DNA of 62,926 nt, filler included, from Rhabdomonas costata (taxonomy: Eukaryota): the NCBI GenBank assembly GCA_019059605.1. It is 21 parts of 21 records of this genome, joined end to end, with 100 filler letters (N's around TTAATTAATTAA, not from the genome) between each part and the next. Parts side by side here need not be neighbours in the genome. Positions count along the whole stretch, not along the records: positions 9,011 to 11,917 come from JAHMHO010001765.1; 20 more parts are not named here. One strand, written 5' to 3'. This document shows positions 1 to 62,926 of this stretch, piece after piece (positions within the stretch are counted from its first letter, which is position 1; each line of letters starts with the position of its first letter). The position numbers were made by a program, and so were the translations under genes. The notes beneath the pieces were generated by a model. The model saw only the letters and a program-made list of their open reading frames with translations, was not told the origin of the DNA and did no database searches.

Positions 1-498
1 TGTGGCGGTAAAAGAGTGGCTGTGGTCCCAAAAGTGTACAAAAGCTCGCCACGCCGAATGGTGTAGAAAGGAGCACAAGGACCACCAACCACGGAGACAA
101 AGACAATTTTTTTGCTTGGCTACCAGTGTAAAAGTGCAAGACCTCAACATACTTAAATGCGGTGGGAGCAGTAAAAGCTTTTATTTCAAGTGAGTGAAAA
201 CAATGAGAATGAAAGGATAATATTTGGTAGGTGGGATGGGGGGCGGGTGAGAGAGTCCTTATGAGCTTGTGTGAGAGTTAGCGAAGAAGTTCTATGTAGC
301 AATGCGGTGGTCCAGCGAGAAACCATCAACGACCTTCGCCGAGGAGCGCAGCGGCCCAGTTATCCTGGACACTTGTCACGATTGCGTAAGGATTAAACCA
401 GAACTGTGCGTCGACCTGTACCCGTGTGCTTTTATTTTCCACGAGCATCTCTGATGACGGGGACCTCACTCACTCGCTCACTCACACCACTTCACCAG

Positions 499-2477
499 AG
501 CCCTTCTCAAAAATTATTCCGTGCAGCCGATGCCCATCTCTTGGGTTTTCAGGTTCATGCCCCAAACCCTGTTTGCGGGTGAGACCACCGACAAGTTGGG
601 CCGCGAGGGTTCTGTGGGCTCTTGCCCCAGCCCCACTCATCTGGTCGACTCTGTGGAGGAGGTCGCTTTCCCCGCGCCCGTCACGGTACCCCCTCTGGCT
701 CTGACCTCTGCCCAAAGCGGCGATGGGTTTGACAGCGCCGTGGGCCCCACCCGGCGGGTGAAGGCAGCGGGCGTGACCGAGGCCGGGCTCAGCCCCATGC
801 AGTGGAGTGGCACGGTCACCGTTCTGCTGGCGGACATTACAGGTTTGCGGGTTGTTCGCCGGTGGCTGTGGGCTGCGACTTCGGTGCGAGTGGTGTAACT
901 ACGATATTGTCCTGCTGCCGCCAGTCCTTCTTCTTGCCTTGTTTCGGGTGGTTTTCTTTTTGTGCTCGTTTTGTCAACGTGTCGCTTTTTTGGCGCATGC
1001 TTTACTGCGGAGATAGTCACCTTTGTTGGCGGCTTCTTTCTCGGGTGCCCGCTGTGACGGCTTGCCACAAGCCGTGTGGGTAGGTAGTGGCGTTAAACTG
1101 CCCAACGACTTTTTTCAGTGCAACGATCTTGCACGGTACAACGTTGCTTCCCCGAAACTTCTGTTCTGCCCCGCATTGCAATTTCCTAAAGTTTTCTGCA
1201 ACAATGTCATTGCTTTCCACTGGCTGCCCCAGCGATCATGTTGAGTTTCAGCTGCAACCTCAGCTGCAGTTGTGTTATTTGAACAGTGCCCTGTGGCAAT
1301 GTTATCCAGCAACATTTCGTTGGTATACCGTATACCGTATACCTCTGCGATCGGTTTGAAAGAGTGCACCGGACATTTCGGACTGCGGGGGGGGTGGTGG
1401 TCCTCGCGGTTGAAAACATATTTTTTTTTCCGACTTCACCACTCATAGGCTTCAACCGCATCATGTCAAACCACGAGCTGAGCCTAGCAGACGTGTACAG
1501 CATCTTCTTGTCCCGTGTTACAAAGGTGCAGCTGAATTGTTGCTGATGATTTCCCCGCCCTCGTTGCTCGTTTCTTTTCCAAGCCAGTCTGAACCTTGCG
1601 GTATATACATCCAGGTCTTATCCGCCTTGGTCACACTGTGCACAATCTCCCCAGAGACAAAGCAAGTGCAGCAACAAAAGCCGCAGTCGTCTGGTGCACA
1701 ACCGGCTTGGAGTCTAATGCAAAGATGATATAAATACCCAGCCTGCCCTTGGCTGCCCATTTGGCTCCTTCTTCCATATTATCGTTCCGGGAAGCCACCT
1801 TGGCTCGATGAGGTCAGAGGTTGACCCCGCGGCTCCGGGGCAACTCAGTTCCCTTCCAAGTTACCGACCGGCACGGGACTTTTAGGCGAACGAAAATGAA
1901 GCACGGGGCCTAAAGAACAGCACTGCGATCGATTGCTGTTGAGTATTGGGGTGAGTAGCCGAGTGAAGGGTTTGTGTGTTTTGGACCATACTTGCACCCG
2001 TTTGAGGTTCCTCGTTTCGGGGGAGGTGATAATACTCCAAGGCGGAGCATTCGTTCGTTCATGCCTCCTCAATGTGAGGGGGGGGGGGCAGGGGTTGTTG
2101 GTGGTAGCGGAAAATTGACTACTACTATTGAGTGCTGATGTGTGAGGAATCCGACAGGGAGCGGGAAAAGCAACGATGTGGAAAAATGCCGAGGATGAAC
2201 GAATACAAAAGGGAACAAAATAGTCGCAGAAGCAAGGTACAAGGTAGTCTCTGCTTCACAATGGCAACCAACTGACCACCTTGCGAGTGGTCGGTGGTGC
2301 GATAGCCCTCCCATTACATGACCGTTACACACCTACCGGTGTTTTCTTGCGTGGCGTGGCATGGGATGTTTGGCTGCAACCTGCATCCGTTCACAGAGTG
2401 TGAAGGAGTTCAGCGGGGTGGTGGACAAGTGCATCGGGGACAAGGTGCTTTGCCACTGGAACTGCGTCACTCGCCAG
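499..2477 (+). CDS. Class III adenylate/guanylate cyclase, partial, multi-exon
   Basis: Phase-compatible GT-AG exons ~499-842, 1449-1525 and 2397-2477 splice to TVTVLLADITG|FNRIMSNHELSLADVYSIFLSRVTK|SVKEFSGVVDKCIGDKVLCHWN. Both metal-binding Asp (ADITGF, IGD) are present, as is the Lys typical of ATP specificity. 5' exon boundaries are uncertain. Confidence 0.8.
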
Positions 2478-2903
2478 GTCCCCGAAAACATTTCCTGTGA
2501 ATGAGAGCGGCGTTGCCATAATTTTTCTTCGCGTCTTCTTGTCTTCTTGGCAACAAGTCGGTTTTTGTCCGTCGTCGGGAGGCGTGCCCATGCACACTTT
2601 GCGATTAGAGGGGAAGGTATTTTCCCTGATTCCAGGGCGCTTCACGTTCCTCGATATCATTGAATCTTACGTGGTGGGTTGGAGGCGGTGAGTGCGCGAG
2701 CGTTTGTTGGCGAAAGCCTTCTTGGATCTTTCCCACAAATGATGATGCACGTTCCAGCATATGCATCTTAGCGCCAACCTGCCACAACCCATCGTACGAG
2801 ATTGCCATTGTTTCCCCGCAGCCTCTATACTTGAATTGTCGATTTCCTGTCCGTCCATCCTTCCTCACTCCCTCGGTCCATACAGGCATAAACCACCCCC
2901 CCC

Positions 2904-3003
2904 NNNNNNNNNNNNNNNNNNNNNNNNNNNNNNNNNNNNNNNNNNNNTTAATTAATTAANNNNNNNNNNNNNNNNNNNNNNNNNNNNNNNNNNNNNNNNN
3001 NNN
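2904..3003. other. Artificial contig linker (N44-TTAATTAATTAA-N44), first of 20
   Basis: The identical 100-nt linker, with stops in all six frames, recurs at 5908, 8911, 11918, 14922, 17919, 20923, 23925, 26927, 29928, 32930, 35931, 38932, 41933, 44933, 47933, 50932, 53931, 56930 and 59930. It defines 21 contigs of ~2.9 kb. Confidence 0.99.
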
Positions 3004-3111
3004 GGGTTTTTGTTTTGCACAGAAGAAGTGTGCAAGTGCTGAAGAAGTGGAGAAAACTACCATTCCCCGGACTGAACAAAATTCGGTGCACACAAAGCAA
3101 GCATGGCAGAC

Positions 3112-4906
3112 CTGAAAGAGGTGGGTCAGCCCGTGGCCCACCAGCCCAGCGACGTAGTGGCAGTACAGCTCGTAATCCGCGATGGTCACGGCGGGCTCGG
3201 TCCGCGCGGCGTACTCTGCCATCCCCGCGCCCATCTTCTTCGCGATGTCCACGATGGGCTCCTGGAGCTTCGGATCGAGCTCCAAGAACGCCGTCACCAC
3301 GAGGTCGAAGTGCTCCAGCAAGTCCCGTTCGTCCGCATTGTCCTGGAATGCAGGCAGACGCAGGGTGGCAAGCTTCCTTAACGTGGGGTTTATCGGCTGC
3401 CGACTTAATTGTTTGGAGCCATGTTGACCAAGTGTTCTGGATGCGAGAGTCCAAGGCCAAAAGTTGCATCTGTTAAAGGAAGGAAGGAATGAAAGAAGGA
3501 AGTTAACGGGGTGCGCAAAACGGACGCAAAGCTCACGAGATGCGCAAGTCAAAGCGAACAGCGGGAATGCCCCTTTAAAACAGAACCTTCCCTGAAGCAC
3601 AAAATGAGCTCTCACTGTAATCTCTCCTATCCCTCTGCAGAAAAACGCGTTTGCGCAACGATATGTTCCGCGTTCGGTAAAAACCTGTCAAAAAGCAATT
3701 TTGCCTTCGCTGTCAAACGAAAGGCCTATTGAGAAGAAAAGCTTGCGCATACCCCGATTCCGGAAATCGACCAACCTCGCTGATAAAGCTTCTCGTGAAA
3801 GCTCTGTGAAACACACATTAATTAACAGGACCAATACCAACACGAAATGAATATTCTACCGACACAGATACACTCTGAATCATCCAGATCAAAATGCGGG
3901 ACTCGCTTGAAAGTATAAAACACAAAGGGCCAGACAGGGCTGCAAGACCGCGGACCGATACGGCATGCTCTATCTGCGCTAATAAACTTCATAAACCTCT
4001 AAAGGTGTATTTCCACTGCCCCTCGAACAGCCAATCACCTCTAAACCACAAAATTCCGTTCAAGCGAGGTGAAAATCGTAAGCGCGCGACTTGCGAAGAT
4101 GGCGTACGAGTGGGAGGCAGCGAAGAGATATCACTAAATTTGCTGATCGCTGCACGCAAAAAGGAAGTCGAATGAAAAGGTGGCGCGGGAGAGGAGATAC
4201 GATCAGCTCGGAGGTCTTGCGGTCCAACGACACGGACATGTCATCCTCAATCGTGTCCAGTCCACGGAGGACGAGGTAGAAGATGCACGTCGCGTCGCGC
4301 AGCTCCTCACCCAGCGCCATGATGACGGCCGCAAAGGAGCGGCTGACCTGCAACGAAAAAACAGACAGGTGTGTGCTGAGGCACTCCTTTTCCGGGAGGT
4401 TGGACTGTGACTTCACCCCTCATCAGGGGCGTGCTGACTCCGCACGGTTTTCAAGCCGAACCCCTGATGGAGCCCCCGACAGATAGTTGTTTTTGGGGGC
4501 GAGGGGGGGGGGCAGGGGTGAGCTCACGCCTTGGGTGGATGCCTTTATGCAAACAAATGGAAGCACACTACTTTCTGCGAAACACCCACCATCACTCCAG
4601 ACATAAAAAAAAAGCCGTTTCGAATTCATCAGGTTCTGTGGGGATGCGCAAGCCGAGGACCAATTACGGTGGAAAGGGAGTGGGGTAATATGTGCAAGTG
4701 CAACGCATACAAGTGCATCGTTTTTCCGGGAGGGGGAGAGTTGGGTCGACCTTCTGCAGTTTCTCGTAGCAATAGTCCAGGTGAGGGTTTTTGGCCTTTA
4801 CCGCCTTCTTCACCGCGCGCTGGCGCACCAACACCTGCATGATCGCCGAGGTGTCTGTGTACCACTGCCGCGCCACAGACACGGGGCTCCACAGGGCAGA
4901 CATCAT
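3112..4906 (-). CDS. SQS: Squalene synthase (farnesyl-diphosphate farnesyltransferase), 5' part
   Basis: Exons 4906-4751, 4347-4201, 3803-3753 and 3342-3112, all phase 0 GT-AG. They give [19 protein letters not shown]...[14 protein letters not shown]...|[26 protein letters not shown]...[14 protein letters not shown], the canonical SQS motifs. Truncated at the contig end. Confidence 0.95.
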
Positions 4907-6391
4907 CTTGTGTTCTGTTCCTCGGTGAGAATGGGCAGGAAATTCGGGGGGAGGGAGGGAGAGGAACGGCTCAAAGCGGCTCAACGGATTAAGCAGCTGA
5001 GGCGAGGGCACTCGACAGGACGAGAACCCGAAATATAACAGCGAGGAGGAAGAGAGGTGGTGGGATCACACACTGCGTGCAGAAAAATTAAGCCACTCTA
5101 AAGCCACTCTACTGGCGGGACACTAAAACCACTACAAAGCACCGCACGAACGAATGCGTGAGTGCGTGTGTGTGGGTGGGGGGGGATCAGTCCTCGACCA
5201 GCCCGATTGCCTTCCATTTGGGCAGCCAGTCGTACCATGTCAATATTCCCTGATCTCACGCTAATTTGTGGGAGATTTTTTTCCCGTGTTGATAGAGCTC
5301 ACATAATTGTCTCCAAGCACCCCACCGTTTCTCCATGTCAACCAAAACGTATTTGTTCCGCTGAGATACCATTGCCCATTTGCAGAGAGTTCGGAAATGA
5401 GGCATGCTGCGATCGGTCAGGGATCGTGGAAGGGAAGGGGGATGTGGCTGAATGCTGTGGCTATGGCCAGCCTGTGGCTGAAAATTGGCGAGCAGAAACT
5501 AATGGAAACGTGTGCCGCACTCCATCACATAAAATATATACCTATATTCGCTCAGGCATTGGTTCCTGGGTGGTTTCTTACCAGTTTTTATAGTTACCTA
5601 TCGCTAGCTTCCAATAATTGAAATTAGTAACGCCGTTGGCACCTCATGCACTATGCACTGGATCCAAGATGTCGGTGCCCCCCAATCTCCAACACCCCTT
5701 GCCCCGCGCGAATCACACACAAACAATGGTCTGCATTGTTCTGCAGGGTGTTCGGGACGACTTATTCTTGGAACGAAACTCACATGAGCTCTCAGGGCAC
5801 CGGGTCTCCCAGCTCCGCCATTCCTGGAAAGTTCGGAAACAACGTGAGCAATTACGACCTCAGCCAGGCACCCCTTCTCCCCACCCCCCCATCGGTGTAA
5901 CCCAACANNNNNNNNNNNNNNNNNNNNNNNNNNNNNNNNNNNNNNNNNNNNTTAATTAATTAANNNNNNNNNNNNNNNNNNNNNNNNNNNNNNNNNNNNN
6001 NNNNNNNGTTTGTGGGTGGATTTTCTGCATACCTTCAACTATTTAGCAGCGATCTAATGCTGGTCTGAGGTATTTCCTCTGTGATCTGAGATGGCCGCGA
6101 TGAAGGATACTGGGGCACATTCATGAAGAAACCTCATGACAGCCTCCGCAACCACGTCCCTGAGGGGGGGGGAAGCCCTTCTGTTTTATTGGGTGCGTGG
6201 GACAGCAATGAAACGAGCAATGAAACGAAGCAGCAGAAAATTTACAAAAGAAGGAGGAAAATACGGTGAACTCATGCACGACAAATAGGTTTCCTTTCGT
6301 GTGCTAAAGAGTACCCATCTTGGATGAAACGCTGTGGAACAGTTGTCGTTGGATTGGCCCCAAAATCGGGGTGTTTAGCGCTCAGAGTGAC

Positions 6392-8151
6392 CTCCATATG
6401 ACCGGATCATCGTCGCCAACCTGCAGGAACTGCTGGCCAGTTGCTAGAAGGTCCCACGAGAATCTCCGTCACGTGAAGAAAAAAATGTATCATCAAATAA
6501 TGGATCAACTTCTACTCTGATCCGTTGATCCATTACTTTCACGGTACTTTCACGGTTCGCCATTTAAAAAAAGGAAAGAAAAAACTTCACGGTATTGGAT
6601 CTTGTTTACGGTGACGCCATAAACTTTAAATAAAATTATATAAAAAATGCATAAAAAAACCATTTTTCATGTATTTGAAAACGATTCTGTCACTGCTAGG
6701 GAAGACATCTCCGGCGCGCTCTTGCAAAATGGGAATGCGGGATTCGGGGAGGGGATGAGGATGAGAACATACCCGAAATTGACTCCAATGCCACGTTCAC
6801 CAGTGAGCTTCGTGACGCTTCCGCGAGCCCGGCTGCCCAGCATAAGGTGGAAGTTGCCGTCGTCACCCCCACCGTCATTGGTAATCTGACCAGGACCAGT
6901 GGTGCATGCGACTCGCAGCAGGAAGCGTGTTTTCACACAAGGTGCAATACGCTCATTCTCGAAGCTGAAACCAAGGTCGGATCCCCCGAGTCTTTTAACT
7001 TTTCACCAACTAATATAAACGTGCTAAAACGAAGAATGAAAAATGAAAAAAAATCTGAACCCACTCAATTTCGCATCGTCCGCACACTCCACATCTCTGA
7101 AATATGAAATGGCCCGCCCCATCTCAAAAGCCAAGAACAGCCTCAGAGGAAGCAAAGCCATCTGCAAGTAACCCCCTCTGGCTTCAAGAGTCGATACTGC
7201 CCTCAAAGGGAGAGAACACACTATAAGGGCTGAGGAAAGGCGACTCGAAGAAGCCATGGGCCGCGTGAGCCTGGTGGTGAGTGACGGGCACAAACCTGCA
7301 CATAAGAAGTTGAAAACGAATTGGAACAGACGGACACGAGAGGATCTGTGAATCATGTGGGTAATGAGCCGAGTGACAAGCTGAATGGAAATCCCACAGA
7401 ACCGTTTCGGAGAAGGCACCCAGCGCGAGAGGAAAGGAGCTCCGGCAGTAACACAGAAGGACTCGCGGCAAATGTCCACCTCGTACGAAGTCTTGATGAA
7501 GTCAGAAGCGGCAGCTGCACCCAGCCAGGCACGGGAAACGCAATGTTAGATTATTCACGCAGTGGCAAAAAAAACCGAAGTGAAAACAAAACAGACAAAC
7601 CCCAGCTGAGGTTCCAGTAAGGCCACAAGCCATCAGGCACGCCCTTGGTCCGCGTCTCCCTCACGATGTTGCTGAGGCCCCAATGTGGGCGTCGAGTTAC
7701 CCTTTCCAGCTCCACCACCAGCTTCACCTTTGAAGAAAGACAGAACAAGAAAAAATCCCAGTTGACCCTGATCCGAAGATGACGTGATAAAACTCTCCTC
7801 CCCCGGGGCCGGGTTTTGCACGAAAACAGACCAGTAAAAAAAGGGCAGTCTCGGTTTGTGTGCCTCTGTGCCTCTTGTGTTAACAATGAGATGGATCCAA
7901 ATCCAATCAGAAGATGGGACAGAGGCAAACCCGCTGCTTCACCACAGAACGTGCAACACGAGAGCGACGTTGCGTGAACTGACGACAGGCGAACCCAACA
8001 AACAAAGTGGTCGCACCGAATGGTTCAAAGCAACAGCAAGCGAGACGTCATGGGGAAGTTGGCTGAGAGCGACCCCCAGCGTGTTTTGGCCACCCCTTGC
8101 CAAGTCAACAGTCCGACAAAGGACGACCGAGAGCAACAAGAGTGACCACAT
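6392..8151 (-). CDS. NodU/CmcH/TobZ-family O-carbamoyltransferase with N-terminal signal peptide, 5' part, one apparent frameshift
   Basis: Exons 8151-8017, 7727-7601, 7514-7403, 7295-7222, 6885-6773 and 6463-6392 give LGVALSQLPHDVSLAV...|VKLVVELERVTRRPH...|FVPVTHHQAHAAHGFFESPF..SALI|ITNDGGGDD. These match the HD, E-E-R-x-x-R-x-x-H, HHxAH..SPF and DGxGD motifs of the Kae1-like carbamoyltransferase domain. The frame slips at ~7236. Confidence 0.85.
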
Positions 8152-8792
8152 TGCATCGGCCGAGGAAGATTCGCGTCCATCACAGATTTCAAAGCAGATG
8201 GCAGGGCTGAAGTCGAGGTTGAAAAACAAAGGGAGGGAAGTCGAAGTAATGCAATGAGTGTCGTCAAGTCGCTACTCTGTCCTGAATTTTGAACGGAATT
8301 TTGGCCTGCTTCGCTGAAAACTGCTGCTCAAATTGCAGTCGTTGCAGGGCTACGAGAAAAGAGTGCCCACATTTTTGCGCTGCTACCATCTTTTTACGGT
8401 CGTATTTGTAGGATGACAGTGTTCACGATGGATTTTTTGTTGCCAAGTCATCACGCAACTGCGCACAGGCACAGTCCGGGGTCCAACACAGAAACAATAT
8501 AATATGTATACCTGGACAAACAAACTGGCCATAAGCAGGAGTACCTGGCAACAGTTTCGTCAAAATCCGACAGTCCCGACGGCATGGTCACTCGATACCA
8601 ACACTTTCTCGGACATCTGCATGACTGACCTCCAGAAAATACCTAGAGTACCCAAGTCTGGTCCTTCGCTCCATTCGACATTCGAATCTGAAGTTTCGCA
8701 CGTTCCTCTCCTTTTCAACCACAGTCACACATTTATTTCTCTCATTCCCTGTGTCCCGGAACCCACCTCGCCTCTTTTCTCTTCCGCCCACC

Positions 8793-8910
8793 ATGTCCTC
8801 GGAGCCAGATCCTCAGCGGCGGCGCACCGAGGAAGCCCCCCCAAAGTGGGCCCTGAAGCTCTCTGAACTGGTCCTCAACCTTAGCCAGCGAGTGGAAGCT
8901 CTGAGCCTGT
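8793..8910 (+). CDS. Probable first exon of an unknown protein, divergent from the carbamoyltransferase
   Basis: ATG after a pyrimidine-rich tract; MSSEPDPQRRRTEEAPPKWALKLSELVLNLSQRVEALSL stays open to the contig end. No recognisable domain. Confidence 0.35.
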
Positions 8911-9010
8911 NNNNNNNNNNNNNNNNNNNNNNNNNNNNNNNNNNNNNNNNNNNNTTAATTAATTAANNNNNNNNNNNNNNNNNNNNNNNNNNNNNNNNNN
9001 NNNNNNNNNN

Positions 9011-11578
9011 GTTTTTGGTGATACTGATTCGCAATGGTGCAAGCCAGAGTTCCTTTTGGACTGGTCCAGCAATGGACTTGTCGACCTAAGAGGAACGTCA
9101 GTAAAACTCAGAAAATCCATTCTTCAGCACATGGGCTGCCTCTGTGATATCTTTGATAGGTTGAGTTCCCCTGCTTTGATTCCTCGGTTCATTCAATGCG
9201 CTCTTCAAGCTTCTCCACCATCAGAGGCCAACCTGCAATGGGTGTCGGCTCTTCTCGACTTCAATGCCCCATATGCCATCGTCGTGCACCCGAGATATCC
9301 TCCGACACGACCGGCACATTGGTGGGCACAGAAAACCTTGTGCTTCCAGCCTTTCGACGACGAGGAGCCTTTGCTGCGGAATGCGATTTTGCAACTTCGA
9401 GAGCACCCCCCTGAATCAAAACCCGTTTTCCTCGATTTTTCAAGCAACCATTTGAAGTTCTATCCATTGGGGTTTCGCACCATGGGCAACATTATGAGAT
9501 CGACCTGGCTCTTTTTGGCCAACCCAGACTCGTGTGATATCAACATCGCAGTGTCTGAAGGTGAACTCGTTTCAGAGTACGCAGCTTCGTATGCCACACA
9601 TCTCGCGAGTGTCAACGAAAGGCACGAGCTTATGATTTCTACCCTCAAACCATGGGCGAAAGGAGCCGACCAGTCACCTGAGTCCTGGAACGAAGAGCAA
9701 GAAGCCAGAGGGATTCTCACGGCGCGGCTCCGCCCACTGACAGAATGCCAGCCGTCTCTGGACTGCATGCCTTTGGTAAAGCCCATGTACATTACAGGCC
9801 CTCCAGGGTCAGGAAAGACCCACCTTTTGCTTGAACTTGCTCGGACTCTCCATCTCTCGGCTCCTCATCTCAATTGGGAGATTTCAAGCCTTGCGGCATT
9901 GAGGGCGTCAAAACTTGGTGGGGTCCACTTTCACCTGCTCTTCGGATTCAGGCCTGACAAAAATCGCCGCCCCACAGCAGCTTCTATGGCAAGCTCCGCC
10001 ATGCGCCATCTGGCACATCATCCCGTTTTGCGCCGGTATCTTCTCGAACTTCACGTACTTTTTTTCGATGAATGGGCACAGTTGGGTTCCATCTCCGTCG
10101 CAGCCATGGACTTGCTGCTGAGGAAAATCCGCGGCAACGATAAGCTTTTCGGAGGCCTTTGTGTCATAGCAGCAGGAGATCATTACCAAAATGAGCCCAT
10201 TGACGAGCCATCACCACTCCAGTCCTGGCTTATGATCTATAACTTTAACACAATCTGCCTCACCACCATGTACCGTTCGCGCCTGGATGCCATGCTTCAG
10301 TTCATCATTATGCAAATTCGGAAGCCTCAGATCCCGGAGATTGTCGTTTCGCAAATCCTTTCCATCGTTACCACTCATTGCCAGATGGTGGGAGGACCTG
10401 CTGCAGTTCCCTCGGATTCCACTTGGCTGCTTCCGACTCACGCCGCAGTGGTCGGTGCCAGAGAGGCACGTTTTTCTGCGTCCACTGAAGCCAAGAAGCT
10501 GTTTCAGGCGGAGGACTTTATCCTGCACGCGGGGACATGGAAACGAACCCTTGACACGCGCTACACTGCCCTCCTCAACCGTCAAACTGCGCTTCTCCCC
10601 GTGGTGCACGTAGTCGTGGGCGACAGAATGCAATTCACACAAAACACAATCATCAACAAAAAACTCCATGCGAACGGGTCCTCGGCAGTTGTACACGACG
10701 TCACTGAGAACTCCGTCACACTGAAGCTTCACGATGACTCCCAAGCTTCCGTCAGCAGGGCTGCAGCCAAGGTATTGCTGCTTTTAAAATCGGCTTTTCT
10801 AGTTTCGTTTACATATCCCTTCTCTGCTCTTTTCTCCCACTCTCTACCCTAGGTTTCAATGAGTCGCCGAGGCATGCTTCAGCTCAAGCGGGAACAGATT
10901 CCCTTGGAGCTGGCCTGCGCCACAACCGTGCACGACAGCCAAGGAGACACCTGCCCTTCAATAGCGACTTCCGCCAATGACAACTGGGAGAACAGGATGT
11001 GGTCCCGACAAATGTTATTTACGCTCCTTACGAGAGTCGAACGGCTGAACCACATCACTTTCGTTGGGTTTAATTCCGACAACATTGCCGCGCTGCTAAG
11101 GCTGACTACTTACTGGCATGGGGATGCTGACGCCTGGTGTCAAAAGGTAAACCTGTTGAAAAACGCCTACACCCAGGTGATTCCCTTGCCGGTTCCTGAA
11201 CCATTCTACGACCACGGTTTGCAAGCCCTTCCTCGTGCTGGAATAAACGCGGCCTATATTTTGGAAAGTGAGTCAACCAAGGCCTGCTATCCAGGGAGCA
11301 CGGACAACGTACTCCGCCGCCTTACTGAACACAACAGCAAACGAGGAGCCGTGATCACTGCGTGGGTTCAGGACTGGAAAGTCAAAGCCTGTGTTCTTGG
11401 ATTTCCCTCGGGGTTGTTAGGAAGGGCAAATGCTCGTGCATTTGAGCTCAAGCTCCTACGCTCTCCCGTTGTGCCGCACCTGCCGCTATTTGAGTGGATC
11501 CGTCTGACGCATTTGCTCGTGACACAACACAACGCGGACACCTCACTTTCTCCTTTATGGGTGCAGACCTTTCTCTGA
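9011..11578 (+). CDS. Pif1-family (SF1B) DNA helicase fused to a C-terminal SLX1-like GIY-YIG endonuclease; 5'-truncated; candidate mobile-element protein
   Basis: Open from the contig start. One 81-nt GT-AG intron (10772-10852, carrying the in-frame TAG) joins the 598-aa and 239-aa ORFs. Helicase motifs: GPPGSGKT, LGGVHFHLLF, FFDEW, FGGLCVIAAGDHYQ, LTTMYRS, REQIPLELACATTVHDSQGDT, LFTLLTRV. Nuclease motifs at ~11250-11460: AAYILES..CYPGSTDNVLRRLTEHNSKRGAVIT..W..GF..ARAFE. Confidence 0.9.
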
Positions 11579-12228
11579 CTTTTGTTTTTGTGCTGTTGAC
11601 TTGTGCTGTAGAGCGCTGTCTCCGTCATTCTGGCGAAATGCTCACGAAAACGGGTGGTTCTTAATCTTTTCCATTATGACCATATAGGTTGGCCCAGCAT
11701 GTTTTCGGGGGACCTTGTTGCACACCCACATTTCCAACCAGGGAGCAATGAAATTCGTTCTGCGCTTTCGCCGCGTGCCGGAAGACCACACAGCCATTTC
11801 CTTTGCTTCGGTGTTGCTTGGAAGACCCGGACGAGTTTTCCGAACTTAAACTGAACTTCCAGTAGTTTAGGATAGCACCATTCAAGCGCTCATTTGTGTT
11901 TGCTTTCCCCCACCCCCNNNNNNNNNNNNNNNNNNNNNNNNNNNNNNNNNNNNNNNNNNNNTTAATTAATTAANNNNNNNNNNNNNNNNNNNNNNNNNNN
12001 NNNNNNNNNNNNNNNNNTTGTGATTCACAGCCGCACTGATTATTCACGTCGTTTGATGCTTAATAAGTGAGGCCGATCAAATGAAAACCGCGCCAAGCAT
12101 ACTGTGGAAAAACAAAAGCATCAAACGACGTGAATAATCAGTGCGGCTGTGAATCACATCCAAAACCCAAAGGACAGGTAATACCGAGGGCACGTGTGTG
12201 TCGAGGAAAAGCGAGAGATCGGCCATAC

Positions 12229-13985
12229 CTCCGACAGATTTCGGCGAATGTGCTTTCTGGCCACCGAGAAGGGAGCTTCGCCGACCCTGCATCGGTCGAT
12301 TCCACCCCGGAGGCGGAGCCGACGGACGACGAAGGTGGCACAGCATTGCGCTGCTGAGCAAGGCCGGGCGAGCACTGGCAGTACACCACACAGCATGTGG
12401 TGGAAGCTGCCTTCGCAATGCACTACAGCTCGTATCGGAAGCCCTTGATATAGTTGAGGCTGTCGACAATCACCACAGTGTCTTGGCTCATTCCTGTGAG
12501 GAAGAAAGATCAGCGTACACGATTGGGGGTGTTTTCTTGCTATGCAGCAACAATAGAAATGTATGGTCATTATTGTCGTATTTGCTTTTTTCCAGCGAAC
12601 TCCCTGTAGTTAGGTGTAACAAGGAAATTGTGACCCGTCGCCGCAATCTGCTCCACTTGTTGGGCGAATCATCTGCGGTTTTCGCAGTGATGACAAACTG
12701 GTTTCGTACACAACACGCGTGCTTGCGTGCCAATGGGGTTCGGTTCCAAGGAACACCCACCAAGCAGAAATGCTGGCCAAGTTGATCACGGTCTAAAGCT
12801 TTGTTGTTCAACTTGGCTTTCCACCCACAAATCAGTTCTTCCCTTCCACCCAAAACTGCTTTATTTCGATCTTATACTTTCTGCCTTTTCTTTCGTACAG
12901 TCTATGCAAACTGCCCCTTTCCGCCAACTGTTTAAGTGGAGGGTGATTTGGTATTGGGTTGGCTGTGCAGTGGCTCTACTAAGCACACCAAGGGAAGATT
13001 ACTCAGACGACATGGGTACGTCATCTATTTTCTCCCTCCTTGGTGAGACTTGCGATGTCCCTTTTCTCAGAATTAAGTGGTGCAAACATGCGAATAAGCT
13101 CTGCTAAAGAGCATTCTTATACCCCACCGCCAAGGGGTGGGAAGCTCGCGAGGACGGTTACATTTAAGCACTTGGCAACTTTGCTAATTAATAAGGTACG
13201 TTGCACAGAAAACTCTGTAAGCTCCGCAAACTCCGTAGACTATGCAAACATCGCCCCCGAGTATCTAGGACGTGGTGTTTGGTATCATAAAACGTGACTG
13301 AATGTTTATAAAATACTTACGTCATTTAGAAAGGCCTTCTTTCGTACTATTGCAGATCAATTTTTTTCGGGGCAGAAGATGCCATTTGCCCCAATCCAGC
13401 GTCGTATTGGGAATGCAAACAGGCAACAGTATATTGAGGGATGGGCTCAGTTCAGGTTCACATTGTGCGCGACAGGAACTGCCCACTCGCATTGGACGAC
13501 AGTGTGAATGTGAGAATGCGTCACGTAGCAATTGCAGCGTTGCGGGTCTCCGTGAAGCGCGTTTTGTTTTGTTGCAAATACTCTGCGGTACCCATATGTA
13601 GGTTCAGACGACTTCAGGCTGAAATGGGTCGGGTCACATGCGTTCCTCGAAGTTTCGGTGTGCTTCGGGGTGTAATTCTCCTCACTAACTAACAGCTAAC
13701 TTCTCGGGCGTGTCAGACGGCTTTAATACTGACAGCATGTTTCCCCTGGAGCATTCTTCCTCAAATGTACTTGCCCTGCATACCCTGCTCAACGGCGGCC
13801 TTAATCCGAGCGCGGGCCTGCTTCTCCCGGTAAGCATCGGAGTAGTCTACGGAGCGGCTCAGCCCCAGAGATTCGTCTCCTACCACAAGCACAGGAGCAG
13901 AGGCGGCCTCAAGGTGGGCCTTCAGAGCCAAGGCATGGGTGGTCTTCCCGCTGCACGGGATCCCGCAGATGATGACCAGGGGCAT
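12229..13985 (-). CDS. KTI12: KTI12 (Elongator cofactor, PSTK-like P-loop ATPase), 5' part with an in-frame TAG
   Basis: Exon 13985-13784 reads MPLVIICGIPCSGKTT...Y.DAYREKQARARIKAAVEQ. Exon 12493-12229 reads MSQDTVVIVDSLNYIKGFRYEL*CIAKAASTTCCVVYC. These are diagnostic KTI12 motifs; the TAG is at 12423-12425. Confidence 0.9.
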
Positions 13986-15863
13986 TCCAGTTGGAAACCA
14001 ACAGGTTGTGACAAAAGAGAGAACCAGCCAGCAGAAGGCTGTCGGGGAGAATACAAGGCCAAACGCAACAAGAATTCTCACTACTCCATATTCAGGACAA
14101 CTTTTGCATTCAGGGAAGTGGCGCTGGCACTTTTAAAAGATCCCCAAAACCCAAGCAACCCTGTAATTTTAGTGGTAAGTTAATTGCAAGGATAACAGGA
14201 GCAAACACAGAGGACCTAAAAAAAGCTTAGCATGTGAGTGACAAAGCTCGATTTGAAAAGTGCAGTTCTTCAGACAATAAATCCCCAGCTTGAGGCCCCC
14301 TCTTCCCGGTTGGTTCAATGTTGGTTTTTGTGGGAGATTGGGTGCACCGTTTTGCAGCAACATCGACGACTTGGGGGAAGGCGGGATGTCGGTGCCTTGT
14401 TCAGAGACCGCGAAAAAGTCCAAACATGGCTTTCAGGGGAGGCGAAAGGGCCAATCTCAAGGAAAAACTTTTTGGCCCAAAATAGTCCCAAAAATGAAGC
14501 AGCGCTCAAGTACTGCGAGTGGGAGTGAGTACTGCGAGTGGGGACGCAGAGAAAATAATTAGGGGTAAATCACTTATCACGGGATCTTGGGGATGAAGAA
14601 ACCAAGATTAAGCGAATAGTAGTTGTTTGCAAAAGCAGCATTTTGGCCCGAAACATCTCGTTCAACACGTCGGCAGCCTCCTGTCTGACAGTTAATTACG
14701 ACCAACGTGCATGGGCAAATGTGACGAAGCGAAAGATGCCCACCCACATAACTAGCCGGAAGCTTAGAGGAGGGCTGGCCACGCGACGCTTCCGTTACCC
14801 GGGGTTAACCCTCTTTCTCCATACCCTCAGCGCAGAAGAAAACATAATACACTGGCGCGAGTTGATGCACCAAGTAGCGGTTGCTGCCCACACAGCCATC
14901 ACCCCACTTGGAAAAACCACCNNNNNNNNNNNNNNNNNNNNNNNNNNNNNNNNNNNNNNNNNNNNTTAATTAATTAANNNNNNNNNNNNNNNNNNNNNNN
15001 NNNNNNNNNNNNNNNNNNNNNTTGTGTGGGGGACAAGTGATGGGTGAGCAGTTGCAGCTCTCTCTCGCCGGCCGGCTGCTCCCCGTCTCTGTCTGCCTTT
15101 CCTCCATCCCTTGAAAGCCGCACTCCTCATTGGTTAAGAAAACCGCAATGGGACCGCTCTTAGGCCTTTGCTGCTCTTTCAGATTCTAAGTTTGTATTAT
15201 TGTCTCCTACTTCTCTCGCATCCATACGGTGCGAGCGATACTTGTGAGACACACGATTTTTTCTCTCCGGTGTTTCTTTTTGGTTCTGTTTCAGCTATTC
15301 CAAAGTCCACGGGGCACTTTGTGTGTCGCCTCCTGTGTTTCTCAGCTGAACGACTTTTTTACCTCAACAGAAGTCGGAGGCGTTGTTGTTTCGGACGTGT
15401 TGTGAAATTATGATCACGAGCCTGTGCCGCATTATCAAAAAAGAGGGTGGATAGTGGGAATCTTATGTATTTGAGTCTGCTCGGTTTCAAATAAGCAAAA
15501 ACAAAAACATGGTAGTTTTTTTTTTCGATTTCCGGGATGTCTTCCTTACCGAAGTGCTGTGTTAGTTGATCGAGGCTCTTGATGTGGACGGTGGTTGCGG
15601 CAACCCGGACCATGTTAAGAGCAGCTGGGAGTTCGGTAAACATCCCTAGCCTTCTTAAATAGGTGAATTTTTGCATAAGAACGCTCGAGGTATAGGGCTG
15701 TGATTCCAAGTTGATTTTATTTTGGATGGGAAAATTCCGCTTTGGAGGCCAGTCCTGGGTATTTCCGGCGCCGCAGATTGCTGAGGCAAACTCAGGTGAA
15801 GTTCATCCTTCACTTGTGCGGCAACGTTGCGGATTTCTTTTCTTCTTTACAGTCTATGCTCGC

Positions 15864-17918
15864 ATGATGCCCAGTGACCCGGTACCCAGCGATGAGCAGC
15901 ATTCGGATGGTCAGAAGCCCTCAGGTATTCTGAAACGTGGTTTTGGTTCTTTTTCTTTTCGTATTTTTTCATTACGCGTTTGTATTTTTTGTATTGCTTT
16001 GTTTTCCTATAGGTAAGAGGTCTCACCGAAGACCAAGAAAAGGCAAGAGCACCTCTTCCTCTGGCGCACCTGCCAACAAACCTCCCCCTGATACAAGTGC
16101 TGAAGACCGCGACCCAATCGTAGCCGCGGTGTCCTCCTCTGACCGCAAAGAAGTTTCCACCGACGACACGCGTTACTTTATCGTCAAGGCCCCCATGGAG
16201 AACTTCAACCTCAGCCTGAACGCCGGCCTGTGGGCAACCCAGGTCAACGCTCAGGACCGCCTGAGCTCCGCATATGAGGCTGCCAGCCGGGTCATTCTCC
16301 TGTTCTCGCCCATCCACACGAACCGTGTGCGGGGGTTTGGGGTGATGTCCTCTTTGCCTGATCCCGCGCTCTCCGTTGCATGGAGAAATGTCTCTCAGGT
16401 CTCCCTCGGCGCCTGCTTCCGTGTGCGCTGGCAGGGTCTGGGTGAGGCTGTGTTCAGTCGAAGGCCCCTTTACGACTGCCAGGAGCTCTCGAAGGAGGAC
16501 GGCCACCGCCTGTGTACACAGCTCAACAAGCCAGCTCCCCAGCCAAAAGCTGACCAGCCATCCGCTCGGTCTTCCTCCCCGGCGTCTGGCCCGCAGCAGC
16601 AGAAGCCCGCCAAGAAGAAAGCTTCCCAAGGTTCCTCGCAGCAGCGCCAGCCCGCACCAGTTGCTCCCACCCCAGCTGAAGAAGAAAAGTCCTCCCAGAT
16701 TAAGATCCGCCGTCGGTACGTACCAAAGCCCTCCGCAGGACAAGAGCCGGATTCCGAAGCGAGATCTGCTCCTGCCGCCCCGTCTTCTTCCGCTGCACAG
16801 CTGTCGACTGAGACCCATGACCCTCATGCCCAAACCCAGAAAAAGAGCATTCCTACCCGCTACTTTGTTGTAAAGGCACCAGAGCAGAATTTGTTCATTT
16901 CCCTGGAGTGCGAGCTGTGGATGACAAAAAGGGAGAACCAAGCCACACTATCCAAGGCCTTTGGAGAAGGTCGGGTCATCCTCCTGTTTTCTCCTATCCA
17001 CACCACCCAATTCCGTGGGTTCTGTCGGATGCAGTCCTTGCCTTCGCCTACCCTTGCGTCCTATTGGAAATCTTCCCTCACTCCTATGCTTGGAGACTGC
17101 TTTGAAGTCAGCTGGTTCTGCGTGTGCGACTTCACCCCCATCGGATATCCCAATCCATGGAATCACAACAAGCTTGTGACCGTCTGCGGGGACTGTCAAG
17201 AGATCCCTCCCGAGATGGGGCACGAGCTGTGCCAGATGATGTGGGAAAAAGGTGATATATTGCGCCCTCGCCAGCAGCCATCGGCTGATCCTTCTTCCTC
17301 CCTTCCTCAGGACGCCGCCATTCAGGCGATGGGAATGCCGCACCCGATGACACAGACTTCCTCTGCCCAGGGCTATCACTCTCCTCAAGTCAGCAGCCCC
17401 GGGAACGAAAACCGACCCCTTCCTACCCGTTATTTTGTTGTTCGAGCCCCTCAGGAAAACATGAACGTGTCATTGCAGACTGGTCTATGGGCTACACAGA
17501 GAGCAAACGAAGACAAGCTATTTGGAGCCTTTCGAGAAGCCAACGTGCTGCTGCTCTTCAATGCCACGCACACCCGAATGTTTCAGGGCTTTTGCAGCGT
17601 CTCGTCCTATCCCAATCCTGCGTTGCATGCCCAGTGGAAATGTCCCGCACACGTTCAGCTGGGCGCAAACTTCCAGGTTTGTTGGGAGATTGTTGCCGAC
17701 GTCGATCTGGGGAATTGCACGTTCTACGATTGCCAAGAGCTTTCGCCCCAGGATGGCTTTGATTGGTGCCAGGAAATGTCTCGCAACGCTCATTGGAGAG
17801 GATCCGACCAGACGCCACCGCCTTTTCACCACTACTCCAACCCTCACTCTGCCCCATTGCACCAGCATCATCACCAGCACGAGCCCGCCTACCCCGAAGC
17901 AGATGTACCCCACCCACC
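15864..17918 (+). CDS. Protein with three tandem YTH (m6A-reader) domains, 3'-truncated
   Basis: Exon 15864-15924, intron 15925-16012, then one long exon to the contig end. Three repeats begin TRYF(I/V)V(K/R)AP at 16168, 16855 and 17425. Each has N..S...LW.T, LLF(S/N)....F.GF..(M/V).S, W...LG..F.V.W and DCQE(L/I)...G..(L/W)C, the YTHDC-type signature. Confidence 0.92.
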
Positions 17919-19939
17919 NNNNNNNNNNNNNNNNNNNNNNNNNNNNNNNNNNNNNNNNNNNNTTAATTAATTAANNNNNNNNNNNNNNNNNNNNNNNNNN
18001 NNNNNNNNNNNNNNNNNNGTTGTTGTGTTCTGTTCTGTTCTGTTCTGTTCTTTTCATTTCGATGCATTTGTTAGGGCAATGCTGTGCCGCCTTGTTTCGG
18101 ATAATCCCTTCCTTGTTCTTTTTTTCAGGGAACATTAATTCGGATATTCGACCTTCAGGTCACCCCCCCAACTTTGATAAAAGAGGTTCCTCTTTCTTGC
18201 ACTACTTTGTTACCATGCTGAATCGTCACGCAATTCCGTCATCAATTCTTTTGTTGACGCCCCTGTGTCGCCAGCTCTGAGGCCTTGCCTGCATTGCTGC
18301 CGTGCCATGCTACAAAACAAATCCGTTTCTTTGGGTTTAGCTGATAAAACCCAATTATAAAAGCGTTGATATGTAAAAATTCAGTAACTCGGAACTATTT
18401 TTTAGTCCTTTTGTAGGGAATTTAGTACACCATGTCCTCTCCTAGCTCGCTGGTGCAGCCTCCAGGAGGACTCAAAGATCGGCCAAACTCATGCAAAATG
18501 CCCATAAACCACAGGGGGAGATCAGGGCAGGGGGTGATTGACCCCCGCTTCGCCCAAGTCCACTCTTACCAAACCTTAATAATATCAAGAAACAGGGACG
18601 GCTCCCCCTGCGCGTCCGGTGTTTGCTTTTGTGGTTTGCTATTTACAAGGTAAGTTACACCCGGAAACTCAGAAAATGGTATGTGACGGTTTTTTATTCG
18701 AAGTCTTTTCAGCCTGTAGAAATGCCGCTGTCTGGGGACATGTCATGTGATGAACCCGGACAGTTTTCAACCAAAAAGGCAGTTAGATATGGGATGCTGC
18801 GAAAAGACTACTGCGCCGAAGGCACGATTTTTTCCATGTAATACCGTGATTGTATTGATCTTTTGAAGCGAATTGTCAATTCTCTAACCGGCTGTGTGAT
18901 GAGAAGGTAGGTAAAGAAAGGGTTTAAAACAGCCATGTGGTATGGTGCAGTTCTGAGTTTTCGGTGTAACGTACTTTACATAAATTTTACGTGACGAAGG
19001 CTTGCGGGGGTGCGCCGTCCCGATGCTACTATCGGCACCCCGTTTGTGCGGGCATGCCTTGTTACTCTCATGTGGTGAAATATATATGAAAAATCTAAAA
19101 TTTTGGGAAAACGGCACAGAAGACGATCAAGAAGAAGCGCAGAGGACATCTAAAATGATGTCCACATGTCTCAAAGTGGGGATTTTTGACAATTTACCAA
19201 GCAGCAAGGCACCGAAATAAAAGGGGAACAGGCCCCTTTCAGTTCAATTATAACTTTTCCTTTTATTTGGTGGTCAAGTCCAAAAAGGTCCCTTAATATC
19301 AACCGTTCTGAATTCAGCAGTGAAGCGCAGAAACATCGCCAAGAAAGCGTAAAGAGCGTACAAGCAGGCCCTGGGTCTTTTGTATGTACAGTGGGCCTCC
19401 CGAAACCCACGGCCTCAGCTTGAATACTATGACATGAAGCCCGGAAAACACAGCACGGGGTAAAAAAGAGCTCAATGTTTCCTTTGCAGATTACGGAACA
19501 GCTCCTTTAGTTGAAATTTCATTTACACAATTCGTGCTCACACTCAAAATTGATTTTACCTTTTGAGTAAGGTGGTATCCCTTCATCAGATTCAAATAAG
19601 GTAAAGACCAAGTTAGCGTTGTTCTTGAAACTTATTTAGTGGTAGAACAAGATTTGCTGATTTAAAATTTTCTTGTAAGTTTTGGTATCACGCACGGCTC
19701 TAAATAAGGTATTGATGACGCCTTATTCAACTTATCGGGAAAGGGTGCATACATTCCGGATCCCTCAAATCTCGAAGTTTAACAAATGAAAATAGTACGA
19801 CGTGAGTGTTGCGAAATTATCACCGCCACCGTAACAGCAACGCTGGGATAGGATTCACCATAGAACACCACAGCCGAATCTCAGGCACAATGAGGGGAGG
19901 AAGCGAATGCCGTACATCCGTTGCTGACGGGCATAAAGT

Positions 19940-20570
19940 ATAAGGCGTCAGGCATCGTCGGTGTTCAGGTTGGCGACAGGGTAGGTATTTGGGCCCAGAG
20001 TCCGACTTGCACGAGCCCGCTGGGACGGCACTCGCTACGTCAGCACTCTGACGTGACCCCAACCCCGGAGCACGGAGCTCCTCTCAGCCCAGTCGGAGGC
20101 GAGGCGCCCACTATCCGTGTTTTTTTTTTGCGGGGACTGCACCAGAGCTGCTCCCAGGACAGCGGCCTATCTGGTGGTTTTCATGAGAGACTTTGGCGGC
20201 CCAGATGCGGAAGATGTCCACTGCGCGGGCGAACCTCTGTAGACTACCAAACAAACGCCCTCGGAGGCGTGTTTTCTGCAACCGTGCAAAGACCATCCCC
20301 AAGGAAGGCGCGTTCGCAGAACCGCAGAACCGGGCGTGTACCGTGCGGGCTGGGGACTGTGAGAGACCCAAGGCGGTTCACAACTGCTCGACCCACGCAG
20401 ACTACCGCGTGTTCACCGCCAGCCTAATCAGCGGAGACTTGCCTCAGTTCAGGTCAGGCGTTGGGAGATTGGCCAGCCTGGGGTGGGCCGTTTCCACCTC
20501 CGCCATTTGGAGACGACGTCGGATTAAGGTGACGACCCCGCTACCTGGAGCCGTCACCATGATTTACTAA
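19940..20570 (+). mobile_element. Possible decayed 3' end of a non-LTR (L1/Tx1-like) retrotransposon
   Basis: Frameshifted IVGVQVGDRV/RYLG resembles the RT motif-7 YLG. It is followed by a degenerate zinc-knuckle-like CTVRAGDCE...VHNC and by W......IWRRR, resembling LINE ORF2 C-termini. No intact ORF. Confidence 0.3.
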
Positions 20571-21022
20571 CGGGCGTAAGACACGACCCCCCCCTTCCCG
20601 CTATTTATAAAGCGTATTAGGACAGTTACACCCCGAAACCCAGAGAACTGGAACCTATGCGACCCATTTAAACCTAGTCTCCTCAGACCATGATCTCCAG
20701 CAGAATGATCATATGGTCACGCGATGCCCCCTGCCATTTTCGTTCGCACCCGTATCAAAGGTATTTTGTGTTGCCACGCACCGCAGGCGCGAGAAAAATT
20801 TCGAATTGTGCACCCATCCGGAGTGCTGCCACATCACACATACAGGTTGTGTGTCGTGTGGTACGCATGAGTAATTGTTCTTATTGGTGACCAGGTCGAA
20901 AAAACCAAACACACACAATACANNNNNNNNNNNNNNNNNNNNNNNNNNNNNNNNNNNNNNNNNNNNTTAATTAATTAANNNNNNNNNNNNNNNNNNNNNN
21001 NNNNNNNNNNNNNNNNNNNNNN

Positions 21023-23791
21023 ACAGTGGCCATGCAGCAGGCTCATCCCACGTGGCAGGGCTTGGATAAGAAGGTGTGGAGTTTTTCTGCTCGGGGACCT
21101 CTGGGCAATATTCGGGATGGCCAACTGGCTTTTTTCTTTTTTTTTCTTCCTCCTCTATTTTTTGTTTCCCATGAAACCCAGCAGCGGTCTTCCATTTTCG
21201 ATCCTTTTCCTTTATCGCATTGCCTTTTTCCCGGACCCTGAATACTCTGTGCGCCCCGTGTTTTGTTCGCCATATGGCACCATCTGGCTCTGGAACAACT
21301 GGGCACCATCGAGCTAATCTGGACCCATTTAAGCCAGGGAGTTGAGTACCCAGGCAGCGCGTGCTGCATGGTAGGGATTCTTTTCTATTCAACTATCGGG
21401 TCCGGGCTTCTTTTGGCTTTCTTCTTTCAACCCCTTCTGTGTCGCTGAATTCCTTGGATCATTTGGTATCAGATGGTGAAACATTACCACAAAAACCATA
21501 AAAAGGTTGCAACGCGCCCAGTCGCATACCCCAGCGGGTGATTTGGAGCCCTCTCCCCGATATTTTTCGTACTTTTCAGCTGAAAATTCAAAAGTTAGAC
21601 TTGTCGTGAAAATTTGTAATCCAAGAAAGCAAACCGGCGCCTCATGTTTTCGGTTTTTTTGCTTTCTCATTTTCTCCCTCTTAAACGTAGTGGCCTCATG
21701 TTTTTCTTTTGTTTTAAAATAGATTGCATTGCCTTTTTCGCGTACCCTGAACCATCTGGGGAACTCGGTTTTTTTGGATTTCACTCGAAGGTGCTGCGAT
21801 TCTTCGGATACTACCAAGAAGGCGTTCATGAATGTCCCAAGGAAAACGCCCGGTGTGTCTCCATATGTTCATCCTTTCACTTAAACTGACGCGTAATACT
21901 GGTTCACCAAACGTGCCGCATCCCAGCGGCTTTCAGTCTGCATTGGGATTTCTCTGGGGCCCGTGTGCACTTTTCACTTTAGAGTGACCGAACGTTTCGC
22001 TCCAGAACGGGTTTTTAAACCACGCCAGATGCCTTTGCAGCGTGCGGGCGTCACTTCAATGATTTTTGTTGCAAGAGGCCTTGGGTGGTGGACACATGAA
22101 CTTGTGTTTCTGTTTTCTTATTTGTAAATTCACAGGATTCACCGGGTTGTGCTGCAGTTTTTTCTCGAGGATGACACTTTGCTGATGAGGTGCCCTGTGC
22201 CCTGTGACCCTTCAGAGAGAGTTTGAAGAATTCTGCCTAGATCATTCGAACATGCGAGGCTCGTGCTTTACCCCGCCGAACAAACCTCCACAGCGCCAAT
22301 TCTCCATTCCCGCCAAATAGCGACAGCTCTGCTGCTCACGGTCACTCTGAAAGAAATGCCTGTGAGTGTCCATTCTGTGAAGAGATTTGGCTCTGGCGCA
22401 GTGAACGAAAACATCGTTAAGAAGAAAAAACATTCAATACTGCACTACGCAGAATAATCGTTTGGTTTCTTGCCCACTTTCACATTCAGAGCGCAGCAAA
22501 CCACCCTGTTACCTCTTTTCCATCCCATGTTCTCCCAACACTGTGCCGTAAAAGAGCAGTCCCAAATGGCTTCTCCTCAAGAACGGCGACTTTTGAAGAA
22601 AAAATGCACATTCCATGTCGTAAAGTGGTGGGTAATCAGCCAACTGTGGAATATGCAATAGACTGCGCGTCCATTCGCTAGCGTTTGTTTCATAGCACTA
22701 GTGTGGAACTAACATTGGTCTGGTGGAAGCGGTTCCGGCAAACGACCTCAGCTTTGCTTGTCATGTACTCGCAGTGAGCCCCACCAGGAAAACAGTGGGC
22801 TTGCCCAGGGTACCATCCTGAAGCGGCACCGGGTTCCCAAGTCCCTGGACGGCGAGCAGTACTACACCTTGGACGGTATTCACGCATTTCCTCTTTTCCG
22901 AGCCTGGTCCATAACATGTAACCCATAACCCATAACTGTGTTGGTTCATTGGCGGCATTGTGCGCGATTAGTAGCGAGTGTCTCTTCTGTGACCTTCTTT
23001 GGTGAACTGTTGCGGTTGGGCACCCTGGCAGTAAACTGCGGTTTTCAGGACCGTTTGTGTTTCCTTGTAATTTTCCCATAGCTGCTTTTTTCCAGGGACG
23101 GCGGGTGAAAGGAACTGTCCTGTCCTGGTGCAACCCCCAGTATGCAGCGCCCGATTTCCGAGTCATCCAATGTTGCAGAAGTCCACAGTAGGAGCTGGGA
23201 CTTTTGTTGGTTTTGTCGTTTGACCCCGTCTCTCTCTAGCTTGGGTTGTTTTTTTGTGACCTTGGCAGATCTGGACATTGGTGTGGACCTGCCCATTTAC
23301 GGCAAGGTTGTCCACCTGGTGGACTGTGACGCGTTCACACGGGTGTGCAAACTGTTGGAAGGGAGGAGGGGTTCATCCAGCGCAAACAAACGGGTTTAGT
23401 TTTGGAAAGTGGTCCGTGGTGTCGGTGGAAGACATATTACGTTCAGTTCATTCGATTTCTCCCAACGCAACCATTTCCAGCAGTCAGAACGTGGGAACTC
23501 AGCACTAAAAAAAGTAAAGTGGGGGGAGACGTGCTCGCGGGAGAGAGAGAGTCTCCGGCCTGCACTTGCCCTCGACCCCCTCACAGCACTTCTACCACGA
23601 GCTGGGTCGCGGGGTGCGACCCGTGGAGGGGTACCCCGACGACCCCTTTGTCACGCAGCGCATGCAAAGCCTCTCGCGCTCTGCCGCGCGGAAGGCCCTG
23701 GACCCGGACCACCAGGAGATGAAGCGCTTCCACGAGATGTCCGCGGGCTGCAGCAACAAGACCTTGCAGCCCACGGCTGCAGAGCGCGAGG
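21023..23791 (+). CDS. DM10-domain axonemal protein (EFHC1/EFHC2/Rib72 family), internal fragment
   Basis: Exons 21023-21073, 21791-21852, 22136-22189, 22775-22875, 23269-23342 and 23587-23791 splice to PTWQGLDKK|VLRFFGYYQEGVHECPKENAR|IHRVVLQFFLEDDTLLMS|EPHQENSGLAQGTILKRHRVP...|DLDIGVDLPIYGKVVHLVDCDAFTR|HFY...PDDPF, a complete DM10 repeat. Confidence 0.93.
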
Positions 23792-26700
23792 GTATGCGTA
23801 TGTGCATTTCTGTGCAAGGAACCATTTTTGTTTTTTGGAGAGGGGGGCGTCTGATTATGTCTAATGTATGATGTTGTCTTTCTCTTCGAGCAGCTTATTT
23901 TAGACATAATCAGACGCCCCCCCCNNNNNNNNNNNNNNNNNNNNNNNNNNNNNNNNNNNNNNNNNNNNTTAATTAATTAANNNNNNNNNNNNNNNNNNNN
24001 NNNNNNNNNNNNNNNNNNNNNNNNTGGGGGGAGGAAACAAGTAACAGAAACCTGCAGAGAAAAATTCTCCCCCATTTTTTCTCTGCAGGTTTCTGTTACT
24101 TGTTTCCTTCCCCCTCCCGACTCTTCGGTACAAACGGTTGTTCTTCATCATAATCCTGAGTGCGGCGAGTATAATCCTGCTGGCCTTTGTCGCTCTCTCT
24201 CTCTTCGTGCCATCGCTCATTAATTCTACTGTCATTTCTCTACTGTCTTTGTCTCCGCTACATTCGGCGGTTACTCAGATCCCTCTTTCTTCTATGGCTC
24301 CTGGAATGATCATCATTTGCTCCCACTATTTTTTCAATGCGTGGTTTTCACAGCAACCTTCATTTTCCCCAACTATACAGCATTCGGAATTTTTAAGTGG
24401 AAAAAACTGATAGATTTGGTTCTCATTTACGCCTTCTTTACGCAATGTACATGAGATAGTGATAATGGATGGAAGGGAAGCAGGATCCATTATGAACCAA
24501 GTGTATTGGCGCCTGTTTTTCCTGTGAAACTTATGGTCACCACAGCTGTTTCAAAAATGACATCAGCACTTTCTCGTTGGAGTCTTGTGTCCGTTCGTGG
24601 TGTGAGCATGTTTACTGAACTGCAAGCCTCTCATACACTTTTATGCCACACTTGGCGCCTGTCATTATGGTAGACCGCGAGTTCTCTAGCCATCTTCCAC
24701 GGGGCTTCGTAACTTCTACGTATTGCGGTGGCTGCGGTTTCAACATTTCACTTTCAATCAATCAAAGGCCTCAAACCCCTCTTATCATGCATTCCTACTG
24801 AGCCCCCTATTGCTTCACATCACTTCCTCTCCACTCCAGTTTAATTACAATAACTCTTCACCTTCCACTTTCACCTACTGCCTCACATCACCACACATCA
24901 CATCTACTTCCATTATCTCCCACTCCTATACACCTCACTCCCTCAGTTACCCTTCAAACTTGCGGCACACACCTGTTTGTTTTTTTCCACATTTTTATAC
25001 CCGCGTATTTCAATTTAATTGCGTTGCTTGTTTTCACTCTGAAACGTTCCTATGTAATTTATTGTTCCCACTTTGATTCGCCGATTGTATGCTGTAAAGT
25101 TTTTTAGAGTTTTTGTGAATATATATATTGTATGCTTAAAGAAATACTTTGCCTTTACTGGCACAACCGAAACCTTTTCTCAATGTTGTAACTTAATACA
25201 ATATTTCCCAACATCCCGCGCCATTACTGTGCTCCTTTATTATCCTCAGCTGTATTTCTGCTACCAAGAATCCAATTAGAATGTTAGTGGTTGTGGTTGT
25301 GGTTTGTGCATTAGATAGCGTGTGTTTGCCACATGATACTGTGATACAGCTTCGGAATGGTTTGGAATCGAAGCCGCCACAAAGACCACTTAGACACACT
25401 CCAGAGCTCTTACACCATCTCCTGTGTGCTATACCTCGCCACGTGCAAAAGAGTGGTTTGCCATACCACAGATCTGCTTTGGAGCTTCCAATAATTGGAC
25501 AAGTCAACTGTTCAGACGAAATAGCGCTTTAACCAAAATTGACTAAAAACCGACTCATAATCCATGAGTCACAAAGATACTCTACTGTACACGAGTTCAT
25601 CCGTAAAAGAACACGCAATGATAGTCGGAAGTTTTGGAAACACTAACAGATCATGGAAACTTTGGGCGTATGTTCTAAGTACTGGAAATCTTGAACTTGG
25701 TACCAGAAATACAAAATGTTGATAAAACAGCACAGAATATGCGTGAAATGAAAGAAGACCACCAACAACGAGAGTTTCCAGATTTTCTATGTACTGTGAT
25801 AACCTGTTGAGTGTTTCAGCTATAACCCAGTTTAAAACATTTCGAGTTTTTTGGACTTTTCAGGTTTTGTGGGTAAAAAAGACTTGATTATTGTATCACT
25901 CCATTTTTTGCCTCATCCAACCGCACTAAATTAATGTCGCTATAATGTCGACTTCTGAGTCAGTATCCAACATTTTACACCACTTATTGGTGGGATAGAC
26001 GCTTCAGTCACTAACACAACAGCACCCTTGCGGTGGATCTTGGTGGTACCAAACTTCTAAATGTATCATCAGAACTTTTTTAAAACGGATAGGCAATTCT
26101 CTCGGTGAATTTTTTGTCCTGTTTGGTTAGGAAAGCTTGGAAAAATTACACAAAAACACAACAATAGACGTGTTTATCAGCACAATTGCGTAATTTTGTG
26201 TAAGTGCTTGAAACTTAGTCTTAGAAAAATTCCACTAAATTAATTGTACTTTATTGTTTTTGTAATTGAACTTTATTTTGACATCAACAATCGGTTAGAT
26301 ATCGACAATATCAGTGTTTAAACATGAACAATCTTTTTTGGTACGGATCATACACGTTCCAACTAACAGTGTCTGGTAGTGTCGTGGAATCCAACACCTG
26401 GCACCACCTGGTACGTACGATGGTATTTTCCAATTTCTGCTCCAGTAGACGTGTGTTTGCCTGTAGTTGGAGACTTGATCAATGTGATTCTTGTTCATCT
26501 TGCTTGCATGGCAATATGCCCTAGGTGTTGTGGCCGCTCAGAACACATAACTTAGTCTCAAGTTCTGTTAAATCTGCGTCTAATATCACAGTGATGCCTT
26601 AGGCTGTTTCTCTTCTTCACACCCGGCCTCAACAGCGCCTTGGTTTGAGTCCCCTTCCATGACATTGCGCTTTTCATCCTCTCATCACATTGTTTGCCAT

Positions 26701-27337
26701 TTTTTGTGCAGTATGGCGTTTTCCACTGAATGGGTTTAGATTTATTAGAAATGCAGGTCAACCGCTGAAATTTCTCGGAAAAATTCCCACCGTGTTCTCC
26801 GCCGCAGGTCTCGCGCCAAGGCGCGGGCGGCGAGAAAAGGCCGGGGGTCCGGCGTGAAAGGGTTGACCTGCATTTCTAATAAATCTAAACCCATTCAGTG
26901 GAAAACGCCATACTGCACAACACACANNNNNNNNNNNNNNNNNNNNNNNNNNNNNNNNNNNNNNNNNNNNTTAATTAATTAANNNNNNNNNNNNNNNNNN
27001 NNNNNNNNNNNNNNNNNNNNNNNNNNGTGGGTGGGGTGGAGGCACCGCCGCTGCGCAATCGGCGCGGCAGAGCAGAGCCGAAGTAGGGCACGACGGCTGA
27101 CGGACATCCTCGGTTCGCGGGGAATAAGGTATGGGTCTTTGTGGACAAAAGGGCTTTCTCAGCACGGGGAAAAGGAAATCGAAAGCGAATAGGACAGTGA
27201 GTGGTGCACAAAAGAGCACGTATCTGCCAGGTGACAAGTGAGTGGGAGAGTGATGAACAGCCATAGCAAGGTGCCAGACTCAGAGGAGGATCTAGGACAG
27301 TAAAGCAAAGCAACAGTAGCCAGCAGGTGAAAGGGCA

Positions 27338-29650
27338 TCATAGAAAAAGGTCTGGCATCTCTTTGAATAAAAAGCCTTGCACGTCAAATATCCCGGTTAT
27401 CAGCGCAAATGATTGGAGGCGTCCCCAGTTGGCCAGAAAATAAGGAGTGAGGTCCAAGAAGCTTTCACTCAATGTTTTCATGGAGAGGAGCAGCCTTTGC
27501 TTGAGGTGTGGAGCGCGTTTCAGCCCTGCTTTACCCATGTCTCAGTGGAGCAAAATTTTACAAATGAATGAAAAACCCGACTGGGAGGGGACGCTGGTGA
27601 CGCCCCATGTGGCAATCTTGCCCGCACATGATACACACATACACACACGCCGGGGCTGGATGTGCGTGCGCTTATGAGCGTGAGAGCACGCCTGGGCGCG
27701 ACTGCGCTATATGGAACAGCAGAGGCCTCCTTCCTCCTTCCATCCCCCAAAAAGCACTCTTGCTAACCTCTTGGCACTCGGGCGTTCACTGCCATAGGAA
27801 ACACACAAACACACACCTCCTTGCAAGCTAACGAAAGCACGGTAATTATTTATTGGGCGCCCTTGCACCCCTCCCCCTCCCGGTTTCCTTCACAGAACCA
27901 CTCAAACCCGCTACCACAAAAAAGAAACCAGAGATGTGCGTGGTCATAGCAAAGGCAGCAGGCCTTTCAGTACAGGGTGTTGCACATTCATGGGGGAGGA
28001 GTAAATTTTTCTCGGGACCAGGTACACTAAGAGACCTAATCACAAAAAGACACTTCAATTCGAGTATTGCAAGGTACTGCGGGAATTGCATTGCCTTTCC
28101 CTGAGTGAAACCTTTCGATGCCTGCCAAGTAGGCTCACTGTACTAACGAGAGGGTCGCACATAGAAAAGCGGGTTGTGTAAAAGTGTGTTTGTGTGTAAC
28201 GGCAAAAGTATGGACGGATGCTTTTCGAGGGAGAACGCACAGTTTTCAGCCTACGAGCACGCTTGAGCATGAAACGTTCCACACCGCAGTAAAAGCAGAG
28301 AGGGAAAAACGCCCAATGTCCGCAGAAAAGGCCCCACCCAGAAAAAATGCACCCTCCGAAAAAAATACCTGGCGCTGGCCAAAGCGGTTGTAGGGAGGAC
28401 AGTACGTGCGACACCCCTTTCGCAGGAAACTCAGACTACATACAATGTCAAAACGGCTCATGGGGACCCACACACATAAACTTTAAGGTGGTGAGGTGGT
28501 GAGTTTGAGACATTCGACGCCACGGGCTCAACCACCAAAGTCGCACCACTATCATCCCATCGAACTCTCGCCCTTCCGAATATCGTCAATAACCTCCCTT
28601 CCCCACTTCCAACCCCATCAGAGGGCTCAAAGCTTGTGAGGGATGTGAAGGCCGGTGGGGAACCTGTCCAGGTTGGAGCGCAACCACCGGACCTCCGGGG
28701 GGTCGTCCCCTAGGACACTTTCGTGAAGAGGGGCTGGGGAAGCCAGAGCTTCCGGAGAAACCACACCAGCCTTTTGTGCTAACCGCAGGGGCCGCAGGCG
28801 GCGCTCGAACAGCTTTGTGCAAAGAGAGAGCGGGTCGTCAGAGGTCGAGACTACCGTCCCGATGCCGACGTGACCAACCTCATACATCCATTCCTGTGAG
28901 AAAAATGCCCGGTTCAAGAAGGGAGAAAGACTTCCAACAAAAACCTTTGGTCAGCAACAAAACAGGTTTGCACCCCATTTTAACGAAAGGTTTGTGCGTG
29001 ACGACACAGCTTCCCATTGCCGAACAGTCCAGCAGCTGTGTGCTCGCTCAACGCAATGATTTGCCCCAAACGTTGCAGAAAAGATGACATTGGACCACAG
29101 CGGTGTCAAAATGCAAAGCTGGTGCTCGCAAAAACACCATTGACACAGATAGGCAACAGCCAAGTGATCCCCTGGAACTCCTTGACTCCATTTACTCCAA
29201 TCTCCCCCCTTGCAATTTTTATGTTTTCACCAAATTAGACAGCGAGCCGGAAAGAGTTCACCTCACACTGTCACGCTGTGCTTGTGTTGCTCAAGGCCCC
29301 AAATTGAACCCAAAATCGAGTTTTACGGGTGCGTCAGTGTCAGCTACTACGGAAGACGTGGGGGTGGAATCACATACTTGGTTGACTGTGCCCGAGTCGT
29401 ACTCATGGCAGGGGTGAAAACAAGCAAGGATGTTCGGGGGCGGATACTGCAGAACCACAGCTGGGATGCACCGGATGCTGCACTCCACCTGCAGGCATTG
29501 GGTCGGTGGTAACGCCACACGCCACACGCACTCAAAAATAGAAGGTCCAGCCTGAAATCCAGGAAGGTCACGTCATCACCTAACCCGTCAAAATATTGCA
29601 CTATAGCCCAGAGAACGGGATATCGCTGCCCAACTCCCCTCCCCACCAAT
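27338..29650 (-). CDS. Hypothetical multi-exon protein
   Basis: Several protein-like minus-strand segments with plausible AG/GT borders (~29640-29377, ~28893-28630, ~27510-27338). No recognisable family and the splicing is not resolved. Confidence 0.3.
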
Positions 29651-30065
29651 CTAATAAATCTAAGAGAAAACATGCGTAAGGCAAGAACCGAGACACACTA
29701 GAAGCACAAATTTATTACACGCATGACCCCTGGTTTAACGCAAAGCCAACCCCCGCCTTCTGTTCCCCACACATGCACGGCTGAACAGAAACTAACAATC
29801 CCCCCTTTCTCTTGCAACCTGCTTCGCCACAGACTCCGTGACCAGCGAGCACACCCCCAGTGCCTTGCAGCCAACCTTCTGCAGTGCCACGGCCTGACCC
29901 ACCGCCTCCCCTAGCACCACAACAAACNNNNNNNNNNNNNNNNNNNNNNNNNNNNNNNNNNNNNNNNNNNNTTAATTAATTAANNNNNNNNNNNNNNNNN
30001 NNNNNNNNNNNNNNNNNNNNNNNNNNNGTGGTGTTTGAAAAGCTGCCGCGTTTCCACGAAACCGT

Positions 30066-30146
30066 CTACAAGGAAGGAGCACGCCAGGCATTCCCCTCGT
30101 AAACGGTTTCGTGGAAACGCGGCAGCTTTTCAAACAACATTCCAAG
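30066..30146 (+). repeat. 81-bp direct repeat, copy 1 (copy 2 at 32565-32645)
   Basis: ctacaaggaaggagcacgccaggc...aacattccaag occurs twice in one contig with 2 mismatches. Confidence 0.9.
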
Positions 30147-32564
30147 TTCTGGCCGTGCACCGGCATAGAGGTATAAACTGAGAAAAGAAGAAGAGATAGA
30201 GTAGAGGCTTTCCAGTACGAAAAACGCTACCTTATCGAAAATTTCCATGGGAGGGATGTTTTTTGTTAACGATAATTTGTGGTCAGACTGTAAATAGCAT
30301 CAACTGGATTTGATCAAGAGGAAAAGCGCCCGTATTGCCCAGTATATAGGGCTTATATATGGCACAGCATCCATTTCCAGCAGAAGTGGAGTGTTTTCAA
30401 AACGGTTCGCAGTAACCAAAACAGGACCAAAACAGGGCAAAGCCTATCAATCACTGTCCATTGTAGGCGATGCTAAGGTCTTTCCAGGGTCATTACCAGT
30501 GCTGAAGTTCTGAGACAGTGGCCCTTGGAGTGTACGTTTACCGTACCCAATAAGAACTTGGCTGGCATAAACAACGTCTCGTGAGGGCATCGTTAAGGGG
30601 CTAGCAAGGCCGTCATTTTTAGCCCCTGCCTGGGGAAATATTACGCTCGAAATCCATGGCTTCGACAAATGGCATTCGAAATTATACTGTCGTCTTTGCT
30701 CTTCAGGATACTCCATATGATAACTCACCCCAAGTCATCGCAACTGCGGTCATTCTCTCACCGGACCCACCGAAATATCGGCTGCGCCATATTTCGGGTC
30801 ATTATTCCACCCCTGGCCCATTTTCGCCCAGTCTGCATGGTTTTGTTCCATTTGACCGTTTTTAGCCAAATGTTCCTTGATCCGTTGCCGGTTTTGACAC
30901 GGACGGTTTTTAGAGGAACTGCTGTACCTCCGCCTTTCGGCAGGTAAACACTGGTGTGCTAGTGAGGAAAGGGACCGGAGCTGGCCAACGTCGTTGGAGG
31001 ATGGCACAGCCCGACGACAGCCCGTAAGCCGACCGCACTGAGAAAACAGCAACGAAAAAATATGACAATGCTGGGGTGTACAGTTGGGCAGGAGGCCCAC
31101 CTTGCTGGGGCTGGCGCTGGCTACTTCTCGATAGCCATTTCGCATCCCCGTCCCCGTCATGCGCCCCGCGGTAGGCGGCGAAAGACGGCACCCCAGCCTC
31201 TACTGCAAGCCCAGAGTGACGCAGCAACAGCAGCACAACCATTGTAATGACCCAGACTCGAGATGCAGGGCTACTCCATGACATACTCACAAAGGTGTGT
31301 GCGAGGGTTTGTGTAAAATAAGGAAATAGAGCCGCCAAATGAGTGAAATCTGAGGGATGGTGGGAAGTCAAAAGAAACAGTGGTATTCGAAGTTGACTGG
31401 AAAACAAGACCAAGGGGGCCGTGGCAGCGAAGCCCTGTTCCAGTGCCAGAACCAACGGTGACGCTCTTCCACTGGACATTCTCCTATCACCCCGTTGTTC
31501 TGGGACAGGTCTGTGCAGAACTCTTCGTGTAGCGCTCCTGCATTGATTCGAATGGGTTTGGTATCTCACAGGAATTTATTAAACCGTTTGGTCTTAATCA
31601 TCATGACGACATATTCGGCCACAGACGGCCCCGCTGCAGCACCAGGACCGTATGAGACAAACCATCTAAGCCCGGCAAGCCAATATTGTAATATTGTGTA
31701 GCCCGTGGAAGCTGGCACGTCTGTTTGTAGACTCTGCTACGCTGCATTATCGTTGGAAGAGCGGCCGGGGAGCTGAGGATCACCACCCCCAGCTCCCTGA
31801 GTTACTGACTCGACCACGGAAAGGGTCGATGGATACATATTGTCAAGGGTACCAAAGGGGTTCGCAGAGGAACCATCCAATGAGCTATTGGGCTAGCCGG
31901 ACCCAACCAACCCAACCTGCAACACCCGGCTTGGGTGACCCCCTAGAAGACCGGCCGCCGTCAACAATTAGGGCTTGCGCTCGCTGCAACCGCTTGATTC
32001 CTGGCGGTCGTCAATGCCGTGGGTGTGACCTTTCCGCAGAAGCTGAATCTCCTCCAATCAAGCGTACCCAGGCGAGCTCCCCCTCACCAGAGGTCGCCGC
32101 GGCATTGGATGGCTACTTCAAGCAGGTTGAATCCTCTACTCTGTCTGGGAGTCGGGCTTTTCGTTGGCTCTGTGTTTGTGTTTTTCGTATGTGGAGGTTT
32201 CCCTGTACCTCCCCGCCTTCACACCTTCATTTCCCACCAGCCTCTTGAGAGCGCACCTGCCCTGTCCCAACTTTCTGGCCGCAGCCCGCGAGAGTGATGC
32301 GGGGCAGTGTGTCCATGACACTCCACCTCACGCAAATAATGTGAACTTACATTGTCTCACAATACGCAGACAGGGGAAAGAAAGAGAATGAAAAATTGGA
32401 TTGTCAACAGGAAGGAAGGAAGTCTATTTGCAAAGCTCAGACCTCAGTGTAAGAACACACAGTGCACGAGAATAAACCCCAGCACCCCAATCGGGCTCAG
32501 CGTCGGGGTCGCGGTTGGGGTCGAAGCTTTGCATGCAACAGAGTGAACAAGCCACACATTATGC

Positions 32565-32645
32565 CTACAAGGAAGGAGCACGCCAGGCATTCCCCTCGTA
32601 AACGGCTTCGTGGAGACGCGGCAGCTTTTCAAACAACATTCCAAG
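32565..32645 (+). repeat. 81-bp direct repeat, copy 2; looks like a duplicated exon
   Basis: Bounded by an AG near its start and a GT right after its end. Reads RSTPGIPLVNGFVETRQLFKQHSK. Confidence 0.85.
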
Positions 32646-33030
32646 GTTACCTGAACTAAATGCCACCCCAGTCAGATGCTGGATATCCAATGTGCTGGTG
32701 AATGGAAAGGGAAATCTCCTGCGGACCTTGACGAGCCATCTATCAATTGTTTTCAAACCTGTTTAAGAGCACAACTTCGCCCCCACGTCGGCATTCGTTG
32801 CATGAAAAAGCCCAGTTGGGCACTTTGCAGTCACAGTGCAAGAAACAGGCCGCTGCTCACGCAGCTCAGCAAGAAGAGCAAAAATGATATTAACCTAACA
32901 TTCGGAAAAACGGGTGACGCCAAACAAAANNNNNNNNNNNNNNNNNNNNNNNNNNNNNNNNNNNNNNNNNNNNTTAATTAATTAANNNNNNNNNNNNNNN
33001 NNNNNNNNNNNNNNNNNNNNNNNNNNNNNG

Positions 33031-33823
33031 GTTGTTGTTACAAACGCCGATGTGAAGTACTCCGCTGACGCATCCTGGGCCAGCAATCTCGTCTCCAGCC
33101 TTGCGCCCTACAAGCAGATCGTCAGCTATGTCTGTATCGGCAATGAGGTGAACAAGGCCCCTGAAGCGTATCCCTACGTGGCAGCAAGCATTAATGCCAT
33201 CGGAAGTGCTCTCTCCTCCGGCGGTTTTGCAGCCAAGCCGATCACCACTTTCACCACTGAAGTTGTGTCGGGTTTCCCGCCATCGGCTGGAAAGCTGGTC
33301 CCGGACAACACCTTCCTGGGCATCCTCGCGGCACTCTCCGCGCAGGGCTCCCCTATCTTTGTGAATATCTACCCTTACTTCACGTTTATGGACTCCCTGA
33401 GCTGGCCTCATCCCATCGATCTGTCGTACGCGCTGGGCACCGCGAAATATCCAGTAGTTAGTGACAGGGGCCATGACTACACGGCCCTCTTTGACGCCCA
33501 GTTTGACACGGTTGTGTACGCGCTACGTGATGGGGGGTACAACAACATGCAGCTGGTGGTTGGGGAATGCGGGTGGCCCACTGCAGGGGACACGCAGGGC
33601 TACGCCAGCGTAGCCAACGCACAGGTCTTTGTCAATCTGATGGCCGAGAAGGTTACCAAGGGCACCCCCCTTGCCCCTGGGAAGTACACTCTGTATCTGT
33701 TCGAGGCTTTCGACGAGCCGAAGAAGGGTCCTGCGCCAGTGGAGCCTCACTTCGGAGTTTGGGATCACGCTGGGTCCCCAAAGTACCCGATGAACTGGCA
33801 CTCCACACATCTGAGCTCTTCTG
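33031..33823 (+). CDS. GH17 endo-1,3-beta-glucanase catalytic exon, 5'-truncated
   Basis: YVCIGNEV (acid/base Glu), FPPSAG, GSPIFVNIYPYF, YTALFDAQFD, VVGECGWPTAG (nucleophile Glu), GTPL, YLFEAFDE and EPHFGV..PKY, i.e. plant-type GH17. A probable splice donor lies at 33824. Confidence 0.95.
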
Positions 33824-33962
33824 GTTGCTTTGCCAATTTTATTCTCCTTGTGCATCTCTTAATTGGAGGTATTATTCCCTTTTGTATTGATTCGGAACAC
33901 TCTGGAAAGTGGAGTGGAGCTGGGCTTATTTCTGAATGTAATTGCCACCGGCAACACTCCTA

Positions 33963-34020
33963 TACTATTCTATCCAGTCCTATTCTATCCTATCCTGTCC
34001 TACCCTATCCTATCCTGTCC
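33963..34020 (+). repeat. Degenerate (ATCCT)n pentanucleotide microsatellite
   Basis: ctattctatccagtcctattctatcctatcctgtcctaccctatcctatcctgtcc, inside the probable intron after the GH17 exon. Confidence 0.8.
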
Positions 34021-37009
34021 TTGCTGCAACCGCTGGTGTCTACCTTTCTAATTTGTTCTTCGCAGCCCCGGAACTTGCGGTGGAGCTATTCTCAGAGCCT
34101 CGCTCACCTGCGGAGTCAGGGCTGGGGATGGGACACCGCCTTCTTCTTCGGGGAATTCCTGTGACAATGCCCAGTGTGGCTTTGAAGGTAGTGTGTAAAA
34201 TTCAGCATTTACGGGCGGGCGTTTACAACCGCTTATTTTCCAGGTTTCAGGTTTCAAGTTTCATCGCCAGATGGACGGGGGGTGGGGGTAAAGTCAGCCT
34301 CTTTTTTTTTTCGCATCTTTTTGTTCGTGCTGAATTTAGATGATTAAAATTTATTCTGAGTTTCTTACACTTTCTTCTTTCGCACCTTTTCAGGTGAGGC
34401 TTTCCTTGGTGATGTGCCCAACGGTGTGCTTGTTTCCCCTGCCTCTGCTTTGCGATGACGTTGTTATCCTCATTCACTGCGATGAGTATTCCATTCGCTC
34501 ATCCCCCTGTACTGTGTGGCCATGTTTGGCCCATGCTTGATCCCAGGTGATCCATTCAGGTGTTTTTGGCAGAATGCAGGGATTGTGTCTCGGAGTGTGC
34601 GGTGGCTCACAGCTTACCGCGGAGAATCTGCGCTCCATAGTCGCCCCGCACCGCGACCTCAGCCTGGTCTCCTTCAGCATGCTGGAGTGCCCGGTGCTGG
34701 AGCTGCGCTGTAGGGGTATGCAAAGGCTGCGTGTAAAAGGATGCAGAATTCTTGAGGTGACCTTGGGCGGGTGCTCATCCTCTGCCACGCAAGTTCACAA
34801 TCACAACCGAAAGGCCGTTACAGTTAATGTCAATGAGAATAAGTTAAGAAATTACGAAGTCCTCGGGGAGTGAGTTACAACTGAGAAAGTTTTTAGTTGT
34901 GCGCGGTGATTTCTTGTCGGGTTGAGGGAAAGGGGGTGGGGGGTTATTACACATCCCGGCAGAACGTTTCTGGCCGGTGTTCCATTGTAACCATCAACTT
35001 AACCCGCTACCATATTTTCAGTGATAAGTATACTCAACACTAACCAACACATTTTTGGGAAGCTCGTGGTTTGCTGATGTTGGTAGCTTCAAGGCAATTG
35101 AAGGAAACTGATTATTTTGACGTGCATCTTTCATCTGAGGTATGGCTACTTGATGTTGTGTTGAAATTCATTTTTTGTGATGAAACGCGCCTAATCTCCT
35201 ACAGGCTCGACTCCAGCCGCCGCGAAGGATGTCTGCAGTGCGCTTGGTGCGGACCTCCTCCTCCCGACCTCCAACCTGTACAAGCTGCTGCTCCGTTCCT
35301 TCGCGTCAGACTCCCTCCTCACTGTCGCAGCTCCCTGAGCGGCGCAATATGTAACGCAGAGTGGAAGAGGCATCTTACGCCTCTCAGACACCCATTGCGT
35401 CCTTTCCTCTGACCCCCCCTCTCCTTCTCTCTCGCTCTCTCTCTCTCCAGGGCAGCACACCCTGTGCTTGAAATCTCCACCACAGCAGCACACCTTTGCT
35501 CTGCTCTGCTGCACAGCTGCACTCAACTGCTGCTGATACATAAGACATCGATCACGTTTTCAGTGGAAATGACCTGTCGTTTCCCGTTTCCATCCATCAT
35601 CCACTTCTTGTTCTGTTTGTTTCAATTTCTCTGCTCTCTTACGACAATGCACCGCAGTCTTGGGGATTTGTGGCTTGTGTCAGCATTATCAACCCAGTAA
35701 TGTGAACTCCATCGCAATTGGCTGAACTGGGTGCAGTTGTCCAATGTGAAGGCAAATCTTTGAACTTCTGTTTTTGATTTCATTCGCTCCGGGATGCAAA
35801 AGGAAGTGATTTGGCACCTCCAAGGACTGTTTTCACCTAGACTTCCCCGTGTTACAGCTCGAGGCTCTTAGCGGTGTCCCCGCTAACGACCGGCCCCCGA
35901 AGAAGCTTGGAACGGCGAAAATGTACCCAANNNNNNNNNNNNNNNNNNNNNNNNNNNNNNNNNNNNNNNNNNNNTTAATTAATTAANNNNNNNNNNNNNN
36001 NNNNNNNNNNNNNNNNNNNNNNNNNNNNNNGGAGGGGGGGGGGGGGGCTGCCAGCTTCGGCCGGGCAACACCGTGGTGACGTACACCGAGATGGTGTACG
36101 GATGCCGTGCCGAGATGGAGTTCCCTGTCACGGTGCGGTGAGGTCTGCTGAGGGTGTGGCTGGGACGGAAGGTGTCTGCAGCCTGTGCGATGTTTCGCCC
36201 CACCACGGGGGCGGTTTTCCAACAGTGGTGGCTCCCTCGGATCGTTTTCTTTTCTGCAGATATTGTGAAGGCCTCAACCCCTGTGCGCAGGGCGCACACC
36301 GAAGTGTAAATTGTGTAACGTTACAATAGAAAAATGAATCATCGGGTTGGGGAAAGGGAGACAGGGAATGGGGGAGCGATTCGGGTGAGTTTGCCGGTCA
36401 CGGAAAGCCGTATTTCCGGAGAACAGCTGGAAAACCAGTGATTCATAATAACAAACCGTAAGCAAACTCCTTCACCATCGCATGTGAACATGTGAACACC
36501 CCCCTCCCCGTCGCTCCACAGTTTTCTTCTACAATTCTTTTCCGATGCTAGAGCGGAATTGGAAAACAGCATTTTGCTGAGGGAAGTAGGCGATGCACGT
36601 GCCCCCATGTGATTTCCAGGATGTTTTGGGGGCCGCTCTGCTGCGTTCGGCGGCCCAAAAAACCCCAGATGCTTTCTCGGGACAGGGGAGGGGGGATCCG
36701 CAAAAAAGTATAATGTCAATTGAGTACTTGGGCAGACGCCGCACTGCGGTCGGGTGGTTGCCCACCGTTTTTCTAGAGCCATTCATCTCTGGGCGCCAGC
36801 GGGGCTTGTGGGGGGTATTTTCCGGGTTTTCTGGGAATGCACAGGGGTGTTGCGGCTTTCCTTCGCCTTGTGGCAGCGCCCGTGTTTGCTGTACTATCCC
36901 CAGCCTGTTCACTGCGTGAGTTTTTCAGTCCCTCGCTGTATTGCTTTGTGTGTATGTGAAGTGCGTCTACGTCCGTCTGATAAACGCACAAAATTTCTCT
37001 GTGAAAGAG

Positions 37010-38804
37010 ATGTGGTACCGATGGCTACTCCTGTGCACGATACTTTGGGTCAGCCTGCCCAGCTCTTCCGGCGTCGACGCCGGCGACGTCGGCGGAGTGA
37101 CCTCGCCCACGGTCCCCAAAGGTTTGCGCAGGCTGCTCCCACTGCGCTGGGCCTGGCAGCAGCGGAGGGGGAAGGGGTTGTTTTTTTATAGCACCCAGAA
37201 TGCGCAGTGCGACTTTTCTGACCCTTGGATGGTGTAATGCTGTCCAGGTCCTTTTAGGAGTGGGCACACATGCTAGGCGTTTTTAGAGACAAAATTCTTG
37301 GCGTTCCCACACCAGCACCTGAGTTCCCGTGAAGTGTTCTCCCTCCAAAAACATCCAGTGCTGCATTTTGCGAAACATAAAACGTGCACAGAAATATGGG
37401 GCTCCGCAGCTGGGAAATGTTTTTTTCCATCTATTTTATGCATTGACTTCGAGTTTGCTGGGATCACAGCAGCCACGCATCACAGCTTTTGGGGACTGAA
37501 TACCTTGCAGAATATCCCTTGCTCCTCTTTGCTTTATGCTCAGGTACCACTGTTATCACGAATCCAATCGACGGCCTCAGTACTGACGCATCCCTCCCGC
37601 CCCCCTCTCTCTTTTTCCTGCTCTCACCTCCTTTTGTGAGTTGAGGAATGTTGACCACAGAGCCGTGCGTTGGTGAATGGGCAGGTGAGAATGCGAGGGT
37701 ATGCGCGAACTAATGCCAACTATTTTTGTAATGCTCAGCCTAACCAGAGTTTCTCACCGATTTCTAGCGCGCACACATACATTTGCTCACTTGCCTATGT
37801 GCACATTGAATTTATTTATTGTATTTGGATTGCCTGTGTGCAAGGCATCAGGATATTTTGGCTTCAATGGCCGGGTTTCCCCGGACCCCCTGCCGTTCTT
37901 CGGCTGTTTCTGGCCCATGGGCCCACAAGTACCTCCACAAGCCCACGACGTTCGGTGTCCCTCGGGCTTCCTCTTTCTCTTTTTTATGGGATGTGGTTGG
38001 GTTATACCCAGAGAACTCAACCGATGAGGTGATATCGCAGATCGAGGCCCTGTGGGGAACCGTTAGCACCAAAGTGGGAGTCGGTGTGCCCTTCTGCCCA
38101 CCTTTTCCCCGCCACTGCTGTACCGTTGCGGACGCTGAAAAAGGAGTTGAAAAAAGAGAAAGAAGAACAGTGACAGCAAAATGACTCACTCGGACATGTC
38201 TTTCTTTCTTGCTTGCTTGCTTGCTTGTAGGCCCGGTTTGGTTATTGAGACAGCCATCCTTCCGCACACTTTCTTCTTTCCTTCCTCTCACGACCATGCG
38301 TTTTCTTGCCGAAACGTTTTCCTTTTCGTGACCGCCTCGCCTTACTTATCAGTCGGGGCTGAGTGTAATAATTGTCTGGACATAATCAGTGATGAACGAT
38401 CTCTCTCTCTCCTATGGCGAGTCATCCCATCGGGTCTGCCACATGGGTTTGTTTTTATGCGTGGGACAGCACTGCTGATCATTGTGGGCGTAGTGCTTCT
38501 GATCCTGGGCTACCGACTCTTCCGCGTGACATTCTTTCTGGCAGGTTCGTGCAGCTCCTCTCCTTTCCCTGCAGGCCACGTACACTGTTGGGGCCTTACA
38601 ACCGCCGCTTGCTTTTTGCTATTGCACATTGCAATGGGTGATGAGCGGTGGTCGGGTGGTGGTGCAGCCTTCTTCTTCGCCGGCTCGATCTGCTACTTCT
38701 TCCTCCACAAGTACTGCTACACCAGCCTGGACATAAAGTACCAAATCATCATTGCCGCGTCTGTGGGGCTCGTGGCGGGGCTGATTGCCTTGTTCATGCT
38801 GCAG
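37010..38804 (+). CDS. TMEM198/TM7S3 (DUF4203)-like multipass membrane protein, 5' part
   Basis: Signal-peptide exon 37010-37121 (MWYRWLLLCTILWVSLPSSSG), exon 38012-38073, then LLIIVGVVLLILGYRLFRVTFFLA (38470-38544) and FFFAGSICYFFL...IIIAASVGLVAGLIALF (38668-~38804). GYRLF..T.FLA is the family motif. Confidence 0.75.
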
Positions 38805-39042
38805 TACGTTTCCCCATCAACCCTGTTTCGCACCGTCTCTTCCCTCACCCCAACTCCCTCTTCAAACCCTAAACAGCCCTGGCATATGAACCACTCCTTT
38901 TAGCGCGCGCACACACACACACACAAAAACCNNNNNNNNNNNNNNNNNNNNNNNNNNNNNNNNNNNNNNNNNNNNTTAATTAATTAANNNNNNNNNNNNN
39001 NNNNNNNNNNNNNNNNNNNNNNNNNNNNNNNTGTGGGGGGGT

Positions 39043-41922
39043 TCATGTACAGCAGTGCTTCAGACAGGCCTCGGCGGACTTGTCCCGCAACTTCAGCGAG
39101 GCCAGCCGCTCCAGGCCCACAGTAGGGTTGGCTGGGCCTTTGCCGGGCTGGTAGACCTGCTTCAGAGCCCGCAGCTCCTCCTCCCACCCCAGGAACTGCA
39201 CCAGCTTCCGGACCTCAGCCTATGGGTAAATCCATGAGGATGGGAACTGGAAACTTGGTGGTGGGGTTGTGCTCATATGCCTGAACTCGACCAGAGCCGA
39301 AAGGGCCTCACTCAGCTTGCTTGCTGTTCCTAATCACCTAATCACCTAATCACAAGTTGGGTGTCCACACCAACCAAAACACTGCAGGGTGCTGATAAAA
39401 GGGAAGGCAGCACACACACAGAGAGTGAAGGTCGCGAGAATGGAGATAGGAAAGTGTGAATGACGGCAGGCGAAATAAAAATCTTCTCATTATTCTCTTT
39501 CCGCACGCGGCCTCGCGGCACCGGCCATGCGAAAAAGCTTGACTGCACCGCAAGACCAGGAGGCAACCAGGAGGGAACCAAAACGTGTAACGTCGTTAAA
39601 CGTTACCCCCACCCCCCATACAATTGTCCCGAAGAATGACCACACATCACCCCAAGTGCTCCGGGGTTTTCAACACAAGTCGCGAAAACCCTGCACCCAG
39701 TCACCCGCACTCGACCTGCACGTCCCCCAAGGCGCCGACATCGCGGTAGTTCCCCGGCTGGCCAATCAGGAAGTCATCTCCGGCGAGATCCTGGTTGAAC
39801 AGCACCCGGGGGCACGTGTCCGGCACCGCGGAGACCAGCCCGGCGAACGGGAACACCATCAGCGACGTGCCCATTACTGTACACAACGAGGGGGGGGGTC
39901 CAATCCTCTGCCCCCACAGCACTCCACACCCAGAGCGAACACACTAAGAGCAGACTCACAGAGAAGAACAGGAGGGAGAACAACGACCGAGGCCGAGAGC
40001 AGCAGACTCTTAGAAAGAGAGAGCGTTTGTGTGCGCGGTGCAACAGTGCGAGTGCTGGGGACGGAAACCAGTTCACAGAAGGGACCACACGCGAATGTAA
40101 ATTTGGGAAACGGGGGAAGGAGGGCTTGAAGGATCACCGTGAGGGCGCAGCTCGCACGCTCGTGCACCAACCGCTGCACATCTTCTTGAAACAATGTTTC
40201 GTTTCTGTTGCAAAGACAGGTGCGGGGGGCAGAGTGCGGTGGCAATCGTAGTTACAGATGCGCACCCCCCGGATCAAAACGGCAGCGAGACCTATACCGA
40301 GAGGATTGGAGGGTTGGGTCAGGGGCAAAGGGCAAGGTTACGGTTAACCGAAATGGCAGGGGCGAAGGAGAGAGGCAGCGGAGACAACACCCAGCAGGAG
40401 GTCGCAGGAGGGGAAGTCGTACTTCGACATCGTGAAGAACCGTGCCGGGAGGCTGCGAGCGAAGCGCCGGAGGCCCCACAGGTTTTTTTACACCGTCACA
40501 GTCACTTGGTCCGTCTCTCTCTCTCTCTCTCTCTCTGGAGGTTCGCATTCTCATTTGCAATGAAGTGCCGCGGAGATTTCCCGGAAACAGCGGGCGGCGC
40601 GTGTCGAAGGGTACTGACAAGTCATGTCCTGCAGTTGAAGGCCATGAAGGCCACCCTAAACGGAGTGTGCCCATAGCCCAAATTAGCCCTCAGACGCCCA
40701 ATTATGGAGAATAGCAAACACAAAGAAGTGGACAGAAAGACGTGAAGCCATCGGAACAAAATGCAAGTGGAAAGTTAAACTGAAGTGAGAGAGAAGCTGC
40801 GCGGCGTACTCTTCTCCGAAGAAGACGATGTCGGGCTTCACAAGGGAGCCCGTCTCGGGATCCCGCACGACGGTCTCCCCGGCGTCCAGCTTCTCCTTAA
40901 TGAAGGAAACTGGCACAGACTTGAACGGGGGGTCGATCGTGTGCGCCGTTGCAAAGGTCCCTGGCATCGCCCCGACACAACCACCAGAAACAAAAGGAAA
41001 TGGAAACAACAATTTGTAACCGGAACCCAAAGGGCCAACTGAGCCAGAAAATTTCGGCTGAAGGGCACCACCAAACCCGCCAAATATGTCCGGAGACGTC
41101 TCGAGATCCTAAGAGCTTCACCAGGAGAAATAGCGGATGTGTGTGTTACGTCTCGAGACGTTTGGTGAATAAAGTGCCAGGATCCAAAAAAAAAATTCTC
41201 TGCTTAAGAATGAGTGATCGTTAGTCGCCCCCCGAACACCACCTCAATACGACCTCAATAAGACGAAAATCAACAGTGGCGAATCAGTGCCGAAAAGGAG
41301 CCAATCCGAGGTACAAAAGCGCAAGACCACGTAGGAGCTACAGATGGGGGGAGGTCTGCAAGAATCGGATTGACCACAGACGCCGCACACCATGGCACTC
41401 GACCAGCAAATTGGCGTTGACGTCCGCAGCGCGCTCCAGGCAGTCAATGTTCTGGGTGTAGTTGCGCAGCAGCAGACCCTGCGTGCACAGTGTGATGCAC
41501 AAAACCCAAAGCTGCAGCCAAAGCTTCAAGGATATCCGGGCGCAACCCAAGCTGCGCCCGGATGACCCCAAATCCACGCCAAACACTTCAGAATGCCTGC
41601 GTTGGCACGGAAATATGCAGCCAAGATCAGCGATTTCCAATTGCAAGAGGGCAAAATCAGCAAGAAAATGCGGCGGTTGGATTCGGCGGTTGGCGTGAAG
41701 CTGAACTACAGCATGTCCCTCTCCGTGTTTCCGCACAATTCAAGACTTCCCATCACACGCCACCTCAGTCAAGAGGAGGAGGAGGAGCTCGGAACAGGTC
41801 TAGATGAATCATGAAGGGATAACTCGCGCAAGGGGGAAGGACTTGGCAAAGCCCCTGCTCCAAATACGCTCTCTTTCGCTCGGCTGACCTTTTGGCTGAG
41901 AAGCTTGATGAACAGGTGCACG
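39043..41922 (-). CDS. Class I sirtuin (SIR2/HST2-like NAD-dependent deacylase), 3' part
   Basis: Exons ~41922-41889, 41478-41391, 40960-40810, 40452-40391, 39876-39716 and 39219-39043 give HLFIKLLSQK|GLLLRNYTQNIDCLER...VECHG|TFATAH...VKPDIVFFGE|DLPARFF...DFPSCDLLL|VMGTSLMVFPFAGLV...PRVLFN...RDVGALGDVQ|AEVRKLVQFLGWEEEL...CCT*. Confidence 0.95.
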
Positions 41923-43099
41923 CCACAAAACANNNNNNNNNNNNNNNNNNNNNNNNNNNNNNNNNNNNNNNNNNNNTTAATTAATTAANNNNNNNNNNNN
42001 NNNNNNNNNNNNNNNNNNNNNNNNNNNNNNNNGTGGGTGGTTGGAGTACATGTACTCCAACAGCTCGGGCTCCTCCAGGGCATGGGTGGCGGCAGGTGCC
42101 TCCGGGAAGGAGACCTTCACGGCAGACATTGCTGTTGTGCTTATCTTTTTCTTCTCTGTTTCTTTCTCCCGAGTTATCTGAGCTGAGCTGAGCTGAGCTG
42201 TTGGATGAGAGCGGCGGTGGAGAATCCAACAAAGTAATGAAATTCTGGGTTAGAACAGATCCAATCATACGAATTAAGCAAACACCAATGTGTGTGTGGC
42301 AGCAGAGTACAGCTGGAGTCCACAAGGGCACGTCCCTCAAATAATACGTAGCGGTTGATGGAGGTTACCTTCCAACGTTTGCTATGGGAATACCAGGTCA
42401 ATACAGAGTCAGTCTTGACACAGCGCACGGAGCAGAAATGAAAAAGCTTTTCGTGCCTGTAGGAGGTGACAAGCGTGCAACTCATACCACAACGAGTTCA
42501 AAATCGAAATCACAGCTTTTACAGGTTCGGAAGCAGCAATAATGACGGACACCAAATTGAGCATTGCCACGTAGCGTCCAGCATCACCTGGGTTACCCAG
42601 GTTTTCCAGCTCCCAAAGGGCCATATCTTCAATGGCCATATTTTCAATGACAAAGCCAATGGCAGGTCTCTCAGTCTCTCACGAACAAGAGCACAAAGAT
42701 TCAGCGTACAGACATGAGTACGGGTTGACGACGCAGCGTCCACTTTAGGACCGCAAGCAACGGGTCCTGAAAATTGCTGAAATGTCAGCAGCAGGAAGAT
42801 GGGCATCACTTGAGCACCTAAGCACACTTTCGGTAACTATCCTGCGCCATCCACTGGACTCTGCCCCCCTCAACCAGCTGCCAGTGCTGCCACTTCTCCC
42901 GGCAAGTCAGCAGTAAGGAGTAACGCCGCTGGACTTCTTTTCGTCACCGCAGCAATACAACTAAGGAACTCGAAGGTGCATCTCAGAACAGAAGGCCGGC
43001 GTAGCTTTGAATTGGGGAGCAGCGAACCAGGCTCCAGGAAGGGAACCGAAAGTCCTGTGTCGCACTGTGAGCCACTCGGCTATTGGGCGCAACGGGAAG

Positions 43100-44692
43100 C
43101 TACAGCAGCCCTGGAATCACGCAAACCCCATCCACAACGTGGCACACGTGCACGGCAAACAAGTCCTCGAGGGACGGGTGGCTGCGAGGAAAGCCCAAGT
43201 GTACCACCCGCCGGAGCTCTGGCACAGCCTCGACCGCCACAATGGCACCACTGGCTCCCTTGTCCCCCCCGCCTAACATCCTCTCCCCATGGCACCCCGG
43301 AACAGTCCGAGCAAGATCGCACATTGTCTCCAGCTCAGGTCCGCTGATCTGGTACTTGTCGCGAAGTTCAACCCCTGAAAAAGAAAGCGTGAGAGCCGAG
43401 ACACCACGCCGCATCGCACCCGTGGCGTTCTTCACAACGCCGGTGAGCCTGTGTGAGCATACTGCCCCAAGGGATCAGTTTGAACCCGCAATGGCGGTGC
43501 CGTACAGGACCAACAAGTAGCACGCCCGCAGTGACGAGCGCACTAAGCCACAACAGAAAACCCACGACTTCCTCTGTGGCCATTGCCGCATTCTATCAAC
43601 AAGGAAACCGGATGGGGAAAAACAAAACGACCAGACCAGTTCTGATATGCAGCATGACCCCTCACATTTAGAAGTGCCCATACCGTCCGTGCGAAACAGC
43701 TGCCCCACGGTGACGATATCCCCGCGTTCCCAGGCCAGCATCATCTGCTGGAACCTCTGCTGGGCTCCACAAATATACTCCAGCCGCGCCACAAGGAGGG
43801 CATGAGAGCCTCGAAACCGCTCCACGATAAGTTCGAACATCTGCTTCTCCCGGACATCGGCCAGGCAGCGGATAGGAAACCCTACAAAGAAAGAGCTCTG
43901 CCAACGAACCAATTGAAGGCAGTGCGGAATTGCAAAGCAAAACACTTCAGGTCATACAACAGAACTAAAGTAGTGGCTGCTCAACCACCTAAAGGCCTAA
44001 AGACCTATATTACACAGATGTCCCCCTCACCCCTGAGTGGAAGGCTGTTGAATTCAAGCAACAAAGGCAGCAAGGATGAACGGTGCTATGGGCAGGTTCA
44101 CAGTTCAAAAGTGCTTTCGATTCAATACAGCGAAATAAAAATGGAGCTGCCCGACCGCTGCTTCTGAGAAGCTCCACCAGCTCCTCGCACTCCGAGCGGC
44201 GGGTGACGTAGGTGGACTTCTCGAGCCCTGGCCTCTTTGTGCCCGTGTCCAGGGCGACCAGAGCGAAGCCTCGGGCATCCCCAGAGGGGCCGAAGGGGAT
44301 GTGTCGCACGGTGCGCGAGCCCGGGAGGAAGTGGGTGGCCATCCCAGCCTTCCCGAACAGGATCATCACTTGATCGAGGCAGCTAAGAAGAACCGGGGGG
44401 TCAGGAGTTTGGGCTTCACTCTCAAAGAGCTCAGAAACCAGTATTTTGGCACATTAATTTGTGGGGGGGGGGGCGAGGAGCATAACAAATCAAGCAATCA
44501 TAAGACTTGAAGGAACATTGCCTTCGGCATTCGCAAAATAAAACAGGGCGGAATTGCCTGCGTTTTTTATGAGAAGAGGGAAAGAGGGCGACATGGAGGA
44601 AAACCAGCAGCCAGCACTCGCCACACCCGCAAGGGCAGCCGATGTACTCGTTCTCCACCGCAACAGAGAAGTCAACGAGATCAAACTGACTT
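43100..44692 (-). CDS. Galactokinase-like GHMP kinase, 3' part
   Basis: Exons 44692-44627, 44382-44156, 43881-43684 and 43374-43100 give VENEYIGCPCG|CLDQVMI...LDTG...STYVTRRSECE...|GDIVTVGQLF|LRDKYQISGPELETMC...GERMLGGG. Ends at TAG. Confidence 0.85.
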
Positions 44693-45032
44693 CTGCGAAG
44701 AAACAAGAACTTTCCATCGTGTACGATTAGAATTGTTATCTATTCGCCTCGATCGCAGCGAGATAAACGACAATACCGACATTGAATGCAAGAGGGCCTC
44801 ATTAAAAAAGAAGGTAACGCGTAAGCAGCTGAAATGCCACTCTTGACGCATCATACCAAGCTCAATTCAATATCACAGTGGCCGTATAGCGGTTAAAGTA
44901 CCGGGCAAAACAAAAAAGAAGAACGGGAGTGCNNNNNNNNNNNNNNNNNNNNNNNNNNNNNNNNNNNNNNNNNNNNTTAATTAATTAANNNNNNNNNNNN
45001 NNNNNNNNNNNNNNNNNNNNNNNNNNNNNNNN

Positions 45033-46365
45033 CCCCTCGGGACCATTTGTGGTGGTTCGGGAGCCCTCCCGGAGGTGGCTGCTGGCGGGCAGCTTTGTCG
45101 GGTGCCTAGCCGAGCTTCGGGTGTGGAGGGTGGCGCGGCCTGGCCTGGAGATCCACCGCGACATGACCCGCCCCATGGCGGGCACGGAAGCCGGGTTGGT
45201 GGCGTATTACCCCCTCAACGAGGGGGTCGGCCTGCGGGTGTACGACCGGTACGGTTGCCATACCTGTTGTCCCTCCTTAACTGAGACTTAAGACTTATTT
45301 AAGTATGAAGAACTCGGGGTTCAAATGGTCAGCTGGATGGCGAAGGGGACTAACTATTACATACTGCATAAAAAGGATGTGAAATTGGTGGATATGCAGC
45401 TGGGAGATGTTACTTAGTGAAAGGACGCGTGCTGACCTGCTGGGCAGATCTTGTGCTTTCTGTTGGCCCTAGGGCGAGTGGGAACCACGTCCTCGTCAAG
45501 CTCAAGCCCGACGCTAGCATGCCGGCCCAGGCCGAGCCCTCGGCGCCGCGGATGCCATGCTGGGTGGACTACGCCTTGCTTCCAGTGTGGGAGCCCCCAG
45601 CCGTGCGCCAGTCGTCCACCGAAAAGCTCGGTGGTTCGGGGACTGTGGAGGAGGTGAGGGATGCAGAGGCGCCAGCGCTTCCCGACCCGTTGGCCGCAGA
45701 CCTATCGCGTGTCCTTTTTTTCACGAACGGGGCTGTGGTGGCAGCGCGCAGGATTGGAGAGGAGGTGTGTCTGGAAAGTGGGGAGGGGAGGCGCATTTGA
45801 AAGGTTGATTAGTATTTTGGGATGTGTGGTTCACTCTGTTGTGGTGGTCCCATTTGAGGTTTGCTTGCTTTTTGTTCAGGCAAGAACGACATGTAAACGG
45901 ACCACTATTTTAGGGCACAACGGCACAACGTAAATAAACGCAGCCAGTGTGGAAAGTAGTAGCATTAGTGGAAAGCACTCCAGTTCACATTTTGAACTCA
46001 TCCACTGCTTTCTTCCCTGTCGGCTCCAGTTGACTTTTCTGCCCACCTACCTCACACACTCACCTACAACCTGTCAGCACACTCACACTTCGGGTGGATG
46101 TTACAAGCACTCATACGTCCGCAATGGGCCCGCTCTCGCAGGACTCGTCCTCCTCGCTGGTGCTCTACTACAGCACAACGACGGGGCGGCTTCTGTATCA
46201 CCTTCCTGTGGCGCTGCCGTCCAACCTGAGGGCCGTGGGCCCGTCGGTGTGCTACGACCCTTGGGGAAACTGCCTTTGGTTCCCCGCAGCCGTACCTGCG
46301 CCCGTCCGAGCGGCCTCAGCCTCGCACCACGAGCATTTCACCGGAGCCTTGTTGCAGCTAAGGAG
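45033..46365 (+). CDS. LamG/concanavalin-like jelly-roll domain protein, internal fragment
   Basis: SFVGCLAELRVWRVARPGLEIHRDMTRPMAGTEAGLVAYYPLNEGVGLRVYDR (to 45248) spliced to ASGNH... (45473). A further probable exon lies at ~46142-46365. Confidence 0.7.
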
Positions 46366-48166
46366 GTGACATGGCATAGTAGTCCTGGTAAAAAGAACGT
46401 GGAAAGAAGCAAAGGACATGAGACCACTTGTTTTATGGGAAATAGGAGGCCCCGTGAGACATTTTTACACGTTCACCCGAAATTCGAATGACTTGGAATG
46501 CGTTGAACAAACCCAGGATGAATTCTCAAGACAATGCCAAACAAACAAACAATATCTGCGTATATTTTGAAGCCTGAGGAAGGCGGTGGACACATGAGTG
46601 AGCATGACCGCTTGCTTCCATTGTGGGGTCCGTCATGCGAGAACCAAGTCCAGGCAGCAGTCGTGTTCGTGAATGATCTTTTTCTATTTCAATCTTTCCA
46701 TACATGCCTGGATCCATGATGCACACACCAGATAGCAATGAGATACCAGATGATTGAAGCGAGGCAATGGGCACATGGCGAAGGAGCTGGGCGAGGTCCA
46801 CTCCGCTGCTCCACACCCACGCGGGCACGTCGTCGTCGTTCACTCACATTGCTTGGACTCTCAGCGACATCCTGCGGAAGGGGTCATTTGAAAAAAAAAA
46901 CTCAGCTCCCCCTCAAGTTTCTCAGAAGAATTTCTGGAAACCCGAAACCGGCTGTCCTTTTTAAAATGTCCCAAGTGTTTGCGAAAATCGACGTAACCTT
47001 GCTTTGGGGTGTAAGGTTCTAACACACACTTTCATCGACCGGGCGATTCACACCTGGGCAGGCGGAGGGTCTTGCCTGTTGTCTGGTGAGCCGGCACCCC
47101 ACGTCTGACAACAAAGCTATAGGACCCTCGGTGCGAGCACCCGGGCCACGCGCGTCTTAGTTTAGAGGCACCTTATCTTTTCTTTACAACATCGCTCTCC
47201 TTCACGTGTGTTGTGTGTGTGTTCTTTTTTGTTCTGATTTTACATACGAACAAATTGACACAACTACAGGGCCAGTCACTCCGTCCCGCAAATGTTTCCA
47301 CGGTGGACAAAAAGTGGACAAACGGCAATTGAGCAAAACAAACTGCAATCGAACAGCACCTCAATACCCACAACCCCCTCCTCGAAGTTGTCCTCGCAGA
47401 TCCAGGTTGAAAAACCAGTGAAGGCATCGGTGTTCTGGCAACGACAAAGAAGAAAAAGAATGAAGTCAACGAAATCAAAGGAACCGGTTGATTGAACCTG
47501 TCAAATATGGCAATCAAACGGAGAGCAGCTGCTCACAAGGTGCAGCCCACAAGTAATTCAGAAGGCCCAACACAGAGCAGAGGTGCAATTTGCAAAGAAT
47601 GAAAACGGCGAAATCGTTTCTGGTGGTGGCTTGAGGCATTTTGCTGCTAAAGACAAGGCAACGGTCGAGGCAAAGACAAGGCATCGGAGGCACCACGATC
47701 ACTTTTGCAGGCATTCCACATTAGTGTGCGAACACAGACAAGTGGGCGCGCGTACAAACACATTTGGACACTCGGACGCCTTGTGCAACCCAAGCTTCTC
47801 CCGCATCACCACCATCCCACACCAGGGACAGCTCACGGGAGCCTATGCAAAAGTGTAATCCTTGTAAAACGATGGTGCGCTAGATGCGTAAACCAAATGC
47901 TGGTGAAAACAAAGTGCACCACATTTTTTAAANNNNNNNNNNNNNNNNNNNNNNNNNNNNNNNNNNNNNNNNNNNNTTAATTAATTAANNNNNNNNNNNN
48001 NNNNNNNNNNNNNNNNNNNNNNNNNNNNNNNNGTTTGAGAACTTTAATTCCGCAGAATCTCTTTCCTGGGTTGAAAACCCGTGTGGTGGACATCGTATTG
48101 CTTTTGGGGATGGGAGGTGATTTGCACACCCCTGTAAATTCTGTTTCTGGGGTGTGCGATGTGCAG

Positions 48167-50474
48167 GGTGGTTGAATCCCGCCCTGGCGGCGATGGAGCT
48201 CAGCCAGATGGTGACCCAGGGGCTCTGGGACAAGGACTCCATCCTGTTGCAGCTGCCTCACTTCACACCTGCCCTGGCGAAGAAGTGTGCCGCGAAGAAC
48301 ATCGAGTCCGTGTTCGACCTGCTGGAGCTGGAGGACGCGTATGCATGCCCTGGGAGGGGAGGCGCTTCTGCCCTTTTGTGCTTTGCTAAATCTTCCATGG
48401 CTGTTGTCATCCCTGACTTTCACGCATCCACGTGCAATTGTACACACTATCCTGGCGAGAACGGCATGTCAACCGGCTCCCGCGAATCGCTTCTGACCCT
48501 TTTTTTCTTGCTGTGTGGTCCTCGGTGTAATATTACTGGGATGTCGGGGTGATGTCAAGGTCATCCGACGTTGGGAGACCCTTTTGCATTGTCCGGAATT
48601 CTCGAAAGATGCTGCTACCATCCTTCTCACAACTGTTTCCTGCTTTCCATTCCCAGGACCCGGAAGGAGCTTCTTGGGTTTTCTGATGCCAAGCTGCACG
48701 ATCTGGCGCTGGTGTGTAACCGGTACCCCAACATCAACTGCGAATACCAGGTCCTGGCCCCCTCTGCTGGCTCTGATGCCCTCCCTTCCAGCGTGCACAT
48801 CAGTAAAGAGTACTTATTTCGGCTTAACCTCTCCCGTCTTATTCCCTACCTTCTTTTCCTGTGGGCTGGTCGCCCACCACAGTTTTGCCCACAAGATTTT
48901 GGGCCCCAAGAGCGTCCTTTTATCTGTAGTTTGAGCTGTGATCTGGCTCAGATTTGCCTGGGGTGATCTTTCTCGTCAACAGACCGTTTGAAACCGCTCT
49001 TCACGAGCGCTCATCTGCAACGCTTCTTTGTTTGGTTCCAAATTCTTGGGCGTCCCTCTTGGTATTGAGCCATTGTTGCCTTGCCCCACATGTCTGCAGC
49101 TGAGCCCACAAAAAGGAGTTTGGCAATTGTGCCAGTGGTTTTACGTGCGCAACAAACAAAACCTGTGTGAATCTGAATCTACTGCATAAACAATTGAGTT
49201 AAAAGTCATGGGAATCGCCCTTTAATCCCTGGAGAGTTTGTGTGTGTGTCGTCCTCTAACCCTATGAATAATCTGTTTGAATCGGACAGCCTAACCCCTG
49301 TTACCCCTCCAATATTTTATACGATATCGATGGGAGGCTCACACCGCTTCCTAACTCCATGGGATTCTTGGCACACAGACACACGCACGCGCACACACAG
49401 ACACACCCGTAGACCAGGTGAGGGAAAGTGACGCACATCATCGCCTCCATCACTAGAATTAATCACTTTTTGAGAAGTCTTGTCCTGCTTTCCTCTATTC
49501 GGGTGGAAGGGAAGGGAAGCAAAACCAGCTCATTGTGGTATTAGCACTCAGTCTCGAGTTCTCGAGTTCTTTTTGATGTTTTTTGTAGTATCTTCAGGAC
49601 TTTCGCCACACATCGTACACTTTCTCCCCTAGCAAATCCTTGGCACTCACGCACACGTAAGGTGCTTGACCCGGAGGACATCCGCAGCGGGCAGCAGGTC
49701 ACCGTGCAGGTCAACCTGGAGCGTGAGATTGACGACAGCGAGCCCATCCCCAAAGTCAGCGCCCCGCTCTTCCCCAAGGAGAAAGACGAGGTTGTCCCAA
49801 AACTCCTGCCTCCTCCCCTCCCCGCAGTAATTCCTCATTTTCTCCGTTACCGCAAGATGAGCATCTTTCTTATGCCTCACACAAAGCAGCACCCGCAAAC
49901 GCATTCAGAGATTTTTCGGTGCTGGTTCTTTCCCTCAAAGGGCTGGTGGATTGTGATTGGTGACTCCAAGCGTAACCTTCTGTATGCCATCAAGCGGCTG
50001 ACCATTCAGCGCAAGGCGAAGATCAACATGGACTCGTGGCCCCCAAGGCCGGGGCCTACACCTTCAACCTGTATTCCCCTCCTCCCACCTCCGCCTTTCT
50101 TTATCCGAGTCCGTTACATCTTTGGTTTCGCTTGTCTGTTTTCTTAAAGCCGGATTGATTGAGATGCAGGAAGAGCGACAACCAAAATTAGAGCGGTGCG
50201 ACCAGACGGGTGTCGCCAGGCGAATTCGGAATGACAATGGACCGGCTTTTGCCCGAAAAGTCCTCCCCCAAAAAAAGCAGCCCGTTGCGGGGATAATAAC
50301 TTGATTTTAAGCTTTCTATCCAGATGAGTGGGTGAGTGGGTTTGTCGGTTGATGGGTTTCAGGTACCTCATGTCGGATTGCTACCTGGGCTGCGACCAGG
50401 AGTACCAGATCGAGTTCACTAGCAAGGAGGGCGATGACGAGGACGGCGGGCGCGCAGAGATGGACAGGGACTGA
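48167..50474 (+). CDS. BRR2: U5 snRNP 200-kDa helicase Brr2/SNRNP200, C-terminal Sec63 unit, one apparent frameshift
   Basis: Exons 48167-48338, 48657-48750, 49662-49790, 49941-50070 and 50363-50474 give [33 protein letters not shown]...CNRYPNI...[18 protein letters not shown]...AIKRLT...|[14 protein letters not shown]. One T is missing at ~50034. Confidence 0.95.
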
Positions 50475-51468
50475 GCGCGGAGTGAAACCGGAAACGGGGA
50501 GGGGATGCCCCCTCCCCCTGAAGTGTGACTTGTGAAAGACTATTCCGCGGATGGGGTGGCACCCGCGGCCCTGCCCGTGTTTCTTACACGCGCAGACGGC
50601 ACCTCTGGCTTTTCTTCTGATGACTCGTGTGTGTCCTTGGACGACAGTGTGCTTTGGTCCTCTTTTGGCCGTTCTGAGCTTCTTGGAGTCTCCCTTGGCT
50701 GCCATGAGTCGGGCAGCTGCCGTTTTCAAAAAAAAACATCTGTGTGGCACTGACGGCAGCTCCTCCTGCTTAAGACATCGATTAATGCTGGATTTCCGGG
50801 CGCAAACCGCTGAAACCCCTGAGACCTTTGTGGATGGGGAGTGAATTCGAAAACCATCTTTACGTTGAATACCGCCCGATGCAGCAGCAGATGCCACCGC
50901 ACTGCTTTGTTCCCACAAACCCTGATGTTTANNNNNNNNNNNNNNNNNNNNNNNNNNNNNNNNNNNNNNNNNNNNTTAATTAATTAANNNNNNNNNNNNN
51001 NNNNNNNNNNNNNNNNNNNNNNNNNNNNNNNGTTTTTTGGTAATATTGGCCAAGTTAGTTGGAAACGCGCGGACTCGGAAAGGGGTACGCAGGCGCGCAT
51101 CAAGTGGGCGAAAAAATAACGAAGCAGGAGACAGCTGGGGCCGAGCAGGAATAGAACGCGGAAACGAAAAACCTTAAGTCCTTCGCTGCGTGGGGCAAGA
51201 AGCGGCGCAAGAGATCTTCGAAAGAGCCGCCAAGGGGCACCGCAACCACAGTAAAGGAAAATTGCTGACCCCAAGGACCAGCCACGCAGCGTTTCGGGAC
51301 GCCTGTTTTTAGAACAAAGATCCTCAGCTTGGACCCCTCGGTCTTTGTCATCGACTTGGATGAAAATTTTGCAATAGAGGACAACAGGAGGCAAGAATGG
51401 GCCCCCAAAAAGGGGACGGACGTCTTTTTGAGGATTGGGAAAGGGGTAGTAAGCGATGCACCGTGCAG

Positions 51469-51680
51469 GGGGATGCCAGGGGGGCATTTCATGGGTGCGC
51501 AGCGGGCTGTCTAGCGGCGCCATTGCGGGGTCTGTGGTGGGCTCTGTGGCGGGGTTCGCGATGGTTGTACTTGGAGCGATGATGGTTGTGCTTCACCGCC
51601 GTCGCCGCCGTGCCCGTCACGTACCAGTCTCTAGTCAAGTCCACCCCGTGTCCGGTACCCGCCTCAACGATGGTCCTTAA
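51469..51680 (+). CDS. Terminal exon of a type I membrane protein
   Basis: LSSGAIAGSVVGSVAGFAMVVLGAMMVVLHRRRRR is a TM helix plus basic stop-transfer. It follows an AG acceptor and ends in TAA. Confidence 0.65.
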
Positions 51681-53819
51681 GTGCACTTTCCCCCTCTCCT
51701 CACCTCCCCTACTCTCTGTGCTCACTTTTGGTTTCGCGCCGTATAGGTATAAGTATGTATAATCGTGTTGAGTGTGATTGTGTGCCGTTTGGGTTGGCAC
51801 CAACTTTGATGTGCCGCTGTTCTGTTTTTTTTTTTTTTGCTATTCTGGCCCGAATGTAATGTAATGGTCCGAGACTAGTTTGAGCATTACAGAAGCCGAA
51901 ACCGGAGGAGTTTTTTTTTACTTTTCCTGCAAACGACCAGGTCCCATGCATCGTGCTTGCGTGACTTTGTAGCTGCCTCGTACCACCTGGCCGCGGCGGA
52001 GGAGGGGGTGGCCGAGGTTGACATCACTGATATGGCCAACCGGGCACCGTAGTACATTCGGCGGCGGAATCTTCTACCATCGTTTTCTTGGTTTCCTTTT
52101 TGTAAAGTCGTGCTCGTTTTCGAAGGGACTGCGTTCGTTCGGCCCACCACCACCCACCACCCTTGTGATTCCAATGTTCTCTTCATTCACTCCTCGTCCC
52201 TCAGATGCCCGTTTAACGGATGGGCTTAAAATAAAAAAGTCACTCTGGGTGTCACTGTCTGGTGTGTCTTTTTCCATTTCCATTTAGATGTCCCGTTCTG
52301 CGTGTTTTGTGTGCTTCATAGGTATGCGACAGATTTCAACCTGCTCTGTATAGGATGCCATCACGACCCACCGTGTTTTTGACTTGGGACAGAAAAGAAA
52401 AGAGGATCAAGCGAGAATGAAAAGTTGGAAACAGAAAAGTTGCTTTCGTCTCGTTGCGCATTGCTCCTTCAAACTGGCAATAGATTGTTCGTGTAGTTTT
52501 CCTTCTCACTTTCCTTTTTCTTGGGGAAGGGGGGGTTGACTTCGTCGCGATCGAAGGGTCTTGCCGTTCATATTTGTTGAGAGAGGTCGTGACGCGGGCA
52601 ATGCCTTTCTTGATAAGGTAAAAATGGTTGACATTCAGGCAAGGGGCGTGTTTCGGAGCTTCCTGAGATTTTCTTGTAGCATCGCGTGGTGTCTTTGTAC
52701 TGCTGTGGAGGCCAGCTTTGCCTTGCATGCTCTGTCTGCGGTCTGGGACGTATCTTATCGCCTTCTATTCCGGTGGGTGTTTGTTGAGGTGTTTTCATTG
52801 CCTTCTTTCCATGCCTTTGTCTTTCCAACCCACCCCTACCCCACCCTGATTTATTCCTTTCCGGTGGAGTTCTCCCCGCGAACTGCCGAGGCATTCCCGA
52901 GCAGAACCTGCTTATTCCCATGTCGAGTAGAGAAAGCCCATGATAGAAAAGAAGGGCAATGAAAAAGCCGGAGCGGTGAGGGAGGAAGGTCTCTTTTGGC
53001 GAAATGCCAACCCGACGACCTGGAAACTTTTTGCAACGCGGTGGCGGTATCAGCAGAAAAGCAGAAAAGCGTCGTTTTTGTTGTTGTGTCTCTCGTTGTC
53101 ATGCTGTTGTCCTCCTTTCATTTGGATTTTGTTCTGTGGAATTCCCTTGATTGATGAGTTGCTTGTTTGATGGATTGTTTTGTCCACTGCCCCCGACTTT
53201 TTGTGGAGAAATGCTCCAGCATCCCATTCGCTCGAAGGGGCCCTCCTGGACGTCAATGTTCTAAAGGGTCCAAAAGAGTCATCCTTGGCCTGCAATATAT
53301 CGCGTCTTTGAGCTCTCCAGAGGTCCGCTAACATGGGCTCTTGGACCATTCCTCCATAAATGCGCATGATACTTGTCAGGCGAAATTCAAAAGTCGCCTT
53401 CGACGTAGAACTGCTAACTGCAGAACTGCAAATCCCATCAGAATTGCGCCAGCTCAACGGCGTTGGGCCCCCAAAAGAAAGTTGGTAAAACGATCGAGCT
53501 GTGCGTTCGGCAGCTGTGAGTTTATCCTGACCCATGAGGCGCTCAAAGGGAGTGTCGCATGTCGCTTCGTTTGAGTTTGTGTCTCTGTGCTGGGGTGTGG
53601 GGGTATCGGTTTCTAAACCAGCTGGATTTTTGAGATTAGGAGGCTCTGCATCCCGCCTTCTGAGTACCCGAATATGTGAACAACGTCCCCGCCTCAGCCG
53701 ACCGCCCGGCCATCACGGCGGCTGTCGCAGCCCCGAGGTCTATAGTTCTTGTTTCGTGTCCCACACTTGACTTTCACATTTTCTCCTAACTCAACAGGAA
53801 TTCTCTACTACACTCCAGT

Positions 53820-53930
53820 ATGCCGAAACGAGCGATGCTTCCTCTCCTTCTGACTTTCTTTACTCTGGTCACCCAGAGTTGGGGACAGTCCTTGTCCTGC
53901 CCGGTGTGCGGCACAGCGGTCAATGCCACC
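53820..53930 (+). CDS. First exon of a secreted protein
   Basis: MPKRAMLPLLLTFFTLVTQSWGQSLSCPVCG is a signal peptide, preceded by a pyrimidine tract and an AG. Confidence 0.5.
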
Positions 53931-56038
53931 NNNNNNNNNNNNNNNNNNNNNNNNNNNNNNNNNNNNNNNNNNNNTTAATTAATTAANNNNNNNNNNNNNN
54001 NNNNNNNNNNNNNNNNNNNNNNNNNNNNNNACCAGCCAATGGCACGGCCCCATGGAAGTTGGGAGGGGGGGTGTGTGCCCCTTTCCCCGAACCCTGTGAC
54101 CGCCTCTTCGAGTCCATCTGCTGACACAACGGCCTTGATTGCTCCCCTGCAGAGCTCTCTCAGCCCCGCTTCAGCCCCTCTGCAGTCCCTCAAGTCCATG
54201 CCCGCTGGGCTAACTCATCTTCCTCCGTGCGGCCATTTAGGGTCGTGCCGCCGTCTGCGCGGAAAGCGGGTGCGCTTCACCCTCTCCCATGAAAGGAAGC
54301 GGGGTGGTTGCGGAAATCCTTACCCTCCTTACCTCCTCTTGGAAAGGCTGCTCGTGTCCATTTTCTCAACATTCTAAATCCATAGTACCCGTTTTCCTTC
54401 CTTTGACTTTTTGCCACAAACTAGGACATGTGTTCGTAAATTCGCTGTTCCATTTCTGTTTTTTTGCTGTTTAGCGCACTTGTTTTGTTTCTTTTCCTAA
54501 CTGTGACTTACCTCTCCGATCGAGTTTCGAACGAAATCCCCGTTCCGGTTTGTTATTCGCTCAATATATAGAGTCGCTCCGCCCTACACCAGGTGTTGGT
54601 GATGACTCGGATTCGCTCGTTCGCATATAAACCAAACGTCTTTGTCTGGTCGCCCGCTGTCGAGCGTGTTTTCACGCAGGGAAATGACTACTTCATTTGC
54701 CAAGAATGTCAATGCAGGTGGAAGATCTCCTCGCGCTGGAGGTCCCGTGTTGCAGTGTCCAGCGAGTGAAGTCCTTCTCTGATGCCCTAAAGCAGTATGA
54801 TGATGGCTTTTGTTCCTTTTACTTGCCAGCTCCCAACTGTCAACGGTTTTTACACTGATGAATTTTGGTTCCGCTGTACTATAGTTGGTGCCTCTAGCGC
54901 TTCCATCACCACCACCATTCTTCTTATCTTGTGCTGTTGTTGGTTGAGGAGACCCGCTTTTCTTTATATGAGGCTGCAGGGGGCATGCCCCCACCCGCTG
55001 GCCTCAAGCTCCCGACTTGTTACTTCGATTTTTCCTTCTTGTGGTTGTAAGGTGCCGTCCATCCTTTGGTTTTCCCACCTATATACAGCTGTTGACTGGA
55101 CTGGCAACGGCTTTTGCTCATCGTTTCCAGTGGTTTGTGCTTCATTTTTTCAGTGTCGAGGTTTTGTGTATTTTTGTAAGAATTCAGCTTTGTGAGCTTG
55201 GTGGTGTGAACCTCCTTTCCCGTGATCTCCTCCATCCCTTTTTTCTCCCCTCACTTGCTTTCTTTCCTTTTCCCTCGAAACGATGTTGTCTCAACACCTT
55301 CCGTGGCGTATTTTCCGGAAGTTTTTTTGCTGCTTTGGTGACGTTTTTTTTCATTTTTTTCTGGTCCCACCGTCGCTGGGGATCAAGAGTTGTGCGGGGG
55401 AGAGTCGGCCTCCGGTGTTTGTTGAAGGGCAAGGCGATCGCCTTCCCATGCTTGTGTTCGGGTTCAAGTTGTCACCATTGGTCTGCGTCGGGAAGCATAC
55501 GCACATACGCTCGCTTTCCTTTCCTCCATCACGCACAGCCTCACCCCTTTCAATAATTTGCACCGTCGCTCCGACATTGTACCTGTGTCTGCGTTGTGAC
55601 CTTTTGGGGAATTCTGCGGAAATGATAAGATCTTCTCATAGTTTGCTCTGAGAGACCGGACCTTTGTGCATTGTCAGGTCTTCAAATATCACTCACCAGA
55701 TCATTCTGCTGATCTGCGGAGTGAACGGGCGGAGTAAAGGTTGATCACGGCTGGAAGTCGTTTGTGACCACGTGGCGTCACATCAAGAGTTAGAGCTGAC
55801 AGAGGGTCAAACGCCCAGCGTGAAAAACAAGTACAACCAATATTCAATGGAACCCAGTTTTCCACCACGCACCTCCTGTTTCGACTGCCGCGCTTTCCCA
55901 TTACCATGAAACCCTTGAAAGCTGCTGAAGCCCATTGTTCGTGTTGATTTTTCCCATGGTTCATTATTCTGGAACAATAATTTGCTATCTTTGGTCGCAC
56001 CTATTTCAGAAGCGAGGGAGAGTGTGTCTCGTTTCAAG

Positions 56039-56116
56039 ATGGCCACTCACTCAGAGGGGCAACTGCTTGCTACTAACTTGATGTTGCTTGGTCTTTACCC
56101 GGAGCAGATCCGCAAG
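56039..56116 (+). CDS. Possible first exon of a HAUS6/augmin subunit 6-like protein
   Basis: MATHSEGQLLATNLMLLGLYPEQIRK followed by a GT donor resembles the HAUS6 N-terminal TN.LLLG..P motif. Downstream exons were not found. Confidence 0.3.
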
Positions 56117-57339
56117 GTGTTTTGCTCATGTACAGACTTACATGCACTCACTAACAGTTGCGCTCACTCAAAACTCTCTTTTGTTGAGGCACTAAGTGCA
56201 CTGAGTATGGCCGTGAGTAGCGGTAACAGAGTATGCCGACAGCATGAACCGCGAGCAGTTCAGCGTTCTGAGCGTGGCCTTCAGACTCCGAAAGACACGG
56301 TGCCCCGGGAGTGCAATGGCTGGCCTTTTTAGAGGACAAGAGGCTCTGATTAGTCGACGAGAGAATGTTGGGGGTTTAGCGCTCCTCTAACGATAGGTTT
56401 GGAGTCACAGTCCGACATGCCGAAAGAGGTGCACTGCATAACGGCTCAGTGCACACACATGCGAAAACTTTACCCCACTCCTTGTTTTTCATGAAGCATA
56501 TCCCGCGGTCTCGGTCGGTTCGATTACGAACTTAATTTGAGGCGGCGTCCGAATTGTTTAGCAGGTGTATCCTGAGTATCTCAGTGGTTTCTGCTGCTAC
56601 TCGATTCTTTCATTCTTCTGTGGTGATTGTATGCTCAAGCGCATGCAGAGTTGAAAAATAAGGAAGAAAGAAAGAAAGGAAAGAACTTGGTCTGCAAAGC
56701 AGAACCTGTTCACTGTTCGACTACAACAGTGAAGAGTGTCATGGGCGGGTTGTTTCGTCTGCCCCAGATGAAGAACAGGCCTCCAACCTCTTCATTAAGT
56801 CCTGCTCACGTCTGCCGCCTCAAGTCGGGGAGCTTTTCACTGTCCCGCCATCACAGCTGCCTCGTGAGCAGGACTTAATGAAGAGGTTGGAGGCCTGTTC
56901 TTCATCTGGGGCAGACGAAACCACCCCACNNNNNNNNNNNNNNNNNNNNNNNNNNNNNNNNNNNNNNNNNNNNTTAATTAATTAANNNNNNNNNNNNNNN
57001 NNNNNNNNNNNNNNNNNNNNNNNNNNNNNTGTTGGGTGTGTGGGGTTCGGCAGAAATCAAGCAATTTTAAAAAAGATCTGGGTGGGAACTCGGTGGGAAA
57101 GAAAAGCGGGCGTTTTGGAGCAGTCTGTGGAGCAAACCAACGGGCAAAAAAGTCGATGGAAAAAGACAGGAGAATCACATAAATGGGGAAGAGAATGATA
57201 AGACAGGGAAACTAGAAGGAAACGGAACTGCGCAGCGGAGGACGGTGAAGACACACGCAGGGAAGGGAAAAGGGCGGCGCTAGAAGCACTGTTCGCATTC
57301 AATTCAACTCAATTCAAAGTTCAACACAACTTTGTTTTT

Positions 57340-57500
57340 GCGATATATAGGATATCTAGTATCGAGTATATAGAGTATATATGGAGGGTATATATAATAT
57401 AGGCATCTACATCTATCTATAGATATAGATAGATATAGTTAGTTATACTACAGCACTATAGATATAGATATCTATAGTGCTGTAGTATCTATATATATAG
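57340..57500. repeat. AT-rich (ATAG/CTAT/AT)n low-complexity tract
   Basis: Runs of atatagatatagatagatatag and atctatctatag. Confidence 0.8.
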
Positions 57501-58637
57501 TGCTGCCTTGTCGGTCCTTCCAAGCCCGTGTAAAGACACAAGGGCTCAAAAACCCCTGAAAATGGGCTTAGATGAGGACGGCTGTAAACGCAAACATTCC
57601 GGTCCACTCCGGTGCCAGCATGAAGTACTCCTGGGCTCACCCTTACGAATGCAAAAAGTACACCTAAAGCCCAATTTTAGAAGTAGAAATGCCCTTAAAA
57701 GGGTCATGCTTGGACCTTAAGGGGGTTATATCGATGTTGGAGTCCGACACCGGGAAGCGGCCAACCAACCAATCTCAGGGGTACTACCTAACCATATAAA
57801 AAGAGCCCCAGTGAAATCAGAGGTCAACGTTACGTTTCCAGTCCGGTCCGATGGGGTCGGGAGTGAACATGGCGCATGTCACCCGGCGAATGTGTGACGT
57901 TTGGGTCCGAAATAACTGGTCGGTAATAGTTCGGCTATGGCAACCCCCTCCCCATCAGTTCGGTTGAGGCACCCCCACACACCATCACCATCATCCTTTA
58001 GTCCCACCTTCCGTTGGAATTCGGGTATTGCCTTTGCAGGGGTTTAGGAGGCGATGCCGTGGGTCTCAGGGTCACACATACGTGAAAGGCAAGCACGGTT
58101 TGCAAAGAAATAAAACCAAAGAAAACCAGCACACCAAGCCAAGCAAGAGCTCGGTGATGCCGTAGATCGCGTTGGCAACCACAGTGGGATCCTAGGAGGG
58201 AGGTGTTGCACAACCACTGCACCAGGTAAAGGCAACACCAGTTACCTGCACGCTACCACCACAACCCAATTACCCAGTTCCGACAACTCGTAACGGAGTT
58301 GGATATCGTGGGAGCATGGCATGACGCCACGGCGAGAAGAACTCTCATCATGCGGTGACCAAAAGTTGCCCAAGAGATACAGGCACTCCGTGGGACAAGA
58401 CCTTTGAGGCTATCTTCCGCCATTCAAGGCGATCTAAAACAACTGGAGCAGCGGTCCGCATATACCCGACGGGAACTATTGCGTCGGAACATGAACCAGC
58501 ACCACAATGTTGGTTCCACACGGTAGTACGTGCAAACTTCCAGCAACGTCAAACATTCGGGGGATTCTACGAAGAAAGAGTGGCTTTGATAAAACGGACT
58601 GCGTCGATATCTGAGGCAAAGAGTGAAAGGCACTCAC

Positions 58638-59929
58638 CACATTGTTCACATTGAACGGCATCCGGGTGCCGTTCGTATGCCGGCACTCCTCGGTGCTCAT
58701 CATCCATGTTGTAATCAGGGCAAGCGAGGTCGAGTTGGTGCTCCCCCGCGAGGCCTTCTGTTTCTGAAGAAACCCCCGCATCCAGTAATACGTCCGGGGG
58801 TCGATCAGCGACGCATCGGGGTTTGGGGAGAAAGGGCGGTAGGCGTGCTTCTTGAAGAGCCCTGTGCCGAGCAGAGATAACAACCCCCTCTCACGATTTT
58901 CCTTAATATTCAAATCTTTCTAATTTCTCCAAGCTTTTCCGTGAAAGGGCCCTCGAATGAAACCACCAATAGTCCGCACAGTGACCCTGGAACAACAAGG
59001 ATACGGAAAAATGCCTTGGGTTGCACTTCTTCCCGAACCGTCTCCTTTTGCCTCTACAAGTACAAATTTCGAAGCACCTCTGAGCAATGTCAGGATAATC
59101 CCATTCATAAGGTTCACTGGGGGTGCACTTGGGGTTTTTTGCGCCGATTCTGGCGCCCATGCAGCGGAGGGTTTACGACAACACCCAACGTATTTACAAA
59201 ACGCAACCACGGAATAAAATTCAAAAAAAAATGCAAAGCCGGCCGTTTCCACACTAAATACCCAAGGACCGGCCACGCAGCGTTTCGGGAGACCTGCTGT
59301 TTATACAAAAGACCTCAGGCCTGCTTCGGCTCAGCCTACACACTAAATCCAATCCAATAATATGGCCGCCCTTCCTCCCGGCCACCCCACGTTCGCGAGC
59401 CGGAATGAGGTTACGCTACTGCACCTGTGGGCAACAGTGATGAGTGGTTTTGAGACTCCTTGTGTAGTTAGAAGGAGACAGACGTTTCCAAAGGAAATTG
59501 TTCACACACCTAAACAAGCTAAACAGAGTTTTCCCAAGCTCGCAGTGATTAAGGGCCGGGGGTGCGACGACCCAAAGTGAGCTTTCAAAAGAAAAAACAA
59601 GCCCCCACAAAAATAAAATGAAATAAACAGAGTTTAGTTTCAGCATTTTTTTCACAGTCTCAAACCCAGCCTGGCACAAAACGTACCAAAAAGTGCGTTG
59701 TAATCAGGGACTCCAAGCTTCTCAAACATTGCTGCAGCCTCAGGGAACTCCTCTCGCTTTGCTTTCAACGCTGCCGCCAAGGCGAGGCCAACCCCCGTGT
59801 CGTCGGAGTCAGGGGGGATTCGAAAGACTTTCAAGAACGATGTAAGCATCTGCAGAGCACCCTTCACCTTCTCCCACAGCTTTTCCTTGCCCAAAGCCTT
59901 CAGTATCCAGTGCACAACTCCACCACCCC
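58638..59929 (-). CDS. Conserved-looking uncharacterised protein with a PDxDDT motif, internal fragment
   Basis: Exons 59929-59687 and 58861-58638 (phase 1) give FRIPPDSDDTGVGLAL...ALF|GLFKKHAYRPFS...IDPRTYYWMRGFL...LITTW...MPFNVNNV. Confidence 0.7.
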
Positions 59930-60151
59930 NNNNNNNNNNNNNNNNNNNNNNNNNNNNNNNNNNNNNNNNNNNNTTAATTAATTAANNNNNNNNNNNNNNN
60001 NNNNNNNNNNNNNNNNNNNNNNNNNNNNNTGTTTTGGTTGCCAGAGTTTCTCCTTGGATTTCCTGTGATGTACGACTTGTTGGCCCCTTCCTTGGCGTTG
60101 GTTTCCATGTAACTTGAATATCGGGCTTGATAGAATCGCCCATATGTCTCA

Positions 60152-62538
60152 GGAAGGCTGTGGTGAACGCGTCGGCATTGGGCTTGGGCAACGCCACCGG
60201 GTCCGGCTTTGTGTATGTCTTTCACTGGAATGGGACGCAGTGGATCCAGCTGCAGGAGCTTCGGCCTGTGGATGCCCTTTACATCGGTCCTTTACTATTG
60301 CCATCCCTTTTTGCCTGAGCTGGTAAGGAAGAAGTAAATGTTATGTCCTGAGGCCTGGTGAAGGAAGCACCCTTGAACACAGATCCGGGAGAGGGCAGGA
60401 AGTAGGATGTAAACTTGCTGAACAGTTGGAAGCGCAGTGCAGGCCAATTGGCAGCGGTGTATGAACCGCAAATGGCTGCTTGCGTGGTCTCGCAAGTCGG
60501 TTCCCACGCTCAAAGCTGAAGCATAAAGTAGGCAATGCTGCCCTAAAAGCGCGCACACAAGTGGCTGCACCCGGATTGCCTTTCGAAGGCACTGGGCTTC
60601 GCTGATATTGCGGTTCCTTCGCTTTAAAGCTTTACATACGCGCATTTCGCAGTTGTTCTGAGAACGGATTTTTTTCTTCTTTTAGGGGAATCAGGTACTG
60701 TCCTCTTCGGAAACCCATCACCCCCTTTCTCTCTTTTTTTGGTACCCCTGACCAAGTATGAAATTCTTCCTGCCTTTTCCTCTCAGGCCACTCTGTCGCA
60801 GTGAGCCCAGACGGCCAATGGCTGGCTCTGGGATCGGCGGGCTGGTGGATTCCCACGGAGTGGAACGGCACTGCCATGGCCAACGCCAGCGACCCGCAGC
60901 CCTTGCCTCAGGACACCGTTTGGGTGTACCACAGAGCAACCTCTTCTTCCGCGTTTACCCCCTTTGTGGTGCTTACAGCGCCGGACAACACAAGCTTATT
61001 TGGTGCCGCCCTTGCGCTGTCCAATGACACTCTCGCTATCGGGGTATGCCCGCTCAAAAGCTAACTTTTCTAACTTCGCCCTATTACTCCCATTGCTGGA
61101 CATTGACCCTGAGTGTGTTCAGTTTTCGTAGGGTCGCAGGACAATTGTAGGCCCTGTTACCAGTGAACTGGTTTGCCTTGCCAAATTTCCGACTTTTCCA
61201 ATATTATCTTCCCTTCAGTAGATTTTGACAGTGCTCTGAGGATTTTTTGACCCAGTTACCAGAAAGGCGATGCTCCTAGGCCCTCAAAAACAGTCACGTC
61301 AGTGTATACGATGTTTCTATGTGCCTTCGGAAGCTATGAGGTTGTATGGGATATCAGCCCATCTCACCTTTCCCATGTAGGCTCCCGGTGCGATGACGAG
61401 CCCGGCCAACAGCAGCGCCATCACGACAGGTTCAGTGCTGGTGTACCGCCTGGGAGGCTCTCCCCTGGCTTGGTCACTGCAGCAGCAATTGTGGGACCCG
61501 CTGCCGCAGTCTAGCCGGGCCTTTGCCGGCACTGCAGCCAATGTGACGGACCGATTTGGAGGTTGGAAACCGTGCGCCCTCAGCTTTCGGAGCCATTGTA
61601 CGTTTTTGCTCTTTCGGGGCCTGTCCGGCAAGTTGGGAAGTTGTATTATAATGAAGGAAAGGCAAATGTGTGGATCCAAACAGGGTGGCTCGGGCAATAT
61701 TTTTCAGCTTACGTTAGTAGCTCATTATGTTAGCTCTGATGACAAATGAATCCGTGACCTTTGATTCCTTCTGGAACTCCCAAGCCTGCCCCTCTTCCGT
61801 TCTCACGCATTTCTGCTTTGGAGTCATGGAATGTGGCACCGTATGATGGGTTGTAATGGGTTAACTGTGCTATTACAGGGAGGATTCGTTTGCATTGCAT
61901 TGGGTTGTGATGTCCCTGTAAGTATGAATTCTTGGCACGGAAGGGTGGTGGTGGTGGTGGTGGTGACAACAGCTGCGGTGGCGCTGTCTGGCGAGCTGCT
62001 CGCGACCTCCACTCGGAGCACCCAAGCCTCCGCGATGGCCTCCAACCCGCGGCTTTCCCAAGGGGCGGCGTACATTTGGAAAGGTGCTTCTTTTCTCCAT
62101 CCGAGCTGTGAGCTAGATTATGCGCAGGACAGTTTATCTGACTATAACCAACATGGGCGGGTTGGAAAATCGCGTGAATTTGGTCAGCTCCTCGCCTTCT
62201 GGGCGCAGCCGTAATTTGCGTACCAAAGCTGCGCCGGAAAAATGGAGAAGGTAATGACTTCTTTTCAAGGCGCTCCTTCGACACCAGGGACCTTAAAATG
62301 CCTCAAATAATGGGATTTCACAAAGCAATTTCCCGTAGGAACTTGATGTACATTTGTGTGTGTAGATGTTTCCATGGTAGATATGTACTGCACTGAACTG
62401 TACGCGAAGATTTGGCGTGTGTTGGTACAGACATCCCAATGACGATCAGCCCTCCGCAGAGCTCTGTGGTGTGCGAGTACACCATCCTGACCGCGAACAT
62501 TACCACCGTCTGTGTCATCCACGCCCGCAATGCGGCAG
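60152..62538 (+). CDS. FG-GAP/integrin-alpha-like beta-propeller extracellular protein, internal fragment
   Basis: Exonic segments SGFVYVFHWNGTQWIQLQEL, HSVAVSPDGQWLALGS...FGAALALSNDTLAIG, GSVLVYRLG...DRFG and AAVALSGELL...GAAYIWK are repeated FG..VA...GA / G.VYVF blades. Many N-x-S/T sequons are present. Confidence 0.75.
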
Positions 62539-62926
62539 GTCTGACAACCATTTCTCTATTGAATGGCTTTCGGGAGTTTTTGTGTTATTGTTATGCTCGA
62601 TACACTTGTTTCGTCCCTGTGCTTCGCTCCACTCAAGTGCTTTGAGTACACTCGGGCATTCCGCATTTGTTTGGCTTGCTCCTCACCGTTTGGGGCTGTT
62701 GGGGGGGGGGGTCTTAAAAGTATAACACCATTAAACAAACTTAAACTTAAAAATCGGCATCTAGGTGAGAACAGGAAACGTAAACCCCTTTCGCTAAGAT
62801 AACATCATCCAGTGAGTAAAGGCACAGTTAACGTAAGCCCCATGCTGAGAAAATGACTTTTTTGAGGAACAAGATTTTTGACCGTTCAACACCGTTAAAC
62901 ATAAACATAAAATTTGCAAAACCCCC

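Follow-up and report, generated by a model that had tools for sequence, protein, structure and literature searches.

A contig of Rhabdomonas costata probably carries the 3' third of a Helitron-like transposase gene ending in an SLX1-like GIY-YIG nuclease

Helitron-like elements are classed as Helitron, Helitron2, Helentron and proto-Helentron. Canonical Helitrons (HLE1) have the ends 5'-TC ... CTRR-3', and Helitron2/HLE2 elements carry short asymmetric terminal inverted repeats with hairpins at both ends and insert between T and T. To our knowledge, the only recognized extra nuclease of Helitron-like elements is the AP endonuclease of Helentrons. In the accessible text of Thomas et al. (2014; PMC4067079), Helentrons are described as Rep-Hel-AP endonuclease rolling-circle transposons, and Rep motif 2 (...RG-S-P-H-x-H) carries S in Helentrons and L in Helitrons. 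Within the searchable literature, a GIY-YIG domain in a Helitron-like element is mentioned only in the HELIANO papers, for HelenSM92, an HLE2 family of Sphagnum magellanicum with RepHel plus GIY-YIG, termed 'captured and transposed' (PMC11417382, accessible text).

The window, i.e., the whole stretch of 62,926 nt analyzed here, consists of 21 contigs of about 2.9 kb each, linked by N44-TTAATTAATTAA-N44 spacers. One 2.9-kb contig (9011-11917) contains a helicase plus GIY-YIG gene with the following features:

9011-10771, + strand: exon 1, 587 codons, 5'-open at the first base of the contig (ORF listing)
9011-9760, + strand: pre-helicase region of about 250 aa, aligned to P0002 residues 1824-2085
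9782-11050, + strand: Pif1-type SF1B helicase core, split by the intron (Pfam PIF1 and UvrD_C_2, PDB Pif1, fold)
9797-9820, + strand: Walker A, GPPGSGKT
10061-10075, + strand: Walker B, FFDEW
10175-10189, + strand: GDHYQ
10772-10852, + strand: intron, 81 nt, GT...AG with pyrimidine tract (from the sequence)
10850-10852, + strand: in-frame TAG at the end of the intron
10853-11578, + strand: exon 2, 241 codons (to 11575) plus TGA; helicase end, linker and GIY-YIG domain
10931-10945, + strand: HDSQG
11015-11035, + strand: LFTLLTR
11249-11452, + strand: SLX1/URI-type GIY-YIG nuclease domain (Pfam GIY-YIG, PDB SLX1)
11249-11269, + strand: AAYILES, with the first Tyr
11285-11302, + strand: CYPGST, with the second Tyr
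11315-11335, + strand: RRLTEHN, with Arg and His-Asn
within 11435-11452, + strand: RAFE, with Glu
11579-11917, + strand: 3' flank to the contig end, 339 nt

The preliminary description had proposed that removal of the 81-nt intron joins a Pif1 helicase to an SLX1-like GIY-YIG domain. Pfam and PDB matches confirmed both domains, and the uninterrupted relative P0001 (770 aa) aligned over the junction without a gap, exon-1 residue 586 corresponding to P0001 residue 527 and exon-2 residue 1 to residue 528. The splice junction at 10772-10852 is supported by this homology; a transcript left unspliced would end at the TAG, ahead of helicase motif V and the nuclease. The joined ORF is intact over 828 codons. 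The GC content of the intron was 0.41 compared to 0.52-0.53 in the exons, and the GC3 of the gene (0.57-0.60) was similar to that of ORFs on neighboring contigs (0.61-0.63). Exons of 50-250 nt had been suggested for most host genes of the window; the neighboring contigs contained long uninterrupted ORFs with strong domain matches (YTH, 661 aa; GH17, 377 aa). The GH17 ORF had its nearest Atlas clusters in Streptophyta (score 0.91), a weak hint at the host, and no observation indicated a euglenozoan one. Within the window no second copy of the gene was found, and Rfam gave no match over its entire length. The 3' flank showed no recognizable terminus, hairpin or repeat apart from short repeats at chance level, and its DNA fold z-score of -0.11 corresponds to no stable fold.

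Pfam assigned PIF1 to residues 258-398 of exon 1 (E 1.1e-6, 28.9 bits, cut-off 25.9), while residues 21-61 of exon 2 matched UvrD_C_2 at 22.6 bits, under the cut-off of 27.4, which suggests that the intron lies within the helicase core. GIY-YIG was assigned to exon-2 residues 135-186 (E 1.1e-6, 29.2 bits, cut-off 22.6), with SLX1 as the best PDB match (E 0.0025 when the window was searched by itself and 1.5e-14 with the family profile). All motifs quoted in the preliminary description were found (GPPGSGKT, HDSQG, LFTLLTR, both Tyr, RRLTEHN and RAFE). The window protein combines a Pif1-type helicase with a fused GIY-YIG domain in which the catalytic residues of the family, i.e., Tyr, Tyr, Gly, Arg, His-Asn and Glu, are all kept. 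Against PDB, it matched Pif1 at E 6.6e-8 and the Helraiser transposase 7lcc at only E 0.17. The AF2 model of exon 1 showed a helicase fold resembling both Pif1 (Z 22.4) and Helraiser (Z 18.9, rmsd 3.8 over 332 residues); judged from this model, fold comparison does not tell cellular Pif1 from Helitron helicases. PHROGs matches were to generic helicases only.

An exhaustive HMMER search over 1.84 billion representative proteins returned 155 proteins at E ≤ 1e-30. The closest relative shares only 36% identity with the window protein. The nearest full-length relatives are giants, 2,300-3,600 aa in length, headed by P0002 (2,663 aa, match at 1899-2663) and P0003 (2,543 aa), in which an N-terminal region is followed by an HUH/two-tyrosine Rep, a linker, the helicase and, at the very C-terminus, GIY-YIG. 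The Rep region occupies residues 1217-1712 of P0002 and 1066-1570 of P0003, and the Rep motifs YF.T.T, H.H and YL.KY were found in both. Among the best 150 of the 155 matches, the GIY-YIG domain occurs in 119 and the Rep region in 79; when only the 61 of these with at least 1,500 aa are considered, 56 combine Rep and GIY-YIG, four have Rep alone and one has neither. The Helitron-like rolling-circle reading suggested at the outset is supported by P0002, P0003 and most of the long relatives.

Fourteen full-length members, 18-34% identical to P0002, were compared at the level of domains and residues. Pfam found PIF1 and GIY-YIG in all 14, Helitron_like_N in 10 (weakly in relatives, E 7e-8 at best) and OTU in three. 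These proteins show no or almost no variation at the HUH histidines, the tyrosines, Walker A and B, and the GIY-YIG Tyr, Tyr, Gly, Arg, His-Asn and Glu. From Walker A onwards the window protein keeps 43 of the 45 near-invariant family columns; mafft --add misplaced the first 250 residues of the spliced window protein, which makes the five columns 'missing' there uninformative. In most members the GIY-YIG domain ends 12-65 residues from the protein end, and the C-terminal residues of the window protein align with the C-termini of P0001 and P0002, exon 2 being 39% identical to P0001 residues 528-732. Searched against PDB, the family profile matched Pif1 (8e-30), the Helraiser transposase 7lcc (9e-27), SLX1 (E-value as above) and UPF0213 (1.8e-6). 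Part of the family is multi-copy, as in the cluster of P0043, which comprises six members at 90% identity or more across five long contigs. A metagenome scan with P0013 for related elements returned a sole locus, L001 (1.3 kb), which is irrelevant.

More than 240 aa ahead of Walker A had been called unassigned. This holds for Pfam, which found no family in the pre-helicase region (9011-9760), and the AF2 pLDDT was mostly 45-68 for residues 1-180, a part that gave no fold match. By alignment to P0002, however, these ~240-250 aa are homologous to the Rep-helicase linker of the full-length relatives. Residues 13-582 of the window ORF are collinear with P0002 residues 1824-2418 (32% identity, E 3e-96), and exon 1 also aligned to P0001 residues 71-527. 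From the collinearity with P0002 we therefore conclude, with a probability of roughly 85%, that the contig represents the 3' third of the one large gene of a Helitron-like transposon, cut by the contig end, and that the gene belongs to a deep clade in which an SLX1-like GIY-YIG terminates the RepHel transposase. Only about 250 codons lie between the contig end and Walker A; the Rep domain would lie beyond that end, encoded in a missing 5' part of about 1,800 codons when judged against P0002.

A transposon-derived host gene, domesticated and Rep-less (linker, helicase and GIY-YIG), immobile and serving DNA repair or genome defense, is the strongest competing explanation, though an improbable one. 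The intact 828-codon ORF with every catalytic residue kept is compatible with such a gene, but a young transposon copy explains it equally well. For two relatives, P0001 and P0151, the called proteins are short (770 and 803 aa) and consist of helicase and GIY-YIG, so that Rep-less forms may exist, yet both are located on contigs of just 3.7 kb and may themselves be truncated. Intron and GC3 are host-like, in favor of a domesticated gene; nevertheless, the ORF is open at the first contig base and matches internal P0002 sequence from residue 13 on, and therefore the gene continues upstream.

A vertically inherited cellular Pif1-SLX1 fusion acting in replication or repair is very unlikely. The best PDB sequence and fold matches are indeed cellular Pif1 and SLX1, but these are the only solved representatives of their folds apart from Helraiser, which also matched, and Pif1_2B, a typical Pif1 accessory domain, was not detected by Pfam in the window protein. 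In addition, Rep-bearing giants dominate the 150 closest proteins among the 1.84 billion representatives. A plain cellular Pif1 or SLX1 gene is likewise improbable, the closest full-length HMMER relatives being Rep-helicase-GIY-YIG giants.

SF1B helicases and GIY-YIG nucleases that stand alone are both known from large DNA viruses, and an endogenised giant-virus gene had been put forward as an alternative. An origin from a giant virus or another large DNA virus is equally unlikely, as three IMG/VR scans, for which P0001, P0002 and exon 1 of the window served as queries, by a method that detects close relatives only, gave no relative, the relatives carry a Helitron-type Rep, some of them sit on contigs of 0.2-4 Mb, tunicate and hagfish RefSeq proteins are among the GIY-YIG family members, and the PHROGs matches are to generic helicases.

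With the Helitron-like transposase gene as the preferred reading, the window clade can be set beside the described systems. Like Helentrons, as far as the accessible text on them goes, it has a single giant ORF in which Zn-finger-like cysteines at the N-terminus are combined with an HUH/Y2 Rep and a Pif1-like helicase, an additional nuclease at the helicase C-terminus and, in part of the members (three of the 14 GIY-YIG relatives), an OTU protease. By the same source, it differs in the nuclease, which is a GIY-YIG of SLX1/URI type instead of an AP endonuclease: the AP-endonuclease family (Exo_endo_phos) was absent from the window protein, from 16 + 14 relatives and from the precomputed domains of 39 matches. 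Rep motif 2 also differs from the form given there, as G-S-P-H-x-H is without a match in the relatives and the GIY-YIG family consensus reads G-N-[KR]-P-H-x-H. Of the 11 relatives aligned at this motif, five have K/R in front of P/x-H-x-H, three have F, two L and one M, and none has S; eight of these 11 have an Arg before [YFVL]-E-[FY]-Q.

By its published description, HelenSM92 has the same combination of RepHel and GIY-YIG; in the accessible HELIANO text, however, its GIY-YIG is presented as the capture of one family and not as the integral domain of a clade (PMC11417382). The claim that the element is unclassified or novel was therefore overstated, with a GIY-YIG in the Sphagnum family already in print. 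Relatives of the window protein share with Helraiser and canonical Helitrons (HLE1) the order of an HUH Rep followed by a Pif1-like helicase, but Helraiser is without a C-terminal nuclease. The active-site layout GIY...YxG...RRxxxHN...E is that of SLX1/UPF0213; in contrast to SLX1, the window clade has no RING/zinc-finger after GIY-YIG, and the domain is fused to a helicase. Penelope-like retroelements are likewise eukaryotic mobile elements with a C-terminal GIY-YIG, presumably nicking DNA at integration. The partners in the window clade are Rep and helicase and not reverse transcriptase, and therefore a DNA-based rolling-circle route is expected; no RT family was among the Pfam matches at E ≤ 1 in the window protein, in which a helicase takes that position.

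In a FastTree phylogeny of the helicase, which has its long branches flagged and holds neither cellular Pif1 nor curated HLE reference sequences, the window protein falls into a clade of nine rows with an SH-like support of 97. GIY-YIG is present in all nine and Rep in P0002 and P0003. The classical Helitrons P0184-P0187 form the outgroup to the entire GIY-YIG clade, on a long branch with support 100, and an E-value gap from 1e-41 to 1e-7 separates the two. When the P0022 Rep region was searched by word index, six matches resulted, too few for relating the clade to other Helitron-like groups.

By the mechanism reportedly worked out for Helraiser, Rep would nick one strand and hold it covalently, and the helicase would unwind in the 5'->3' direction. 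By analogy with the role assumed for the Helentron endonuclease, GIY-YIG might add a second nick, on the target or on the complementary strand.

The GIY-YIG-bearing elements are widespread, but as a variant within a known type of transposon they have hardly been described. We see about even chances that they go further, constituting an ancient, eukaryote-wide Helitron-like lineage apart from both canonical Helitrons and AP-endonuclease Helentrons, in which the SLX1-type GIY-YIG is integral and under selection and no captured passenger. A second nuclease fold, unrelated to the Helentron endonuclease, occupies the same position in at least 119 protein clusters (50% identity), and its active site is conserved among members that are 18-34% identical, in hosts as distant as tunicate and hagfish. 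For annotation, the practical message is that the contig is a transposon fragment rather than a host replication or repair gene, at the probability given above; gene sets and pipelines carry these transposases of 2,300-3,600 aa unrecognized, as 'uncharacterized proteins' or 'GIY-YIG superfamily endonucleases'. If the lineage is real, rolling-circle transposons would have recruited a second, unrelated nickase to the same C-terminal position at least twice, which would argue for the second strand cut as a genuine step in the mechanism of rolling-circle transposition. The GIY-YIG clade is a natural comparison for the part that the extra nuclease plays in this process.

The ORF listing gives a single frame, open from 9011 to 10852, which reopens at 10853 and runs until a TGA at 11576-11578. 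The preliminary description had predicted an intron at 10772-10852 joining a Pif1 helicase to a GIY-YIG nuclease, and sequence analysis supports it: the segment starts with GT, ends with AG and contains a long pyrimidine tract; its last codon is an in-frame TAG, and its GC content is 0.41 compared to 0.52-0.53 in the adjoining coding sequence. A word-index search returned P0001 as the sole close homologue (770 aa, uninterrupted ORF, Pfam PIF1 and GIY-YIG). As exon 1 aligned with P0001 as far as residue 527 and exon 2 from residue 528, the proposed splice restores exact collinearity. All previously quoted motifs were located in the window sequence, and the ORF is literally open at the contig start, 9011 being the first base of the contig. 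Pfam matches of the window gene were as follows.

Exon 1 (9011-10771), strand +: PIF1, E = 1.1e-6, above the curated cut-off
Exon 2 (10853-11578), strand +: UvrD_C_2, below its cut-off
Exon 2 (10853-11578), strand +: GIY-YIG, E = 1.1e-6, above its cut-off

With PIF1 on exon 1 and UvrD_C_2 on exon 2, the intron appears to lie within the helicase core. In PDB sequence comparisons, exon 1 matched Pif1 best (6.6e-8) and the end of exon 2 matched SLX1 best (0.0025). Exon 1, modelled with AlphaFold2, reached a mean pLDDT of 78.7, residues 1-180 being poor, and the best Foldseek matches of the model were Pif1 helicases (1.8e-17). The model was superposed on Pif1 with Z 22.4 (VIA; rmsd 3.1 over 304 residues) and, through residues 199-576, on chain residues 1014-1386 of the Helitron transposase Helraiser with Z 18.9 (rmsd 3.8, 332 residues). 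The predicted structure confirms an SF1B/Pif1 fold, a match that does not separate cellular from transposon helicases.

A HMMER profile built from P0001 and the two window exons was run against 1.84 billion representative proteins. Of these, 10,628 matched at E ≤ 1e-3, 155 of them at E ≤ 1e-30, and the top full-length hits were giants, P0002 with 2,663 aa (match 1899-2663) and P0003 with 2,543 aa. Pfam analysis of 16 hits (E ≤ 1e-4) found PIF1 in all 16, GIY-YIG in 10 and Helitron_like_N in 5. Local HMMs built from the Rep and GIY-YIG regions of hits detected a GIY-YIG domain in 119 and a Rep region in 79 of the 150 hits listed; among the 61 listed hits of at least 1,500 aa, 56 carried both domains, four Rep only and one neither. 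In most relatives the GIY-YIG domain ends 12-65 residues from the C-terminus. The Rep regions of P0002 (E 5e-45) and P0003 (E 7e-55) contain all three rolling-circle motifs, YF.T.T, H.H and YL.KY. Exon 1 residues 13-582 are collinear with P0002 residues 1824-2418 (32% identity, E 3e-96). The stretch of more than 240 aa upstream of Walker A, described as unassigned, does exist; by this homology, however, it is not unassigned but corresponds to the Rep-helicase linker. The contig end cuts the window ORF slightly more than 100 residues downstream of the end of the P0002 Rep region. By sequence comparison, the predicted window protein belongs to a clade with the order Rep, linker, helicase and GIY-YIG.

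Fourteen full-length members of this clade, 18-34% identical to P0002, were aligned. Invariant in all 14 were the two HUH histidines and the first catalytic tyrosine of Rep, the Walker A glycines and lysine and the Walker B glutamate of the helicase, and Tyr, Tyr, Gly and His-Asn of GIY-YIG; conservation was at least 90% for the second tyrosine of Rep and for Arg and Glu of GIY-YIG. Pfam detected PIF1 and GIY-YIG in all 14, Helitron_like_N in 10 and OTU in 3. Against the PDB, the family profile matched Pif1 (8e-30), the Helraiser transposase 7lcc (9e-27), SLX1 (1.5e-14) and UPF0213 proteins (1.8e-6). From Walker A to its C-terminus, the window protein matched the family at 43 of 45 near-invariant columns; its first 250 residues were misaligned by the procedure and are uninformative.

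In the N-terminal third of the giants (first 1,000 alignment columns), Cys, His and Trp positions were invariant or nearly so, for example C13, C16, C201, C294, C508 and H541 in P0002. Pfam found no family there beyond a weak DUF5763 match; these positions may represent zinc-binding modules. In one subclade, P0038 (3,197 aa) and its cluster members have a UCH domain (ubiquitin C-terminal hydrolase, E 1e-20) upstream of Rep, at the place taken by an OTU protease in other family members and in Helentrons. Two unrelated proteases of deubiquitinase type occur at this position.

In a FastTree phylogeny of 153 helicase cores (448 columns, long branches flagged), the window protein shared a nine-row clade (SH-like support 97), GIY-YIG-positive in every row, with P0001/P0151, P0002, P0005, P0006 and P0003 together with two members of the P0003 cluster. 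GIY-YIG was present in 131 of the 153 rows, every deep branch included. The 18 ingroup rows lacking it comprised seven short fragments and 11 Rep-bearing proteins scattered across the tree, which looks like loss or truncation. The outgroup of four classical Helitrons (P0184-P0187) was set off by a long, fully supported branch.

According to Thomas et al. (2014, PMC4067079), Helentrons have an AP endonuclease fused to the RepHel C-terminus, often together with OTU proteases, and S instead of L before P-H-x-H in Rep motif 2. The clade shares this overall plan, with OTU in some members, but has GIY-YIG in place of the AP endonuclease. The residue preceding P/x-H-x-H was S in none and L in two of 11 aligned relatives, the consensus being G-N-[KR]-P-H-x-H. 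Judged from sequence by these published criteria, the clade fits the canonical form of neither Helentron nor Helitron. Helitron2/HLE2 takes its definition from terminal structures (Bao and Jurka, 2013, PMC3627910; HELIANO introduction, PMC11417382). In the searchable full-text literature, outside Repbase reports, subscription papers and supplements, only the HELIANO paper (PMC11417382) links Helitron-like elements and GIY-YIG, with one indexed occurrence of the term in its preprint. Elsewhere in the Helitron and GIY-YIG texts searched, GIY-YIG refers to Penelope-like elements or unrelated genes. The fusion was already glimpsed in print, but the conserved, widely distributed clade was not, in the searched literature.

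The 62,926 bases of the window are not a single locus: they join 21 contigs of 2,897-2,907 bases through spacers N44-TTAATTAATTAA-N44. Because of this concatenation, genes on neighbouring contigs are unlinked to the window gene, whose own contig spans 9011-11917 (2,907 bases). Host-type ORFs on other contigs were:

2956-3687, strand -: squalene/phytoene synthase fragment, E 2e-11
15934-17918, strand +: YTH domain protein, 661 aa uninterrupted, E 5e-58
33031-34164, strand +: glycosyl hydrolase family 17 (GH17), E 4e-39

For the GH17 ORF, streptophyte Atlas clusters were nearest (score 0.91, a lead only). The observations gave no support to the euglenozoan setting that the preliminary description had assumed. 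The GC3 of the window gene was 0.57-0.60 compared to 0.61-0.63 for ORFs on neighbouring contigs, as would be expected if the element resides in this genome. At the extreme start of the next contig lies a perfect 43-nt inverted repeat (12019-12061 and 12116-12158, spacer 54 nt), which may have arisen by fold-back during assembly or may mark one end of a small element with inverted repeats.

Domain order and conservation of catalytic residues are established for the clade at the level of predicted proteins. In Helraiser, the left end is nicked by Rep, which becomes bound to the 5' phosphate via a tyrosine; the helicase unwinds 5'->3', the second tyrosine resolves the right end, and a circular intermediate integrates. 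Extrapolating from Helraiser, the proteins of the clade would go through the same steps. Analogy to SLX1, to Penelope endonucleases and to where the endonuclease sits in Helentrons suggests that the GIY-YIG domain may add an extra nick, at the target or the complementary strand.

When the helicase of the family member P0022 was used as a word-index query, 34 giants matched at E ≤ 4e-41, and GIY-YIG was a precomputed domain in 21; among the 34 are "uncharacterized proteins" from RefSeq/UniRef, four of the tunicate Styela clava and one of the hagfish Myxine glutinosa. Below a gap followed five classical Helitron proteins (E 1e-7 to 1e-4), and the precomputed domains listed an AP-endonuclease family in none of the 39. 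IMG/VR scans, which detect close relatives only, returned no relatives. The Atlas cluster nearest P0001 has 66 members (GIY-YIG 98%, PIF1 85%) and is mostly eukaryotic, diatoms being the commonest known phylum (a lead only). Some family clusters are multi-copy: that of P0043 (P0193-P0197) has six members, at least 90% identical and 2,455-2,468 aa long, spread over five contigs of 0.12-1.4 Mb, with two members sharing one contig. These apparently are intact multi-copy elements, and the cluster would be a good place for defining the termini of the clade.

Follow-up and report, generated by a model that had tools for sequence, protein, structure and literature searches.

We found that a gene of the euglenid Rhabdomonas costata encodes a protein with at least three YTH domains in a single chain. 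Since other euglenids share this layout, the triple-YTH design is real and conserved. Judged from its sequence, the protein is probably a nuclear, multivalent reader of clustered m6A, a reading that we place modestly above even.

Gene structure and expression

The window, that is, the whole 62,926-nt stretch of DNA analysed, consists of 21 unrelated pieces of ~2.9 kb joined by 20 spacers (laid out as N44-TTAATTAATTAA-N44), so that gene neighbourhood cannot be read from it; the triple-YTH gene lies on the piece at 15022-17918, and the pieces to either side do not border it in the genome. A stop-free frame is open from 15934 and reaches the N spacer at 17919 without a stop codon, and the C-terminus of the protein is thus missing. 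The single ORF holding three domains that was reported in a preliminary description of this DNA was therefore recovered, but three is a minimum, as the C-terminus is cut off. The 678-codon open frame is not due to chance: by our own estimate, the probability of a chance origin at roughly 50% G+C is about 1e-14, and the Pfam E-values of the YTH matches range from 1e-16 to 1e-25.

The first in-frame ATG after the upstream stop is residue 62, inside domain 1. Exon 2 thus offers no in-frame start ahead of domain 1, and the start codon must lie in an upstream exon. A candidate splice that would fit the phase is present upstream, made up of ATG at 15864, GT at 15925, and an AG at 16011-16012 that follows a pyrimidine tract. 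The junction of the putative exon 1 with exon 2 restores the frame (G + GT = Gly), the frame of the putative exon 1 also appears in the list of ORFs for the stretch, and conventional GT/AG introns are among the features reported for R. costata (PMC8219788). The elements of the gene are as follows.

15864..15924, + strand: putative exon 1, opening with ATG ATG; 20 codons (MMPSDPVPSDEQHSDGQKPS) and 1 base, the G of a codon completed beyond the intron
15925..16012, + strand: putative intron, 88 nt, GT-AG, phase 1, the AG following an extended pyrimidine tract
16013..17918, + strand: exon 2, unbroken coding sequence of at least 1906 nt that reaches the edge of the contig piece without meeting a stop codon
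17919..18018, no strand: spacer (Ns, TTAATTAATTAA, Ns), outside the gene, at the junction with an unrelated piece

The whole YTH array sits in a single exon of at least 1906 nt, as had been proposed. The contrast that had been made with the 'short exons of most genes here' had to be dropped, because the remaining pieces of the stretch are unlinked contigs, from which no such comparison of exon length can be drawn. A tblastn search of the 20 other pieces with five family proteins revealed no further YTH-like stretch (best E 0.46 and 0.85), and nothing was found in Rfam and tRNA scans of the whole stretch. A 366-codon open frame on the minus strand (15847-16947) gave no Pfam match above noise and was taken as a by-product of coding-strand composition.

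No sign of expression of this copy was found in a 1.84-billion-protein library, in which the best match was 38% identical overall and no listed match to the window's protein exceeded 52% identity. The lack of a near-identical protein, though for another piece of the stretch the parent collection includes a transcript-derived protein at 99% identity, would fit a silent or decaying copy, e.g. a retrocopy, in which the intron-free 1.9-kb exon stems from reverse-transcribed mRNA and the locus is unused. The array without an intron points the same way, as do gene-call fragments of relatives (P0016, P0150, P0035 and P0068) from long contigs in other genomes, which stop inside domains, as if at introns. 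We nevertheless regard such an origin as very improbable, given a frame intact over at least 1906 nt, pocket residues that are all kept, three domains predicted to fold with high confidence, and a plausible spliced 5′ exon, for which a retrocopy has no need. Absence from the R. costata transcriptome is weak evidence, because this transcriptome is fragmentary, with a median transcript of 430 nt and 43.5% of reads mapping to the assembly (PMC8219788). The family itself is expressed, since its members P0002 and P0159 (described below) are both transcripts.

Three YTH domains in one chain

The Pfam profile PF04146 matched three stretches of the 636-residue translation, with a total of 195.3 bits. 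When the translation was divided into five parts and each was scanned alone against Pfam, domains 1, 2 and 3 scored 59.8, 89.4 and 58.7 bits, respectively, each exceeding the PF04146 cut-off of 22.1 bits, while the two linker parts gave no Pfam match. The three profile matches anticipated in the preliminary description were thus obtained for three separate domains, arranged as listed below.

16013..16161, + strand: basic disordered N-terminal region; pI 10.5; contains KRSHRRPRKGK; pLDDT 40-49
16162..16545, + strand: YTH domain 1 of the short (S) type, NPWN loop missing; Pfam 59.8 bits
Pocket sites of domain 1, + strand: N at 16204-16206 (frame count); LWATQ at 16228-16242 (W); AWRN at 16378-16389 (W); SLGA at 16402-16413 (L); DCQE at 16474-16485 (D)
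16546..16845, + strand: linker 1, 100 residues; pI 10.1; basic patches KPAKKKAS and KIRRRYVPKP; pLDDT 41-47
16846..17271, + strand: YTH domain 2, long (L) type, full length; Pfam 89.4 bits; NPWN at 17152-17163; pLDDT 83-98
17272..17418, + strand: linker 2, 49 residues, acidic to neutral; pLDDT 36-53; scanned over 17281-17400, no Pfam match
17419..17796, + strand: YTH domain 3, likewise of the short (S) type and carrying the domain 1 deletion; Pfam 58.7 bits; pLDDT 90-96
17797..17918, + strand: tail rich in His and Pro (9 of each in 40 residues), open at the end of the piece; pLDDT 34-57

Most details of the first description were borne out. The domain starts given earlier (16168, 16855 and 17425) are exactly the three TRYF motifs, and the quoted motifs are in place (LWATQ/LWMTK/LWATQ, AWRN/YWKS/QWKC and SLG/MLG/QLG). 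The linkers described as S/P/Q-rich consist of S, P, Q and A to 60% (linker 1) and 59% (linker 2), the tail described as His-rich has 9 His in 40 residues, and the basic N-terminus (pI 10.5) does contain KRSHRRPRKGK, a stretch that appears to resemble a nuclear localisation signal.

Alignment also upheld the claim that NPWN is present in domain 2 alone. Domain 2 covers positions 1-134 of the 135 in the PF04146 profile, whereas domains 1 and 3 align to positions 1-97 only, owing to the loop deletion. The same 11 residues of domain 2 are deleted from domains 1 and 3, a loss that takes out the NPWN loop and is also found in relatives from Euglena and MMETSP. Domain 3 is 44% identical to domain 1.

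The AlphaFold check suggested earlier returned three confidently folded blocks with disordered linkers between them. In the full-length AlphaFold2 model, globular blocks span residues 51-178, 279-420 and 470-595 (pLDDT about 90-98) and are accompanied by four disordered segments; the full-length pTM of 0.41 means that no fixed packing between domains is predicted. Modelled alone, domain 1 reached a pLDDT of 91.7 and a pTM of 0.84. When this model was compared with the PDB by Foldseek, the top matches were all YTH domains or proteins (query-normalised TM 0.73-0.79), including the YTH domains of YTHDC1, Toxoplasma CPSF4 and Arabidopsis CPSF30 (0.75-0.79). Domains 2 and 3 have the same order of strands and helices as domain 1 in the full-length model. 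The models thus indicate that the separate folding of the three YTH domains is real, and the short type shows that the predicted fold persists without the NPWN loop.

YTH subtype

Sequence comparison with PDB chains assigns the domains to the YTHDC/CPSF30 kind and not to the YTHDF kind. The best solved match is CPSF4 of Toxoplasma (7ng2; E = 1.1e-18 for domain 2 and 7e-14 for domain 1), followed by CPSF30-L of Arabidopsis (5zuu; 4.1e-18 and 4.8e-11, respectively). Domain 2 matched YTHDC2 at 5.5e-17 and YTHDC1 at about 1e-13, versus about 5e-5 to 4e-4 for YTHDF chains (YTHDF2 5e-5). Among the 21 PDB-chain matches of domain 1 at E up to 0.01 there was no YTHDF chain. The third cage residue, at the position of YTHDC1 L439, is Leu in all three domains; YTHDF-type YTH domains carry Trp at this position.

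The protein nevertheless differs from each of these systems. With YTHDC1, the human nuclear m6A reader, it shares the fold of the domain 1 model, the pocket residues in all three domains, Leu as the third cage residue, and disordered regions that flank the YTH, but it has three YTH domains where YTHDC1 has one. It also departs from YTHDC1 in that R475 and K472 are lost from all three domains and the loop bearing N466 (NPWN) is absent in domains 1 and 3. CPSF30-L and CPSF4 combine CCCH zinc fingers with one YTH, in contrast to the three YTH copies of the window's protein, in whose 636 residues no zf-CCCH was detected at E up to 1; several single-YTH library matches do carry zf-CCCH. Ala at the S378 position is common to domains 1 and 3 and the 5zuu and 7ng2 chains. 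YTHDF proteins, with a single C-terminal YTH and a long low-complexity region, likewise join a methyl reader to disordered regions, and they prefer multiply methylated RNA through multivalency. In their case, however, multivalency comes from many molecules per RNA, whereas the window's protein would build it into one chain.

Methyl-adenine pocket and 3′ grip

Residues were numbered as in YTHDC1 through alignment of the domains to YTHDC1 chains, with residue roles taken from PMC7544203. According to this source, W377, W428 and L439 of YTHDC1 form the hydrophobic cage for the methyl group, the polar contacts to adenine include the N367 side chain (to N1) and the T379/D476 water site, and K361, N466, K472 and R475 provide a basic grip on the 3′ nucleotide and phosphates (PMC7544203). 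In our alignment, equivalents of N367, W377, T379, W428, L439 and D476 are kept in all three domains, in agreement with the earlier claim of cage-equivalent N367, W377, W428 and L439 in every domain. All three domains thus appear to retain a complete N6-methyladenine pocket. At the S378 position, domains 1 and 3 have Ala and domain 2 has Met. Across the 14 domain copies of the family, counting those that cover each position, W377 and W428 are invariant (13/13 each), L439 is found in 11/13 (the exceptions being one M and one Q), D476 in 11/13 (two E) and N367 in 10/13.

The basic grip of the YTHDC type (K361, N466, K472, R475) is, as a whole, not found in the window's domains. The K361 position is kept (K, K and R in domains 1, 2 and 3, respectively) and N466 is kept in domain 2, one of the three. 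The R475 position, however, reads Y, G and Y, and the K472 position is absent, T and absent, so that neither residue is kept in any domain.

With the 3′-nucleotide contacts of YTHDC1 lost, the RNA may follow another path than in YTHDC1, and the loss would suit a methylation-independent binder of the Mmi1 kind, in which the YTHs read a short unmethylated motif on another face and the copies read clustered motifs. A kept cage is no proof of methyl reading: Mmi1, a YTH protein, is described as binding the DSR motif and not m6A (10.1101/171827). Mmi1 is among the matches of domain 1 both by structure (6fpp) and by sequence (5o8m, E 0.0078). We consider this mode of binding unlikely for the triple-YTH protein. 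Mmi1 is a far weaker match than the closest solved relatives, which are m6A-binding YTHs (TgCPSF4, AtCPSF30, YTHDC1/2), and the retention of six pocket positions in all three domains, mostly across the family, would be difficult to account for unless the pocket were under selection.

A conserved euglenid family

The protein does not stand alone: it is one of a conserved euglenid family in which at least two array types occur, and a protein with two YTH domains was also found in an unrelated protist lineage. Regarding the proposed search for multi-YTH architectures, the layout is not unique, as relatives are present in libraries, and our literature search found no paper describing such proteins. 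Multi-YTH proteins account for 6 of the best 150 of 779 library matches.

The short-long-short array, with three Pfam stretches in each case, occurs in Euglena gracilis EG_transcript_9322 (P0002, 534 aa) and in the MMETSP transcript P0159. A second array type, short-long-long′, is represented by P0010 (ENA contig), and EG_transcript_7800 (P0011) shows long-long′ only. All the euglenid YTH copies group in a single clade (ultrafast bootstrap 97 / SH-aLRT 95), within which the S, L and L′ types fall, and the clade has an SH-aLRT of 94 in a tree with 45 single-domain outgroups. With at least two YTH domains per chain and a place in this clade, the window's protein is a member of the euglenid multi-YTH family.

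P0002 is 41% identical to the window's protein in the family alignment, lies in the same clade and has the same array order, with domains 1 and 3 carrying the same deletion and domain 2 the NPWN loop. Its sequence opens with domain 1 itself and stops about 10 residues past domain 3. Unlike the window's domains, which are intact at these positions, P0002 has V at N367 and M at L439 in domain 2, and S at N367 in domain 3. In the P0010/P0011 type, which falls in the same family clade, the L domain groups with domain 2 of the window's protein in the L type (94/98), and the last domain, L′, is full length and keeps an N-x-W-N loop and the R475 equivalent. The two short domains of the window's protein pair weakly with each other (68/51), and the tree does not resolve the positional orthology of domains 1 and 3 with Euglena domains 1 and 3.

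Since P0010 joins a short domain of the domain 3 kind to long-long′, and the frame in the window runs past domain 3, we considered a five-domain protein, short-long-short-long-long′, as the general form. As a general form this is unlikely, because one long-contig genome carries pieces of the two types on separate contigs, of 430,608 nt and 111,121 nt. Five YTH copies were found in no library match; P0063, with five phmmer stretches, has no Pfam YTH match. Searches of metagenome contigs with the family and short-type alignments gave 220 and 58 pattern matches, respectively, of which tblastn confirmed none. A word-indexed search with the family alignment returned two proteins, P0002 and P0012, and is uninformative on distribution, as it missed the known members P0010 and P0159.

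Proposed mechanism

We infer m6A binding, weak single sites, avidity and a nuclear location for the triple-YTH protein. It is a beads-on-a-string protein of three independently folded YTH domains, short-long-short, with disordered linkers between them. Each domain alone would bind a flipped-out m6A weakly, and the three together, assisted by basic disordered regions (the N-terminal region and linker 1), would gain avidity for RNAs with two or three close m6A. The protein would act in the nucleus, like YTHDC1 and CPSF30-type YTH proteins, both of which work there. Multivalent reading, which may reasonably be deduced, is made more plausible by the loss of R475 and K472 everywhere and of N466 in domains 1 and 3. 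The loss of R475 and K472 could, however, mean poor RNA binding instead of a tuned weak site. The preliminary description had named poly(A) tails or spliced-leader caps as targets; nothing in our analysis points there, and we regard these targets as speculation.

The methylated substrate could instead be DNA. The window's domains are of the DC type, and for the YTH of YTHDC1 the reported binding to N6mA is about 5 times stronger in single-stranded DNA than in RNA (PMC7544203); in Euglena gracilis, 6mA is reported downstream of transcription starts in a subset of genes (preprint 10.64898/2026.05.21.726589). A reader of N6-methyladenine in single-stranded or transiently unpaired DNA might thus link 6mA-marked gene starts to factors. 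We think this improbable, a little more so than binding of the Mmi1 kind: Pfam gave no DNA-binding or chromatin domain in the seen part of the protein. Furthermore, DC-type YTH proteins with known roles act, to our knowledge, on RNA. Reading of clustered m6A in RNA remains our preferred function for the triple-YTH protein.

Implications

The multi-YTH array appears to be a so far undescribed multi-reader design, a variant on known YTH readers. In every studied YTH reader that we know of, multivalency on multiply methylated RNA comes from many molecules gathered per RNA. A three-pocket chain with a weakened grip would lend itself to testing how avidity and the spacing of m6A determine reader choice, and would supply a ready-made scaffold for m6A-cluster detection tools.

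The family also raises the question of adenine methylation in euglenids, for which our literature search found no paper on an MT-A70 writer or on m6A in mRNA. In kinetoplastids, the sisters of euglenids, the METTL3-METTL14 writer is reported as lost, and the same comparative study reports that patterns of YTH loss parallel those of writer loss (PMC8868631). As a tentative and rather doubtful extension of our results, euglenids (at least Rhabdomonas-like osmotrophs and Euglenophyceae) may read adenine methylation by built-in multivalent arrays of two old types and not by single-YTH readers. The short type would then be a new minimal YTH, without the NPWN loop and the basic grip, which would bind m6A in a setting unlike that of studied YTHs, such as closely spaced or terminal methyl-adenosines or 6mA in single-stranded DNA, and the window's protein may carry domains past the third.

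Three YTH domains in a single exon

The frame under study had been proposed to hold three YTH domains. Indeed, the Pfam YTH profile (PF04146) matched three stretches of the 636-residue translation (195.3 bits), and when the translation was scanned as five separate parts, domains 1, 2 and 3 scored 59.8, 89.4 and 58.7 bits, each above the cut-off (22.1 bits); neither of the linker parts, scanned alone against Pfam, gave a match. The domain starts proposed in the preliminary description fall on the three TRYF motifs, and all the motifs that it quoted are present in the translation. Domain 2 spans profile positions 1-134 of 135, and for domains 1 and 3 the alignment covers no more than positions 1-97. 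Relative to domain 2, domains 1 and 3 have a common 11-residue deletion (14-15 alignment columns against canonical YTH domains) that takes out the NPWN-bearing loop; the absence of this loop had been noted previously.

The elements of the locus are as follows.

15864 onwards (+): ATG opening 20 codons plus 1 base, then GT at 15925
to 16012 (+): long pyrimidine tract, then AG
16013-17918 (+): exon 2, with all three YTH domains
15847-16947 (-): antisense stop-free frame of 366 codons, no family match

Exon 2 offers no in-frame ATG until residue 62, by which point the first strand-helix unit of domain 1 has already begun, and none was found in its frame upstream of 16012. Joining the exon that begins at 15864 to exon 2 restores the frame; we infer an 88-nt intron between them. 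The array had been described as lying within one exon of about 1.9 kb, and this holds, the exon being at least 1906 nt long. The antisense frame is probably a by-product of coding-strand composition.

We found TTAATTAATTAA 20 times in the window, about 3 kb apart and each time between N runs, as a spacer of the form N44-TTAATTAATTAA-N44 (2904-3003, 5908-6007 and on, through 59930-60029). The window therefore consists of 21 pieces of about 2.9 kb, whose lengths slowly fall along it. The YTH gene is on the piece 15022-17918. Because the adjoining pieces are contigs with no linkage to it, the gene has no neighbourhood that could be interpreted, and readings built on gene neighbours across a spacer are invalid. 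No stop codon interrupts the coding frame before it reaches the spacer at 17919, and the window therefore lacks the C-terminal end of the protein. Frames on other pieces were:

3004-3687 (-): at a piece start, squalene/phytoene synthase match (44.6 bits)
9011-11578 (+): a pair of neighbouring long frames, both on the same piece, with weak matches, PIF1-like/AAA helicase (28.8 bits), then UvrD-like C-terminal and GIY-YIG nuclease domains (29.2 bits)
33031-34161 (+): glycosyl hydrolase family 17 (GH17) frame (135.6 bits), 99% identical to EukProt RCo029748

Judging by these matches, the helicase-nuclease pair might belong to a mobile element, and the GH17 frame is plausibly a paramylon-degrading glucanase. 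Proteins of Rhabdomonas costata carry the RCo prefix in PMC8219788; together with the Euglena gracilis relatives of the YTH protein, the GH17 identity suggests that the source organism is a euglenid, most likely R. costata or a close relative.

Fold and binding residues

The model of domain 1 (68 homologues) had a mean pLDDT of 91.7 and a pTM of 0.84, and Foldseek matched it best, within the PDB, to the YTH domains of YTHDC1, Toxoplasma CPSF4 and Arabidopsis CPSF30 (query-normalised TM 0.75-0.79). In the full-length model (73 rows), residues 51-178, 279-420 and 470-595 form confident blocks, with pLDDT of 90-98 in most ten-residue bins, and pLDDT is below 50 in the N-terminal 50 residues, both linkers and the tail. 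The pTM of this model is 0.41, and the relative placement of the domains is therefore not predicted to be fixed. As modelled, the short YTH type, which lacks the NPWN loop, retains six strands and three long helices, its loss being limited to the short helical turns of that loop.

Residues were numbered as in YTHDC1 by aligning domain 1 to YTHDC1 chains with HMMER; this numbering is consistent with every residue named in sections 12-14 of PMC7544203.

Table. YTHDC1 residues, their roles (from those parts of PMC7544203) and the equivalents in domains 1/2/3
Trp377, Trp428, Leu439: methylated-base cage; W/W/W, W/W/W, L/L/L
Asn367: adenine N1 bond; N/N/N
Thr379, Asp476: trapped-water holders; T/T/T, D/D/D
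Lys361: phosphate binding; K/K/R
Arg475: next-base stacking and phosphate binding; Y/G/Y
Asn466: next-base contact; absent/N/absent
Lys472: phosphate binding; absent/T/absent

By alignment, the residues of the m6A pocket are intact and the grip appears weakened in all three domains. This combination suggests that single YTH sites would be weak and that the array would bind by avidity.

Relatives and origin of the array

Searched exhaustively with HMMER, 1.84 billion representatives yielded 779 matches at E ≤0.001, five of them below 1e-30. The closest relatives are Euglena gracilis transcripts; no near-identical copy was found in either library searched. Using the three domains of the window as the basis of a profile, we counted YTH copies and found more than one in 6 of the best 150 of the 779 matches (library proteins P0002, P0010, P0011, P0012, P0013 and P0014). 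A Pfam recount, which covered 31 of the 32 proteins with at least two phmmer stretches, plus P0002 on its own, concurred for P0002, with three stretches, and for P0010, P0011, P0013 and P0014, with two each; every other scanned protein came out as single-domain.

Table. Euglenid-type arrays (long and long', full-length YTH types)
P0002: E. gracilis EG_transcript_9322; short-long-short
P0159: MMETSP transcript; short-long-short, three Pfam stretches, cut in the third domain
P0010: from a 2.1-kb contig; short (N-terminally cut), long, long'
P0011: E. gracilis EG_transcript_7800; long-long'

In other assemblies, both array types also occur as gene-call fragments, on two separate long contigs (430,608 and 111,121 nt).

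In a tree of 22 domain copies, all 14 euglenid copies form one clade (ultrafast bootstrap/SH-aLRT 97/95), made up of the long' (99/95), long (94/98) and short (80/90) types. Domain 2 of the window is of the long type, outside both Euglena long subgroups, and the pairing of domains 1 and 3 is weakly supported (68/51). The single euglenid clade argues for internal duplication within euglenids as the origin of the array.

The contig fragments, from euglenid-like genomes, are P0016 and P0150 (on the longer contig) and P0035 and P0068 (on the shorter). In all four, YTH homology turns into unrelated residues mid-domain, the pattern that introns inside domains would give; in contrast, the window's array has no intron over 1.9 kb. 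P0032, from the deep-branching phagotrophic euglenid Ploeotia vitrea (EukProt), has a single YTH domain and a C-terminal region of about 250 residues without a Pfam match, and groups with the multi-YTH clade in a larger tree. P0013/P0161 (MMETSP and JGI) and P0014 (JGI) represent a Q/N-rich protist family unrelated to the window's array; the two YTH domains in these proteins are canonical and full-length (308 bits for the pair) and arose by a separate tandem duplication of their own.

Function

The best-supported reading, from sequence and models, is that the array would read clustered N6-methyladenine in RNA in a multivalent manner. Because its domains are DC-type and accompanied by basic NLS-like patches, the protein is probably nuclear. 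Methyl-independent binding, as by Mmi1, is a rival explanation, as is a silent gene copy. Another rival is reading of 6mA in single-stranded DNA: YTHDC1 prefers such DNA fivefold, according to PMC7544203, and 6mA has been reported at Euglena gene starts. According to section 3.1.1 of PMC8868631, METTL3-METTL14 was lost in kinetoplastids, and YTH losses parallel writer losses. The literature searches turned up no work on m6A or m6A readers in euglenids, and PMC7052976 does not mention YTH or m6A terms. Of the preliminary description, the observation of three YTH domains stands and the interpretation as a multivalent reader is supported in part; its proposal of poly(A) tails or spliced-leader caps as targets is not, as nothing observed points to either.

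We found no description of several YTH copies in one chain; the literature matches, among them PMC7544203 and 10.1101/171827, treat paralogues or mutants in the parts available, and supplementary tables may list domain counts. The array is a conserved, lineage-specific multi-YTH arrangement, one of its YTH types being trimmed; public data contain it, and it is undescribed as far as the literature was searched. Its design is unusual and easily testable.
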